From: Octopus vulgaris | Taxonomy: Eukaryota | DNA: 64,000 nt | Assembly (NCBI GenBank): GCA_951406725.2 | Contig: OX597832.1 | Coordinates: 1,240,001-1,304,000 of the forward strand | Direction of reading: 5' to 3' | Part shown: piece after piece, positions 1 through 64,000 of the stretch | How the letters are laid out: every line of letters begins with the position of its first letter | Numbering within the stretch: the first letter of the stretch is position 1 | Notes under the pieces: generated by a model | Database searches by the model: none | What the model saw: only the letters and a program-made list of their open reading frames with translations | Told to the model about the DNA's origin: nothing | Program-made: the position numbers and the translations under genes

Positions 1-214
1 CTAATCTCACACTCATCTCAAAAACTGTGTATGTCTGTATGCTTATATGACAAATACCGGTTGCTCAGTTCATAAAGAGTATAAAGCAGACAAATTTACA
101 AATGAAACTTGTGGACAAATATAAATATACAACCTGTGACAAATATAAATATACAAACTGGAAGAGAGTTACAGCTCATGAATAAAATACCTAGTGTAAA
201 CATATATACATAAT

Positions 215-1915
215 TGTGATGGAAATGTAACTGACCAGAAGGGAGGGGGAGAGATGGTGCAGGAAGACTGGAAGGGATAAGATGACGTCACACTGGTGAG
301 CGACAAGGAAAGTCACCCTCTTCTTTATGCTGTCAGTGACAGAGGCCAGATGTGGTGTGAAGAGATCGGTCATGTCAATATGTAATAATAACTGAATGAT
401 CTGCTGGCAGTAGCTGATTGCAAGTTAAAGTAAGAGCAACTCTATTTTTGTACCTTTAAACCATAAGCTATTCTGACAAAATGTTACCAACTATGAGGTT
501 ATGTCTGTGAACTAGATTTTTAAATTTTTTATGTTGCTCTTATTCTTCTTCATTTTTTTTTTTTTGCAATAGCCACAAAAATCAGAATTGGTAGTGATGT
601 GTTGAGACCTTTCACTGGGGAAGGTGATGCAGTGGCCTAGATAAAGAAAGTGAGACTCATGGTGAAGGTGCAGGGAATAGAAGATGTGGCTAGCCTTATG
701 CTATTGTACTTAGAAGGCAGTGTGCTGAATCTGTACTTGGAGAGGGAAGAAGCAGACCAATAGAAAGCAGAAAAAAACTGAAGAGCAGCTGAAAGATGCA
801 TGCATGGAGGGGCTTTTAAAACCTACAGCAAGCTTGGGATAGTGAAGACGACTATGTGAGTAAGATTAGGAGGTCGGTGGCATAGCAGGGTTTATTGGAT
901 GGTGAAGCTGTCTTTTGCGACCAGCTTCCCCGATCATATCTCTCTACGTCTGCAGCAGATCCCAGACATTGAAACAATGTCAGTAGGAGAGATGATTGAC
1001 AAATTGCGGGTGTTGTTGCAAAGTGACACACATGATGTAGTGGCAACAGTGACAGTGGATACAAGTGGGATGAAAGGCACAGGTAGTAAACAATGACAGC
1101 AAGAGTCTGGCAAGGTGAATGGTCAAAGGACCATGCTTCAAATGTTGAAGTTCACACATGGTCAGGGAATGCATGGAACCAAAGCCAACACTGGTGTTAC
1201 TGATGCAGCCACCCTGGACACATAGTGAATAACTGAAAGCCGAGCAACAAGCAGAGAGGAACTACTGTGCTACTAGTTCCCTTCATGACCAATTGAAAGT
1301 GCACCACCGAATGTTGCCTGGATACTGTGTTGAAAAGTGTCAAACTAGCATTGAGATAGGGACTGAAAACTGTTGAGGTATGGATTGATTCTGCCACAGT
1401 GCAAGGGTGGGTGGAATCAGTAATCACCAACTGGAAGAGGATTTGCACAAAAGGGGCCATAAGAATGGTGATTAAGTATCGCCTGGGAATCCTGAGGGAG
1501 CAAGCTGCCGAGTTTGACCAGTAGTTGCATGTGGTTTTATGCCCTCAGAAAAGAATGAGGTGGATATTCTAACCAGAGTGAAAAAGCATTTGATGGAAAC
1601 AGCAGAGAATATTCTGAGTGGGGTAGCAGTGGTTTGTTGACTGGAAGATACAGAACTAAGGAGCTGCACAACATGCACCATGTGAGAGTTGACAGGATGG
1701 CTGACCCCAGTGTCACCGGGGAGAGCATTTGGAGGATAGTGGGGAATTGCAACTGGTGCCAATCGATTGATCTCACCCTGAGCACACACGAACCAGGAAA
1801 GATTCAAGTAGAGGAAGATTGGAAGAGGCTAGCCATTGATGTGAGGCGCTATCAGGGAAAGGTGTAGACCAGGGAAAATAGCTATATGGAGAGAAATCAG
1901 GGTGGAGGCTGCTGT
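215..1915 (+). mobile_element. Decayed Gypsy-like LTR retrotransposon (5' LTR about 215-489, gag, deleted pol with RNase H and integrase N-terminus)
   Basis: TG...CA LTR-like block; gag-like peptide VLRPFTGEGDAVA*IKKVRLMVKVQGIEDVASLMLLYLEGS; CCHC knuckle remnants (CFKC*SSHMVREC, CY*CSHPGH); RNase H-like LKSVKLALR*GLKTVEVWIDSATV; integrase HHCC region ELHNMHH...CNWCQSID...WKRLAIDV; many stops and frameshifts. Confidence 0.85.
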
Positions 1916-3002
1916 TGTTGTTTTTTAACTTTTTCTCCACATTTGAAGCATCTGGGTCTACATTCCTCGACAGATACTCTAGCGCTTAGTCCTTCCCTTA
2001 TAAAAATCCTTCCCTTATATTTTGTTTGAAGTCTGAACCAACATCTCGAGTGTTTGGCCTTTCCAGTTTAGAGCCTCTTGCTTTTTCATTTGCAGTATTG
2101 ATATTTCTTCCTCTGTGTCGTAAATTACGGCTGCTGCCATCCAGTTTACATCATAACCAGCTGGTATCTTCTCAACTGTTATTTTTGCAGTTCTCCAGCC
2201 TAGGTAGGTCGGAAGTAACATTATCTCCTCATTTTTTAGAGTTTGAGTTGATATTTCTTTTGCTATTTCAGCGTTTTCGAATTGCACCTCAATAGTGGTG
2301 TTTCTTGGTCCTCGACTGACATAGGTAATTTTTCCCCACATGGGGGCAAGACACTTCTCTACAACCTCGTTTTTCACTGACATTATTCTTTTTTTCTTTA
2401 TGGTTGTACGTTTTGTATACTACCGTTTTGGCAGTTAAGTTTTGTATCATGTCCTGTGGTGGCAGAAGTTTGGTTTCATTGTCACTTTTCTTTATCAGGT
2501 TTTGAAACGTAAATAAATGTTCCTTAGATAACTCCAATTCACAGAAATTGCCACCGACAGCAGCAGAAAAACTTGGATTTTCCTTTCTTTCCTGGTTACA
2601 AACTTGGTTACTTTCTTTCATGGCTGGGAAATCCTCCTCTGAGAACAGAAAGTCGACACTCGAAAACAAATTCAAATCCATTTTTGCAAATGGCTTCTGA
2701 ATATCAGAAAAATAGTAGTTATTTTATCACAATGACAAAAAATAATTTTTTACTCTGCGATGGATAAAAAAGAAAAAAAAACACAAAAAACAGTCCAACA
2801 AGTTATGCAGCACTTAATTTTCTGCCTCGTAGGGCGAAAATTTATATTACAATGAGGTCAACAGTTCGATTCCAACAAGAGCACAAACATAACAATTTTA
2901 ACAACAAAAATACATTAACCAAATAAACTCACTAAGCAGTAGCAGCCAAACACAGAAGAGTGGCAATCACTGGTCGTCGATGTGAAGTGGTTCCCAATGC
3001 AA
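1915..3002 (-). mobile_element. 5' part (UTR plus ORF1) of a Tx1/L1-like LINE
   Basis: ORF 2015-2383 is homologous to 35923-36327 (VEKCLAPMWGKITYVSRG vs VEKCLAPIWNQVTYVSCG); continues to VEECRPRCFKCGEK; shared UTR motif aattttc(g/a)ccctacg(a/g)ggcagaaaatt at about 2816-2842 and 35542-35568. Confidence 0.85.
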
Positions 3003-3301
3003 ATATATATATATCCTTTTCCCAGTGACAAAAGGTCACTGGTCTCGCAAAAGTGTAAACAAGCAATAACAAATCTCTGAGCGAGGTATAAACAGTAGCT
3101 GCAAGACATCGTGAAGTATATTTGCCACTTAAATGTGGTTAACCTTTAAGGGTGGATGCTACTGTAGCTTGTAGACTCAGGAAGACACCTCCTCTAGCTG
3201 GCAATTGACACACATTCTGTGCCCTATCAGTGATTGTCACACGCTGATGGCGAGTCAATACCCAGAAACTTGGGTCCATCAGGTTGGAGATATATATATA
3301 T

Positions 3302-3880
3302 ATTTGCATTGGGAACCACTTCACATCACTGACCAGTGATTGTCACTCATGGGTGTTGGTAGTGATTTCTTCGACGTGAGTTCGAATCATTACACACTGA
3401 TATTGTATGTTTGCTGTAGGTGAACCAAAATTCGTTGAATTGTTTAAATTGTTGGATTTTAGTCACTGTTTTGTTTGCATCTGTATATTCCCCATTTACG
3501 GGAGAAGTGGAGAAAGGAAGAAAGATGGAGAATAGACAAAGTTATGCAGAGGCAACGACCCAAGGAATAAATGCTAACACCCTGGAAGTACAGGAAATAG
3601 AAATTGACACAAGAAAGTGGAGGGAAGGAAACAAACTGGTAAAAAGAGAGGGAGTCAGTCTAAAGCAGAGGAACTGATGAACAGCATAGTAAAGAGGATG
3701 GTAGTATACAGGACGTTGTCTACATCCTCAAACAAGATAGATTTCGCCCCAACAGAAGAAATAGAGGAGTGCTTTGAAAAAGTTAAAAAATTGACCACAT
3801 ACACATGGAAGAAAGTATGGCACAGTGGAAGTAAGGTTTGGCAATGAAGAAGATGTCATAAACCACTCTACAGACCCCAG
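3302..3880 (+). mobile_element. 5' fragment of a second, related LINE family (ORF1 N-terminus)
   Basis: MENRQSYAEATT...RMVVYRTL...EEIEECFEKV...GTVEVRFGNEE distantly parallels the Tx1-like ORF1; shares an about 50-bp leader with the element ending at 3002. Confidence 0.6.
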
Positions 3881-3946
3881 ACCCCAGTTGAACCGTCCAA
3901 CCCATGCTAGCATGGAAAGCGGACGCTAAACGATGATGATGATGAT
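3880..3946 (+). repeat. RTE-type LINE/SINE 3' tail ending in (GAT)n, followed by (TA)n
   Basis: aaccgtccaacccatgctagcatggaaagcggacgctaaacgatgatgatgatg. Confidence 0.55.
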
Positions 3947-3949
3947 ATA

Positions 3950-3979
<30 letters not shown>

Positions 3980-3988
<9 letters not shown>

Positions 3989-6205
3989 GAGTGTATTTTT
4001 ACCTTGTTAACAATTAACACGGAAAAAATAAATAAATAGTTATCAGGGCAGCAAAAATCTCACAAGTAAAGGTGTTGTAACTCCTTGTTTATAAAGGTAG
4101 AAACTTCGTGTTTACGTTGAATATTTTGAATAATATGAATAAAAAAATGGAGTTAACGCAGGTGTAATCAAATATTTTTACTTTCGACACATGTTTCAAA
4201 AATTCCACTGATACTATTCAAAAGAATAAATGGTATAAACAATGCAATCTTATCAGGAAAGTGAAAAAAACGAAACTCGTCAATAAGACATTTTAGCAAA
4301 AAATGATGGATTTGTACAGCGATAAACAGAACGCTATTAATATTGTTTAAAAAAACGTTATATGATATAACGTCATAAGTAGCTAACAGAAAGAGTAGGG
4401 ATATTAATAGTGAATGTTAAATATAAAGGAAATTAAAGTTTAAATTATATATAATGATAGAGACTACTTATATGCACTAAATGTATGTTTTTGCCAATGC
4501 TTACATCTGTATGCTCACTCTATAACCGTGTTTACTAGAGTATTTTTAGAAAAAATAATGGAAAATAGCTCAGAATTGCAGAGAAGACAGAATTTCTTGC
4601 CTTTGTCATATGGTATCGAAATTGAGAGAATCAACCATTCTAAATGAAATTGTTCATTGTGGTCTTTTAAATCCCAAATCAGTTTGTTGAGACCGGTACT
4701 TTTCCATTTATTTCTATCCCTAAATGTTGAGTAATGGATAGAAATTCTTTTAGATAACTCTAACGATGTGCTTCCAATGTAAAATCGTACGTTATTACGA
4801 GTACTGATTATCCACTGGTATATAGAATTTTTAATCTTAGAGTTACTTGACATAAACTTAATTCTATTGGAATTGACTTCAGATACAATAACCTTGTTAT
4901 TAATATTTCTAGAGGGTTGAATGGTATTAGCTAAATTAAAGCTAAATTAGTAAATGTATTAATATTTAACAGTTTGTTATTATGAGAAGAGATAATTTGC
5001 AAGAGATTTTTTGTGTTTGAAAAACCTATCCTAACCTTATGTGAATTGATTATAGAGTAATATCTAGAATTGTTTGGAAAATTCCTAGCAATAGCTTGAC
5101 GAAACAGCAGTGGGAGATTAGATTTAATTTGTCACCCGTAAGGAATTATTAACCAAATATTTTTACTAGTATTCATAGCGTAATTACTTTTGAAGGTGTT
5201 ATATTTACTTTTAGATCGATAATAGGGGATTAAATAAGGGTTATAAATTCACATAAGGTTAGGATAGGTTTTTCAAACACAAAAAATCTCTTGCAAATTA
5301 TCTCTTCTCATAATAACAAACTGTTAAATATTAATACATTTACTAATACTAACATTAATTTAGCTAATACCATTCAACCCTCTAGAAATATTAATAACAA
5401 GGTTATTGTATCTGAAGTCAATTCCAATGGAATTAAGTTTGTCAAGTAACTCTAAGATTAAAAATTCTATATACCAGTGTATAATGAGTACTCGTAATAA
5501 AGTACGATTTTACATTGGAAGCACATCGTTAGAGTTATCTAAAAGAATTTCTATCCATTACTCAACATTTAGGGATAGAAATAAACGGAATAGTACCAGT
5601 CTCAGCAAGTTATGTTATCAATTTCTCTGTATAACCTGCTTTGATTAAGGCAGAGTTATAGAATTCAGCATTATTATTGAAAATATCAACATTAGCAGAT
5701 AATTTAGATAATCTAAATGAAATATTCTTAACTAGATTCTTAGTAATTGCTCTAGGATGATTACTAAATTTGCTAATGTACTTAAGATTGGTCAACGGTT
5801 TACGATATGGGAAGTAAGAGTCGCTGTGTAAATTAAGCATAATATCTAAAAAGTTGGCCTTCGTCATATCGTCATCAAAAACGATTTTTAAGCCCATTCT
5901 ACTGAAAAAATTAACTAAACTATTCTTAACTTTTTGTACCCTTTGGTTGGAAACATTTTGGAGGTAAAGTAAACAATCATCACGATATAGACCTCCATAA
6001 ATGTTAGGGAACTATTCAGCCATTTCAAAAAGAATATATATACAGACCAAATCAGCTATGTGTGCTGAATCAGAACTTCCCATTGGTATATTGAAACTAT
6101 CTGGTGTGTCTTTACGGACCCACAACTTATCATCAAATTTAATAATAGATCTTTTGGCTGCCAACACAACATTAATTTCTTCTCGGGTGAGACCAGCTTT
6201 GTTAT
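3980..6205 (-). mobile_element. Penelope-like element, Naiad-type (RT C-terminus, GIY-YIG endonuclease, 3' region), with an internal inverted duplication
   Basis: RT motifs FNIPMGSSDSAHIADLV, GGLYRDDCL, NFLDIMLNL, PYRKP, SNHP (5610-6200); GIY-YIG IYQ...FYIGSTS...KRISIH...FCLLCNSEL (4515-4853); about 5245-5610 is an inverted copy of about 4682-5052. Confidence 0.9.
4180..4262 (-). ncRNA. Degenerate type I hammerhead ribozyme motif in PLE 3' region
   Basis: Minus strand ACTTTC-CTGATAA-[long imperfect stem II]-GAAAC-ATGT-GTC-GAAAGT: perfect 6-bp stem I and GUC triplet; core G8 is A. Confidence 0.7.
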
Positions 6206-6277
6206 GAGCAAGCCAAAGTGCCTTATATATATGATATATATATATCTATATACATATGCATATATATATATATATAT

Positions 6278-6465
6278 AAACAATTGCAGCGTGGAAGGTG
6301 TTTATAAGCCATTTAAGAAACACGCAAAAACCATTAGATCCACTTCAATATTTTAATTTAATTTATCAAAATATTTTCGTCGCTTTGAGACCATGACCTG
6401 TTCACTGACAAAATTCCGTGCTAGCATGGAATTTTGTCAGTGAACAGGTTGCGGTCTCAATGACC
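6278..6465. mobile_element. Partial palindromic PLE-terminal-repeat-like element (same family as 41167-41511)
   Basis: Near identity to 41165-41350; central hairpin gacctgttcactgacaaaattcc/ggaattttgtcagtgaacaggt. Confidence 0.8.
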
Positions 6466-8200
6466 ACCAAATAAGAGAGCGGGGAACCCTGTTGAAAGCT
6501 TTCTCTTGTTGATGAAAGCTAAGTACAATGGTTTACTTTTGGCCAAATACTTTTCACTAGGAAGATGGCATCTATGGTACTTCTCCCTGGAACAAAACCA
6601 AACTGCATCTCATCTAGTTTAAATCTATCCCTAATCAGTTGAGATATAACTCTCTCTGTAATTTTCATGACCTGATCCAGTAGTTTGATACTTCTGTAGT
6701 TGTTTCTATCTAACTTGATTAACAATGAGTGACTAAGCTGTATCCTACACTACCTGATATTTTAATCATCTCAGCAGTGATACCCGAAGGTCCAGGGGCT
6801 TTCCCAGTCTTCATTACCTTAATTGCCTTATCTGTTTTACTGCTATCAATTCTAATTGCTGGTGCCCCAACTGGTTTGATATTTGAAAAATTCTCCTTCT
6901 CCCATTCATTCTCCACATTTAATAATCATTCATAATGCTATCTCCATGCATCTTTCTTCTCTAAGCACAAGCGTACCATTAACCATTTGTACACATTTTT
7001 CACCTACCACATCTCTATCCTCTCTGATACACTGCTTTGCAATCCTGAACACATCACCCCACCGATCCTCATGCTGTAGAACATTGATAAACTCCTTACC
7101 TTCTGCTATGTAGACCTGTTGCCTAGCCTTTTTACTGGCTCTCTGATGTAATGTGCTGCTTCCACTGTTTTTCCAGTCCTTTCAGACCTGTCTCTTTGTT
7201 CTTATAGCATTGTCCACCTCCTTATTCTACCAACCACAGATTTAGTCAGTGGTACCCAGTAAATTGTTCCACAGGAACTTCTAGTTTTCCTCTAAGCTAC
7301 ATGTCCCTTCCTCTCTATCATCATAGGCTTCCAGTAGAATGTCTCTAAATTTTACTTTGCAGGGTTTTGATCTTCTTTAATCTTCTTTTCCAGTGTGGTT
7401 TATTTCTCAGAATCTCTCTAGTGCTAATTCTGAAGTCACAAACACGTAGCCTATGTTGGGGCATACACTCTTCACCTGGGAAAGACTTTGCATTTGTGTT
7501 CATCAGCCTATCTCATTGCCTGGTAAAGAAGTAATCAACCTGGCTTATATTCCCACCAGACTGATAAGTGATTAGGTGGCTGGCTGGTTTTCTGAAGTTT
7601 TTGTTGCAGATCATGAGATCATTTGCATCACAGAACTCAAGAAGCCTTGTTCCCTCCTCATTCATGGGGCCAAAACCATAACAACCATGCACACCATGGA
7701 ATCCATGGGAATGCTGCCCAACATGTCCACTAAAGTCGTCAGCAACAATAACGAAGTCTCTGTCATTTGTCATTGAGGCAGCCCAACCTGTGAAGCAAAG
7801 GCAGAGATAAATGTAATTGTTAATCTATTTATAAGTCACAACTTAATAACCCTATCACATACTCTGACTACCTCAATTATCTTATCTACCCACTTTTCTG
7901 TTATGAGTATGCCCACACCACCCATTCCATCTTTCCTGCTTATCCAGAAGAATTTGAACCTCTGTTTCTTATCCATGAAGAAACTAGCAGAGGCTCCTTT
8001 CCATTTCACTTCTTGCACACACATCGACTTGGTGATGCTCCATCATTTTGATAATCTCATCAAATTTCCTCTTCATTGAGCCAATGTTGATGTTTGCAAC
8101 CCTAAAATTGTGTACTTGGGAGGGACAAAGGGAAGATAGTTCTTGTGGAGCTTTTGTCCATGTTTGAAAAGAAGATCTGAGCAAACGTTTGCTAGGTAGT
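6465..8200 (-). mobile_element. Decayed RTE-clade LINE (APE endonuclease plus RT N-terminus)
   Basis: VANINIGSM, CVQEVKWKG, GGVGILI, DDFSGHVG, NEEGTRLLEFC, SQVDYF, MKTGKAPGPSGITAEM, NYRSIKLL, QFGFVPGRSTIDAIF. Confidence 0.9.
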
Positions 8201-8882
8201 GTAGAACCCTGGTACATCCTGTATTCAATTCAATGAAGTACAATTTCATCACTGACATACACCATCCAGATTAAGGACTAGTAAAGTGAGGGGTAAGAAG
8301 AACATGAAAGTTGTCATATGTCCATATATACATATACACAGTATTAACCTTATATGCTTATATCTATCTTCTATCTATATATATAAAAAAAGGTTCTGTC
8401 TGTTTGTCCCACAAAGTGAAACTAAAACCAGACACCATCTCCCTATGATTTTCTTTCTATGTCTCTATTCTCTCTCCACCTCTATATTCTCTGCCATACT
8501 ACTTCAGAGATTCTGTTCTTTCTCTCGCTTTCTTTCTCTGTTTCTTCCTTTCTCTCTCTCTCTTTCCCTCACTAAAACACACACACACATCAAACGTTAC
8601 ATTTCTCTGTCAAAATACTGAAGCCTTCCCATGGCCACTCACATATATATATAAATATATGCATATATATATGCACCTATAAATATGCATATACACACAC
8701 CCATACATATATTACACAGCAAAGAAATGAAAGATATTCAGAATATCATTAAATTGAACATAACATCATAAGTTTATTTTAAATAGCTATTATGATTTTT
8801 CTACAATATTGTTGTGAAAATATAAATTTTTCAGGAAATGCAAATTCAGAAAGGAATAGAGGGAAAAAAAATCATAACTTAC

Positions 8883-9134
8883 CATTGAAAATTTTCAAGG
8901 AATCAGTGCAGATCCCATCATCAGGTTGTCGCAGGTCAAGTGATTCAATTCTAAGATCAAACTGGTAACTATCAATCCCTATTATAGTAAGTACACTGTC
9001 ACACTGGGAATAATGTACTCTTCCATTTTTTTTTAAATGAGACACAATTGTCTCTTCATAAATATCTTTCATCTTTACAACTTGAATAGTCATTTCTTCT
9101 CTTGTACACTCTGACGGCATAACAATGAAGGTAG
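8883..9134 (-). CDS. Host internal exon, CUB-like extracellular domain (N-terminal part)
   Basis: Acceptor cttctttttgcag and donor G|gtaagt; 252 bp, phase 1-1, stop-free; TFIVMPSEC...QFDLRIESLDL...ICTDSLKIFNG resembles the CUB 'L.F..FDL...C..D.L.I.DG' pattern; no transposon motifs. Confidence 0.75.
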
Positions 9135-9229
9135 CTGCAAAAAGAAGTTTATTCTTCTCATAAATAATAAATATACTTGATGCATTTTACAATTCGTTTA
9201 AAAGGTTTAGGAGATAAAAATTATGGATA

Positions 9230-9915
9230 GAGCATATTTATTTACATTTGACAGATATTTATCCTCATCTTGTTTGTTATTAACACAATGTTTCAGCTGA
9301 TATATCCTCCAGCTTTCATCAGGTGTCTTGGGGAAATTTTGAACCTGGGTTCTCATTCCTAAGGTATTTTTCAATGTTGTTATTATTATCATTATTATTA
9401 TTATTATTATTCAGATCACTGCCTGGAATTGAACTCAGAATCTTGGGGTTAGTAGCCTGCGCTCTTAACCACTATGCCATATGCCCGTGGACAATTATAT
9501 AGTGAATTTTAGGGCTTATAAATCTAATATTCTCCTATCCTTCCTTAATACTGGTTCCCATATGCTACTCATATCTGCACTAGCTCTGCTTAGGAGGTTG
9601 TTGTGTCCTAACATATGTGCTGCTTCTTTTGGTTTTCGTATTTTCCAGTGGTGTTCTCTGTCTATTAAGGGTAGATGAACATCACAAAGCTGACATGAGG
9701 AGATATTGATAAATCGGGTGTAGCCGATCATGCATGGAAAAATGTGAGATGAATAATAGACACAGAACACCACTGGAAAATACGAAAACTAAAAGAAGCA
9801 GCACATATGATAGGACATATCAACCTCCTAAGCAGACCAAGTGCAGATATGAATAGCATATGGGAACTGGTATTAAAGAAGGATGGGAAAATATTAGATT
9901 TATAAGCCCTAAAAT
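9230..9915. mobile_element. PLE 3'-end fragments in inverted arrangement (GIY-YIG C-terminus, tRNA-like segment, (TAA)n, hammerhead)
   Basis: EHHWKIRK(P/L)KEAAHM on both strands (about 9500-9680 minus, 9690-9915 plus); homologous to 63500-64000 plus 62090-62313. Confidence 0.85.
9282..9327 (-). ncRNA. Minimal hammerhead ribozyme motif (PLE terminal repeat)
   Basis: GACAC-CTGATGA-A-AGCTG-gaggatatat-CAGCT-GAAA-CA-TT-GTGTT; homologs at 26774-26819(-), 27479-27524(+), 62138-62183(-). Confidence 0.7.
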
Positions 9916-9989
9916 TCATTCCATAAATGTACTTCACAGAACTGACAGAAACAAGGAGGAGTATCACATTTCATCCACGAAAACCTGGC

Positions 9990-10250
9990 AACAAAAATCC
10001 TCCTCTCCTGTTCCAACGCAATGTGTGGTACACTAATAATGCATATAACTGGCCAGGCATTACCTATCATCCTCCTGATGTGATTAACTACAGAGATCAC
10101 TTCAGGGATGCTTTATCATTCAAAAGCCAAACCCTAGGTGAGGCCATCCCATAGGCCAATGTACTTTTAACAGAAAACTTCAATTTTCCTAGTCTCAGCT
10201 GGTATGATCATATTTTTGCTGTTGATACCACCAAATTGAACAATCTTATT
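9990..10250 (+). mobile_element. CR1-like LINE endonuclease remnant
   Basis: ITYHPPD...NVLLTENFNFPSLSW resembles the IYRPP...GDFNFP..W motifs. Confidence 0.45.
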
Positions 10251-11089
10251 GTTAAAGGCGGGAAATTATGACTTTAGACAATAGCACGTCTTATGCATGA
10301 TTTTTCAGTATGTTCCTCTGTCATCTTTGTCCATATCTTGTATGTGATTTTTCTAATTGCTTCTTAGTCATCCTTCTGTACAAGTGTTTAATCAATCTGT
10401 GTATGTACATATTTATATAATGTCTACCTCCTGTGCAATATTTCATGGTTATTTATCAATGTAACAACGCACTTCCTGTTCCTACTCAGTGGCATCCTAC
10501 ACAATGTTCAGTATTTGATGCAAAATTTTCTTTCTTTTCTATCCCTTTCTCTATTCTTCTCCTCTTGTGTGCAAAACCTTCCCCATCTATTTCTGTCTTG
10601 CTCTCTATACTACCTTTAATTTCTTCCTCTGTCTATCTCTTTCTTGTCAACTATCTACTGTCTATTCTTATTCCCTTCTTCTTTCTGCACACCCTCTTTC
10701 TTCCTACCTGCTCTTCCCCAACCTCCTCTACTTCTCTCTGTTGGTCTCTCTCTCTTCACTTTTTGGTACCAACAGACCATCCAATTTCTTTACCACCCAT
10801 CTTTTTTCTACTTGACCAATGCTTAGGTAAGACCATGTTTTATATGGGGTTTTTTCATCTCCTGCCTAGCATCCACTTCAAACCTTCAGTTTGCCTTATC
10901 TTACTTTTAATTCTTTTCTTTACTTCTATCCCATCTTTCTATTCTTTTCCTGAGCCCTCTCATCATACCTTTGGAACACAAGCACCACTATTTTCTTTCT
11001 TTTTTGTTATTTTTCATCATGTAGTGTCTCACATTTTAAAATACTTGCAATTTGTATTTTTACTGCTTTGCTAAAGATAAGCTCATTTA

Positions 11090-13030
11090 GTATACCTCCA
11101 AAATTAAACATGACACAATGTTGAAGAAATCTGAAATTTCCTTCACTTTTGCTTCTGGTACTCGCATGAAACATCTCCAAAATTTAACATTTTAATGTAC
11201 AAAATATACTTCACATTATTATACATACTGTATAATATAGACACTATGATAGATCATTAGCCACTACACACATTTTTTTCTCTCCTTGTTTTCTCTGTGT
11301 ACCTTTCTGTAGAAGAGCGTAGGCTCGAAACGTAAAAGACTTTTTCTATTTCCGTGCGCTATACTAATACATCTGTTTGTTTTGTACACCACCTATCTTT
11401 GTCTTTTGTTTATTTTCGTAAACTTTCCCTTTATACATACTGTATGTTACTCATTTAATTTAAATGAAAAATGTGCAAATGTAGATCATACAACTTTTAG
11501 TTTTTTTCTAAGTGTGATAAATTTTGAAGTTGTTAAATGAAAATATTCTGATAATGATGTAGAACAAGTAAGTTTTAATAAATTAATCAAAAATAATTAA
11601 GAGAAAGCCAACTTTTTAAATATGAAATTGTTGATCTGCTTGTACTTTTTGACTTTTTACCTTTATTATTAGCTCTGAGTACTATGTCAAATCCACCGGA
11701 AGCAAAAGTGAAGAAGATTAAAGATTTCTTCAGTACTGCATCATGTCAAGAGAATGCAGAGATGCAATCCAGTGAACAAATTAATGATAAAGCACTTCCA
11801 GCATGTCAAGAAATGCCATAGAAGTTTTGCACAACACAAAAACAATTTGTGCTTGGAAAGATATTCAACTTTTCCAAGGATGCAAAGAAAAGCTCATATT
11901 GCCAGTCTGGTTCAATGAAACCCTGTGGCTTCATTATGACATTCAACATGATGCTGTTATCTGCTGATGTTGTCGGGGGGGGGGGGGTTTCAGTATAACA
12001 GAATTACAATACCAAAGGAAACCGCCTTCTTGACTTGTGTATGAAACTGGGGCAAAATTACAGGAAAAACTGCTGTACATAGCTGTTCCAGTCACCACAT
12101 GAAAGCAGTTAGCACTTTTGGTCAAACATCACTGAAACAGGTGGAGAGCAAAATAAGAAGATTAAGGATTTCTTACTCAAGCTTATGCTATGAGCAACAA
12201 CAAAGGCTACTGTCAAAAGACAGCTAAAACAATCTGGCAAAGCTTCCACTACATTTAGTATTAAGGTGGCCAGGAATGTATTTGGAATATGTGAACTTGT
12301 GGCATACAGCTCACAGCATCCAGGCACAACAGCTGGTAACTGCCTGAAGCTGATTGAGAAATTGAAGAAATGAAAAGTGAGAAAGTTTTGAAAACTATTT
12401 TGGCAAAATATCCTCAGCTAATTTTGTGAAAATTTCGAACACTTTTTGTTCCAAGAATACACCACTGCGTTTCAGAAATAGAAGAACTACTGAAGGTGCT
12501 CTCTCTTTTTCTGTCACCTGGCATCAGCAATTTTTCGGTATGAATGATGTCATCGAAAATGAATTGAATCACCGCTTTCAGCAAGAGGGAATGCGCATAT
12601 GCTCTGAGCAAGAGGATTTGCAGTTATCAGTAGTCAGCTATGACATGTTTGAGCCTACAAATGCATATCTGCCTTCTTTTGACTTGCCCTCACTGTCATC
12701 ATAAATCAAACTCCTCTTTGGCCTGTGGATGGAAAAGGAAACTTTCTCCTTATCATTGCATTGTTTAAAAATTTAAAGCTTCTGATGCTCTTATTTATTC
12801 TAGCATGCCACAAGTATTGATGCTAATCTAACTTATTCTGTCTTGTACATCTGGAAAAGTGCTTCAAATCATTCTTTTCTTTACTTGCTTGTTTTGGCAA
12901 TGAAACTTTTCATCAAGATGTGTAAAGTGTTTTCATAGCACAAATTTTTATGCACATTCAGTGTGTTGGGATATGGAGCCAAGTCTTCAAATGGTGAAAT
13001 GCACTGAAAGTTCTCTCACTTGCAGCTTAT
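11090..13030 (+). mobile_element. Decayed, internally deleted hAT transposon (ZMYM1/DUF4371-like), with an inverted C-terminal piece at about 12900-13025
   Basis: Colinear homology to 49140-49810 and 52300-54870 (FPKDAK, WLHYDIQHD, KATVK...KQSGKAST, IENEL..RFQQEGMR). Confidence 0.8.
11234..11430 (+). mobile_element. About 200-bp non-autonomous retro-insertion carrying a hammerhead-like motif
   Basis: 15-bp TSD ttatacatactgtat (11219-11233, 11431-11445); empty site in the hAT paralog near 49170-49190; motif CTTT-CTGTAGA-A-GAGC-gtag-GCTC-GAAA-CG-TA-AAAG at 11303-11338. Confidence 0.7.
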
Positions 13031-13059
13031 TCTGTCTTGTATCAAGTGAGAGAATGTTC

Positions 13060-13400
13060 GGAGTGTGGGCTGAAAAGTTCACAGGCTGACAATGAAGGAA
13101 AGATGTGGGAGCTGTGGAATCTTGCTTGCAGTAATTTCAAGTCTTCTTATTAATAACTGCATTGTTTCTTTCTGGGTAAACTGACATCTGAATATTCAGA
13201 GAAACTTCAAATGTAACTGTTAGCAACTTCTCTTGAAAATGCACAAAATTTGGCATTGTGCTGTAATCAAGTACCTGCAGAAAAAGGACATTCATGCTGA
13301 TATGGTTGTTACATTAGGAGATGACACTCCAGCTTTATCAACAGTGCGAAAGTGAGCAGCTGAATTTAGCGGAGAAAGAGTTTCGAGAAGACCCATGGTC
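13060..13400 (+). mobile_element. Mariner 5' fragment
   Basis: TIR-like cggagtgtgggctgaaaagttcacaggctgac; MHKIWHCAVIKYLQKK...LGDDTPALSTVRK*AAEF. Confidence 0.75.
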
Positions 13401-14006
13401 TGGATGTCTATTTTTTCTGCGCTTAACAGGTCCTTCTCCCCCATTTCCAAGTATAGCGCCAATGCCGAATCATCAAGGTACAATGGTTGTCCATATTGTG
13501 GAGTTTTGCCACCAACTTAATTTTTTTCAACCAAGTGATGACTTCTCCCTCGTCACAAAATGGCCTTACCATCTCGTTCGAAATATGGACCATACCAATA
13601 GTCTTTTTTTTTTTTATGAGCCAGAATAGCTTGTGATGTGAAGGAGGAAAAGGCAAACAAATAAACTGAGGGAGAATTATGGAGGTCTTACTTGTCTGCC
13701 TGGAAGCAGTCACTCAACGTCCACGTGGTGTGTCGGCTGCAATACAGTCCATCAGGTCTGCTCTCGTATGCTGTCAACTGCCTGCTCACGTCTCGCAGAT
13801 GTCCACCGCAGCCCTTCCAGTGGGACCTACAGTCCCCACCTCCGACAGGACCTGCATACTCCCTCACTTCCGGTCCTTCACTCCAACACAGCCTGGCTCA
13901 TAACACCACACGCCCTCCCCCTGATCTGAAGATCATTCAACCAACGTGACCACACACCTTAACTTGTCTCGTAATCAGCCAATGCAGCCTGGCTCATAAC
14001 ACCACA
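13400..14006 (-). mobile_element. Gypsy-like fragment: LTR stub, pol 3' end and PPT, full LTR (13632-13910), gag start
   Basis: LTR homologous to 21914-22201; gag MVHISNEMVRPFCDEGEVITWLKKIKLVAKL and YLDDSALALYLEM are homologous to the gag near 580-760. Confidence 0.85.
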
Positions 14007-14194
14007 ATTTGAAAATGAAAATAAATCAACTTTAACATCAATAATAGAATAACAGAACACTAGACTCTTTTCTACTCAAGGTACATGTCTGAATTCTAAC
14101 AAAAGGGAAATGTTTGAATGTCTAGCCATAATTCTGCTAGACCTTCAACGGCTGGAGAAAGTTCAAAAGCTCAACTTATTCTCATTAATCTGTA

Positions 14195-14895
14195 GGATCT
14201 TTTCAATTTGAATGTCAGTTTTTTAAAATAATTTCTATGTAACTAAACACTTTTAAACTTCATATACTGGTAGAATGTGTTTATAAAACATCTTTTTCTC
14301 TTGTCTTTCTTGAGAAAATTCTGTAGTTTGTAAGATATTTTCTTCAATTCTGGTAATTTCAACCAATCAATGACGTCTATTGAGGTGAAAACATTATCTG
14401 CCGGTGAAATATGAAAATGTCCCTAGTTTAAGAAACAGATTGGGTTTATTTACATTTCTGAAGAAAAAAAAGATACCCTTCCTTCCACCCCTAACCCTAA
14501 AACATTGAAACGCAATAGATCGATACTAGGGTCATAATTATGGGTGGACACTAAAGAGGGAACGGTTTTGTTATCCAGCTCTGCTTACGAGTGACCCCTC
14601 AGTTTATGGCCACAGGGTATCTTTTTTCTCATAAAATACAGGGACATTTTCATATGACGCCGCCATAAAATGTTACGGCAGAAATCGTTTTCACCTCAAT
14701 AGACGTCATTGATTGGTTGAAATTGCCGAAATGCAAGAAATTAAAGACCAAATATCTTACAAACTATAAAATTTTCTCAATAAAGCCAAGAGAAAAAGAT
14801 GTTTTATAAACACATTCTACCAGTATACGAAGTTTAAAATTTTTTAGTTACATAGAAATTATAAAAAAAAACTGCCGTTCAAACCGAAAAGATCC
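14195..14895. mobile_element. Merlin-type MITE
   Basis: Long TIRs GGATCTTTTC...GAAAAGATCC (about 200 bp); 8-bp TSD aatctgta (14187-14194, 14896-14903). Confidence 0.9.
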
Positions 14896-15029
14896 AATCT
14901 GTAAGTGCTGAGAGAAGAAAACAAAAGACTTTAAATTTAAATTTCAAAATGCTGATTTTTCTGCGATTAACCTTTTTTTTCCAGAATTATATCCTCCATA
15001 ACCCAAAACGTGAGATTCCGTAAAAAAAA

Positions 15030-15030
15030 T

Positions 15031-15061
<31 letters not shown>

Positions 15062-15090
15062 ACCACTCGTGTTCGACATCTCCTTTTTTT

Positions 15091-15152
<62 letters not shown>
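15030..15152. repeat. (TA)n microsatellites
   Basis: Two TA tracts visible directly. Confidence 0.95.
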
Positions 15153-15154
<2 letters not shown>

Positions 15155-16979
15155 GGAAGTTATGGCGGAAAGATCGTATCTTGTGAATTTTCCGAAAGTC
15201 CTCTCCCCACTCCATCAGGGTTGTCAGCGCGCATTTTTTTTTTAATATTCGTTTTTTACATACTTGTTAACACCCAGCAGACTGGTTTATTATTTTTTTG
15301 TTCCCGGGTGAAGATCTTTATATTAACCAAAGATTCTGAGATCGATGCGTTCAACTAAACATTATTCAAGGTGGTGCCCCAGCATGGCCTCAGTCTAATG
15401 ACTGAAATAAGTAAAAGGTGGGGCTTTTGTCCACTTTCACACTGTAACTACCAGGCTTTTGTCCGGATCCCAAATAGCTCATACCCTGTGAACACAAGAG
15501 CCACGAATTATGTTCGACTCACACAATATAATTGAACTGCAAATTTTCTTCTATTCGTGTACCTTTTCAAGTTGTTTCTCAAGTGAATATTATTATTTGA
15601 AAATCTAGTTTTAAAGTTGCGTACAAGCCAATCGCTCAGATATTGAAGTAATGGTAGTGAAACAATTTTAACCTAATTTCTGATGTTACATCGCCAGTAT
15701 ACGGTAGCTAGTATACTTTACACATATCAATAAAACATATAGAAAGCAAATTGTAAATAAATTCACAAAAACTCATCAGTAAAAAGTTTTGGTTTTCTAT
15801 GAAATACAACAAACAGAAAAAGAAAAGAGAAATAAAAACACCGCAGCAGTTAAAAGTTTCATTCAACGAAAATAATGGTTCTGAAAAAAATTTGTTTATC
15901 CACAAGTTTCAATATTTTACAACCCACACCTGGCACTTCCTTTCTAACGGATTCCTCCTTCTCGCTGTGTGTGAATGTTGGTTGTTATGGCCTGTCAGAG
16001 GGTGATCATTGGTTTCGCACCTATAAAGCGCTCAGCTGTGAAGGCGACTCGTCAAATATATAGACTTATATATATGTGTTGGAGCAGCCTTTTCACCTTT
16101 AAAACGGCACTGGTCATACACAAATTATTAACCAAATTGAAAACTAGGTTCTCTTCAATTCTAAAACAATTTGTCAGTTTTGTACTCCGAGAAGAATATT
16201 CTGAAACAATAAAAAGGTTGGTTAATCAAAGAATTGTATAAAAACAAACGCACCTTGTAAGAAAGTAAAAAATCCGATGGCTAGCATAAATAATTGACAA
16301 GTTTTCTTTATAAGCATTTTGATATATCTTTTTCATTGAACGATATCTGTTTACTTCTAGGTTTGCGTAATTACCACACCTGTAGAAATGGGACAATAGA
16401 AAGGGAGATAAATTTGTTTTGTGACTTCAAATAACATTTGAAATTTCTGGTTACTTATAAAGTAAAGTTTTTGATAATTCTCACAATTTGAAAGAAAGGA
16501 TGTTTTTTTTTATCTTTCACTTTTAAAACTAACAAAAAAGAAAAGAAAAAGGTTTGAAATAAACGATAGACAGTAAAAACAAATTATTTTCAATTTTTTC
16601 TTTTTCCAAAAGGAAAAAAAAGGTCAAGTTTAACTTTTAGGTAACTCTTTAATGTGAAATACGTTTGTGACAATCCCAAGTTGTCAAAAGTGATAGCATA
16701 CTTCGTTGTATATTTCACTTTTTCAAGAAAAAAAAAAAAAAAATATATATATACAAAAAGTCATTGAAATAAACTGTAGTTTCTTTGTGGTTTTTGTCAC
16801 TACAAAGATACAAACTGTAAACTATCCGCGAGTTATTTATTACCGTAAGTGAGGATTTTTGTTTGTGGGTGGTCGGTGGGGAAGAAAAGGTAATGAAAAT
16901 AAATAGATTATGGCCGCAGTTTAATGACTGAAACAAGTAAAAGTAAAAATACTTCAACCATTTCAAAGTAGGAAAGTAC

Positions 16980-17610
16980 TGACCTACAGATTTAAAAAAT
17001 ATTTTTTTGTAACTAAACAGTTTCAAACTTCGGACACTGGTAGAATGTGTCACATAAAACATCTTTTACTCTTAGCATTTTTTGAGAAAAACTTATATTT
17101 ACGAAAATATTTTACGTTAAAGTTGTTCTATTTCGGTAATTTCAACCAATCAATGTCGTGTATTCAGCTGAATAAAATTACTGCCGTTGTTTGTCAACAA
17201 CTATCGGCGGTGTATATTTCGTTTGTCACTGTTATTTATGACATCGTTCATGCGTTTGTACTGGTTTTAAGGTTTTGGTGTTAGGGTTAGGGTTTTAGGG
17301 TCAGAGTTAGGGTCAAGGTTTTAGGGTTAGGGTTATCATAAATAACAGTGACAAACGAAATATACACCGCCGGAAGTTCTTGTTGACAAACAACTGCAGT
17401 AATTTTATTCAGCTGTATACACGTCATTGATTGGTTGAAATTACCGAAATAGGACAACTTTAACGTGAAATAACTTCGTAAATATAAGTTTTTCTCAACA
17501 ATAAAAAGAGTAAAAGATGTTTTATATGACACATTCTACCAGTGTCTGAAGTTTGAAAGTGTTTAGTTACAAAAATTTTTTTAAATCTGTAGGTCAAAAG
17601 GTAAAGATCC
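16980..17610. mobile_element. Palindromic MITE related to the 14195-14895 family, with a TTAGGG-like centre
   Basis: Inverted arms about 16980-17242 and 17337-17594; shared internal sequence (ctggtagaatgtgt, aatttcaaccaatca); right end aaagatccc. Confidence 0.8.
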
Positions 17611-17677
17611 CTGAGTTTTGTACATAATATAGCAGAATGAAACAAACAGTACTGATTGTAAGGTTAATAACGCTGGA

Positions 17678-18097
17678 AAGGTGGCGAGCTGCAGGAATGT
17701 AAGCACGCTGGACGAAATACTGGTAGGCATGATGTTACCTTCTGAGTTCAAATTCCTCCGAGGTCGACTTTACCTTTCATCCTTTCGGGGTCGATAAATT
17801 AAGTACTAGTTACGTACTGGGGTTGATGCAATCAACTTAATCCCTTTGTCTGTCCTTGTTTGTCTCCTCTATGTTTAGTCCCTTGTGGGCAATAAAGAAA
17901 TAAGGAATGTTAGCACGCTGGGTGAAATGCTTACCAGTATTTCATCTGTCTTTACGTTCTGAGTTCAAATTCCGCCGAAGTCGACTTTCATCCTTCCGGA
18001 GTTGATAAATTAAGTACCAGTTGCGTACTGGAGTCGATCTAATCGACTGGCACCCCTCCCCAGAAATTTCAGGCGTTTATGCATAGAGTAGAAAAGA
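17678..18097 (+). mobile_element. Two tandem or nested tRNA-derived octopus-type SINEs
   Basis: Head aaggtggcgagctg; B-box gagttcaaattcc twice; body gtcgactt...gataaattaagtac twice; tails aataaagaaataag and gtagaaaaga. Confidence 0.8.
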
Positions 18098-18098
18098 G

Positions 18099-18450
18099 CA
18101 CTGGTCTGCATGATTTAAAATATTTTTTGATTGTATGGTATCTTTTCCGAAATATATATGAAAAATAGTGATTCATGGTGGTTTTTTTTAGTCATCTCCA
18201 TTACATCAGGTTCTTAAGTCATACAGAAATGTTACTTTTCTCTTTTTTGAATAACATAGGTAAATAATAAAGTATATTACCAATAAAAATGCTTACCTTA
18301 TATTTATTTAAATATTAAACCCAAAATATTTTTCTTTATTTTTCAGATTGTGAATATATCTAGTGGCTGCATAAATTCATCAGACATATTTCGCTATGTC
18401 TGCAGGCAATTCACCCTTTCAGATTCCCGGAGTAACATTTCTCCTTTGTT
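18099..18450 (+). mobile_element. 5' end of a Chapaev3-like (CMC) DNA transposon
   Basis: CACTGG terminus; intron acceptor, then SSGCINSSDIFRYVCRQFTLSDSRSNISPLL resembling the C.N.PD.FCY.CG.FTL N-terminus of Chapaev3-type transposases (from recall). Confidence 0.55.
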
Positions 18451-18657
18451 GAGTGTGTGTGCGTGTGTTGTGTGTACGTGCGTGCGAGTGAATGTATGCA
18501 TATATGTGCGTGTGTGTACAAATGTAGGAGTTTATATGTGTGTTTATATGTGTGTATATGTATGTATGCAAGCACACACTTTAAAATTGAAAGATTGATG
18601 GAAAAAATACAGCCAACCCCATATGCATGTATGTATGTATGTATGTATGTGTGTGTA

Positions 18658-18690
<33 letters not shown>

Positions 18691-19120
18691 GAGTGTGTAT
18701 GTATGTATGTGTGTGTGTGTATGTATGTATGTGTGTGTATGTGTGTGTGCATGCGTGTATGTAGGTGTAGGTATGTATGTGTGTGTGTATGTATGTGTGT
18801 GTGTATGTATGTGTGTGTGTGTATGTGTATGTTTGTGTGTGTGTGTATGTATGTATGTATGAATGTGGGCGCGTGTGCGTGGGGTTTCTTCTGGAGTTGT
18901 GTGGGCGTAATGTACATGCGCGTGCTTGTGTGCGCTTACGTGCGTGTATGTGTGTGTGTGTCTCTGCTAGGTGTTTATAAGTGTGTGTGTATCTGTATGA
19001 GTATTGTTTGTTGGTGTGTATAGGTGTGGAAGTATGTGTGCGTACATGTGCATGTAGGTTGTATGTGTGTGGTGTGTTGGAAGTAGGTGTGTTCGTGGAT
19101 ACGTGAGTATGTGTGTGTGC
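18450..19120. repeat. Compound (TG)n/(TATG)n microsatellite
   Basis: Directly visible low-complexity tract. Confidence 0.95.
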
Positions 19121-19129
19121 TTCTGTATA

Positions 19130-20690
19130 AGGACAATAAAAAAAAGAGAGGGAGAGGTGGAGCGCAGTCACTAAGAGGAGGGGGCTGTGTTGAGTCCGTG
19201 TGGGTATTGGTTTGTAGAGTGAAAATGAAACGTTGCTCCAAGTGAAGCCTGGATTGTGGAGGACCGTTGTGTGGGGCGAGACCAAATACAGAGATGTCAT
19301 CGGGGAATGGCTGGCCGAGCGGAAGTGACGTGCGACGGGAGAATTGGACCGTAGACATACATACATACACACACACATACATACATACACACACACACAC
19401 ACATACACACACACACATACATACACACATACATACATACACACACACACATACATGCATGCACACATACATACATACACACACACACACACACTTACAC
19501 ACATACATACATACACACATACATACACACATACACACACACATACATACACACACATATACACCCACACATACATACATACATACACACATACATACAT
19601 ACATTGTACACACACGCACAGATGTTCGACGAATTGGTCTGATAACCGGCGTCCCGTCTGTCCTATATACAGCATTCCGCAGAGGTTGCATTTAATGCAG
19701 TATATGAGACCAGACGAAGTACACGTAAAAGAATGTCTGATACGTACAGTTCGCTGGTTGGAACTGCAGTGGTGTTGGTGATGAAGGGGCAGGTGTTGCA
19801 GCGGGATCTGGAGCACGGGAGGGATCCGTGTGGGGCTGAAGGGGAAGAAGAGAGTGCTACGGACCAGGAGGTCGCGTAGATTCCGGGCTCGTTTGAAGGA
19901 GGACAGGGGTGGGTTGGAGAAAATGGGGCGGGTCGTGGGATCGAGCTGGAGGCGACGGAAGGCACGTAGTATCTTCCGACGAAGGGGTAGAGTAGAGGGG
20001 TGGAAAAGGAGGGGAAAGGGGGTGCGGTTGGGGGGGTGAGAGGAAGGAGAAAGGGCGGTGGTGCGACGGGTGAGGGCGTTCAAGACCAGTGTAGGTGGGT
20101 ATCCTCGATGCCTGAACAGGCGGGCCAGGTATTGAGACTGGGTCTCGAAATCCTGGTCGCGGCTGCACAAGTGTCGGAGGCAGAGGAACTGGGAGTAGGG
20201 GATGGCCCGTTTGGTGTGGAAGGGATGGGCGGAGAAGTTGAGATAGAGGTGGGAATCCGTGGGTTTGAAGAAAGCGGAGGTGGTGAGAGTTGGAGGGGTG
20301 GTCGATGCTGAGAGAGATATCAAGGAAGTTGACAAAGGTATTAGAGATGGTGGAAGTGAATTGTAGAGAAGGGTGGAAGTTAGAGAGGAAAGAGATGAAG
20401 TGGCAGAGTTGTTCGCGGGAAAGGGAGGTGGCGCCTATGCAGTCGTCTATGTAGCGACCGTATAGTTCTGGGGTTGGCCCGGAGAATTGGGAGAATACTT
20501 GGGCCTCATTGTAGCCAACAAAGAGATTGGCGAAATTGGGGCCCATTCTCGTTCCCATCGCGACCCCGGACAACTGTTGGTACGTTTCCCCGGCGAACGT
20601 GAAACAGTTGAGGGTGAGGACGAGCTCTGCCAGGCGGAGAAGGGTGGGGTGCAGGATGGCTCTGGACAGCATGCAGCTTCATCAAGAGGC
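19130..20690 (-). mobile_element. GC-rich Penelope-like element (RT plus GIY-YIG), 5'-truncated, few disablements
   Basis: LVLTLNCFTF, GVAMGTRMGPNFANLFVG, GRYIDDC, VNFLDI, KPTDSHLYL, AIPYSQF; FTCTSSGLIYCIKCNLCGMLYIGQTGRRL; (CA)/(CATA)n tract at about 19353-19618 inside GIY-YIG. Confidence 0.92.
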
Positions 20691-20699
20691 AAGCTGAAG

Positions 20700-22201
20700 G
20701 AGTGAGGTGGAGTGACAAAGTGGGTGAGAAGACAACTACCATGATGCAAGAAGTCTTGGAGAGAGTGACTGCAGAGAGGACCCAGTAAGAGGAAATTGTT
20801 GTGTGCCCAAATAGAGTGGATGTCCTGAGCAGAGTAAAGAAATTCTCGTTGCAGGTGCCAGAGGATCTGGAGTGGTTACAATGTGTTGACTGAGTGACTC
20901 AGAGCTGAGAAGACTGCATACCATGCATTACATGGGGTTGAACAGGACCCTGTTCCTAGCCAGGAAACTTGACTCAGACGTGACCAGGCAGAGTGTGCAG
21001 AGAGTAGTTGGGAGCTGTGACAGGTGCCAGTCTATTGACTCCACTTCGGGTGTGCATGAGGCAGTCGAGTGGAACACAACTGGTAGTGGATGTAATGCAC
21101 TACTGGCAGGGGACATACCTATTGATGGTTGAATGTGGACCAGGGCGATTGGCCATATGAAGGAAGATTAAGACAGGGACCACGGAAGGAATCACAAGAA
21201 TACTGAGATATTCCTAGAATGTGGTCCCATGGATGAGCCGCTTGTGGACAATGGCACTGCATTTCGCTTGGAAGTGCTGAAGGAAATGCTCAACAAGTGG
21301 CATATTAGCTGTTTCTTCAGAGTGGCATACCGCCCAAGTGGCAATGGGGTTGTGGAGAGGCATCATCGCACCATCCATACCTTAGTAGAGAGGGGCTATA
21401 TGTCACTAGTCAAGACAGTTTTTGGTATAATATGTCGCCCAGGTTGGGACAGGCTGAGGAGCCAGTGCCACACAGGGCAATATTCATGTATGAGTGGAGA
21501 CATCCATGTACTGCATCGCCACAACCCACAGAAGAGAAAGAGCATGCCTTTTCGCAGGTCAAGGAAGAATTCTGGGTTAAACCCCCAAATGCATGGTGCA
21601 CATCACCATGGGGAAAAGGGACAATAACCTCTGTAAATTCGAGGAACAATGTGTCCATAGATGGCATGCCACGTCATGTTTTAGATGTGCACAGGATCAT
21701 CAATGCGACAGAGGATGGAGCCAACAGTAATGGACAAGAGGACGAAGCTGGTAGCAACATGCCAGGGAGTGAGGCCAGTCCTGAGGTTCCACAGTGGTTG
21801 CAGAGGGAGCAGTGCTCTCCACACTGGTTGGCTGATTATGAGACAAGGCATATGGTCAGGGTTGAGGAGAGGGTGTGGGCAGGTTAGTTGAATGATCTTC
21901 AGATCAGGGGGCATATGGTGTTATGAGCTAGGCTATGTTGTAGGGAAGGACCGGAAGTGAGGGAGTACGCATGTCCCGTCGGAAGTGGGGCATGTGTGTC
22001 CCACAGGAAGGGCCGTGGTGGACATGCAGGGTTGGCATGACACAAACGGTTAGTTGGTAGTGGACAGTGTACAAGAGCAGACCTGTTAGGCAGTACAGCA
22101 GCAGACAGAGCATGTGAGCGTTGTGAGTGACCCTTCCAGATAGACAGGTAAGACTACCATAATTCTCTCTCTGCTTCTGTCTTTTCCTCCTTCACATCGC
22201 A
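20700..22201 (+). mobile_element. Gypsy-like LTR retrotransposon 3' half (pol remnants, integrase, PPT, 3' LTR about 21914-22201)
   Basis: LHTMHYMGLNRTLFLAR...CDRCQSID; LVDNGTAFR...AYRPSGNGVVERHHRTI integrase core; LTR homologous to 13632-13910. Confidence 0.88.
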
Positions 22202-22204
22202 ATA

Positions 22205-22900
22205 ATGATATCAAAGTCTCTGAAATTTTTCTCTGGCTTTTTGAAATATTTTCAATGATACTTAAGAATGCATTGTACACATCTGTTAAGATGCAAAATG
22301 AAATTATATGATTTATGAAAGATGTCTTGAATCAAATAAGTGATGATATTCATCAATCAGATACCACCTTCTTTTTTACTATTAAATGCAATAGAACTCA
22401 TGATCCTACTAATATTAAAAATATCTTTGTCATTATAGAGTTTATAAAAGTGGCATGGGGGGTGGGGCATGTCAGAAAGTCCAATTGCTTTAACTGTGCC
22501 CGAAAACTTCAAGGCTGAAATTTTGACTAATGCTATATTGTTCAAAGTACTGATGATGCTAGACTAAAGTGCTATGATGGTGCTTCAATAATATCTGGCT
22601 GAATTGCTGGTGTCCAAGAAATATTGCAACAGAAATCCCATATGTGCACAACTTCAATCACCAGTTACATTTAGTTGTTGTTCATGCAGTTGAAGAGCTT
22701 TTTAGCATTTATCGGAATAACAGTGGTCTGGGTATCTAGCAACTATTATCACTACACTTACCAATCATGAACACATAGTGCAAGTGCTTCAGAATGCTGA
22801 AAATGATAGTTCTAAGATAAACACCAATTGGTATTTTGAAACAGATTACAAGCCTCAGATTTATCTTTTATTGCCATTCTTCTTGAAGATATTCTGAAAG
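22205..22900 (+). mobile_element. Decayed hAT (ZMYM1-like) transposase fragment
   Basis: NALYTSVKMQNEII, KCYDGASIISG, GVQEILQQK, HNFNHQLHLVVVHAV. Confidence 0.7.
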
Positions 22901-24664
22901 TTTATTTTTGTTGCTGTATCCAGGTGATCTTTTATTTTGAGTATGTGTATTTCTTTGTGTAACTAATCTGAGGCACTAGTCTCTATATAGTATATGATTG
23001 TGAGAAGTTTGCTATTTCTTATGAGGATTTTACTCTGGTAATAAATCTCTAGAGTTCAATGTTACTTTTAAACACTATTCTGATGTAATATCATTTGCAC
23101 ATTGTTTGTGCTGCATGAGTCAGGCTCTTGGTGAAGAAGACATATGCTTCAAATGGCACTGTACTCTTTACTGGAAAAGGCATTGAAGAATTCATGACTG
23201 GTTTAACAGCAAAGAAGTTAACTAGAACAAATAATTGGTGTAATGCTGATCTTACTGGTAATTGTTAGAAGAAATAGCACTAAGACTTAACAGTCACTCT
23301 AGCCATGTTATATATATAGATTGAACATGTTACTTGATAAAAAATAACTGAGACTTTTAGTGAAAATTAACTTTTTTTTATAGAAATTGGTACTAAAGCA
23401 AAATAACAATGGATAAAGTATTGGATTATGTGTTAATGGTTCTTATGTTCAAATTCACAGCAGACATTTTATCATATTTCATGGGAGAAACATTAAAATA
23501 ATACAACTGTCTGGAAGTAAAGTGTGAAAATATTTTGTTGAAGTAGTTTAAGTGAATTTACATTTTTTATATGATCTTATCAAAATTGTCTATTTAAAAG
23601 TATATTTATGTAGAATTAATGCAGAAGCAGAACACCATCTGCCAAACAGTATCAGATACATTATAATTAGGACACTCACATATCTAAATGTTCCTCTATT
23701 GACAAAGTCTTATTACATTAATTACTACAATCTTTAAGTAAATAGAAAAAGTTTGTTAAACATCACTGATATATTCATGAAAAGGGTAACAATACCTTTG
23801 AGCAAATGGTAAGCTCCCAATAAACTGATTCATATTTTTTAATAATTGAAAAGCTTATGTTGCTAAGTCCTTTAGGAAATGAATATTGTAGCAAATAGTT
23901 TCCTCTCACTTGAAGATATTGAATCCTGTGTCTTGTAAAACCAGTTCATGCATTGCCATTATTAATAATCCATTGAAACTTTTTACAGTCCATAAAAGAT
24001 GTATTTTATGTAACACACAAGTTTTACTGCTGATTCTGTAGGTTAATTCAACATTGAAGGGATGAAACTCAACTGTTTACACTATCTCTCCCATACTCAC
24101 AAAGTCAGTTTTGCAAAGGGAAGAAGTATAGTCAGTTTAGTTCATTCCATTATTTTACTGGTACATTAATTTTAAAGCATACCAATTAGTAGACCAATTA
24201 ATACTTTCTAAAAATGGGCAGGTGACTGAAAATAAAATTATTTACTTCTTTATAAAATGAAATATATATATATTTTTGTTTCAGTTTGTTGTTGGTGGTG
24301 TTTATTGCTATGCCATCTCTGGCTAAGCAGCCCCATGGTCAATGACATTCTAGCTATGACCAATTCATATTTTTAAGGATATGTGAGACCACATTGTTTT
24401 ATATATTTTTTATTTAAAGCATTAAGCTGTAATTTGAGGTAGATTTGGTTGCTATTTCAACTAGATTGAGTGAACGCATAAAGCAGAGATGGAGAATATT
24501 TTTAGTATCAGGTGAGAATTTCAAGTTTCTAGGAACCTATCATATCATCTATAATGAGAAAAATAATGAATCTTAATTTCATAAATCCATATGTATACAC
24601 ATAATCACACTGAGGAATTTAAGCTAAAAAGTTACATTAATTAATCAAATATTTTGAATACTTA

Positions 24665-24895
24665 TTTCTTTATTACTCACAGGGAGCTAAACATAGAGGG
24701 GACAAACAAGGACAGACAAAGGATTAAGTCGATTACATCAACCCCAGTGCGTAACTGGTATTTATTGAATCGACCCTGAAAGGATGAAGGGCAAAGTTGA
24801 CCTCGGTGGAATTTGAACTCAGAACATAACAGCAGTTGAAATACCGCTAAGTATTTTGCCCAGCATGCTAACGTTTCTGCCTGCTCACTGCCTTT
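24665..24895 (-). mobile_element. tRNA-derived SINE (same family as the first unit at 17678)
   Basis: Reverse-complement homolog; flanking direct repeat aaat(a/g)ttttgaatactta (about 24647-24664, 24896-24913). Confidence 0.88.
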
Positions 24896-26719
24896 AAATG
24901 TTTTGAATACTTAAGTACAAAGATGTCACAGAATAAAATTTTGCAAGAATAGTTATCTCTAAGTGTAGGATGCATGGTATTCTTGACTAAATCTAATGTT
25001 GAGAAAAATTGTTTACATTCAGAAACTGTATAAAACAGTGATGTGTCAATGTGGGATTCCTAAAAAGTGGATACTTTTCCAGATGTACATTGGATATATA
25101 AAATTCCAAAATAGAAAATAAACTATCAAATTTAGATATAAAAGTATGATAAGTTTGCAAATGAATTAACACAAGTAGCAAGAAATCTGCCCTGGGATAT
25201 CGAAAGTTATTTTACATATTTATAGTTTTGTAGATCTTGAAAGCTCTTTTGAAATCAATCCAAAAAATTGGAATGCTGTAACATTGTTGATTCTAATTTC
25301 CTTTTCCTCAAAATGTGCTTTTTCAGTTGAGTTATAAACAATTGCAGCATTGTTTCAGAGTTCCTAATATTAGCAGTGGATGGATAATAAACTGATTTGG
25401 CTTTACTTATTTCATTCAAAACAATGTCTTTCATAAATCACAATTTCATTTTGCATCATAACAGCTGTGTACAATGTATTCCATAAAAGGAATGCTTTAA
25501 TATTCATAAATAGTTTCACTTGATCTTTCAGTTATAAGATTGCTTAAGCATGCACTGATTTCTTAGCTAGCAAACCTCACAACAGTACAATAAATTCCTG
25601 TATTTTAATTCTATGTTGTTGAATCTTTTATTTGTGAGGAAGTTAATAACACTTTTTTGTAACCACTTTCATCATATTGTTCTCTCTTAGAGAATATATA
25701 AATTTTGTGGGCGAATAAGGTACTAGACTCTAGTATATTTTCCTATTCCTTTTTGATTAAAGAGCAAGTCCATTCTAAGTTATGTAGAGTGCACCTTACA
25801 TATGGTGCATCATTTGTAACCATAAAGCTAAGGTTTTGATAGATTAACTTGAAATAGTCCTATGCATCAGTTTTAAAGCTAATTAATCATTTTGTATCAT
25901 AAAACTCCTGGTTTTAAATATTGTCAACTGTGCTATACATACTGTATCAGTTGTCATTATCTACAGCTATCAAGTATAACATGTTCTGATGCTACACATT
26001 TCAAAGATAGCTGGATATCATTAACAGTGTCTTATATAAAGTCATAAACTGTCCCTGTAATAAACTGATATTATCAAATAATCTAACATTTTCTGAAGTT
26101 AAAATTCAAATCACAGTAACTACACACTTTTTAACAATAGCCATTAATGTTATAATTTTAATTCACATTACTGGTGTAGTTTTCAGTTGATTAAAAATTC
26201 TTTTTGGCTCACAACTGACTCACACTTAACTATATGTCTTTCATGCAGGAGATATTCCTGGGGAGTTTCTCAATAGCTTTATTTTAAAAGAATCCTTGCA
26301 TTTAATTTAAGTTCTGGCAGGTATTAGAGGAAGACTAATAATGCCCGAAACATATTTAGGGATGTGCCAAACTCAGATTATTTCCTCTGAGAGAAATTTG
26401 GCACGGTGGAACAAGATTACTTTTAGGCCCTGGGAGTGGGTAATTCTTGATAGAACAAGGGAGCTGTGAAGCTTATTTTATTTTTAAGGAGAGAGCTCAG
26501 CAGATAGATATGGACTCCTCCATGACTTACTGGGGAACCTCATCTTTTACAGGTGTTGCTCCTCACTGCATATCTCAATATGCTTTCTCAAATCTAAATT
26601 TAGAAATCCTCTTTCTTATTTCCTTACAAAAATTGTCATTAATATGGATTATTTTTCTTCCTATTACTGAATGATTTCAGTTGATTTTAAATTCATCTTT
26701 GCTCACTACATGCAATATG

Positions 26720-26867
26720 TTATTTACAATTATTTACATTTGACAGATATTTGTCCTCATCTTATTTGTTGTTAACACAATGTTTTGGCTGATATACCCT
26801 CCAGCTTTCATCAGGTGTCTCAGGGAAATTTCGAACCTGGGTTCTCATTCCTAAGGTATTTTTTCAA

Positions 26868-26926
<59 letters not shown>

Positions 26927-27610
26927 TCACTGTGAAGGTGTATGGCTCAGTGGCTAGAGCTTATGATCATGAGGTTGTGAGTTCGATTCCCAGACCGGGC
27001 TGCAAATTGTGTTCTTCAGCAAGACACTTTATTTCACATTACGCCAGTTCACTCAGCTGTAGAAATGAATTGTGATGTCATTGGTACCAAGCTGTATCGG
27101 CCTTTGCCTTTCCCTTGGATAATATCGGTGGTGTGGAGAGGGGGACTGGTATGCATGGGCAACTGCAGGTCTTCCATAAACAACCTTGCCCGGACTTGTG
27201 CCTCGGAGCGTACCATTTTAGGTGCAATCCAATGGTCATTCCTGACCAAAGGGTGTCTCTGATTCACGTCACTGCCTGAAATCAAACTTGGAATCTTGAG
27301 GTTAGTAGCCCACGCTCTTAACCACTACACCATATGCCCATGGGCGTAGTGGTTAAGTGCACAGACTGCTAACCCCAAGATTCCGAGTTCGATTCCAGGC
27401 AGTGACCTGAATAATAATAATAATAATAATATCGAAAAATACCTTAGGAATGAGAACCCAAGTTCGAAATTTCTCCAAGACTCCTGATGAAGGCTGGAGG
27501 GTATATCTGCCAAAACATTGTGTTAACAACAAACAAGATAAGGACAAATAACTGTCAAATACAAATAATGTAAATGATGTACATAATTCCTCATCTCTTA
27601 AATATAGAAC
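26720..27610. mobile_element. Head-to-head pair of PLE terminal repeats (tRNA-like head, (TAA)n, hammerhead), left copy interrupted by a SINE
   Basis: 26720-26932 plus 27265-27335 on minus and 27340-27610 on plus match 9230-9490. Confidence 0.85.
26933..27262 (+). mobile_element. tRNA-derived SINE with a conserved central domain
   Basis: A-box tggctcagtgg, B-box gagttcgattcc; TSD ttca(g/c)gtcactg (26921-26932, 27263-27274). Confidence 0.85.
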
Positions 27611-28608
27611 TCCATAATTAACAAGTTCTTTATGCAGAAGGCATCCTGGGGAAAATTCATTTGTCAGTCTTTTGTTTGTACAAGCCATTCCAGATGTGGT
27701 TACTTTTATGCACTTCACAATACTGCTTTAAAATCTTTAGTAAAAGTAGGCAGACAAGCCATAAACATCACACGTATTCAAAATCATTTAATTATACTTA
27801 TAGAACTGACACCCAACATAGACAAAATTTAATTGACATTGACAATTCAACACCAATAACAATATGTAGAAGATAGAATAATGGTTGCAAGTAGGAGGAT
27901 TTTATTTGAGGAAGGAAACTAATGCTTATTAGCAGTAAGAAAGGCATGGCTGTTATTTCTTAATTCCTATCTATTCCAACATGCTTAATGTAAAAAAACA
28001 AACATTCCAATTTGAGGCAATTTGTTTATGCATTATAAAGTGTCAAACACAACTTATCTTGAATTACTGTTTTGATCTTATTCTTAACTATTCTTTCTGG
28101 GGAACTTCACAAATGGGTGGTTTCAAATTAGGATGTATCAACTCTTTAGAATTATGAAAATTTAATATTTCCCTTAAAATACTGTTGAATGATATTTTTA
28201 ATCCTTTTCAGTAATAGTCCCCTTAAATTTATCTGTAGTATTTTGTATTGAGTTCAATTATTTAGTTTATTTTATATCGCAATTTGATAACAATATTGTT
28301 ACTTGTTTTGTTCTCACAAAGGACTTCACTCCAAGAGCACCAGTTTTTTTTACTGTTTGCTGAACTATAGGTTAATGCATATATGTTCCTTTAGTACCCA
28401 TAATTGTTATGTTTTGAAATATGTACTTTGTTCTTCATAAATATATTTAGTTGCTGCTATATTTATTGCTTATAGTTTAGATTTTGAGAGAAATAGAATC
28501 TTGTTTTATTGGTATTCTTTATTTCAATTTACATCCATCACAAACCATGTTACTCCCTATTTATACTAAAACCATAAAAGATTTATGTTTTAAATCCATT
28601 TGTAGTTA

Positions 28609-28822
28609 TCCTCTCTATATTATAATTCTGAAATGTGAAAAGTTTGTCTGGTTTTGATTGGAACGGGTTAAAGGCCACTAGATCCCGTCGGATTGACTCC
28701 AAAATTTACAGGGACATGTAAAATGAGGTGAAGATGGGAGTGAGGATGGGAGTGGGAAAGGAAGCAACAGAAAGTAACGACCACACTCTTACCCACGCAT
28801 AGAGCGGGTCACCTTAGGCTAG
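28609..28822 (+). mobile_element. Non-autonomous Helitron
   Basis: A|TC 5' end; subterminal hairpin acccacgc-ataga-gcgggt (28791-28809); CTAG|T 3' end; no TSD. Confidence 0.75.
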
Positions 28823-28903
28823 TCTTTAAATAAAACGTAAACTAAAATCCATTCAATATTTCTTCTGATTTGATTTCTTTCACTATTTCCAAGAAAAGTT
28901 AAG

Positions 28904-30776
28904 GGATCTTTTCTGTTTGGTTGCCAGTAGCTGCCAGCATCAATTTTCTGTTTGAATTGATTTCATATTCAGTGTAATGATACACTTTTATGAGCTAATT
29001 AATGACGTGAAAGTAATTTTCGCTATAAATCAATAAATAAAGAGTTATTAGTAATTAAAGTTTGAAAGCTTTGGTACTTTTAGCTAATTGTAAGCCACAG
29101 ACACATTCATGTCTGTTTCAATAGTAACAAGCAGAAACATGGGAACTCTTTTGCCTGTTGCCATAGTAACAGTCTTTGAAAAGTTTGTGAGGAAACATGT
29201 GTTGACAGTAGTCTTTGAAAAGTCTTTTATCTGTGAGGAAGCATGTGTTGATTATTTGTGCGATTATGGCAGCAAGCCCCAGCAACTTTGCTTCTATGAT
29301 GGAAAAATTGTAAACAGAGGAGGATATTGTGTTGTACCTTCAAGAAAAGGGTATTATACCCCAAATAAAATTATGTAAAACATGACATGTTATGTGTACA
29401 AAAAGACGTGGTAGGAACATTTACTGGTGATGCTCATGCCGAGAATGTATGGAGTCTGTGTTGGTGAGGAGAGACACATGGTTTGAAGGTGAGACCCTTC
29501 CTCTTAGGACTGTAGTGCTCTTCCTTTACTCATAGGTTAAGGAATTGACTTCAGTCCAGTTTTGTGTTGAAGAACTGGGGATGAACCATTGAACTGTTTT
29601 TGACAACAACTATGCAAGTACAACTGAGGAAGGGTCCTACCTGAGCAGTGGGTTTTCAGAGGAGTGTGTCATGAGACCAAACAGGTTTTTCTGTATGCAG
29701 TACCATGTCAGAATCGTGACACACTGGAAGAATGCATACATTACTCGATTCTTCCAGGAACCACAATTTTCAATGGTTTGTGGAGGGTGTACTCACATTC
29801 CTGAAATTGATGGCTACAATTTTGGGCACAGAACGGTGAACCACAGCATTGGGTTTGTTAACCTGAAAGATGTTACCCACACTCAACAAGTGGAGAGTAC
29901 ATGGGTCTCTGTGAAGTGAGGTTATAAACAACGCTGTGGCACTCACCATTCTATTATAGATTCATGTCTCTGTGAATTTATGTGGCACAGGACGTATGAA
30001 AATTGTGATTTGTTTGAAAAATTAGTTGAATGCATTTCTAACTTTCGTTTTCAACCTAAAAAATATTTTGTAATGTGTTGCTTATTGCATGCTTAAATGT
30101 TTGTTTTTTAAGCATATTTTGTTCACTCTTAATTTCATATATAACATATAAACATGTACATCTTTTGAAACATTGTCATTTTATAAGATTTTACTGGCAA
30201 ATTTTAAAATTAACATAAACATTTATCTTCTACATGGGAGAAAATTACCAGAGTACTTTCATCCAATTCTTCCAAATCTTTCTGTTAAAAATTGTTTATC
30301 GCATGTAGTGTGTTGTTCATCACATTTGCATTAAATGCATATTGAATGCTTAAATGTTTGTTTTTTAAGCATATTTAAATTGTAAGTAAACATATTTAAA
30401 TCGTCTGTTTAATGTTTGTTTCTTTTTATCATTGAGCATTGAGGTGGTTGTGAAGTGTGCTAAAAATAACAGCTAAATAAGCTTTATTTACATGAAAGAA
30501 AATTACCGGAGACATAACATGTGTTGTTTACAAATATTGACAACACGTGCTATTTTCAGGATGCTAATGACAAAATGTGCAGTCACGCACAAAATGGCAG
30601 CTTCCAAATCCTGTTTCCTGACTGGGTGAAAATGGATCAAACTTTAAACCTCTAAAACTTTTTAAAAACATTTTGCTGGAAATTTAGTTTGGGCAAGTGT
30701 ATTATTGTGCCAAATTTTAAGATTTTTGGTAAACTTTAATTTTTGGAGCCACTGGCAACCAAACCAAAAAAGATCC
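28904..30776 (+). mobile_element. Merlin (IS1595/ISXO2-like) DNA transposon, decayed
   Basis: TIRs GGATCTTTT..GTTTGGTTGCCAGT / ACTGGCAACCAAAC..AAAAGATCC; 8-bp TSD aagttaag; HRTVNHSIGFV...HTQQVESTW...SCLCEFMW. Confidence 0.92.
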
Positions 30777-33700
30777 AAGTTAAGTTCTATATCAAAGGTA
30801 AACTTATTTCAGAGTTGTAGCATTATGTTCCTTATGTCTTTCACATTTTTCACTGCTGTCTTGCATGCACAAACACATACATAAACATATTGGTAGTTAT
30901 TAGCAGTCAATCAGCTTTGTTCAATTCTCTTGGTGCTAAAATGTTATCAGCCTTGGCATTAAATTATTAATCACGTGACCGTTTTTTTGAACCTCAAAGG
31001 AAGTATCTTAAGCTGCTACTGATTAATGATTGCACCAAAAAGCTGAATTGAACAATCACAGCAGCTAACTCACCAACTGCCATTTGGCATCATAGGACAC
31101 GGATTTATTGAAGAGACCTCACAAGACAGATATTGCCTTTCTGCATCTTGCATGAATCACAATGCACACACTGCTAATTATGGTATTTCACATCATGCAT
31201 TAAGCTAACGTGTTTGATGAATGCATTTATGTATTGATGAATTCAATTACACATTATAGATTAACTTTTCACCTCATTCAAAATATGTGCACTTTCACAA
31301 ATAAAGGCATTGTTTTGAAATTATGAACATTGCTTGAACAATGAGCAATTTTTCCTGGCCTTACTAAATCTTAATTTTGGTTACAAATATTCTTCACATC
31401 AACACACAATATACACATTAAAAATATGTCTTTATTTTTCCCTGAATTCTTGCTGACACATTAAAATCCACTTTTTATTCTATCATGAAAATATTTTGTT
31501 TGTCTTACTACTCATGTCCTTTTAAAATTCAATAATTCTCAGTTTTGTAAACTTATATGCAGCAAACAAACTTTCTGTTATTTCACTATTAACTATGTGT
31601 AGCAACTGTAAGACACAAATTAAAATGCTAAAATTATTGGTATATGCACTATTGGTATTGAACTGAAAGGTAAACATTATCCTTCTATTAGTCTTATATT
31701 AAAAACTTGAGTAGCAACGTTATTCTTGGTTAAGTTTTTTGGAGGTTAACTTAACCATATCATCGTTAAATATCATAGTTCCTCAAAAAATTATTTTGCA
31801 ACAAATCCTAAATTTCATCATTTTCTTGCTGTAGTATGCATTGAAATGCCTATACTTTGTCTTAATTGGCATATTCATTGCAATAAAAACAGGATGAGTT
31901 AGTAAAATTTCACAGAGAATATATTTTCAGGGTATCATTAAATTCAGAATATCACCTTACTGCTACAAGTATTAGTAATGAAAGATAAACTGCCACAAGA
32001 TAAGTGTATTTTATTCTCAAACTATAAATTCGTCCTCTGACTTGAAGACATACACACTTCTACAGATTGATGCTATGATTGAAAATTTCCAGCATAAATA
32101 ATTTTCCTCAGAGTCAGATAAAAAGTTCACTGAAGTTAAAGTAGAGTGAAGACTATCAATTTTGCCATGTTCCTTTCAGTGTTACAAATAGCATTTTATG
32201 CTTTCAGAGGATTAGTTACAAAGTTGTATTGAAAAATAGAATTTTCATTCCAATGGTGCTTGCCCCAAAACAACACATTCCTGATTTGACTTTCATACCT
32301 GGTACTGCTCTATTATGTTGATTTGTTTAGAAAACAAAAATTATCTCTATATTGCTGGGACTAGAGAAATTGCAGTGAAGTTTAAGTAGTCTGAACAAAA
32401 CAACTGCAAACATTTATGCAAAAACATGAAGTACAAATCATTGCAAGAGGACAGTGAGTAATACAAATACATAAATGGTGTATAATCAACAAGAAATATG
32501 GAACACCATGTAATATGCACATATGTGTGAAGTGGACTGCAAATGAAAGCTGCCAAAAAATTTGTTAACTTTGGACATGTTTGCTGCAAAGATATTATGT
32601 ATCTGTGAATAAATGATGTTTGCAGGGCAATTTTTTTCATTTTTTAAACTAAAATGAAATGAATTATAAACATAAAAATGTGCACAGAAAAAGTTATTGA
32701 GAGTCTCGTTTGTGAAGTCATGTGTCCAAAATAATTTGGCTGTAATTCATTGTTGTGTTGCTGGCTTCTGCTGGACTATGAAATACAACTGTCTGAACTA
32801 TGTTAGCTGCTTTTTCAGCGCCCTTGATATACTATATACTCACAGTTAACTGTGAAATACAATGAAGGTGTTTGCTGAGTCTTACTGTCTAGTATTCATC
32901 TGTGTTGGATTAGTCTTACTGTCTAGTATTGATCTGTGTTGGCATACATAGTGAAAGGTCTTCCTTCTTAAGAATGGTGCAGATGAGTTATTGACAAAAG
33001 AAAGCTGCTGATTTCTGGCATCTAAGCAGTTAGTGTGAAAGAACATAATTGAATGCATTGGATTAATGATTTGTTGAAGTGCTTCAGCCATGAGAACTGA
33101 GCACACAAAATAATGAAGCAAGTGCCAAAACTTCACCAGTTCAGAGGAAATAGAAGAGATGATAGAAAGAGGATAAGCTTCTGTGTTAAAAGTATTTGAA
33201 GAGGAAATTACATGAGATGTTGCCATTCTTCATCATTTTTTCTTCACATCATGGTGGTAGTTGTGATAGTAGATGTAGCTTGTATAAGTAGTGTGTTGTC
33301 TTGTGGCCCCAACATTTAACAGGTTTCATTATTGCACATAAAGTTTAACTATGTTGGTCTTTCACAAATAGCAACAGCAATAATTACATACTAGGAGAAA
33401 CATACTGCTTGGAGTTTATGGCAAGCTTACTGATACAACAATCTGTGGTAGGCCTAACATAAATGGAATTAATTGTGTTATATTTGTAAAGACTGAGATT
33501 CCTGTTGATTCCATCTGTCTTGACAGTTGCAAGAATGGAAACTCAATGTGCAGTTGCCTCGACATTCTGCATGGCTAGATGTGAGACATGTGAATGAGTT
33601 GACTAGTTTCAATGCTCTGCATGAGCTATCTAATGAGAGTGAAGGTGAATATATCACTCAGCCACCATCCAATACTCTGTAATTATTTACTGCCCCAAAT

Positions 33701-33929
33701 CAGCCTTTCATAAGGTACAAGCAGAAGATTCTAGAAAAGTGTATCATGCAATGGCTTGACACTGATTGGTTGCTTAATAGACTGATCATAGGAAACTATT
33801 GTGGTTTGCTCTTGATGTCTGATGAGCTATCTTGCAGTTTAGTTATGAATCAATGCTGCACATTCTTTTTTTTTTTTTTTTCACAGGGGGATGTTGATTT
33901 CAAAATGTCTTGGAAATAAATAACAAAAT

Positions 33930-34700
33930 GCTTATGGTGATACCACAAAAATGGTCAATTTTATTAAACAAAGACCAGCTTACATTAGAATGTTTAAAAA
34001 ACATTGTGAAAATCTGAACAAAGAACACAAATTTCTTTACTACAAAGAGAAATTTAAATCTAGTCACTGAATAGAAAAGTTCCTAATAAGGTTTTTCAGA
34101 TGAAAGATGAATTGCAGGAATCTTTCAAGAAAACAATAAGCCAGAAGTTGTCAAGCGCTTTGAAAATGAAAATTGTTGAAGACACTTTTCATTGCATGAG
34201 TTGCTTCAACAAGCCAATAGAGAAAGGATACTGACTTCAAGTAACACGAGTCATGGATTTAAAAGAAGAACTTTGGGGTAAATAATGTTGCAAAAGGAAA
34301 TCTGAAATGTTTCAACTACTGCTGGGCCAAGTGAAGAAGAGTGTCAGCAAATTTCTAGTATTATTGAAACCAACCTGAAAGAAGTGTTGATCAAAGTTGA
34401 ACATTTTTTCACTCACTTCCGTCAAAAGTGTATAAATAAATGTGGGATCCATATAATAAATCTTCTGTAAAGTCATTCTTCCTTTGATTTTAAAAGAGGA
34501 GAAAAAACTTTTTGAAGTTCTAGATTTCTGAGGAAGATGTAACCATAGTAAAGCAATAAAAATGCTGCTGAAGCTTTTTAGCTTCTTACACATATGAGTA
34601 AACTTTTTATTATATAACAAGTATCAAGAGTTGGAATTTATTTTAAGCACTCCTAAAGAATAAAAATGAATATTTGCATATTATTCTTAAGATGTCAAAG
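33930..34700 (+). mobile_element. Decayed hAT (Charlie/Buster-like) transposase fragment
   Basis: DTTKMVNFIKQRP, RMFKKHCENLNKEH, KVPNKVFQMKDELQ. Confidence 0.65.
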
Positions 34701-35070
34701 CAAGTTCAGATACAAAGCAGGCATTTACTTACCAAATCATGATAAGAATAAATATGCATATATTCATTCCTGATTTCACTGTTGTCATTTGGTAGATATA
34801 AGCACAAATCAGCAAACAATTCTGTTCACTGAAAGCAAAACAAAGCCAGTAGCTTTGGCTAGTCTCAAAGTTTTGGCTACTTCTGGCTGATGAGACACAA
34901 CATGTAGAAATGCTGGTGTCCTAATATGCTGTGCACCAGTGAGATGAGTGTGTTGAACATAGTTGTCTAAAAGGGAGAAGTTATTCTCCTAAGACATACA
35001 CTGTAGCACTCAACATATTTTGTGTTTGAACCTGCCTAGATGTATTGAGAATAAATATGCAAATATTGAT

Positions 35071-35319
35071 TAACCCAGAAATCGCAATACACAGATATTG
35101 TTTTGTGCTGAGTGGGGATGCTAAACTCCCTTGCTTGAAAATATAAGGACACAGATATTATGTCATATAGCCAGCTGGAGACAATGTTCCTTGGAGCTAA
35201 ATAACAGTAACATTCATCCTAAACCTGGACTGCCATGTTACGTTGGGAAATAATCCTTACTCTAGAGTACTGTTATTGAATGTTTCTCATTGAGAGATTT
35301 ATAAATAGAAATTTTCTAT
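35071..35319 (+). repeat. 249-bp direct repeat, copy A
   Basis: Ungapped match to 40551-40799, about 31 mismatches by manual count. Confidence 0.95.
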
Positions 35320-35328
35320 TTTATTAGA

Positions 35329-38300
35329 TCAGTAACTTTGTGCTACTTTGAAAACTATATATTTCGAACAAGAATTTAGCAGCACCACCACTACCCGAAC
35401 AATTGTCTCTTGCAGACTCAGACTTTTTGCATTGTTATTTGCTGTTACCAAAGTTATGAGTTCGTTCCATGTTTTTGTCTGGTATTGTAATATTTTTGTG
35501 TATTTTACTTTGAACTGAACTGTTGTCCTTCGTGGAACGGTAATTTTCACCCTACGGGGCAGAAAATTCTGTTTTAAAATTATTGTGGAAAAAAAAAATT
35601 ATTATTGCTGAACTGTTTTTCTTTACCCATTGCTGGGTAGTGAATTTATTTTGTCATTTTTGGTGATTTAAAAAAAGAATTATATGATGGAATTTAATAT
35701 TGCCTCAAAGAACGATTTTCCTGCGATGGGAAAAGGTAATACCAGTGAAAATGTAAGTGAAACAAAAACACAGGAAAGGAAAGACCCAGTTTTTCTGCCA
35801 CTGTAGGCAGCAATGTAATAAAAATGGAGCAACTATTTAAGTTTCATAACTTAATCAGGAAAAGTGGTAGTGACACAAAACTACTGACTCCTCCAGAGAC
35901 AGTGCAAGCGATATATGCGTGAATGGTTGTGTATAAAATTTACAACTTTATAGAAAAAAGAATTATGGACGCCAAGAATGACATCGTTGAAAAATGTTTG
36001 GCACCTATTTGGAACCAAGTAACCTACGTTAGCTGTGGAACAAGAAGCACAACGGTGGAAGCACAGTTCAAAACGGCTAACATAGTGAAGGAGGTCTCCA
36101 TGAAAACCTTAAGAAATGAGGAAATAATTCTGTTACCCACATACTTGGGTTGCAGAACAGTGAAAATGACAGTAGATGAGATCCTGGCTGGTTATGAGGT
36201 TATGTGGGTAGCAGTGGTGGTCATATACGATGTGGAGGAGGCGGTGTTGATATTACAAATGAAAAAAAAAAAGAAGCCATCAACTGAAAGGCCAGACGCT
36301 CAAGATGGTTGTTTAAGCGTCGAATGAAATGCTAGAAAATTTGCCTGATAGGATGTTTGTAGGGGAGGGGCTAACCATGGGAGTAGCTGTTGAAGAATGT
36401 AGGCCTCGTTGCTTCAAATGTGAAGAAAAGGGCCATGTCCGCTTAAGGTGCATGAAAAAAGCTGCGAAGGCAATAAAAGGAAGAAAGGAAAAGCTGGAAA
36501 ATACAACAGAAACGAAAGAGGGAACAATGGCGGAAGAAAAGACAGATAAGAGCGATGAAATGGAGTATACTACAGTATCACACAAAAGAAAAAAGCACAA
36601 GTCCCAGACTCCTCTCCCCAAACAAAAAAATCTGTTAAACACACAACAGACAAAGCAAAATTCCTCAGACCAACCCCGTGGTAAAACCTTTTACCAACCC
36701 CCACCCCAAAACACAAGAAAGAATTGTTTCCTACGTGAAAGCACACCACAAGACTCGAGTTTTCAAAGTAACTAAAGATATGTACCTGAATATAAGGTTC
36801 GCAAAAATATACGCGGGCCTATTTTTGGAGCTGAAGGGAAGGTATCCGGAGGGTATCATAGACATCAGCTCCCAAATGGCAGACAAAAAATTATTAACAA
36901 GCCCAGTGACAACACCATGAAAAGCCCAGTGGCTACACCAATGAAAAGCCCAGTGGCTACACCATTAAAAGAAAAGGATGGGGAGGCAGGCGAATTTGTG
37001 CAGCCCCTCCCCAAACTCCAACTGTCAGTTACTCCTTTTTTTCCATTTTTCACAATGGCAATTAAGTTAGGGAGTATAAATGTACGTAGGCTGGGGTTGC
37101 AAAGGAAACAAGCTTGTCTCCTGAATGACCTCACGTCATGAGATATAGATGTATGCATTGCAACTGAGTCCAAGATGAGTGGGCCACAAGTGTTCTTGCC
37201 TCTTCTAAATGGCTATGAGAAATTTATTTCTCCTAGCCAATGAGGAAGAGGTGGGTGGTGGTCCTACTCAGGAAGACCTTGAACTTTCAGCTAAGTACAG
37301 TCTTTCTAGACCCAGAAGGTAGGCTGGTCGTCCTAGATGTGACTCACAAAAGAAAACAGTCCTTCAAGTTGGTAGCAGTCTATGCTCCTAAGGAGTGTAG
37401 GCAGTCTGATCTTTATTGAGACCTAGAGCACTTTCTAGTGACGTCAAAAACAGTAGTTCTGTTAGGAGACTTTAAGACTATCCTCGATGCATGGGTGGAT
37501 TGTGTTGGCTTGACTGATAGGAGGGGAAATCCTGGCCTCAAGGGTCTACTAGAGAGCTATAATCTAGTAGACCATTACAGACTGGATGAGCCGAGCGTTC
37601 CACAGTGGATGTGGAGTAATAATAACGGCTCACGCAGATCTTATATAGATAGGGTATTCGTTAGAGAAAGAGATAGGAATACTTTTAGTTGTTCACAATT
37701 TTGTATTGTACCTTACATGGATCACAAATTTGTGACGTGTGAGGTACATATAGATAAATGTCATAGACAGGGACCCGGGTACTGGAAAATGAACAAGTCT
37801 ATTTTGACTTGTGAAGCTTTCCGTGCCCGGATTAAGGATTTAGTACAAAGGGCACTTTGTGGCCCTCAATAAAGCCATTTGTTTAGAGTCTATTAGATTT
37901 AGCAATCAGCTAAGTTTAGTTAGATCTAGAGTAGAAAGGGAACTAGTTAAGAATTTAGACAAGGCTATGGAATCTGGCTCTGCAGCTAGAGTGCTGGCGG
38001 CAAGAATGGTCTTGTACTGTCACCTCAAAACCAAACACGAAGTTTGCAGAGTTAGAGCTAAGCTACATGCAGTGGGGTGAGAAGGTATTAACATTGCCGG
38101 ATGGGCCCGTTGTGTGGAGCGTCAGGGGGGCAATAAAGCCTCTATAAAGTCTTTAACTGACAAACAGGGGCACAAGATCTATGGACAGGAAATGATGCAA
38201 AAGGCCTTTCACCAGCATTTCACCCGGTTGTTTGGCAGAGCATGGGGAATTCGTAAAGGGCTTCCTCGCTGGTGGACCATGACTCTTGGCATGTGAGGTG

Positions 38301-40523
38301 GAATACTGCGGAGGTCAAAGAGGTGTTGGCTGAGTATGCCAGGGCTGGATGGTCTACCCTATGAGTTTTATCATAGCATGCTGGAGTTGTTTGGGGACCT
38401 GCTGGCAACAGAATGGGAGGATTCCCAGCTCTGTGAGTTGGGGAGTGGTGATGCTGATCCAGAAGGACCCGAGTAAGGGGGACAGTATAAGTAATTATAG
38501 GCCCATAACTCTATTCAATGTAGAGTTAAAGATTATGGCCAAGGTGTTAGAAAAGGTTGATGTGTGTCGTGGAGAAGCTTGTAGGGAAGGCGCAGACATG
38601 CACCATTCCAGGCAGGTCAACCCAGGACAATCTTCCCCTTATACACTACACCTTAGACAGGTTGGGAAAATTAACCGGCAAAGGTAGGGCACTAGTTCAT
38701 TTAAACCAAAGTAAAGCATTTGATAGGGTAGACCACCAGTATCTGGAGGTGGTCCTCAAAGTGGCTGGGCTGGTCCCGGACTTCTGTAGGTGGATCTCCG
38801 CAATGTATAGCACCATCAAATCCACAGTTCAGATAAATGGCTACCTGTCGGAGCCGTTTTTGATCAAGCACTCAGTTCGTCAAGATTGTCCCCTGTCTCT
38901 GCTTCTGTTGGCTCTTGAGCCATTACTGCAGAAGTTGGAGAATTCGGGGTGCACCCCCAATGAAAACTGGATGCAATAAGTAGGTCTCTGCTTATGCAGA
39001 TGACGTCACCATCATCGTCTCCAATGAGGCTCAGCTACCTTGTGTAGAGGACCCTATCAAAGGATATGAGGTGGTGGCATGGACAAAATTTAACAGGGAC
39101 AAGTCCATCGGCTTGCACCTCGGCACCTGAGGAGCAAATCAATATCATCCAGTGTCTCGGGTCATTGGACAGATGGTCCTTTTACGTTTGGTTTGGACTG
39201 GACTCCCAGATGAAGAAGAATTGGAGCGAGGTGGAAGACAGGGTAGAGGCCCTAATTCAGACTTGGTCCGGACGGGCTCTGTCCGTGAACAGAAGGGCAG
39301 ACGTGGTACAGGTGTTTATTGCATCTGTAATCACCTACTGCCTAACCGTTGTCCCTGGCCCTGACTTGTGTTTAAAGAAGTTGGAGTGCTTCCTCTTCTG
39401 CTTATTGTGGAAAGGAGGAAAGCCACTTGTGAGGTGCTCCGTCTGCTGCCAAGAACAGCTAAAGGGTGGGTTAGGGATGCCCTGGCTAATGATGTGTACA
39501 CATGCATTCAGGCTGAGACATCTCTGGCACTACCTGGAGGGTGACAAGGTGTGGAATCCGCTGGTGCAGGAATTCTTTCCGCGACCAACCTCTTTGGAGA
39601 GATTCAAACCAGGTTATTTTAAAAGACGTAATCTGACAGAATGGCAAAAGGAGTGTCGACAGGCACTCGTGCTAATCCACAAGACAGGCAAGGCTGGCAG
39701 TGGGAATACCACCTCGGTTTTGTATAAAGGGCTGGTAGAGTTTAAAAATGATGTCCTAGGAGGGGCTCTGGGGTTCGACGAAAACCAACTTGCCAACCTG
39801 TTCCAAAAAGCTTTCAGGCCAGGGTATTTGGATAATTACTAAAAATCCCTGATCTGGCAGTGCTACAGGAACACTTTACCTGTTCGCGATAAATTATCCA
39901 GGCACAGAATGTCAACGGCATGTCCAAGATGTGGGCTGGACGATGAAACCGTCCTGCATGCTTTTGTACACTGTCAGAAGCTTTCAGGCTTGATAATTTA
40001 CGTTGAACATGTGTTGTCACATCTAGGCAGAGTACAGCTATCAGCTGAGTCTATAATAAAGATTTTGCCGTCAACCAGACTCTCAAAGAAGGTGAAGCAT
40101 TTTTCTCTGTTCAGTTGCAGTGTTGAAAGAGTGTGTGTGGAAGACCAGATTGCAAGGACTCGTGGCGGGATTCTTCATCTCTGGCCCTGGTCTACTATTA
40201 TACTTCAGATACCATCTGAAGGGCAAGACAGGGCTGGAGAGGAGAATTCTGTTGCGAAGTGTGTTCGAGAAAAGATGGAAGGCCGTGATAAGAAAGGTGG
40301 GTGTGAGTAACCCTACTTAATCCTCATTGGAAAATGGAATGGGATTGTCGCTGGGCCTTTCAAGATCCCCCATCCAAGTTAAAATATATATATATATTTC
40401 ATCAATATTTTAAATCTATAAGTTACATTCGAACTCATCATAACATTATTTGTGTGTATTGTCCTGTATTGTCCACTCTATGTGATATTCATTATCATAA
40501 TAAAGAATTTACCTCTAGCCAAA
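35329..40523 (+). mobile_element. Full-length but decayed Tx1/L1-clade LINE (ORF1 with CCHC; ORF2 APE-RT-zinc finger)
   Basis: ORF1 CFKCEEKGHVRLRC; ORF2 IKLGSINVRRL, LLGDFK, SYIDRVFV, MDHKFV, GPGYWKMNKSIL, NYRPITLFNVELKIMAKVL, KAFDRVDH, VRQDCPLS, AYADDVT, CPRCGLDDETVLHAFVHC; AATAAA near 40499. Confidence 0.93.
36899..36970 (+). repeat. Three approximately 24-bp tandem repeats near the end of Tx1 ORF1
   Basis: aaagcccagtggctacacca units encoding KSPVATP. Confidence 0.85.
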
Positions 40524-40550
40524 CAGTTATTCTGTGCTAATGAAGAGAAA

Positions 40551-40799
40551 TAACCCAGAAGCTGCGATACACAGATATTATTTTGTTCTGAGTGGGGATG
40601 CTAAACTCCCTTGTTCAAAAATATAAGGACACAGATAGTGTATTATATAGCCAGCTGGAGAGAATGTTTCCTGGGGCTAAATAACAGTAACATTCATCCT
40701 TAACCAGGACTGCCACGTTATGTTGGCAAATAATCTTTACTCTAGGGTACTGTTACTGAACGTCTCTTGTTGAGAGATTTACAAATAGACATTTTCTAT
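40551..40799 (+). repeat. 249-bp direct repeat, copy B
   Basis: Ungapped match to 35071-35319. Confidence 0.95.
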
Positions 40800-41166
40800 G
40801 ACATGCTAAAAAAGTGTGCTAATAAGCTACATTTACATTTACTTACTGAAAGGCAAGCCAAGCTGCCAAAGATAAGTCATGAATTGTCCCGATAACTTTT
40901 TGAACTTTCTTTAAATGTTTTTGATATACAATATTAAGTTCATTTTTTTTTTACTGTGTACAACTAGAATGAAAAAGCAGCTTTTTACAAATGTATCTCC
41001 GGCAGCTGATACTCTTAAGTCATAATCAAACCTGATTTGGGCTATCAGTTAAGAATTAATGTTTTCAACAAGATATAACCATAATCCTTTATTGTTAAGT
41101 TTCTTTACTATCTTAAGAAAAAAAAAGTCATTCTGTGATTTATATTTTGAAATACTAACATTTAAA

Positions 41167-41511
41167 ACAATTGCAGCATGGAAGGTATTTATAAGCTATC
41201 TAAGAAACACACAAAAACCGTTAGATTCACTTCAACATTTAAATTTAATTTATCAAAATATTTTCGTCGCCTTCAGACCGCGACCTGTTCACTGACAAAA
41301 TTCTGTGCTGCATGGAATTTTGTCAGTGAACAGGTCGCGGTCTGAAAGCGCCAAAAATATTTTGACAAATTAAATTTAAATGTTGAAGTGAATCTAATGA
41401 TTTTTGTGTGTTTCTTAAATGGCTTATAAACACCTTCCACGCTGCAATTGTTTTCGTTCCAGCCACACAATCTCAGATCAGGTCACTTGCTATGCAAGTA
41501 CATCTCCGTAA
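41167..41511. mobile_element. Palindromic PLE-terminal-repeat-like insertion with variant hammerheads
   Basis: About 290-bp palindrome 41164-41454 plus a short tail; flanking direct repeat taacatttaaa (41156-41166, 41512-41522). Confidence 0.85.
41249..41299 (-). ncRNA. Minimal hammerhead-like ribozyme with G3:C8 core variant
   Basis: TTTGTCA-GTGAACA-G-GTCGC-ggtctgaag-GCGAC-GAAA-ATAT-T-T-TGATAAA; copies at 41319-41369(+) and 6362-6412(-). Confidence 0.7.
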
Positions 41512-42805
41512 TAACATTTAAATATTTAAAAATTATCTAATAAGTAGGATTAGTAAAGGGAAGAATTACATCTCATTACCTTCCAGTTCTCTTTGAGGAT
41601 CGGTTTGGAGTGATGGCTCATGTTCCCAGCTGACTTGATCATATTGGGCCGATATCGGGTGAACAGCGGAATATCGATAATTTTTTTGCCGATATCAGCC
41701 TGTCATCAGTACGACATCAAAACTGAGTTATTTTACGTTTTGCATTTCTCATTGTCAGTTCCATTTACTACTATCATCATCCATGTTGAAAAAATTGTAT
41801 TTGTAGTAGTATTGTTAATTTTTTTTAACAGTATTCCAATATCGGGAGGACATTGGATTACTGTCATGCTATAGCTGGACACGCAGGGACAGGGGAAGCA
41901 ACTTAAAATGCAATCCTTTCATTTTCCACATCAAAAGCAGGGAAATTCAATATCTCTGTCGAAAGTTAGGATTAAAAAAACACGTGATTTATCTAGTGTC
42001 ATAATGCCATTTTCAAAACTTGGAGCCAAACATTTAATTTAAGGTATGTTAAATTGGGATGAAAAAAGTTCTTAAAATTGTGTTTTTGAAGCATCAACAA
42101 ACATTATGCTGTTTACATTTAAAGCTAATAATTGAATGGTCATCAACATCTGACAGGTTATTCGTTTTGGTGCATGTAGCCAAAAACAAATAGAAAATAA
42201 ACCAACATAAACCTACCACAGCTCAACATGTATTTCAAATTTCTCAATGAAACCCTACAGAAATGGATATCATTAGGAGAGCTACAGATAGCCTGTCTAC
42301 AGATTCCAGACAGACAGTTCTTTAATAAGTAGTATAATTTGGGGTATCACTTTTAGATGTTTGTTTATTTTTTTGTTTTGGTGTTTATCAACATATCTGA
42401 CAGCTAGGATGACCCCATGTTTGCTGATTTTATTATTTGCATTGGAAGTGGGGCTGAATATCAGTTCCTCAGGATACCTATGTAAAACTCTGAGTCCCCA
42501 CATACCATCCACCTTTCATTTTACGTGAAAGTGCGGGTAGGCTGTCAGACACGTCCATAGATAGCACTACAAGTTTGAGGCTTATCATAAACATTTGTAT
42601 GAGTTGCAATGTGTTCTAAGGTTATGTATTGACAAACATATACCCATGTTATTCACTATGTGAAGGGAAATACATGTAATTCCCTGTTTGTTTTCCATTC
42701 AATTTTGTACAGGGCACCAGTTTTTTTAGATGATGAGAAGGATGATGATTCTGAGTATCAAAGACGGATGCTTCAAAAGCCACCTCCTGTCATTCAGTTT
42801 CCAAA

Positions 42806-43189
42806 TATAGGAGCACTCCGTCGGTTACGACGATGAGGGTCCCAGCTGATACGATCAACGGAACAGCTTGCTCGTGGAATTAACGTGCAAATGGCTGAGC
42901 ACTCCACAGACACGTGTACCCTTAACATAGTTCTCGAGGAGATTCAGCGTGACACAGAATGTGACAAGGCTGGCCCTTTGAAATACAGGTACAACAGAAA
43001 CAGGAAGAAAGAGGGAGAGAAAGTTGTGGTGAAAGAGTACAGCAGGGTTCACCACCACCCCTGCAGAAGCCTTGTGAAGCTTTAGGTGTTTTCGCTCAAT
43101 AAACACTAACAATGCCCGGTCTGGGAATCGAAACCGCGATCCTACGACCACGAGTCCGCTGCCCTAACCACTGGGCCATTGCACCTCCA
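42806..43189 (-). mobile_element. tRNA-derived SINE
   Basis: Minus-strand head tggcccagtggttagggcagcggactc...ggtttcgattccc; 11-bp TSD cagtttccaaa (42795-42805, 43190-43200). Confidence 0.92.
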
Positions 43190-44915
43190 CAGTTTCCAAA
43201 AGAGAGAGCATCTCAACCCCCACTTGTCTTCTCCAGAGCCAAGTAGATATCCACAATCAACTGATATTCACAATAACCCAAAAGAAAGAAGTGCAAATGT
43301 AGCTCCTCCCAACTTGTCAGGAAAATCTGAACAGTTGTTGCATGGTAAGTCAATATTATGTCATTGGTATACTTTAAGGTATGTGGAAAGTGGTTTCAAA
43401 TTTATTTATAAACAGAAAAATAAAACATTTCATGCTTGAAAGCAGCTCTTGGGTATCATTCCATGCAGAGCCATGTTTGAAATGTATGCTTTCACTCTGA
43501 TACATAACTACAGTGCTTAAGAAATAACTGGCAAGTAAATGAGGGTAGAGTCAAAAGAAAAAAACACATGTTCAAGAATTTTATGAATTTAACTTAACTT
43601 GTTTTAAAAGGATTACTTAAAAACAATAAATTGTATAACTCATCCTAACTGGTCTGTTGATATTTGTGCAATGATATCAAGTTTTAGCTTCAGATAGCCA
43701 CAGCATCTCCATGCTGGACGTTTTCTCTTTTGGGAGAAGAGGTACAAAAACTTTGCTTGTATTAGCATGAGGAATATAATACTGTAATATTAACTTTAGT
43801 GTCTTTTACTATTCTAGAGGCCCTCGGGGCACTGAAACATGGTGCCACTTCCCTGTTAAATAGGTATCATAATTCCCATTTCTGAAATATGAAACCTCTA
43901 CCCCTAATCACGGCAAACTAGAAAAGGCAAATAAATATTAGTGTTATACTAGACTTTATATAAGGCCACAGATAGTTGATTGTTGGTTTAGCGATCTCCC
44001 CGATTCCAGAAAGCAAATGTGAAATGAGATTATTATTGATAGTGTATCATTTTCAGTATATCTGTTAGCTACTAATGTCATGAGGTATACTCAGCAAATA
44101 TTTCGTAACTCTACTCTACCTTTTCTTTTTCTGTTTTCTATTTCAGTTCCGGATCAGCGGCTATTCCCTGCAAATGAAAAAATTCAAGAGGAACAGTCCC
44201 AGCAGAGGGAAATGCTGCAGGCTATACTGAAGCTAATTCAAAATATTCCATCCTCATCCTCCATTTCGGAGACAAGAATACTCCCCGACACAATTCATTT
44301 CCCTTGTGAGAGTCAAGAGGGTGTTGAGGCATTGGAAGCTTAGTTAAGTGATGGTGTGGTTCAAAATAACATGTTAAGTTGTACATTTTACATTTTCATG
44401 GTTTTACCTGTTGGTTCATTAATAACCTCTCTGCCCATCTCTAACTGATCTGTCTACTTACATGTGACTATTGCTTCCTTCATTCTTTACATGCCTGTGT
44501 TTCCATATCCCACACACACACACCATAGAAACTCACACCCACCATTGTGTGCTCATCTCGGTACTCATAACCTCAGATTCAGTTTGTTTTGAATGTATAG
44601 TAATTAAAAATATTTAAGAGCATCAACCTGATATTCAGTTGAAAAGATTATTTGATTAAGGTCTCTGCAGGAACTTCAGAAAGTAGCATGGTGCTTGTAT
44701 ACTATGGTTTACAAGTTCTGTTTTAATGGTAAAATAAGTCAACCAATGGCGGTGGGTTTAAATCCTCTGACAAGTGGACATCACATGCATAAACAATTCG
44801 CAAAACTTGATCCTATTTGTATGTTGTCACTGTTTGTCACAAAATAGCCTAGATGCCGAAATTGACGTTGTGCACCATGTGTAATTTAATGATGGGATAT
44901 CTTTCTGGACTCTTA

Positions 44916-46080
44916 CGAGGGACGTTCAATAAGTAATGCCTCTGACCCACTTGCAGTTGTTGGATCTAGCTGAAATTTTGCATGTGCAATCATTTATATC
45001 TCTATAGAGTAAGTGGCAAATTACAGCTCTGAATTAATTGTGGTTTCCGATTTACAGGTGTTTGAACCGAGTCAAGTGTGAAATGGAGCCTGTTGAGTGT
45101 CGAGCAGTGATCCGGTTTTTGTATTTGAAAGGACGCACACCACGGGAGACTTTTGATGAAATGAAAGTAACTTATGGTGATGATGCCCCATCATATGACC
45201 TTGTAAAACGCTGGCATCGTGAATTCAAACATGGTCGGAACTCTGTGGAAACAGCTCCCAGATCTGGTCGCCCCTTCTGCCATTGATGAGGCATCTCTCC
45301 GTCAAGTTGAGGCTGCCATTTTGGAAGATCGATGCATAATTATTCGCCAAATAGCCCATCAGGTCAAGATTAGTACCGGGTCTGTGGAAACTATCATTCA
45401 CGACCATTTGCATATGCAAAAGGTGTCTGCCAGATGGATTCCCAGGTTGCTCACGCCTTTCCAGAAGCAAGAACGCATCGAGTGCTCGAGGGTGAATTTG
45501 GAGATGTGCCAAGAAGATGAGTCAAAATTTGCTGGCAAGGTCATGCTCACAGTCTTCTGGGACCAGGACGGAGTAGTGATGACAGATTTCCTGGCAAAGG
45601 GTACCACAATTGCAGGAGCCTATTATGCTTCACTTTTGAGGAAATTAAGAGAAGTTATCAAAATCAAGAGGCGGGGCAAGATCAGCAAAGGCATCCTCCT
45701 CCTGCAGGACAACGCTCCGGTCCACAACTCGCTTGTCGCCAGATCAGAAGCACAGGCGTATGGCTATGAACTCCTCCCCCATCCCCCTACTTTCCTGACC
45801 TTGTACCCTCTGATTTTCACCTCTTTCCAGTCATGAAGTTGTTTTTGAAAGGAAAGCGTTTTCCCAGATGATGCAGCCTTGATTTCTGAAGTCACGTTCA
45901 GGTTGGAGGACCAAGCTGGGTTCTTCTACAAAAACGGTCTCCAGAGCTGCATCAAACAATGGGAGAAATGCGTAACTCTGGGTAGTTCCTATGTAGAAAA
46001 AGACTAATAACTGTGCCAAGTTTCGTTGCTCTACTGCTATGGGAAGTGAGTCAGGGGCATTACTTATTGAACACCCCTCG
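44916..46080 (+). mobile_element. Mariner (DD34D) transposon, internally deleted and frameshifted
   Basis: TA flanks; TIRs cgagggacgttcaataagtaatgcc / ggcattacttattgaacacccctcg; MEPVECRAVIRFL, RSGRP, WIPRLLT, AGKVMLTVFWD, LLQDNAPVH; first catalytic D region deleted. Confidence 0.95.
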
Positions 46081-47137
46081 TATATTTGCCCAAATTTATC
46101 ACTCTGTCATTAAAACAAAATTGTTGAAGCCCCTACATCTAATTTATAATTCAAATATGTTTGGAATGGTTGACAAATTTTCTATACAGTCAAAGACAGC
46201 TGTGCTTTTTTGTGTTCTCATAATATAAAGTGTTAATGTATCATCAGTCATTTAGCTTGTAGAGTATAAAGCTTTATAACTGAATCCATCCATTTTCAGG
46301 TTAATTACTTTGCTGTGCTTGGGGGTAAAAATGCTAGTGACACAGTGTGAAGGATATGACACCATGTTCTGACCAGCAAATTAGGCGAGCATATAACTGG
46401 TATGGCAAAAAAGGCAAACTTTCATTTGGCCAGTTGAAACTTTCATCAGTGATTCACAGTATGTATTGAAGATATCAGCCTTCGTATACCCAATTCCCCA
46501 AACTGAATAGCCATCTCCTAGGGTTGAGCCGATATGTGTATTATCGATATTTTCTGATATCCAATAGCTCAATTCAATATTGACCAATACCAAAATTGAT
46601 ATCTGCGCTCTGATTACACAGGTGTGATAACACCACTCAGATAAGTAAGTTCATCTTACTGGATGAAGTGCTGCTGATGTAGTCATCAGCAACACTACAT
46701 TTTCTAAGCTGAATTATTAGATATCACAGACGAGAGGTGAGGCTGTTCAACAGTCAGCATCACTCAATAAATCATCCTGGGTGGAACTGTCTTTCTGTTT
46801 CTGAATAATTTTCAAGACAAGCTATCACCATTACATATGCTGTATAACCAACAGCCAATCATATATCGGCTGTCAATAGCAGCAGAATTGTGATCTTTTG
46901 CTGATACTGATACCATGCTGATAATCCACTTTTCTTCAAAACAACAACAGTTGCTTCCAGCACTCAACCAGTTAACAAAGCAGTTGTATTGACATTAATG
47001 TTATGGGGTTTATGCATTCTGGAGGTGAAAGAGCTCAGATCTATGTTAACCATTTACCTAAATCATCAATCAAAATGGCCAAAAAATAAACTAGTATAAG
47101 ACTACCACAGCTTGAAATTTCTTGGGACTCTCTCGGT

Positions 47138-47215
47138 TAAAACCATACAGATATGGATATCTTTAGAACCAGCTCATCAAGCCACTTCTTACAATATCCG
47201 TATCTGTATGGTTTT
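47138..47215. repeat. Short inverted repeat (about 22-bp arms)
   Basis: aaaaccatacagatatggatat / atatccgtatctgtatggtttt. Confidence 0.8.
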
Positions 47216-47417
47216 GTTGAAAAAATGTGAGAATTATCTTTGAAAAATGGACACATGCTAGTTTGGTTTTCAGAGTATTGAAATTAACCACTATGTTGTG
47301 ACACTGAATGTTATATATGTGAGGATAACTGCTGGCAGATCCTCATGCAGGTTGGCCTGTGTTCACATATAACTCTAAAAATGAAAATCATGCTGCAGGC
47401 CTTACCAATTTCTTAAT

Positions 47418-48057
47418 TAGGGTTCCTGTGGGTCTTTAGATTCCTTGAATACTCTTGAATTTCAAAAGTAAAATTTCAGGCCTGGAAAGCCCTTGAAAAT
47501 TATCCAGACACACAATAATCCTTGAAAACTTTGGATTTTATATTTAAAGTTTTATATTCAGTCCATTCCCTGTACTACAGAAGGAAAATGTTCTACTTAA
47601 ACCAAACCAATCATCTGAATTCATATTTGCAATGTTTTCATGTCAGTGTTGGCTGTCTGTAGAGGCAGCCAATACTGGTGTGGAAACATTGCTACACATC
47701 AGTCAACAACTTGAGGAAACAGATTGGGTGATATTTAAACAATATGATTTGAGAACCTAAGTTGTGCAAATAGTTTTGTTTTATCAGAAGGTGTTGGCCA
47801 GGTGCACCAGGGACAAGTTGCCGGAGCTTGATGGTCTGCCCTATGAGTTTTATCATAGCATGCTGGATTTATCCGGGGACCTGCTGGTCAGTGTCTACAC
47901 AAACTGGCAACAGAATGTAAGGATTCTCAGCTCTGTGAGTCGGGGAGTGGTGATGCTGATCAGGAGTAGTAATGATGGTCCTTGAATCTAGCTTGAAAAT
48001 ACCCTTGAAAAACCTTGAAAACTCTTGAATTTTCTTTTTAAAAATGCAGGAAGCCTG
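47418..48057. mobile_element. Non-autonomous TIR element (hAT-like termini) containing a Tx1 RT fragment at about 47785-47965
   Basis: Ends tagggttcctg / caggaagcctg; many ccttgaa subterminal repeats; internal piece homologous to 38315-38460 (PELDGLPYEFY). Confidence 0.65.
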
Positions 48058-49099
48058 TTAATTGTTTTTGATGTTTGACAAAAAGGCCATTATTCTACAT
48101 TTTGCTTTACATTTGAGCATATATTTTATCCTTTGCTCATAATGTATTGAAAATGACTGCATTTTTGTATTTTGATTTGTGGTCATTGGACTGAAAATGG
48201 CCCTGGACTGGGCATAGGATGATATTAATATTCACTTTGAGTACTGTTTTGGCTAGACTGTGGGTGTGGGGAGTGGTTGTACTAGCTTTGGTAGCTTGGT
48301 AGAAGCAGAGGTTGAGTTGGTGACTTGAGAATGGCTTTGGACTGCCAGTGACAGTAATGGTGGTCAAAGGTGGAAAGAAAAAAAAAATGGACAAGTCTGC
48401 TCTTGACAATGAATCTGCCACAGATCTCAGGTCTGCACAAAATATAAATTAAGATAACCCATTTATGGGTTACCTCAGTTTTTTAAGGTAATCCATTTTA
48501 GCAACACACTGGTAACAATAGGCTGAATACATGATTTTGTCTTCCATTCAAATTACTCATTTACCAGGTTAGTAAGTAATACTCCTATCTGTGGTTTCAA
48601 ATACAATTTTATTGATGATATCTCTCACATTTAATGTGTTTTTCCTATTTCTGCACATTCTAAATATATTCATTTTTAACAAATCTTCCAAATTTCAAGT
48701 CATAAAATCAAACCTTAAAATGAATACCGTTACTCCTTATTTACTGGTCTTTATGTGCAGATATGAATGATTGTTGATCTTTGTCACAAATAGCCACAGC
48801 TGTATAAGTGACCTTAACACCAATTTAAATAAATATCTTAGTTTTACAGTGTATATTGGCCAGTATATTTTGTCTTCATTTTTATTAACTTTTAAATGCT
48901 GTGATTTACTTTTGTTGTGTTGTAAATAGCCATTTTTCAAAGTTATAGTTTATAAAATAAATGATGTTTGCAAAGAAAAACGAGTTGTTCATTTTTTTTT
49001 TGTACTTGTACTTGTTTATATGTTATATATGAAAATAAAACTTCTTTCATAGTAAAAAAAAAAAAAAAAGCTGTGTGAAGTTCACAATAAATGCATAAT

Positions 49100-49810
49100 T
49101 TAATTATTAACTTGCTCACCTGGAACATCTCCAAAATTAAACATTTTAACATATGTAATATTCTTCACATTATTAGGCACACTATATCTTACTCCTTTAA
49201 TTCAAATCAAAAATGTGCGAGTGTATATCATACTGCTTTTACTTTTTTTCTGAAGTGTGATGAATTTTAAAGTTGTTGAATGAAAAAAATATTCAATTTT
49301 CTGTCTGATAACGATGTCAAACAAATAAGTTTAAAAAAAAACACAGTCAAAAATAATTAAGAGAAAGCCTACTTTTCAAATATGAAATTGTTGATCTGCT
49401 TACACTTTTTAACTTTTTACCTTTATTATCTGCTCTGTGCACTATGTAAAGTCAACCAGAAGCAAAAGTGAGGCAAATAAAAATTTTTTTCAGTACCACA
49501 TCATGTTAAGAGAATGCAGGATCTTCAGAGGTTGCAAAGATGTGATTCAGTGAACAAATTAATGATAAAGCACTTTCAGCATGTTGAAAAGTGCCATTGA
49601 AATTTTGCTTGTCAAAAACAATTTGTCTCTGGAAAGACATTCAACTTTCCCAAGGATGCAAAGAAAAGCTCATACTGCCAGTTTGGTTCAAGGAAACCCT
49701 GTGGCTTCATTATAATATTCAGCATGATGTTGTTGCCTGCTAGTATTGTCTGGGATAAGTTTGGCATAACAAAATTACAATGCCTAAGGAAACTGCCTTA
49801 ATGACAGTGA
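49100..49810 (+). mobile_element. hAT 5' fragment (paralog of the 11090 and 52300 copies)
   Basis: Colinear nucleotide homology with 11170-12040 and 52300-53040. Confidence 0.8.
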
Positions 49811-49814
49811 GGCA

Positions 49815-50690
49815 CTAGATTTCTTTCGAAAACATAATATCATTCCCAGTACAGTAGACTGCCCTAGATGTCATTTACCATGTACACTCCGCGAAAACAC
49901 AAGCATCTTCCGATGTCGAAGGACTGCTCGCCGTCGAAGACAAAGGCCCACGGAATGTGGATATTCTATATCCCTATACAACAACACTTTTTTGGAGCAG
50001 AATCAGATACCACCCTGTAAAGTCCTGTTATTTGTAAATTACTTTCTCACAGACTGTTGGTCGCATGCATTAGTCATGGAGAATTTAAGGATTTCATATC
50101 CGACCTTGATTGATTGGCGATCCTTCTGTTCGGAGGTTTGTCAGCATTGGGTTGAGAATTACTGGGACCAAATCGGTGGACCAGGAGTTGAAGTAGAAAT
50201 TGATGAGACGGTTATTGTAAGAAGAAAATATAATCATGGAAGACTCACAAAAACTATCTGGCTTTTCGGTGGGATAGAGTGAGTAGCCAAAAAGAAATTT
50301 TTTATACCTCTTTCATCTGAGTGTGGTGAAGAGGAAAGGCAAGATGCCGCCACACTGATCCCCTTAATTACTCGATATATACGCCAAGGGTCCATAGAAT
50401 ATAGCGATTCTTGGGCTGCGTATAATTCTCTGGTAAATCTCGGCTATACCCACTTTTGGATCAACCACAGTGAAAATTTTGTTGATCCTACAAACGCGTC
50501 GGTGCACACACAGATGATAGAGAGATTGTGGGGGTTAGTTAAGAGATCTGTTGTTCGCCCAGGCATTCGTGCCTGTTACTTAAAGCAATACCTCTCTAGA
50601 TTCCTATTTATGGAAAGCATTAAACCTGCTGCCAAGAGAATACACGTATTCTTATTGGCAGCAGCAAGTCTTTATCCTGGCTCGAGATAA
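49815..50690 (+). pseudogene. Merlin/IS1595-family DDE transposase, disrupted
   Basis: IGGPGVEVEIDET..RRKYNHGR...WLFGGIE*...TLIPLI...YSDSWAAY...NHSENFVDP...HTQMIERLW; TGA at 50280-50282 in an otherwise open C-terminal frame. Confidence 0.92.
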
Positions 50691-50720
50691 TTTTTTCCTC
50701 CAAATGCAACCCTTCTCATT

Positions 50721-51921
50721 TCGGTTAAACTAAAGCGTTTGACCCGGTCATAAAAAAAAAAAAAGTGTAATAGGTGTAAAACAACTTCCTCTAAACGAAT
50801 ATGACAAAAAAATGCGCACTCGAGGAAAGGGGTGAGGGAGAGGCCTCGGAAAATTCACATCGTGAAATTCCGAAAGCGTCTGACCCGGGCACAAAAACAA
50901 ACAAAAAAAATAGTGTAATAGGTGTAAAACAACTTGCTGTAAACGAATATGACAAAAAAAAAATGCGCGCTTACGAAAGGGGGGTGGGGGTGAGGACTCG
51001 GAAAATTTACATCTTCAGTCCATGGCCTTTAAACTATAGTGTTTGACCCGGGCCGGAAAAAAATAAAAAAATAGTGTAATTGGTGTAAAACTACTTGTTC
51101 TAAATGATTATCAAGAACACACACACACAAAGAGAAATGGTTGGTTCACTGCAACATTTAAATCTCCAAAGACAAAAAATATTTAGACACAAACGTGTGT
51201 CCGTGTGTCTCAGAAAAACATTCTCAAGCACAAACGCATGCTACCACACTGAATTCCAGAGCGGATTCATGAAAAAAGATCAAATTTTCACACAGTAACC
51301 AATGATATGCTGAACATTATGGCTGTTAAAATTGTAGATTGTCTTCAAAATAAATATTTGAAAGCTTCACAAACGTAGATCACACATCTAAGTGTAGCAT
51401 GCATTTGTGTTTGAGATTGTTTTTCTGAGACACACAGACACACGTTTGTGTCTAAACATTTTGTCTTTGGAGATTTAAATGTTGCAGTGAACCAACCATT
51501 TCTCTTTGTGTGTGTGTTCTTGATAATCGTTTAGAACAAGTAGTTTTACACCAATTACACTATTTTTTAATTTTTTTCCGGCCTGGGTCAAACACTATAG
51601 TTTAAAGGCCATGGACTGAAGATGTGAATTTTCCGAGTCCTCTCCTCCACCACCCCCTTTTGCGAGCGCGCATTTTTTTTTGTTATATTCGTTTGGAGAA
51701 AGTTGTTTTACATCCATTACACTATTTTTTGTTTTGTTTTTGTGCCCGGGTCAGACCCTCAGATGCTTTTGGAAATTCCGGATGTGAATTTTCCGAGTCC
51801 TCTCCTTTTGCGAGCACGCATTTTTTTTTGTCATATTCGTTTTGAGGAAGTTGTTTTACACCTATTACACTATTTTTTGTTTTTGTTTTTATGACTGGGT
51901 CAAATGCTTTAGTTTAACCGA
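50721..51921. repeat. About 1.2-kb inverted repeat (arms about 530 bp, spacer about 140 bp) with internal subrepeats
   Basis: tcggttaaactaaagcgtttgacccggtcataa ... ttatgactgggtcaaatgctttagtttaaccga; arms match through about 51250/51390. Confidence 0.92.
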
Positions 51922-52040
51922 TATTTCCTTCTTTTTTTTTGTTATAGAATGTCTTATATTTGCAATTTGTATTTTAACTGCTTACATTTGCTTAACTTGT
52001 ATATCTCCGAAATAAAGTATATTTTAACCTACAAAATATA

Positions 52041-52295
52041 GGTACTATTTAAGAAGAGTGGTCCCGGTACGCGTACTTGCGTATCCGCGCTAGCTAGTCG
52101 TGACTAGTTGATCCTACAACGACTACCTAGCAAAGTAAATAAAAGACAAAATAAATAATTTTTTTACACAAAGTAAATAATTTTTTTAAAACAAAGTAAA
52201 TAAAGCAAAAACACAAAGTAAGGATCGACTAGTTACAACTAGCTAGCATGGATGCGTGAGTGCGCGCACCGGGACCACTATTCTTAAATAGTACC
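52041..52295. mobile_element. Merlin-type MITE
   Basis: About 75-bp TIRs GGTACTATTTAAGAA...; 9-bp TSD caaaatata (52032-52040, 52296-52304). Confidence 0.9.
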
Positions 52296-52299
52296 CAAA

Positions 52300-54870
52300 A
52301 TATACTTCATATTGTTGCATGTAGTGTTACTCATTTAACATAAATAAAAAAGAATATAGAAATATGCATCACGCAACTTCTAATTATTTTTGAATTTTAA
52401 GGTTTTTAAATGAAATATTCAAGTTTTGTATTTGATAATGATGTATCTGATAACGAGTAAGCTTTAATAAAACAATCAAAAACTATTAAGCAAAGTTCTT
52501 CATTTGTTTATTGTTGTTTTAACTCAATATTCATGTCTGGAAATTTTTCGTCACACACCTGAGACCTCTTCAGTGACTGTTGCCCTCTTTCTCCATTTCT
52601 TTGCTTTCCAAATATGAAATTGTTAATCTGCTTGCAGTTTTAGACAAGTTTTCTTTTATTTTCAGCTGTGTGTACTATGTCGAATCCACGAGAAGCAAAA
52701 GTGAGGAAAATTTCTGATTTCTTCATTACTTCGTCATATCAAAAGAATCCAGGAGCATCGGATATTGTGGAAGTGCAACTCAATGAACAAATTATTGATA
52801 AAGCTCTTGCAGTAAATTGCAATGTGCCATCGAAATATTGCACATCAACAGAACAATTTGTGCCAAGTGAAACATTTGAATTTCCCAAGGATGCAAAAAA
52901 CTGTTCATGCCGCTCAGATTGGTTTAAAGAGAACCCATAGCTTCATTATGATATTCAGTATGATGTTGTTATCTGCTGGTATTGTCTTGAAGGAGCTAAC
53001 AGGATTCCATCTCCCAAGGAAACTGCCTTTTTGACTGGTGTAAGAAACTGGGGCAAAATTACAGCAAAAATTGCTGCACATAGCCGCTCTTGTCCCCATA
53101 TAAATGCTGTCTGCACTTTTCGGTCGAAAACAGACATATCTGTGACTCTGAATAAGCAGCTGATTCAGCAACAAGAAGTAACCCAGCAAGCTTAAAAATT
53201 ATTTTCAAAGCGGTTAGATTTTGTGTAGGCAAGGCCTAGCATTACAAGGGCATGACCACGATATGGGAAACTTTGTAAATCTCGTAAGGGAACTTGCTGA
53301 AGAATGCATTGCAGATGTAAGTCAGTGGTTTAAGCATCGGGACAATTTCCTCTGATACAATTCAAAATGAAATTTTAGAGGCATATGCTCATAACATTTT
53401 ACATGAGATCAAAATAAAAGTAGAAAATTCCAGGTTTATTGGCATTATATGTGATGGTACCACTGATTGCTCTGGCATGGAACAAGAATCAATCCCTGTC
53501 TGGTACATTTCTGAAGACCTGAATGTCAATGAGGATTTTCTAGGTTTTTATAATCCCCCTGACTGCTCTTTGGAGACACTGACTAAGATTATTCTAGATG
53601 TTTTTTGTCGTCTAAACATTTTACTTGGCTCAAAGTTATGCTGCTGTTCATTCGATGGTGCAAGTACCATGAGTGGAAACATTTCAGGTGTACAAATGTG
53701 ATTGAAAAATTTGTTCCCAGGTACATATTTTGTACACTGTGGAAACCACTCTCTGGACCTTGTCCTCCAAGAAATTAGTTCATCAATGCACCATTCTTGT
53801 AAAAGAGTCACCAAAAAGAAAAGCACAATGGGCAAATCTTTGTGGTGAGAATGTCATCATGTTGCAAGCAGTGTGTCCAACTTGGTGGTGCATTAGAGCA
53901 ACAGCACTGAAACGAGCAGAAAACAATTATAGGAATATTCAGAATTGTTTGATTGACCTTCTTAATGACTTGTCGTTAAGAGCAACAACAAAGGCTACTG
54001 TTAAAGGGCTGCTAAAACAATCTGGCAAAGCTTCCACTTTGTTCAGCATTAAAATCGCTGGGATATATTTGGAGTATGTGAGCCAGTGGCACGTAGCTTA
54101 CAGTGTCCAGGCACAATGGCCAATGATTGTATGAAATTGATTGAAAAGTTGAAAAACTCTCATTCAAAATTGAGAAGTGAGAAGGTTTTTGAAAAATATT
54201 TCGATGAAGTATCCTCTTCTGACTTAGTGAAAATGCCCAACATTTTGTGATCCAAAAACATATCACTGCGCTTTAGGCACACAACAACTACTGAAGAAGT
54301 TGCTCTTTCTGTCACCGATGACTGGCGTCGGCAATTTTTCTCTATATGTCATCGAAAATGAATTGACTCGTTGGTTTCAGCAAGAGGGAATGCGTGTATG
54401 CTCTGAGTGAAAGGAGTTGCTGTTGTCAGCAGTCAATTGTGGTGTATTTAACTTTGAAAATGCACATCTACCTGCTTCTTTTGATTTGCTCTTACTGTCA
54501 TCTCAAATCAAACTTCTTGCTGGCCTATGGACGGAAAGGGAAACTTTGTCTAAATCATTTAATGACATAGTTGAAAAATGAGAGAGTGTCTGATGCTATT
54601 TTTCGTTCTAGTATGCCACAAGTGGTGGTGTTAATGCAGCTTGTCTTGTCTTCACCTATATCTGTTGCATCAAGCAAAAGAACATTCAACGCACTTTGCC
54701 GTTTGAAGACCTGGCTCCGTACCACAATGACACAGCACTGTCTTACACATTGTGCCATAATGCATGTACATAAAAAAATATACGATGAAAACACTTTGCA
54801 CATCCTCATGAAACGTTTCATTAACAAAATGTGTGAGCGTAGGAAAACTTTTGGAATATGTTGATACAGT
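52300..54870 (+). mobile_element. Near-complete decayed hAT transposon (ZMYM1/DUF4371-like transposase)
   Basis: QGLALQGHD, IGIICDGTTDCSGMEQ, SFDGASTMSG, VHCGNHSLDL, CPTWWCIRATAL, dimerization motif ISVASSKRTFNALCRLKTWLRTTMTQ. Confidence 0.9.
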
Positions 54871-54919
54871 TTTCTTTATATACGTGTGAATTATGGAGTG
54901 ATGCAAAAACTTGGCTTAC

Positions 54920-55945
54920 TTCTTATAGCTTCATTATTTCTTTCTTGGTAAACTGACATTTGACTGTTCAGAGAAAACTTCAAAAGTAACTATTAGTGAC
55001 TTCTCTTGAAGATTAACAAAATTTGGCATCGTGCTGTTATCAAGTACCTGTAGAAAAAGGATTCAGTCCCCAAGGACATGTTGATATATTGGAGGATGAT
55101 GCTCCAGTTTTCTCACCAGTGCAAAAGTGATTAACTGATTTGAGCAAAGATAATTTTGAAAAAGACTAATGACCTGAACAGTCTGCAACTGCCTCCATCG
55201 GTGACAAAAAACAAAATAAATTGCCAATGTTAATTGCATATCATGTGTGAGAGCTGAGAATATTCTATACAATAAATTTGGCATGATGAAAGTTTCTGCT
55301 TGGTGGGTGTTGCCTCTTCTGACACCTGATTAAAAGGAGACCAGGCTGATGACATTTCGAGAATATCTGACATTGCTTGAGGCAAATCCAGTTTCCTTAA
55401 ATGTGTTGGGTTCATCATTTTGAGTTAGAGAATAAGAGATAATCTAACCGTGGAGACACTCCTCAACACTTACTCTAAAGAAGGTCATCAAGATTGTTTA
55501 ATCTGCAGGGAAGGTGATGGCCTCAGGATTTTGGATTGCAAAAAGCATTGTGTTTATTGACTACTTTCAAAAGGCTCTCACCATCAATGGAGAGTGCTGT
55601 ACTGTGCCACCTTTCTAAGGCAGTTGCGAAAGGCTATCAAGGCCAAACGCAAGGAAAACTGTTGAGTATGTTTTTCTTTCATCGAAACAAATACTCCAGC
55701 GCACAAGTAATTGGTTTCGATGGCTGCTGTGTGTGATTGGCTTTGAACTGCTAAGCCACCCTCCCTACTTTAGTGATTTGACCTCATCTTATTATCTATA
55801 TCCCCTACATATAAAAAAAAAATACTCAGTTAGGAACCAATATCATAGTGATGATGTCTTATCAGCTGTTGAAAACTTGTTTAACTAACAGGATAGCTTC
55901 TTTTCTAAGGCAATCGAAGCAATGAATCACTGAAAGAAGTATGTA
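54920..55945 (+). mobile_element. Decayed mariner (same family as 13060-13400)
   Basis: KIWHRAVIKYL, KVSAWWV, SAGKVMASGFWIAK, HPPYFSDLTSS. Confidence 0.8.
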
Positions 55946-55947
55946 GA

Positions 55948-56320
55948 TGATCTTTTCTGTTTGATGTTCACTTTTCAATTGCCTCAATTTTGTTCCAATT
56001 TCAAAAATGTGTATTGTTCACATGAACTAAACCAACAGTATGTTTATCCAACATTTCACAGAACTTTATTAAAACTTCCATCGTTGAATGTTTTAACATC
56101 GTAATGTTGTCACCTTGTAGAAAATGCCAGCTTCCACATCCTGTTCTCTGATTGAGGGAAAAATGATCAGACTTTAAACCTCTGTCACAGTTTTCTAAAG
56201 TTTTTCTGGAGTAAGTGAATAGCATCAGATTCAAGGTGGAAAATTACACCAATGTTTCAAATTTTAAAATTTTTGCTTAATTTCAAAATTTCTGAAGGTG
56301 AAATCAAGCAGAAAAGATCC
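55948..56320. mobile_element. Merlin-type MITE, degenerate
   Basis: Ends tgatcttttctgtttgat / atcaagcagaaaagatcc. Confidence 0.65.
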
Positions 56321-56484
56321 TAATATTTAAAAATGAACTTCATTTGGTCACATTCCATGAGAATATATTGGTCAGCCTGTTAATTTTCCAGTCGATCCTC
56401 ATAATAATAAAAGTTATTATTATTGAACATTTGTTTGTTTTGATACCCAAATTAGAAAACTTTACCTTGTTTGTAAAAATGTTG

Positions 56485-57041
56485 GGACCTGAGTTCTGAG
56501 AGTGCGCATGTCACAAATTTGCACGTGCGCACGCGTTAGTTGTAAGTAGTCGATTTTAGCTCACAAGGCAAATGACAAGATGCGTGGATGTGCACTACTA
56601 GTTGATTTTAACACAGAGGGAAACAATGAGATGCACAGACGTGCACTACTTGTTGTAAATGGAGTGGGGTTATCCATGTAATACAAAAAGAAAATTGAAT
56701 ATAAAAGTGAAAAATAAACATTGAATACTGAAAAAAACCCATTCATCTCCCCTAACCCTCAACCTAACTCTAACCCTTAATAAAATATGGGAAAAGCTGG
56801 AGATGAATGTTTTGAAAACAACATTCTGAACTATCATTCAATGAAATATCATTTTGTTATTTTTCATGTTTTTATTCAATTTATCTGCAATTTTCTTCTT
56901 GTATTAGATAGATAACCCACCCTCCATTTACAGCAAGTAGCATGCATCTCGTTGTTTACCTGTGTACTAAAATCGACTACTTATGACTAACGTGCTTGCA
57001 TGCGCAAATTTGCGACATGCGCACTCCCAGAACTCGGATCC
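56485..57041. mobile_element. Long-TIR MITE (GGATCC-type terminus) with a central CCCTAA-like tract
   Basis: ggacctgagttctgagagtgcgcatgtc / gacatgcgcactcccagaactcggatcc; arms extend inward; ccctaaccctcaacctaactctaaccct at about 56750-56778. Confidence 0.8.
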
Positions 57042-57199
57042 ACACTTCTCCAGTAGTGCCAAATTTTGGAACTGAGTTTGCACTCCCTAAGCAAATTTTG
57101 TTCCTGGGCCAGGAAAACCTTTGTCATATTTCTCACACTTTAAGAACTCATTCAGAAAACATTGATCTTGGAATTTCAGAGAGTGACTGTGTAGTAAGA

Positions 57200-59128
57200 T
57201 AACAAGAAGATTGCATCATACAACATTGCAATATTGGTCGCAAAGGCCTGTTATTGAAGAATTTCTCTCGATTGTAATGCATAAAAGCTGGTTTAGTGAT
57301 GTACTGTAGTTGGTTATTAAGACTGCTAACAAGCTAAAATTGAATTCTTTGTCAGAATGAATTTTCTTTGACTGTGCTTTAATAATGATGATGATAATGT
57401 GAGGCTTTTGCACCATACGATGGTTGTCAAAAGGTAACTTTGTGGTCTGTTTGATAAAATAGTAATTTTTTTCTCAAAACACTCCACTATCCACTTTCCT
57501 GATTGCTTCAAAATGTAATAGGGGTGAGGTAGGGGGTGGAGATGGAGGAAATTAGTAACTGGGGCAAAATGAGCAATTCCTGATTTCCTGATATTTTCTC
57601 CCTACCCATTTGAAACTGTTACATTGCAAGTAGTGCATTATCTTTGGGAATAAAAACTGGTCAGCATTGTTGTTGTTGAAACCTAAGGGTTTGGAACATA
57701 GTCAGGTGACAGGTAACTTTTTTAGAAAGTTTTTCTCAACTTTGACCCAATTGTAATTGAAGTTGCTAATAAAATATCTGGATTCCAAGTAAATTTTTTT
57801 CCTATACTACTAAAATTATGTCTAAACTGGGACAAAATGAGTAATATATAATTTCAACAATTTCTTACCTTTAACTTCATGGGGCATAAATTTATCAGGA
57901 AGAGCACCATTCCAGCAGATTGTGAAGAAGCTATAGACAAAATTTTATGTTGTGTTTTTAGATTAAGTGGAGTTTCATTAATTTTATATAATGTGACATT
58001 TTTCCATGATCCTCTTTCATTTAACAAAGATATTTTAAATATTTGTTGCATTTCTGATTTTTCTGATGACTATGAATGGATATTGATGTGTATAAGTCTT
58101 TTCCCAAATGTAATTCTGGAGAATTGAAGAGACAAATTTATCTTAACTTGTCTTACTCATTTTTGCTCCATCTAATTTTGTCTTTTTGTATGTTCAAAGA
58201 AAACGGAGATAATTTTCTGTAGTAGTGTTCTGGATATGTTATAGTAATTTCAATGCATTTAGAGAAGGGTAGAATTCTAGTTTAAGCACCCCATTTAATC
58301 CCTCATAACTTTTATATTTTTTAGAATTTTCAGAAAATTTTTGCATGTTTGTATTCTACACATGGGAATTCAAAACAATTTAAACTGCTTCTCTCCCCCA
58401 TCAGTCTCAAAAGTTCCACACTTTTTGGAATTTTTAAAAAAATCAGAATCATTTGCTTAGCTGATATAGTTTTTGTAAGGTAGGGAACATTTGTAAAAAT
58501 ATATATTTTTCTTCAAAGTCAAAATGGTAGTAAATATTACTTATTCAGCCCCAACCCCTTATTTTTTTTCTTAGTGACATATTCACCAAGCTAAATGATT
58601 GCTTGTTGACTGTAAATCATCCATCACTACCTTCATTTCTGAATTAATGCTTTTTAAGATGAACATTTCAAGATGTCAACTCCACCAATTTCAACAATTG
58701 GATAGCTTGAAAGATGAATTGGTTTATGAGAATGTCATTACATATTGTGATTATTTTCAAACATTGCATAATGATGATTTCAGGATATTAACACATTTGA
58801 AGTCTACGTAATCAACTGCAAAGATGATGTACAAGAAGAATTGATAGATTTACAAAATGACACTGACCTCACAATACAGTAAAGGCTTCATGGTAAGCAT
58901 GATATCCTCAAAGTACAGTGACAACTTATCCTAATCTATAGAAGCACTTAAATTTGATTTTGATAGCTTTCCCAATGTCCTACTTGGCTTCAGCTGTGTT
59001 AATATCTTGTTATCTAAATGTAAAAATAGGCTGGATATAATCAAGTGAGGTGATTTGCAGTTAAAGATGACAAATTTTAAACCTAATGTGTCTGCACTAG
59101 CTGCATCACATCAGACACAGAGGTCAAA
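57200..59128 (+). mobile_element. Decayed hAT (SCAND3/Buster-like) transposase, interrupted by the element at 57518-58560
   Basis: VRLLHHT, LSDIFTKLN, QEELIDLQND, LIAFPMSYL, NRLDI..GDLQLKMTNFKPNVSALAASHQ. Confidence 0.7.
57518..58560. mobile_element. Pogo-like non-autonomous element containing an exon-like insert (57869-58115, minus)
   Basis: Repeats ggggcaaaatgagcaa (about 57560) and gggacaaaatgagtaa (about 57828); inverted ttactcatttttgctcc (about 58154) and ttacttattcagcccc (about 58537); TA at both ends; hAT sequence resumes after it. Confidence 0.55.
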
Positions 59129-59129
59129 T

Positions 59130-60060
59130 AACTGTACACAAAGAAAAAGTAGTATATATAAACAATATTACATTTCAAAAAAGAAAAAAATTATGTGGTT
59201 CAACCTCCTCTTCAACATACAAGTTTCTACTCTAATAGCCAAATTATTTTTCACAATATTTCAAAAACACTTCCACCCTAATCACAAATATCTCAAACTG
59301 ATTAATAGGCACAACACTAAAGTGTCATATTCTACAACTAACAATTTTGATGTAACTGAAGTCAATTATAACCACCAACATCCACTCTAAATCTGAAAAC
59401 AAAATCACACAAATAATAACAATTGCAGTTGTAGAACATCATCATCTTGCCCTCTAGAAGGAAAGTGTCTCTCAAGCAATATTTTCTATAGCACAACTGT
59501 AACCATGAATACTGAACAAACTACTACATCTACATATATAGGGTCTACAGCAAACCAATTCAAAACACAGTGCAACCAACACATGCACTTTTTGCAACTC
59601 AAACAGGAACAATGATACCTCTCTATTCAAGCAGATATGGACATTAAAATAAAAAAAAATACTCCATTTACTATAAACTGGAAAATATTGTTACATGTAC
59701 AACCTTATAAAGGTAATAACAAACCATACTAATTCTGTACGAATGAATCCTATGAGTAATATATAATTTCAACAATTTCTTACCTTTTACTGCATGGGGC
59801 ATAAATTTATCAGGAAGAGCACCATTTCAGCTGATTGTGAAGAAGCTATAGACAAAATTTTATGTTGCGTTTTTAGATTAAGTGGAGTTTCATTAATTTT
59901 ATATAATGTGACATTTTTCCATGATCCTCTTTCATTTGACAAAGATATTTTAAATATTTGTTGTATTTCTGATTTTTCTTATATTAAAGAACTAAAATCT
60001 GAGCTGAAACTCTAAATTAGTCTCTTTATGTAAGCACAAAATCTTAAATACACTTCAAAC
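59130..60060 (+). mobile_element. Naiad-type PLE 3' part (thumb, linker, GIY-YIG), decayed
   Basis: IMWFNLLFN...HFHPNHKYLKLINRHNTKVSYS, CSCRTSSSCPLEGKCL, TYIGSTANQFK, INWKIL. Confidence 0.85.
59752..59979 (+). repeat. About 228-bp near-identical duplicate of 57838-58063
   Basis: The two provided ORFs MGHKFIRKSTI(P/S)ADCEEAIDKILCC... are nearly identical. Confidence 0.95.
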
Positions 60061-60789
60061 CTATAGTTTTTACTAATGGCTAAATATAAGAATACCTCAC
60101 CACCATACTTCTAACATTAATACCTTCGCCATCAACTATAATATACACACATAAAATAGAATGCACACATCTATAATAACACACATAAACACTGATATTA
60201 CAACCCTACACTAAACAATTCAGGAAGAAATTATTTAGGAGTCACCATTTTTAAAAAAAAGTTCTCATAATTTTCTAAAATCTGTATCACACCTGCAAAA
60301 AACACACACATACATTTATGCAAGGAAGACAGAGGAACAACCTGACTTATAATGCACAAATATGCCACATTTTAATACAAATAATGTAAGATTATAAAAA
60401 GTTCCCATGCCTGATACCAAATTTCAGAAATATTAATAAAAAGCAGCCAACAAACTTCCCCTTCTTTAACACATACATTGAATATTATAAATGTCAATCA
60501 AATATTTTCCAGAAAGATAATCCACTTGAGATAAATATGCTGATCTATACCCTTTAAACCCACCAACATATTCTTGTGAACATTAAAACATTTGTTTAAA
60601 AAACTTTCCATATTAAATATCACTGTAACATACTTGGTTGATAACCAGTGTTCTATAAATATAAATAAGAAAAAATGATAAATAATACCAATGTGTCAAC
60701 GAAATAAATCTTACCACCCACCTACATTCTTTTCTGAACCCTCAAATACTAATCCCCCAAAAGTGAATATACCAAGAAAATACACCTAA

Positions 60790-62090
60790 CCTTCACATTC
60801 TCAAAACAAAAAGAGGAAGGTGTAATATCGACCATTGATGAGGTGAATTCAAACTCAGCAATGGACCCTGATGGATTTCCAGCTGTTATTTTAAAGGCAT
60901 GCAAGGCATACTTCTAAAGACATACTTTTCAGAGTTTTCTTGCATGTGGTAAACTTCTGAAAATGTTAAAAGAAGGTACAATATACTCTGACCATAAAGG
61001 AGGAAGCATTATAAATGCTAAAAATTACAGGCTTACCTCTCTGACTTTACATGCTAGCAAAGTCATAGAACATATTGTCAGAAGGAGGTTGATCACATTC
61101 TGAGAAGAAAATAGCTTGCTCACAAACATGCAGAATGGCTTCTGTTCATACAGTTACCACAGCCACTCAAATGTGGATGTAATATATCTTTAATTTGCCA
61201 AGGCTTTTGACAAAGTTAATCATGGGGTGATATGTCACAAACTGTATGATCTTAGTATTACTGGAAAACTAGGGGTGTGGCTGCATGACTTTTTAAAAGA
61301 TTGAAGTCAGACAGTTGCAGCCAATGGAGCTCTTTCTGAGGAGACACCAATTCTCAGCAGAGTCTCTCAGGGAACTGTACTGGGACCACTACAGTTTGTA
61401 GTGGCTCTCAGATATGCACTCAGACATACAGTCAGCCACTCTCATCAGTTATGCTGACTCAAAAACTGCAGAAAGACCTATATGCAATATACAAATTGAC
61501 TGATGAAAATAGCATGCAGTTCAATGCTGGAAAGTTTAGAATACTCAACTATTGGTTCACAAATAGGCTGCAATTGGAATGCACAGGATCAGGGTGTAGT
61601 GCAATCCCAGAGTCAGGCTTTGTGTATGACCTGGAAATCCACATGAGTAATGATGCAGCATTCCTATGTGCATATTACTGAGATGGCTACATTATGCAGG
61701 TGAGTGGCTGGCTGGATTATGAGATCATTCAGAACCAGGAGAAAGGATACCATGCAACTCTTATGGAGAACATTTTGTTTCTAAACTGCCTAAATTACTG
61801 CTTCCAACTGTTGTTGCCACAAAGCATCAAACTAACTGCAGAACTCAAATCAATCTAATGCCATTACACAGAGAATACAGACTTGGTGCAACAGATGAGC
61901 CACTGGGAAAGACTAAAAAAGTTGAGAATCTGCTCCCTTGAGAGAAGATGCAAAAGATATGTAGTGATATATGTATAGAAGATCCTGGATGGTTTAGGGA
62001 TTGAAAGCCATACCAATGACCAGACTGAATGTCACTGCATTGTACCAAAGAACCTATCCTCTCCATTTAGATTAGGGACACTACTGTAAC
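60790..62090 (+). mobile_element. Decayed CR1-clade LINE RT
   Basis: SAMDPDGFPAVILKAC, NYRLTSLT, VDVIYL*FAKAFDKVNHG, VSQGTVLGPL, SYAD. Confidence 0.85.
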
Positions 62091-62271
62091 ACATTATTTA
62101 CATTTGACAGATATTTATCCTCATCTTGTTTGTTGTTAACACAATGTTTCAGTTGATATACTCTCCAACCTTCATCAGGTGTCTTGGGGAACTTTCGAAC
62201 CTGGGTTCTCATTCCTAAGGTATTTTTCGTTGTTGTTGTTGTTGCTGTTGTTGTTGCTGTTGTTGTTGTTG

Positions 62272-62315
<44 letters not shown>

Positions 62316-63498
62316 TAGTTTTATTTTTATTTTTATAGCGTGCTTTCACTTCACTACCGAGCGCAGCTCTGTGTGCCTTGGGTATGTGCTGTGATTTGTT
62401 GTGATGCTCTGATGGTTATTGTATGGAAAGTGTTCTGCGTAGGATGTGTGCAGTGCCTAGTAGTGCAATTTTCTGTATGTTATATGTGTTTGTAAGTCCT
62501 GGTGTTTTTGTTATGTATTTGTCTGAATATTTTTTTATCATGCCTAATGCACCTACTATGATAGGAATTGTTTCTGTTTTCAGATTCCACATTCTAGTTA
62601 CCTCTATTTCCAGGTCTTTGTATTTTGAGAGTTTCTCCATTTCTTTTAGAGACACGTTGTCATCTGCCGGTACTGATACATCAATTAGAAAGCATTTGTT
62701 TTCTTCATGGTCTCTGACAACTATATCTGGTCTGTTGGCCTTAATTTCTCTATCTGTGTGTATCGGCATATCCCAGAGTATGGTTGCTTTCTCGTTTTCT
62801 GTGACCTTTTCTGGTGTGTGCCTATACCATCTTTTTTCTGTTATTATTCCATAATGTTGGCATAGCTTCCAATGTATGTAAGTTCCAACTCTGTCATGTC
62901 TGTGAATATATTCCTTCTTAGCCAGGACTGGGCAGCTAGAGATAATATGATTTATTGTTTCTTGTCCATCTCCACATATTCTGCAGTTACTTGTAATATT
63001 TCTTTTCATTACATGTTTTTGGTAATTTCTGGTGGGGAGGCTTTGGTCTTGTGCTGCAATTAAAAATCCCTCTGTTTCTGCTTTGAGTCCTGAGCTTCTC
63101 AACCATTGCTGGGATTTTTCTTTGTCTATTTCTTTTGCGTTTAGTTTAGTCCAGTATTTACCATGAAGGGGCTTTTCTTGCCATCGTTTTATCATGGTTC
63201 GTTGCTGTTCTATTTTTAGTTTGGATTTCATTTTTTTTATAGCTTTTGTTGTTTCTTCATCTTCTTCTTCTTCATGTTTATTAGGTGGTATGATTTCTTG
63301 TTTGTATTTGTCAGCTTCCTTAAATACTGAGAACAGTTTTTTGTTTTGCTCGTGTTTTGCCGCTATCTGGATCAGTTTTCCTTCCGTCTGAAGTAGATAT
63401 TTTTGCAGTCCTATGGTGGTTATTTTATAGTAGTTTTCCAGCTGTATAAGGCCTCTACCACCTTCTATACGTTATTCTTCTTCTTCTTCTTCTTCTTC

Positions 63499-63540
<42 letters not shown>

Positions 63541-64000
63541 TCACTGACTGGAATCGAACTCAGAATCTTGGGGTTAGTAGCCCATGCTCTTAACACCATA
63601 TGCCCATTGGCAATTATGAAGTGAATTTTAGGGCTTATAAATCTAATATTTTCCTATCCTTCCTTAATACCGGTTCCCATATTTTGCTCAAATCTGCACT
63701 CAGTCTGCTTAGGAGGTTGATGTGTCCTAGCATATGTGCTGCTTCTTTTAGTTTTCGTATTTTCCAGTGGTGTTCTGTGTCTATTACTTTAACTTCATCC
63801 CACTGAGGGAGGTGGTCCCCATTTTTCCATACATGATCAGCTATACCAGATTTATCAATATCTCCCCATGTCACAGCTTTGCAATGTTTGTCTACCCTTA
63901 TTTTGAGGGGGCAGCATGTTTCGCCTTTGTATAACATACCACAGCTGCATGGGATGGAGTACACACAGTCTGTGGTCATATTCTCTTCTATTGGTGGTTT
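62090..64000 (-). mobile_element. PLE 3' end (GIY-YIG 63635-63979, tRNA-like segment, (TAA)n, hammerhead), split by a Dong-like LINE
   Basis: CVYSIPCSCGMLYKGET...SGIADHVW...RKLKEAAHM; 63500-63620 and 62090-62313 together rebuild the module seen at 9230-9500. Confidence 0.88.
62314..63455 (-). mobile_element. 5'-truncated R4/Dong-clade LINE (CCHC plus restriction-like endonuclease)
   Basis: Open frame from about 63445 to 62416: LHGKY, CRICGDGQETINHIISSC, YIHRHD, RPDIVV, LIDVSVP, EKLSKYKDL; flanked on both sides by (TAA)n. Confidence 0.92.

Follow-up and report, generated by a model that had tools for sequence, protein, structure and literature searches.

The palindrome at 41164–41454 of the window (the whole 64,000-nucleotide stretch of Octopus vulgaris DNA that was analyzed) is an inverted copy and a direct copy of the pLTR of an autonomous Penelope-like element (PLE) with reverse transcriptase (RT) and GIY-YIG domains. 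These terminal repeats probably each bear a family-wide minimal hammerhead motif with a G3:C8 pair, predicted to self-cleave weakly as an RNA dimer; the window's own copy is in all likelihood inert. Sequence comparison supports the motif as a homolog of the minimal type I hammerhead with a C3G/G8C swap, for which self-cleavage is predicted.

Structure of the Insertion and Its Copies in the Window

The initial annotation described a palindrome with an 11 bp flanking duplication and no ORF. The duplication (TAACATTTAAA) is real and has only two occurrences in the window, but it frames 41167–41511, so that the insertion is 345 bp long and includes about 57 bp past the palindrome, which correspond to the PLE 'tail'. 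The absence of an ORF was misleading, as the last 93 nt are the beginning of the autonomous ORF. The features of this insertion, and of a second one in the window, are as follows.

41156–41166, no strand: target-site duplication, left copy, identical to 41512–41522
41512–41522, no strand: target-site duplication, right copy, 11 bp
41164–41313, minus strand: inverted pLTR copy, overlapping the left target duplication by 3 nt
41310–41511, plus strand: direct pLTR copy and tail, joined to the inverted copy via about 4 nt of microhomology at 41310–41313
41419–41511, plus strand: ORF start of the autonomous element, first ~31 codons
41455–41511, plus strand: optional tail, the stretch between the two 3′ ends of the family
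6278–6422, minus strand: second insertion, inverted pLTR arm, with G3 at 6405 and a stem II mismatch, abutting a (TA)n run
6433–6460, plus strand: second insertion, direct arm, ending inside loop II without GAAA, with unrelated sequence from 6461

The 5′ end of the inverted copy (41313) lies 21 nt before G3 and 2 nt short of the inferred transcription start, and its 3′ end is the 'short' end of the family, at about ORF codon 11. A 1 nt insertion after codon 13 shifts the frame of the ORF start in the 41419–41511 copy. The sequence GTGAACAGG occurs exactly four times in the 64 kb window, at 41284–41292 (minus), 41326–41334 (plus), 6397–6405 (minus), and 6440–6448 (plus). The core is thus unchanged in all four arms, as first noted, but this says little alone because the arm copies in the window are about 90% alike throughout.

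The near-perfect inverted repeat (41164–41454) is predicted to fold as RNA into one 143 bp hairpin (−203.5 kcal/mol, z = −25). An Rfam match to MIR6140 reflects this long hairpin only and falls under the gathering score of that family. Motifs are present on both strands, as had been reported, but they belong to the usual inverted 5′-truncated PLE copy and its 143 bp hairpin, not to a dimer: each transcript of the palindrome pairs its sense arm with its antisense arm in the hairpin, so the two cannot supply a ribozyme dimer.

A MITE or foldback DNA transposon would also be small and numerous, with long inverted arms and a target duplication; the likeness to a hammerhead would then be due to chance. 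This explanation is very improbable. The arms are unequal, the junction varies between copies, and the ends are asymmetric; 14/30 copies examined have no inverted arm, so there are no fixed terminal inverted repeats; the sequence belongs to an RT element, as its pLTR, and this linkage refutes a DNA transposon; and shuffled sequences give the motif in just 0–1 of 500 cases, which argues against chance.

Other Mobile Elements in the Window

The window contains several further remnants. A second Penelope-like remnant (18581–20678, minus strand) has an RT with VAMG and YIDD and a GIY-YIG piece, interrupted by microsatellites; by eye, this RT resembles the Neptune row in the supplement of Craig et al. 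(2021; PMC8557442). A 351-aa piece of a non-LTR retrotransposon (62416–63471, minus strand) shows a zf-RVT match and, by eye, a restriction-like endonuclease motif. Related 3′ pieces of this element lie at 9238–9411, 26730–26903, and 62094–62267, its short repeated end occurring three times in the window beside (TTA)n. Decayed pieces on the plus strand comprise a mariner-type transposase (45207–45836; Pfam Transposase_1), a LINE-like remnant (36317–40310), an integrase-like piece (21172–21887), and a probable transposase (49788–50282).

The Hammerhead Motif

The left arm of the insertion holds the one intact motif; its parts, and the decayed motif of the right arm, are as follows.

41249–41299, minus strand: intact minimal type I hammerhead motif, G3 at 41292 and C8 at 41287; cleavage is a prediction
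41299–41293 with 41255–41249, minus strand: stem I, TTTGTCA/TGATAAA, 7 bp with one G–U
41285, minus strand: extra G after the core GTGAACA (G3 U4 G5 A6 A7 C8 A9)
41284–41280 with 41270–41266, minus strand: stem II, GTCGC/GCGAC, 5 bp with a 9 nt loop
41265–41262, minus strand: GAAA, followed by the palindromic ATAT loop and TT
Between 41256 and 41255, minus strand: predicted cut
41319–41369, plus strand: decayed hammerhead motif, G3 at 41326, predicted to be inactive

The left-arm motif is the sole match to the strict descriptor in the window, and 20 shuffled windows gave 0 matches. The right arm has the mutated stem II and GAAA that had been noted, in the form of a GCGCC mismatch and a change of G12 to A. 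A full motif in each arm was claimed; this holds for the left arm here, but the minus-strand arm at 6362–6460 carries the stem II mismatch and the plus-strand arm ends at about 6460, before GAAA.

The extra nucleotide 9/10.1, G10.1–C11.1, the palindromic 15.1–16.1 segment, and stems I and II are all present, as in the minimal type I hammerheads of PLEs. The core departs from the consensus CUGANGA in that the family reads GTGAACA; the 3:8 Watson–Crick pair is nevertheless present as G3:C8, and U4, G5, A6, G12, A13, and A14 are kept. In agreement with the expectation that searches based on CUGANGA would miss such a motif, Rfam returned no hammerhead family among 16 matches at E ≤ 5. The minimum-energy fold predicted for the motif of one further locus (L136) contains stems I and II (z = −2.96).

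Core State Across the Family in the Genome

GTGAACA is the state of the family and not peculiar to the window. When arms were counted across the genome (2.8 Gb in 227 contigs) with a 20 nt pattern in which positions 3, 7, and 8 were free, 6,323 of the 7,079 matching arms read GTGAACA, and reversed-pattern controls gave 0 genome matches. Among 166 aligned arms from fetched loci, G3 is found in 161 and C8 in 155, and the frequent non-CpG changes lie in loop II, which has 8 nt and 9 nt forms as its two main types, on either side of the motif (before stem I and beyond its end), and at a single stem I position, where A–U becomes G–U in 27/166 arms. In the contig sets of four organisms, no other core letter reaches ≥3%. 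These counts, together with the position of the changes mostly outside the core, indicate that G3:C8 is the state of the master element and not a product of decay. Core and flank otherwise vary alike in the 166 arms, which indicates that genomic copies decay neutrally, with no sign of selection after insertion.

The Autonomous Element

The proposed association with a PLE was verified in the genome. The G3:C8 motif lies about 1.0 kb behind an RT + GIY-YIG ORF in 8/8 long-ORF loci fetched. L137 is a partial tandem with a direct repeat of 1,118 nt and the motif at both 3242 and 7503; an ATG at 3334, 92 nt after the first motif, opens a frame that continues into the ORF. The pLTR of this partial tandem therefore holds both the hammerhead and the ORF start, as in endonuclease-bearing PLEs. 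L135 has an open frame of 1,025 aa in which YVDD and YIG motifs and CCHH residues are recognizable by eye. The GIY-YIG domain matches Pfam with E = 3.3e-5, and Pfam RVT_1 gave no match in the 376-aa piece tested. The best named protein relative, with 55% identity, is from Octopus vulgaris itself.

Nine residues before the first cysteine of the endonuclease (EN) domain, the protein carries a linker, CX3CxxC, which matches the CX2-5CxxC near the CCHH of Nematis in a comparison by eye with supplement rows. Copies of the family end at one of two 3′ positions, near codons 11 and 31 and about 60 nt apart, which delimit the optional tail. An inverted partner accompanies 16 of the 30 copies that were selected by their 3′ part. 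With partial tandems, an adjacent inverted 5′-truncated copy, an optional tail, and a variable target duplication, the element is an endonuclease-bearing PLE. As about half of the sampled copies are inverted pairs, the family may also supply many long dsRNA hairpins on read-through, which would be potential substrates for A-to-I editing or small RNA pathways.

Origin of the Short Copies

The short copies, about 150 and 210 nt in size, contain pLTR and ORF-start sequence only; they carry target duplications, and most of them start around 23 nt ahead of G3. In the 30 copies picked by their 3′ part, 21 of the 5′ ends fall between −24 and −3 relative to G3, including 11 between −24 and −17; in this set, L074 and L078 are mis-called owing to internal deletions, and the values at −7 arise in part where the alignment stops at a subfamily difference. 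AGATG is preceded by G in 630 copies, by A or T in 212, and by the templated C in 620, the element itself reading CAGATG and the window being about two-thirds AT. An untemplated G at a fixed 5′ end is a known mark of reverse transcription through an m7G cap. The TCAGAT at the 5′ end of the short copies resembles an initiator, and an Inr-like start in the pLTR has been described for PLEs (Arkhipova et al., 2013; PMC3846280).

The start, which is placed from DNA, also resembles a 3′ splice site, and acceptor-like sequence precedes the motif; some PLE families have a spliceosomal intron in the pLTR. An intron was considered as the source of the extra G and set aside: nothing is common to the sequence upstream of it in 30/30 loci viewed, so that these G-start copies share no upstream exon; an exon of one or two letters would be compatible with these data. 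The contigs hold no matching joint, a result counted neither for nor against an intron. The short copies look like products of an RT that began within the ORF on a capped, uncut RNA and copied it as far as the cap.

The 5′ ends accumulate about 60 nt before the predicted cut, unlike those of retrozyme monomers, which end at the cut site. Copies that start at the predicted cut are rare. Pattern matches at this position number 114, of which 30 were inspected: 17 were flagged as truncated by a script and 18 by eye, three being ambiguous because of stem I microhomology. At the one control site there are 240 matches, with 7/30 flagged by script and 4 by eye (the others being internal deletions, with one script miss). 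Extrapolation from the 30 loci each gives about 68 starts at the cut versus about 32 at the control; this roughly twofold excess over a single control, taken without a statistical test, is not counted as support for cleavage.

A plausible course of events begins with the pLTR promoter, which would start a capped RNA 23 nt before G3. The protein of the element would nick AT-rich DNA and start reverse transcription inside the ORF start, as in the Anolis element PAc. Copying back to the cap would yield products of 150 or 210 nt bearing the extra G, and hence thousands of short copies, while a second round or a template switch in the opposite direction would create the palindrome and read-through tandem RNAs would give rise to the long, ORF-bearing copies.

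Because products of these sizes would follow from such initiation, with uncut templates, no separate non-autonomous master is needed. The initial annotation had instead regarded the short copies as a non-autonomous family, and a retrozyme- or SINE-like family, self-transcribed and mobilized, could be imagined: short arms number in the thousands, but of 150 scored RT matches some tens are close; some solo pLTRs may be re-transcribed, since the inferred start site lies within them; and none of the fetched loci joins the subfamily with the 9 nt loop II to a long open ORF. We regard such a family as quite unlikely. All of the sequence of the short copies is shared with the pLTR and ORF start, and their 3′ ends fit internal RT initiation, falling at the same two positions within the ORF that also end long copies. 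There are no tandem monomer arrays here, the starts are not at the cut site as in retrozyme monomers, and an older ORF remnant (L154) has a motif with the 9 nt loop nearby.

Related Families and Covariation

A hammerhead is found at the same place behind the ORF in five related families, four with C3:G8 and one with U3:A8. The sister family, from the same genome, is younger, shares 56% protein identity, and has an ORF of 1,312 aa; its motif reads CUGAUGC, extra G, and stem II GUCAC/GUGAC. The other four are relatives from metagenome contigs with 29–46% identity: L155 has U3:A8 with C9, L156 has C3:G8 with U15.1:A16.1, and L157 and L164 have C3:G8. The metagenome set scanned, drawn from 22 loci, comprised four single loci, one four-locus family, and one 56 nt stub with post-stop sequence. 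Overall, 6/8 post-ORF regions contain a sense match and 0/8 an antisense match, and shuffles match in 0–1 of 500 each; behind the ORFs of L159 and the 56 nt stub (L165) there is no descriptor match. The C3G/G8C-swapped homolog proposed at the outset is borne out by these matches at the homologous site and by the core of the family in 6,323/7,079 arms.

In a sequence-only alignment of seven rows, two of them from one family, U4, G5, A6, G10.1, G12, A13, and A14 are invariant, both partners differ in 12/16 pairs, and pairing holds in 90% of cells, versus 63% in shuffled and 26–48% in slid controls. The descriptor demanded a Watson–Crick 3:8 pair and both stems, so these pairing counts are partly built in. 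The firm point of the alignment is that a descriptor match occurs at the homologous site in each matching family, with four or five different self-complementary loops. Covariation of the stems, named as a test in the initial annotation, is seen between families but not within the family, where the 166 arms show no two-sided covariation.

Across families, the 3:8 pair takes the forms G:C, C:G (four times), and U:A, and the 15.1:16.1 pair occurs in two states. The tree places the G3:C8 family as sister to the C3:G8 family (SH-aLRT 100) among C3:G8 and U3:A8 lineages, and G3:C8 is therefore the derived state. This tree comes from a quick search with a very distant outgroup, with 6/27 inner branches unresolved, and contains the families analyzed here without reference Nematis, Hydra, and Neptune proteins. 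The other pairings at the same spot in related families suggest that the pair has been kept for function.

Several observations accompany these families. The sister family (L143–L149) is very young, with many near-identical ORFs of 1,310–1,312 aa; its hammerhead has C at position 9 and a non-perfect palindrome, AGAACU, and its ORFs contain a long insertion rich in asparagine, as has been reported for Adineta Penelope. At L156:4973–5016, a PLE hammerhead with the U15.1:A16.1 swap sits in a tandem junction, with the next ORF starting about 80 nt further on. The L159–L162 family (~35% identity) has no hammerhead in the 555 nt behind its ORF; CTGAAGAGG is present there, with no GAAA-closed hammerhead within the descriptor, and the motif may have been lost or rearranged. 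Four distant families (L136, L145, L155, and L157) have in common a short motif, approximately GYGTGTT followed by ATGG or TTGG, which follows the hammerhead and lies on or close to the start codon; it might be a promoter element or bind a protein.

Predicted Cleavage and Function

In the energy model, the closed monomer (−8.5 kcal/mol) costs 5.4 kcal/mol more than the open monomer (−13.9 kcal/mol), and the active-form dimer (−28.4 kcal/mol) is about level with two open monomers (−27.8 kcal/mol), a different dimer fold being lower (−32.3 kcal/mol). Cleavage, if any, would accordingly be by two sense RNAs. U17 and a 1 bp helix III are unfavorable for hammerhead cleavage. Cutting would need two sense RNAs paired via the self-complementary AAUAUU, probably together with the protein of the element; it would remove the first 60 nt including the cap, and would not be required for insertion.

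A parallel for the swap comes from PAc (PMC11167929). A single change at position 3 or 8 of its hammerhead kills cleavage, and the C3G/G8C double change partly rescues it. Cleavage of PAc RNA needs protein, and uncut RNA is the insertion substrate (PMC11167929). The natural swap probably arose once, on the branch to the G3:C8 family, and was kept because a 3:8 Watson–Crick pair is needed for the active fold.

The motif might instead descend from a PLE hammerhead that no longer cuts; it would then serve a structural or promoter role, or not be maintained at all, and the swap would be a fixed accident. Such a loss of cutting is unlikely, even though it would agree with the origin of most copies from uncut RNA, with the indifference of PAc insertion in vitro to hammerhead mutants (PMC11167929), with the poor cleavage of published minimal hammerhead ribozymes (min-HHRs; PMC4209133), with the position just downstream of the inferred start, where internal PLE promoters lie (PMC2377424), and with the lack of the motif in one relative (L159–L162). 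Two changes that restore exactly a tertiary pair are improbable absent selection, the seven invariant positions persist while the stems are rewritten, and subfamily changes avoid the core and stem II. A DNA promoter element, moreover, would not need paired changes. We favor a motif that is predicted to cleave weakly as an RNA dimer.

A more speculative role, which we put forward as doubtful, is that in this PLE clade the hammerhead acts as a brake that depends on concentration: cutting would occur only when two element RNAs, and the protein of the element, come together, and the cap would be lost 56 nt upstream of the start codon, which would limit translation and copying as expression rises.

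Relation to Known Systems

Hammerheads in pLTRs and opposite-strand pairs (PMC4209133), as well as the U3:A8 variant (PMC3088659), have already been published. The min-HHRs of metazoan PLE pLTRs (Cervera and de la Peña, 2014; PMC4209133) occupy the same pLTR position and likewise have the extra 9/10.1 nucleotide, G10.1–C11.1, a 1 bp helix III with a palindromic loop, thousands of solo copies, and nearby opposite-strand pairs. In the part of Fig. S3 of that study considered here (56 motifs by its legend), the rows contain only C3:G8 and U3:A8, in contrast to the G3:C8 of the present family. Among natural core variants, U3:A8 is a compensatory change of the same tertiary pair, and U15.1:A16.1 also occurs (Perreault et al., 2011; PMC3088659); both are found in the relatives described above, in L155 and L156, respectively. 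The core-variation section of that paper names no natural G3:C8. In the literature searched, G3:C8 hammerheads appear as engineered variants only; the likeliest source of a natural one, Lünse et al. (2017; RNA Biol 14:1499), lies outside this coverage.

PAc, the Anolis Poseidon element, similarly has two 3′ ends inside the ORF start that define the tail, AT-rich targets, and an uncut template (PMC11167929). The swap is a partly active laboratory mutant in PAc and natural here; the ORF of PAc begins inside stem II, whereas here the ATG is 56 nt behind the predicted cut; and the present element differs further in its tail of about 60 nt and the CX3CxxC linker of its protein (PMC11167929). With EN+ PLEs in general (Craig et al., 2021, PMC8557442; Arkhipova et al., 2013, PMC3846280) it has in common the C-terminal GIY-YIG, CCHH, and short CxxC linker (Nematis-like, also in Neptune), as well as partial tandems, the inverted 5′-truncated copy, the optional tail, and the Inr-like pLTR start. 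Its DKS and KDHK motifs resemble those of the Hydra clade, and the Nematis rows shown in the supplement are without the long insertion that it has between RT motifs 3 and 4 (PMC8557442). By eye, the affinities are thus mixed, the linker and CCHH being Nematis/Neptune-like but DKS and KDHK Hydra-like. Metazoan non-LTR retrozymes (PMC7229834; bioRxiv 10.64898/2026.07.22.740005) are likewise short, protein-free, hammerhead-bearing, PLE-related repeats; they are described as tandem monomers with canonical type I hammerheads, whereas the copies here are dispersed pieces of the pLTR, and their starts precede the ribozyme.

Implications

G3:C8 is, from these comparisons, a real and well-supported new core variant of a known ribozyme–retroelement system, with activity as a prediction. 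At least 6,000 motifs in this genome alone escape descriptors that insist on CUGANGA. Genome-scale support for internal RT initiation on capped RNA comes from the untemplated G at a fixed 5′ end; such initiation would explain the abundant solo pLTRs without a separate non-autonomous family. The catalytic need of PLE hammerheads is debatable, since their cleavage is poor and insertion in vitro proceeds without them; a clade with the 3:8 pair in three Watson–Crick states and the 15.1:16.1 pair in two argues from sequence for a selected active fold, and the related families are a ready set of natural constructs. If the brake were true, it would explain why the 3:8 pair has been kept through C:G, U:A, and G:C while nearly all insertions come from uncut capped RNA; G3:C8, a pair familiar from engineered rescue mutants, would then have its first natural example at the level of an entire family, and surveys based on CUGANGA would have undercounted genomic ribozymes.
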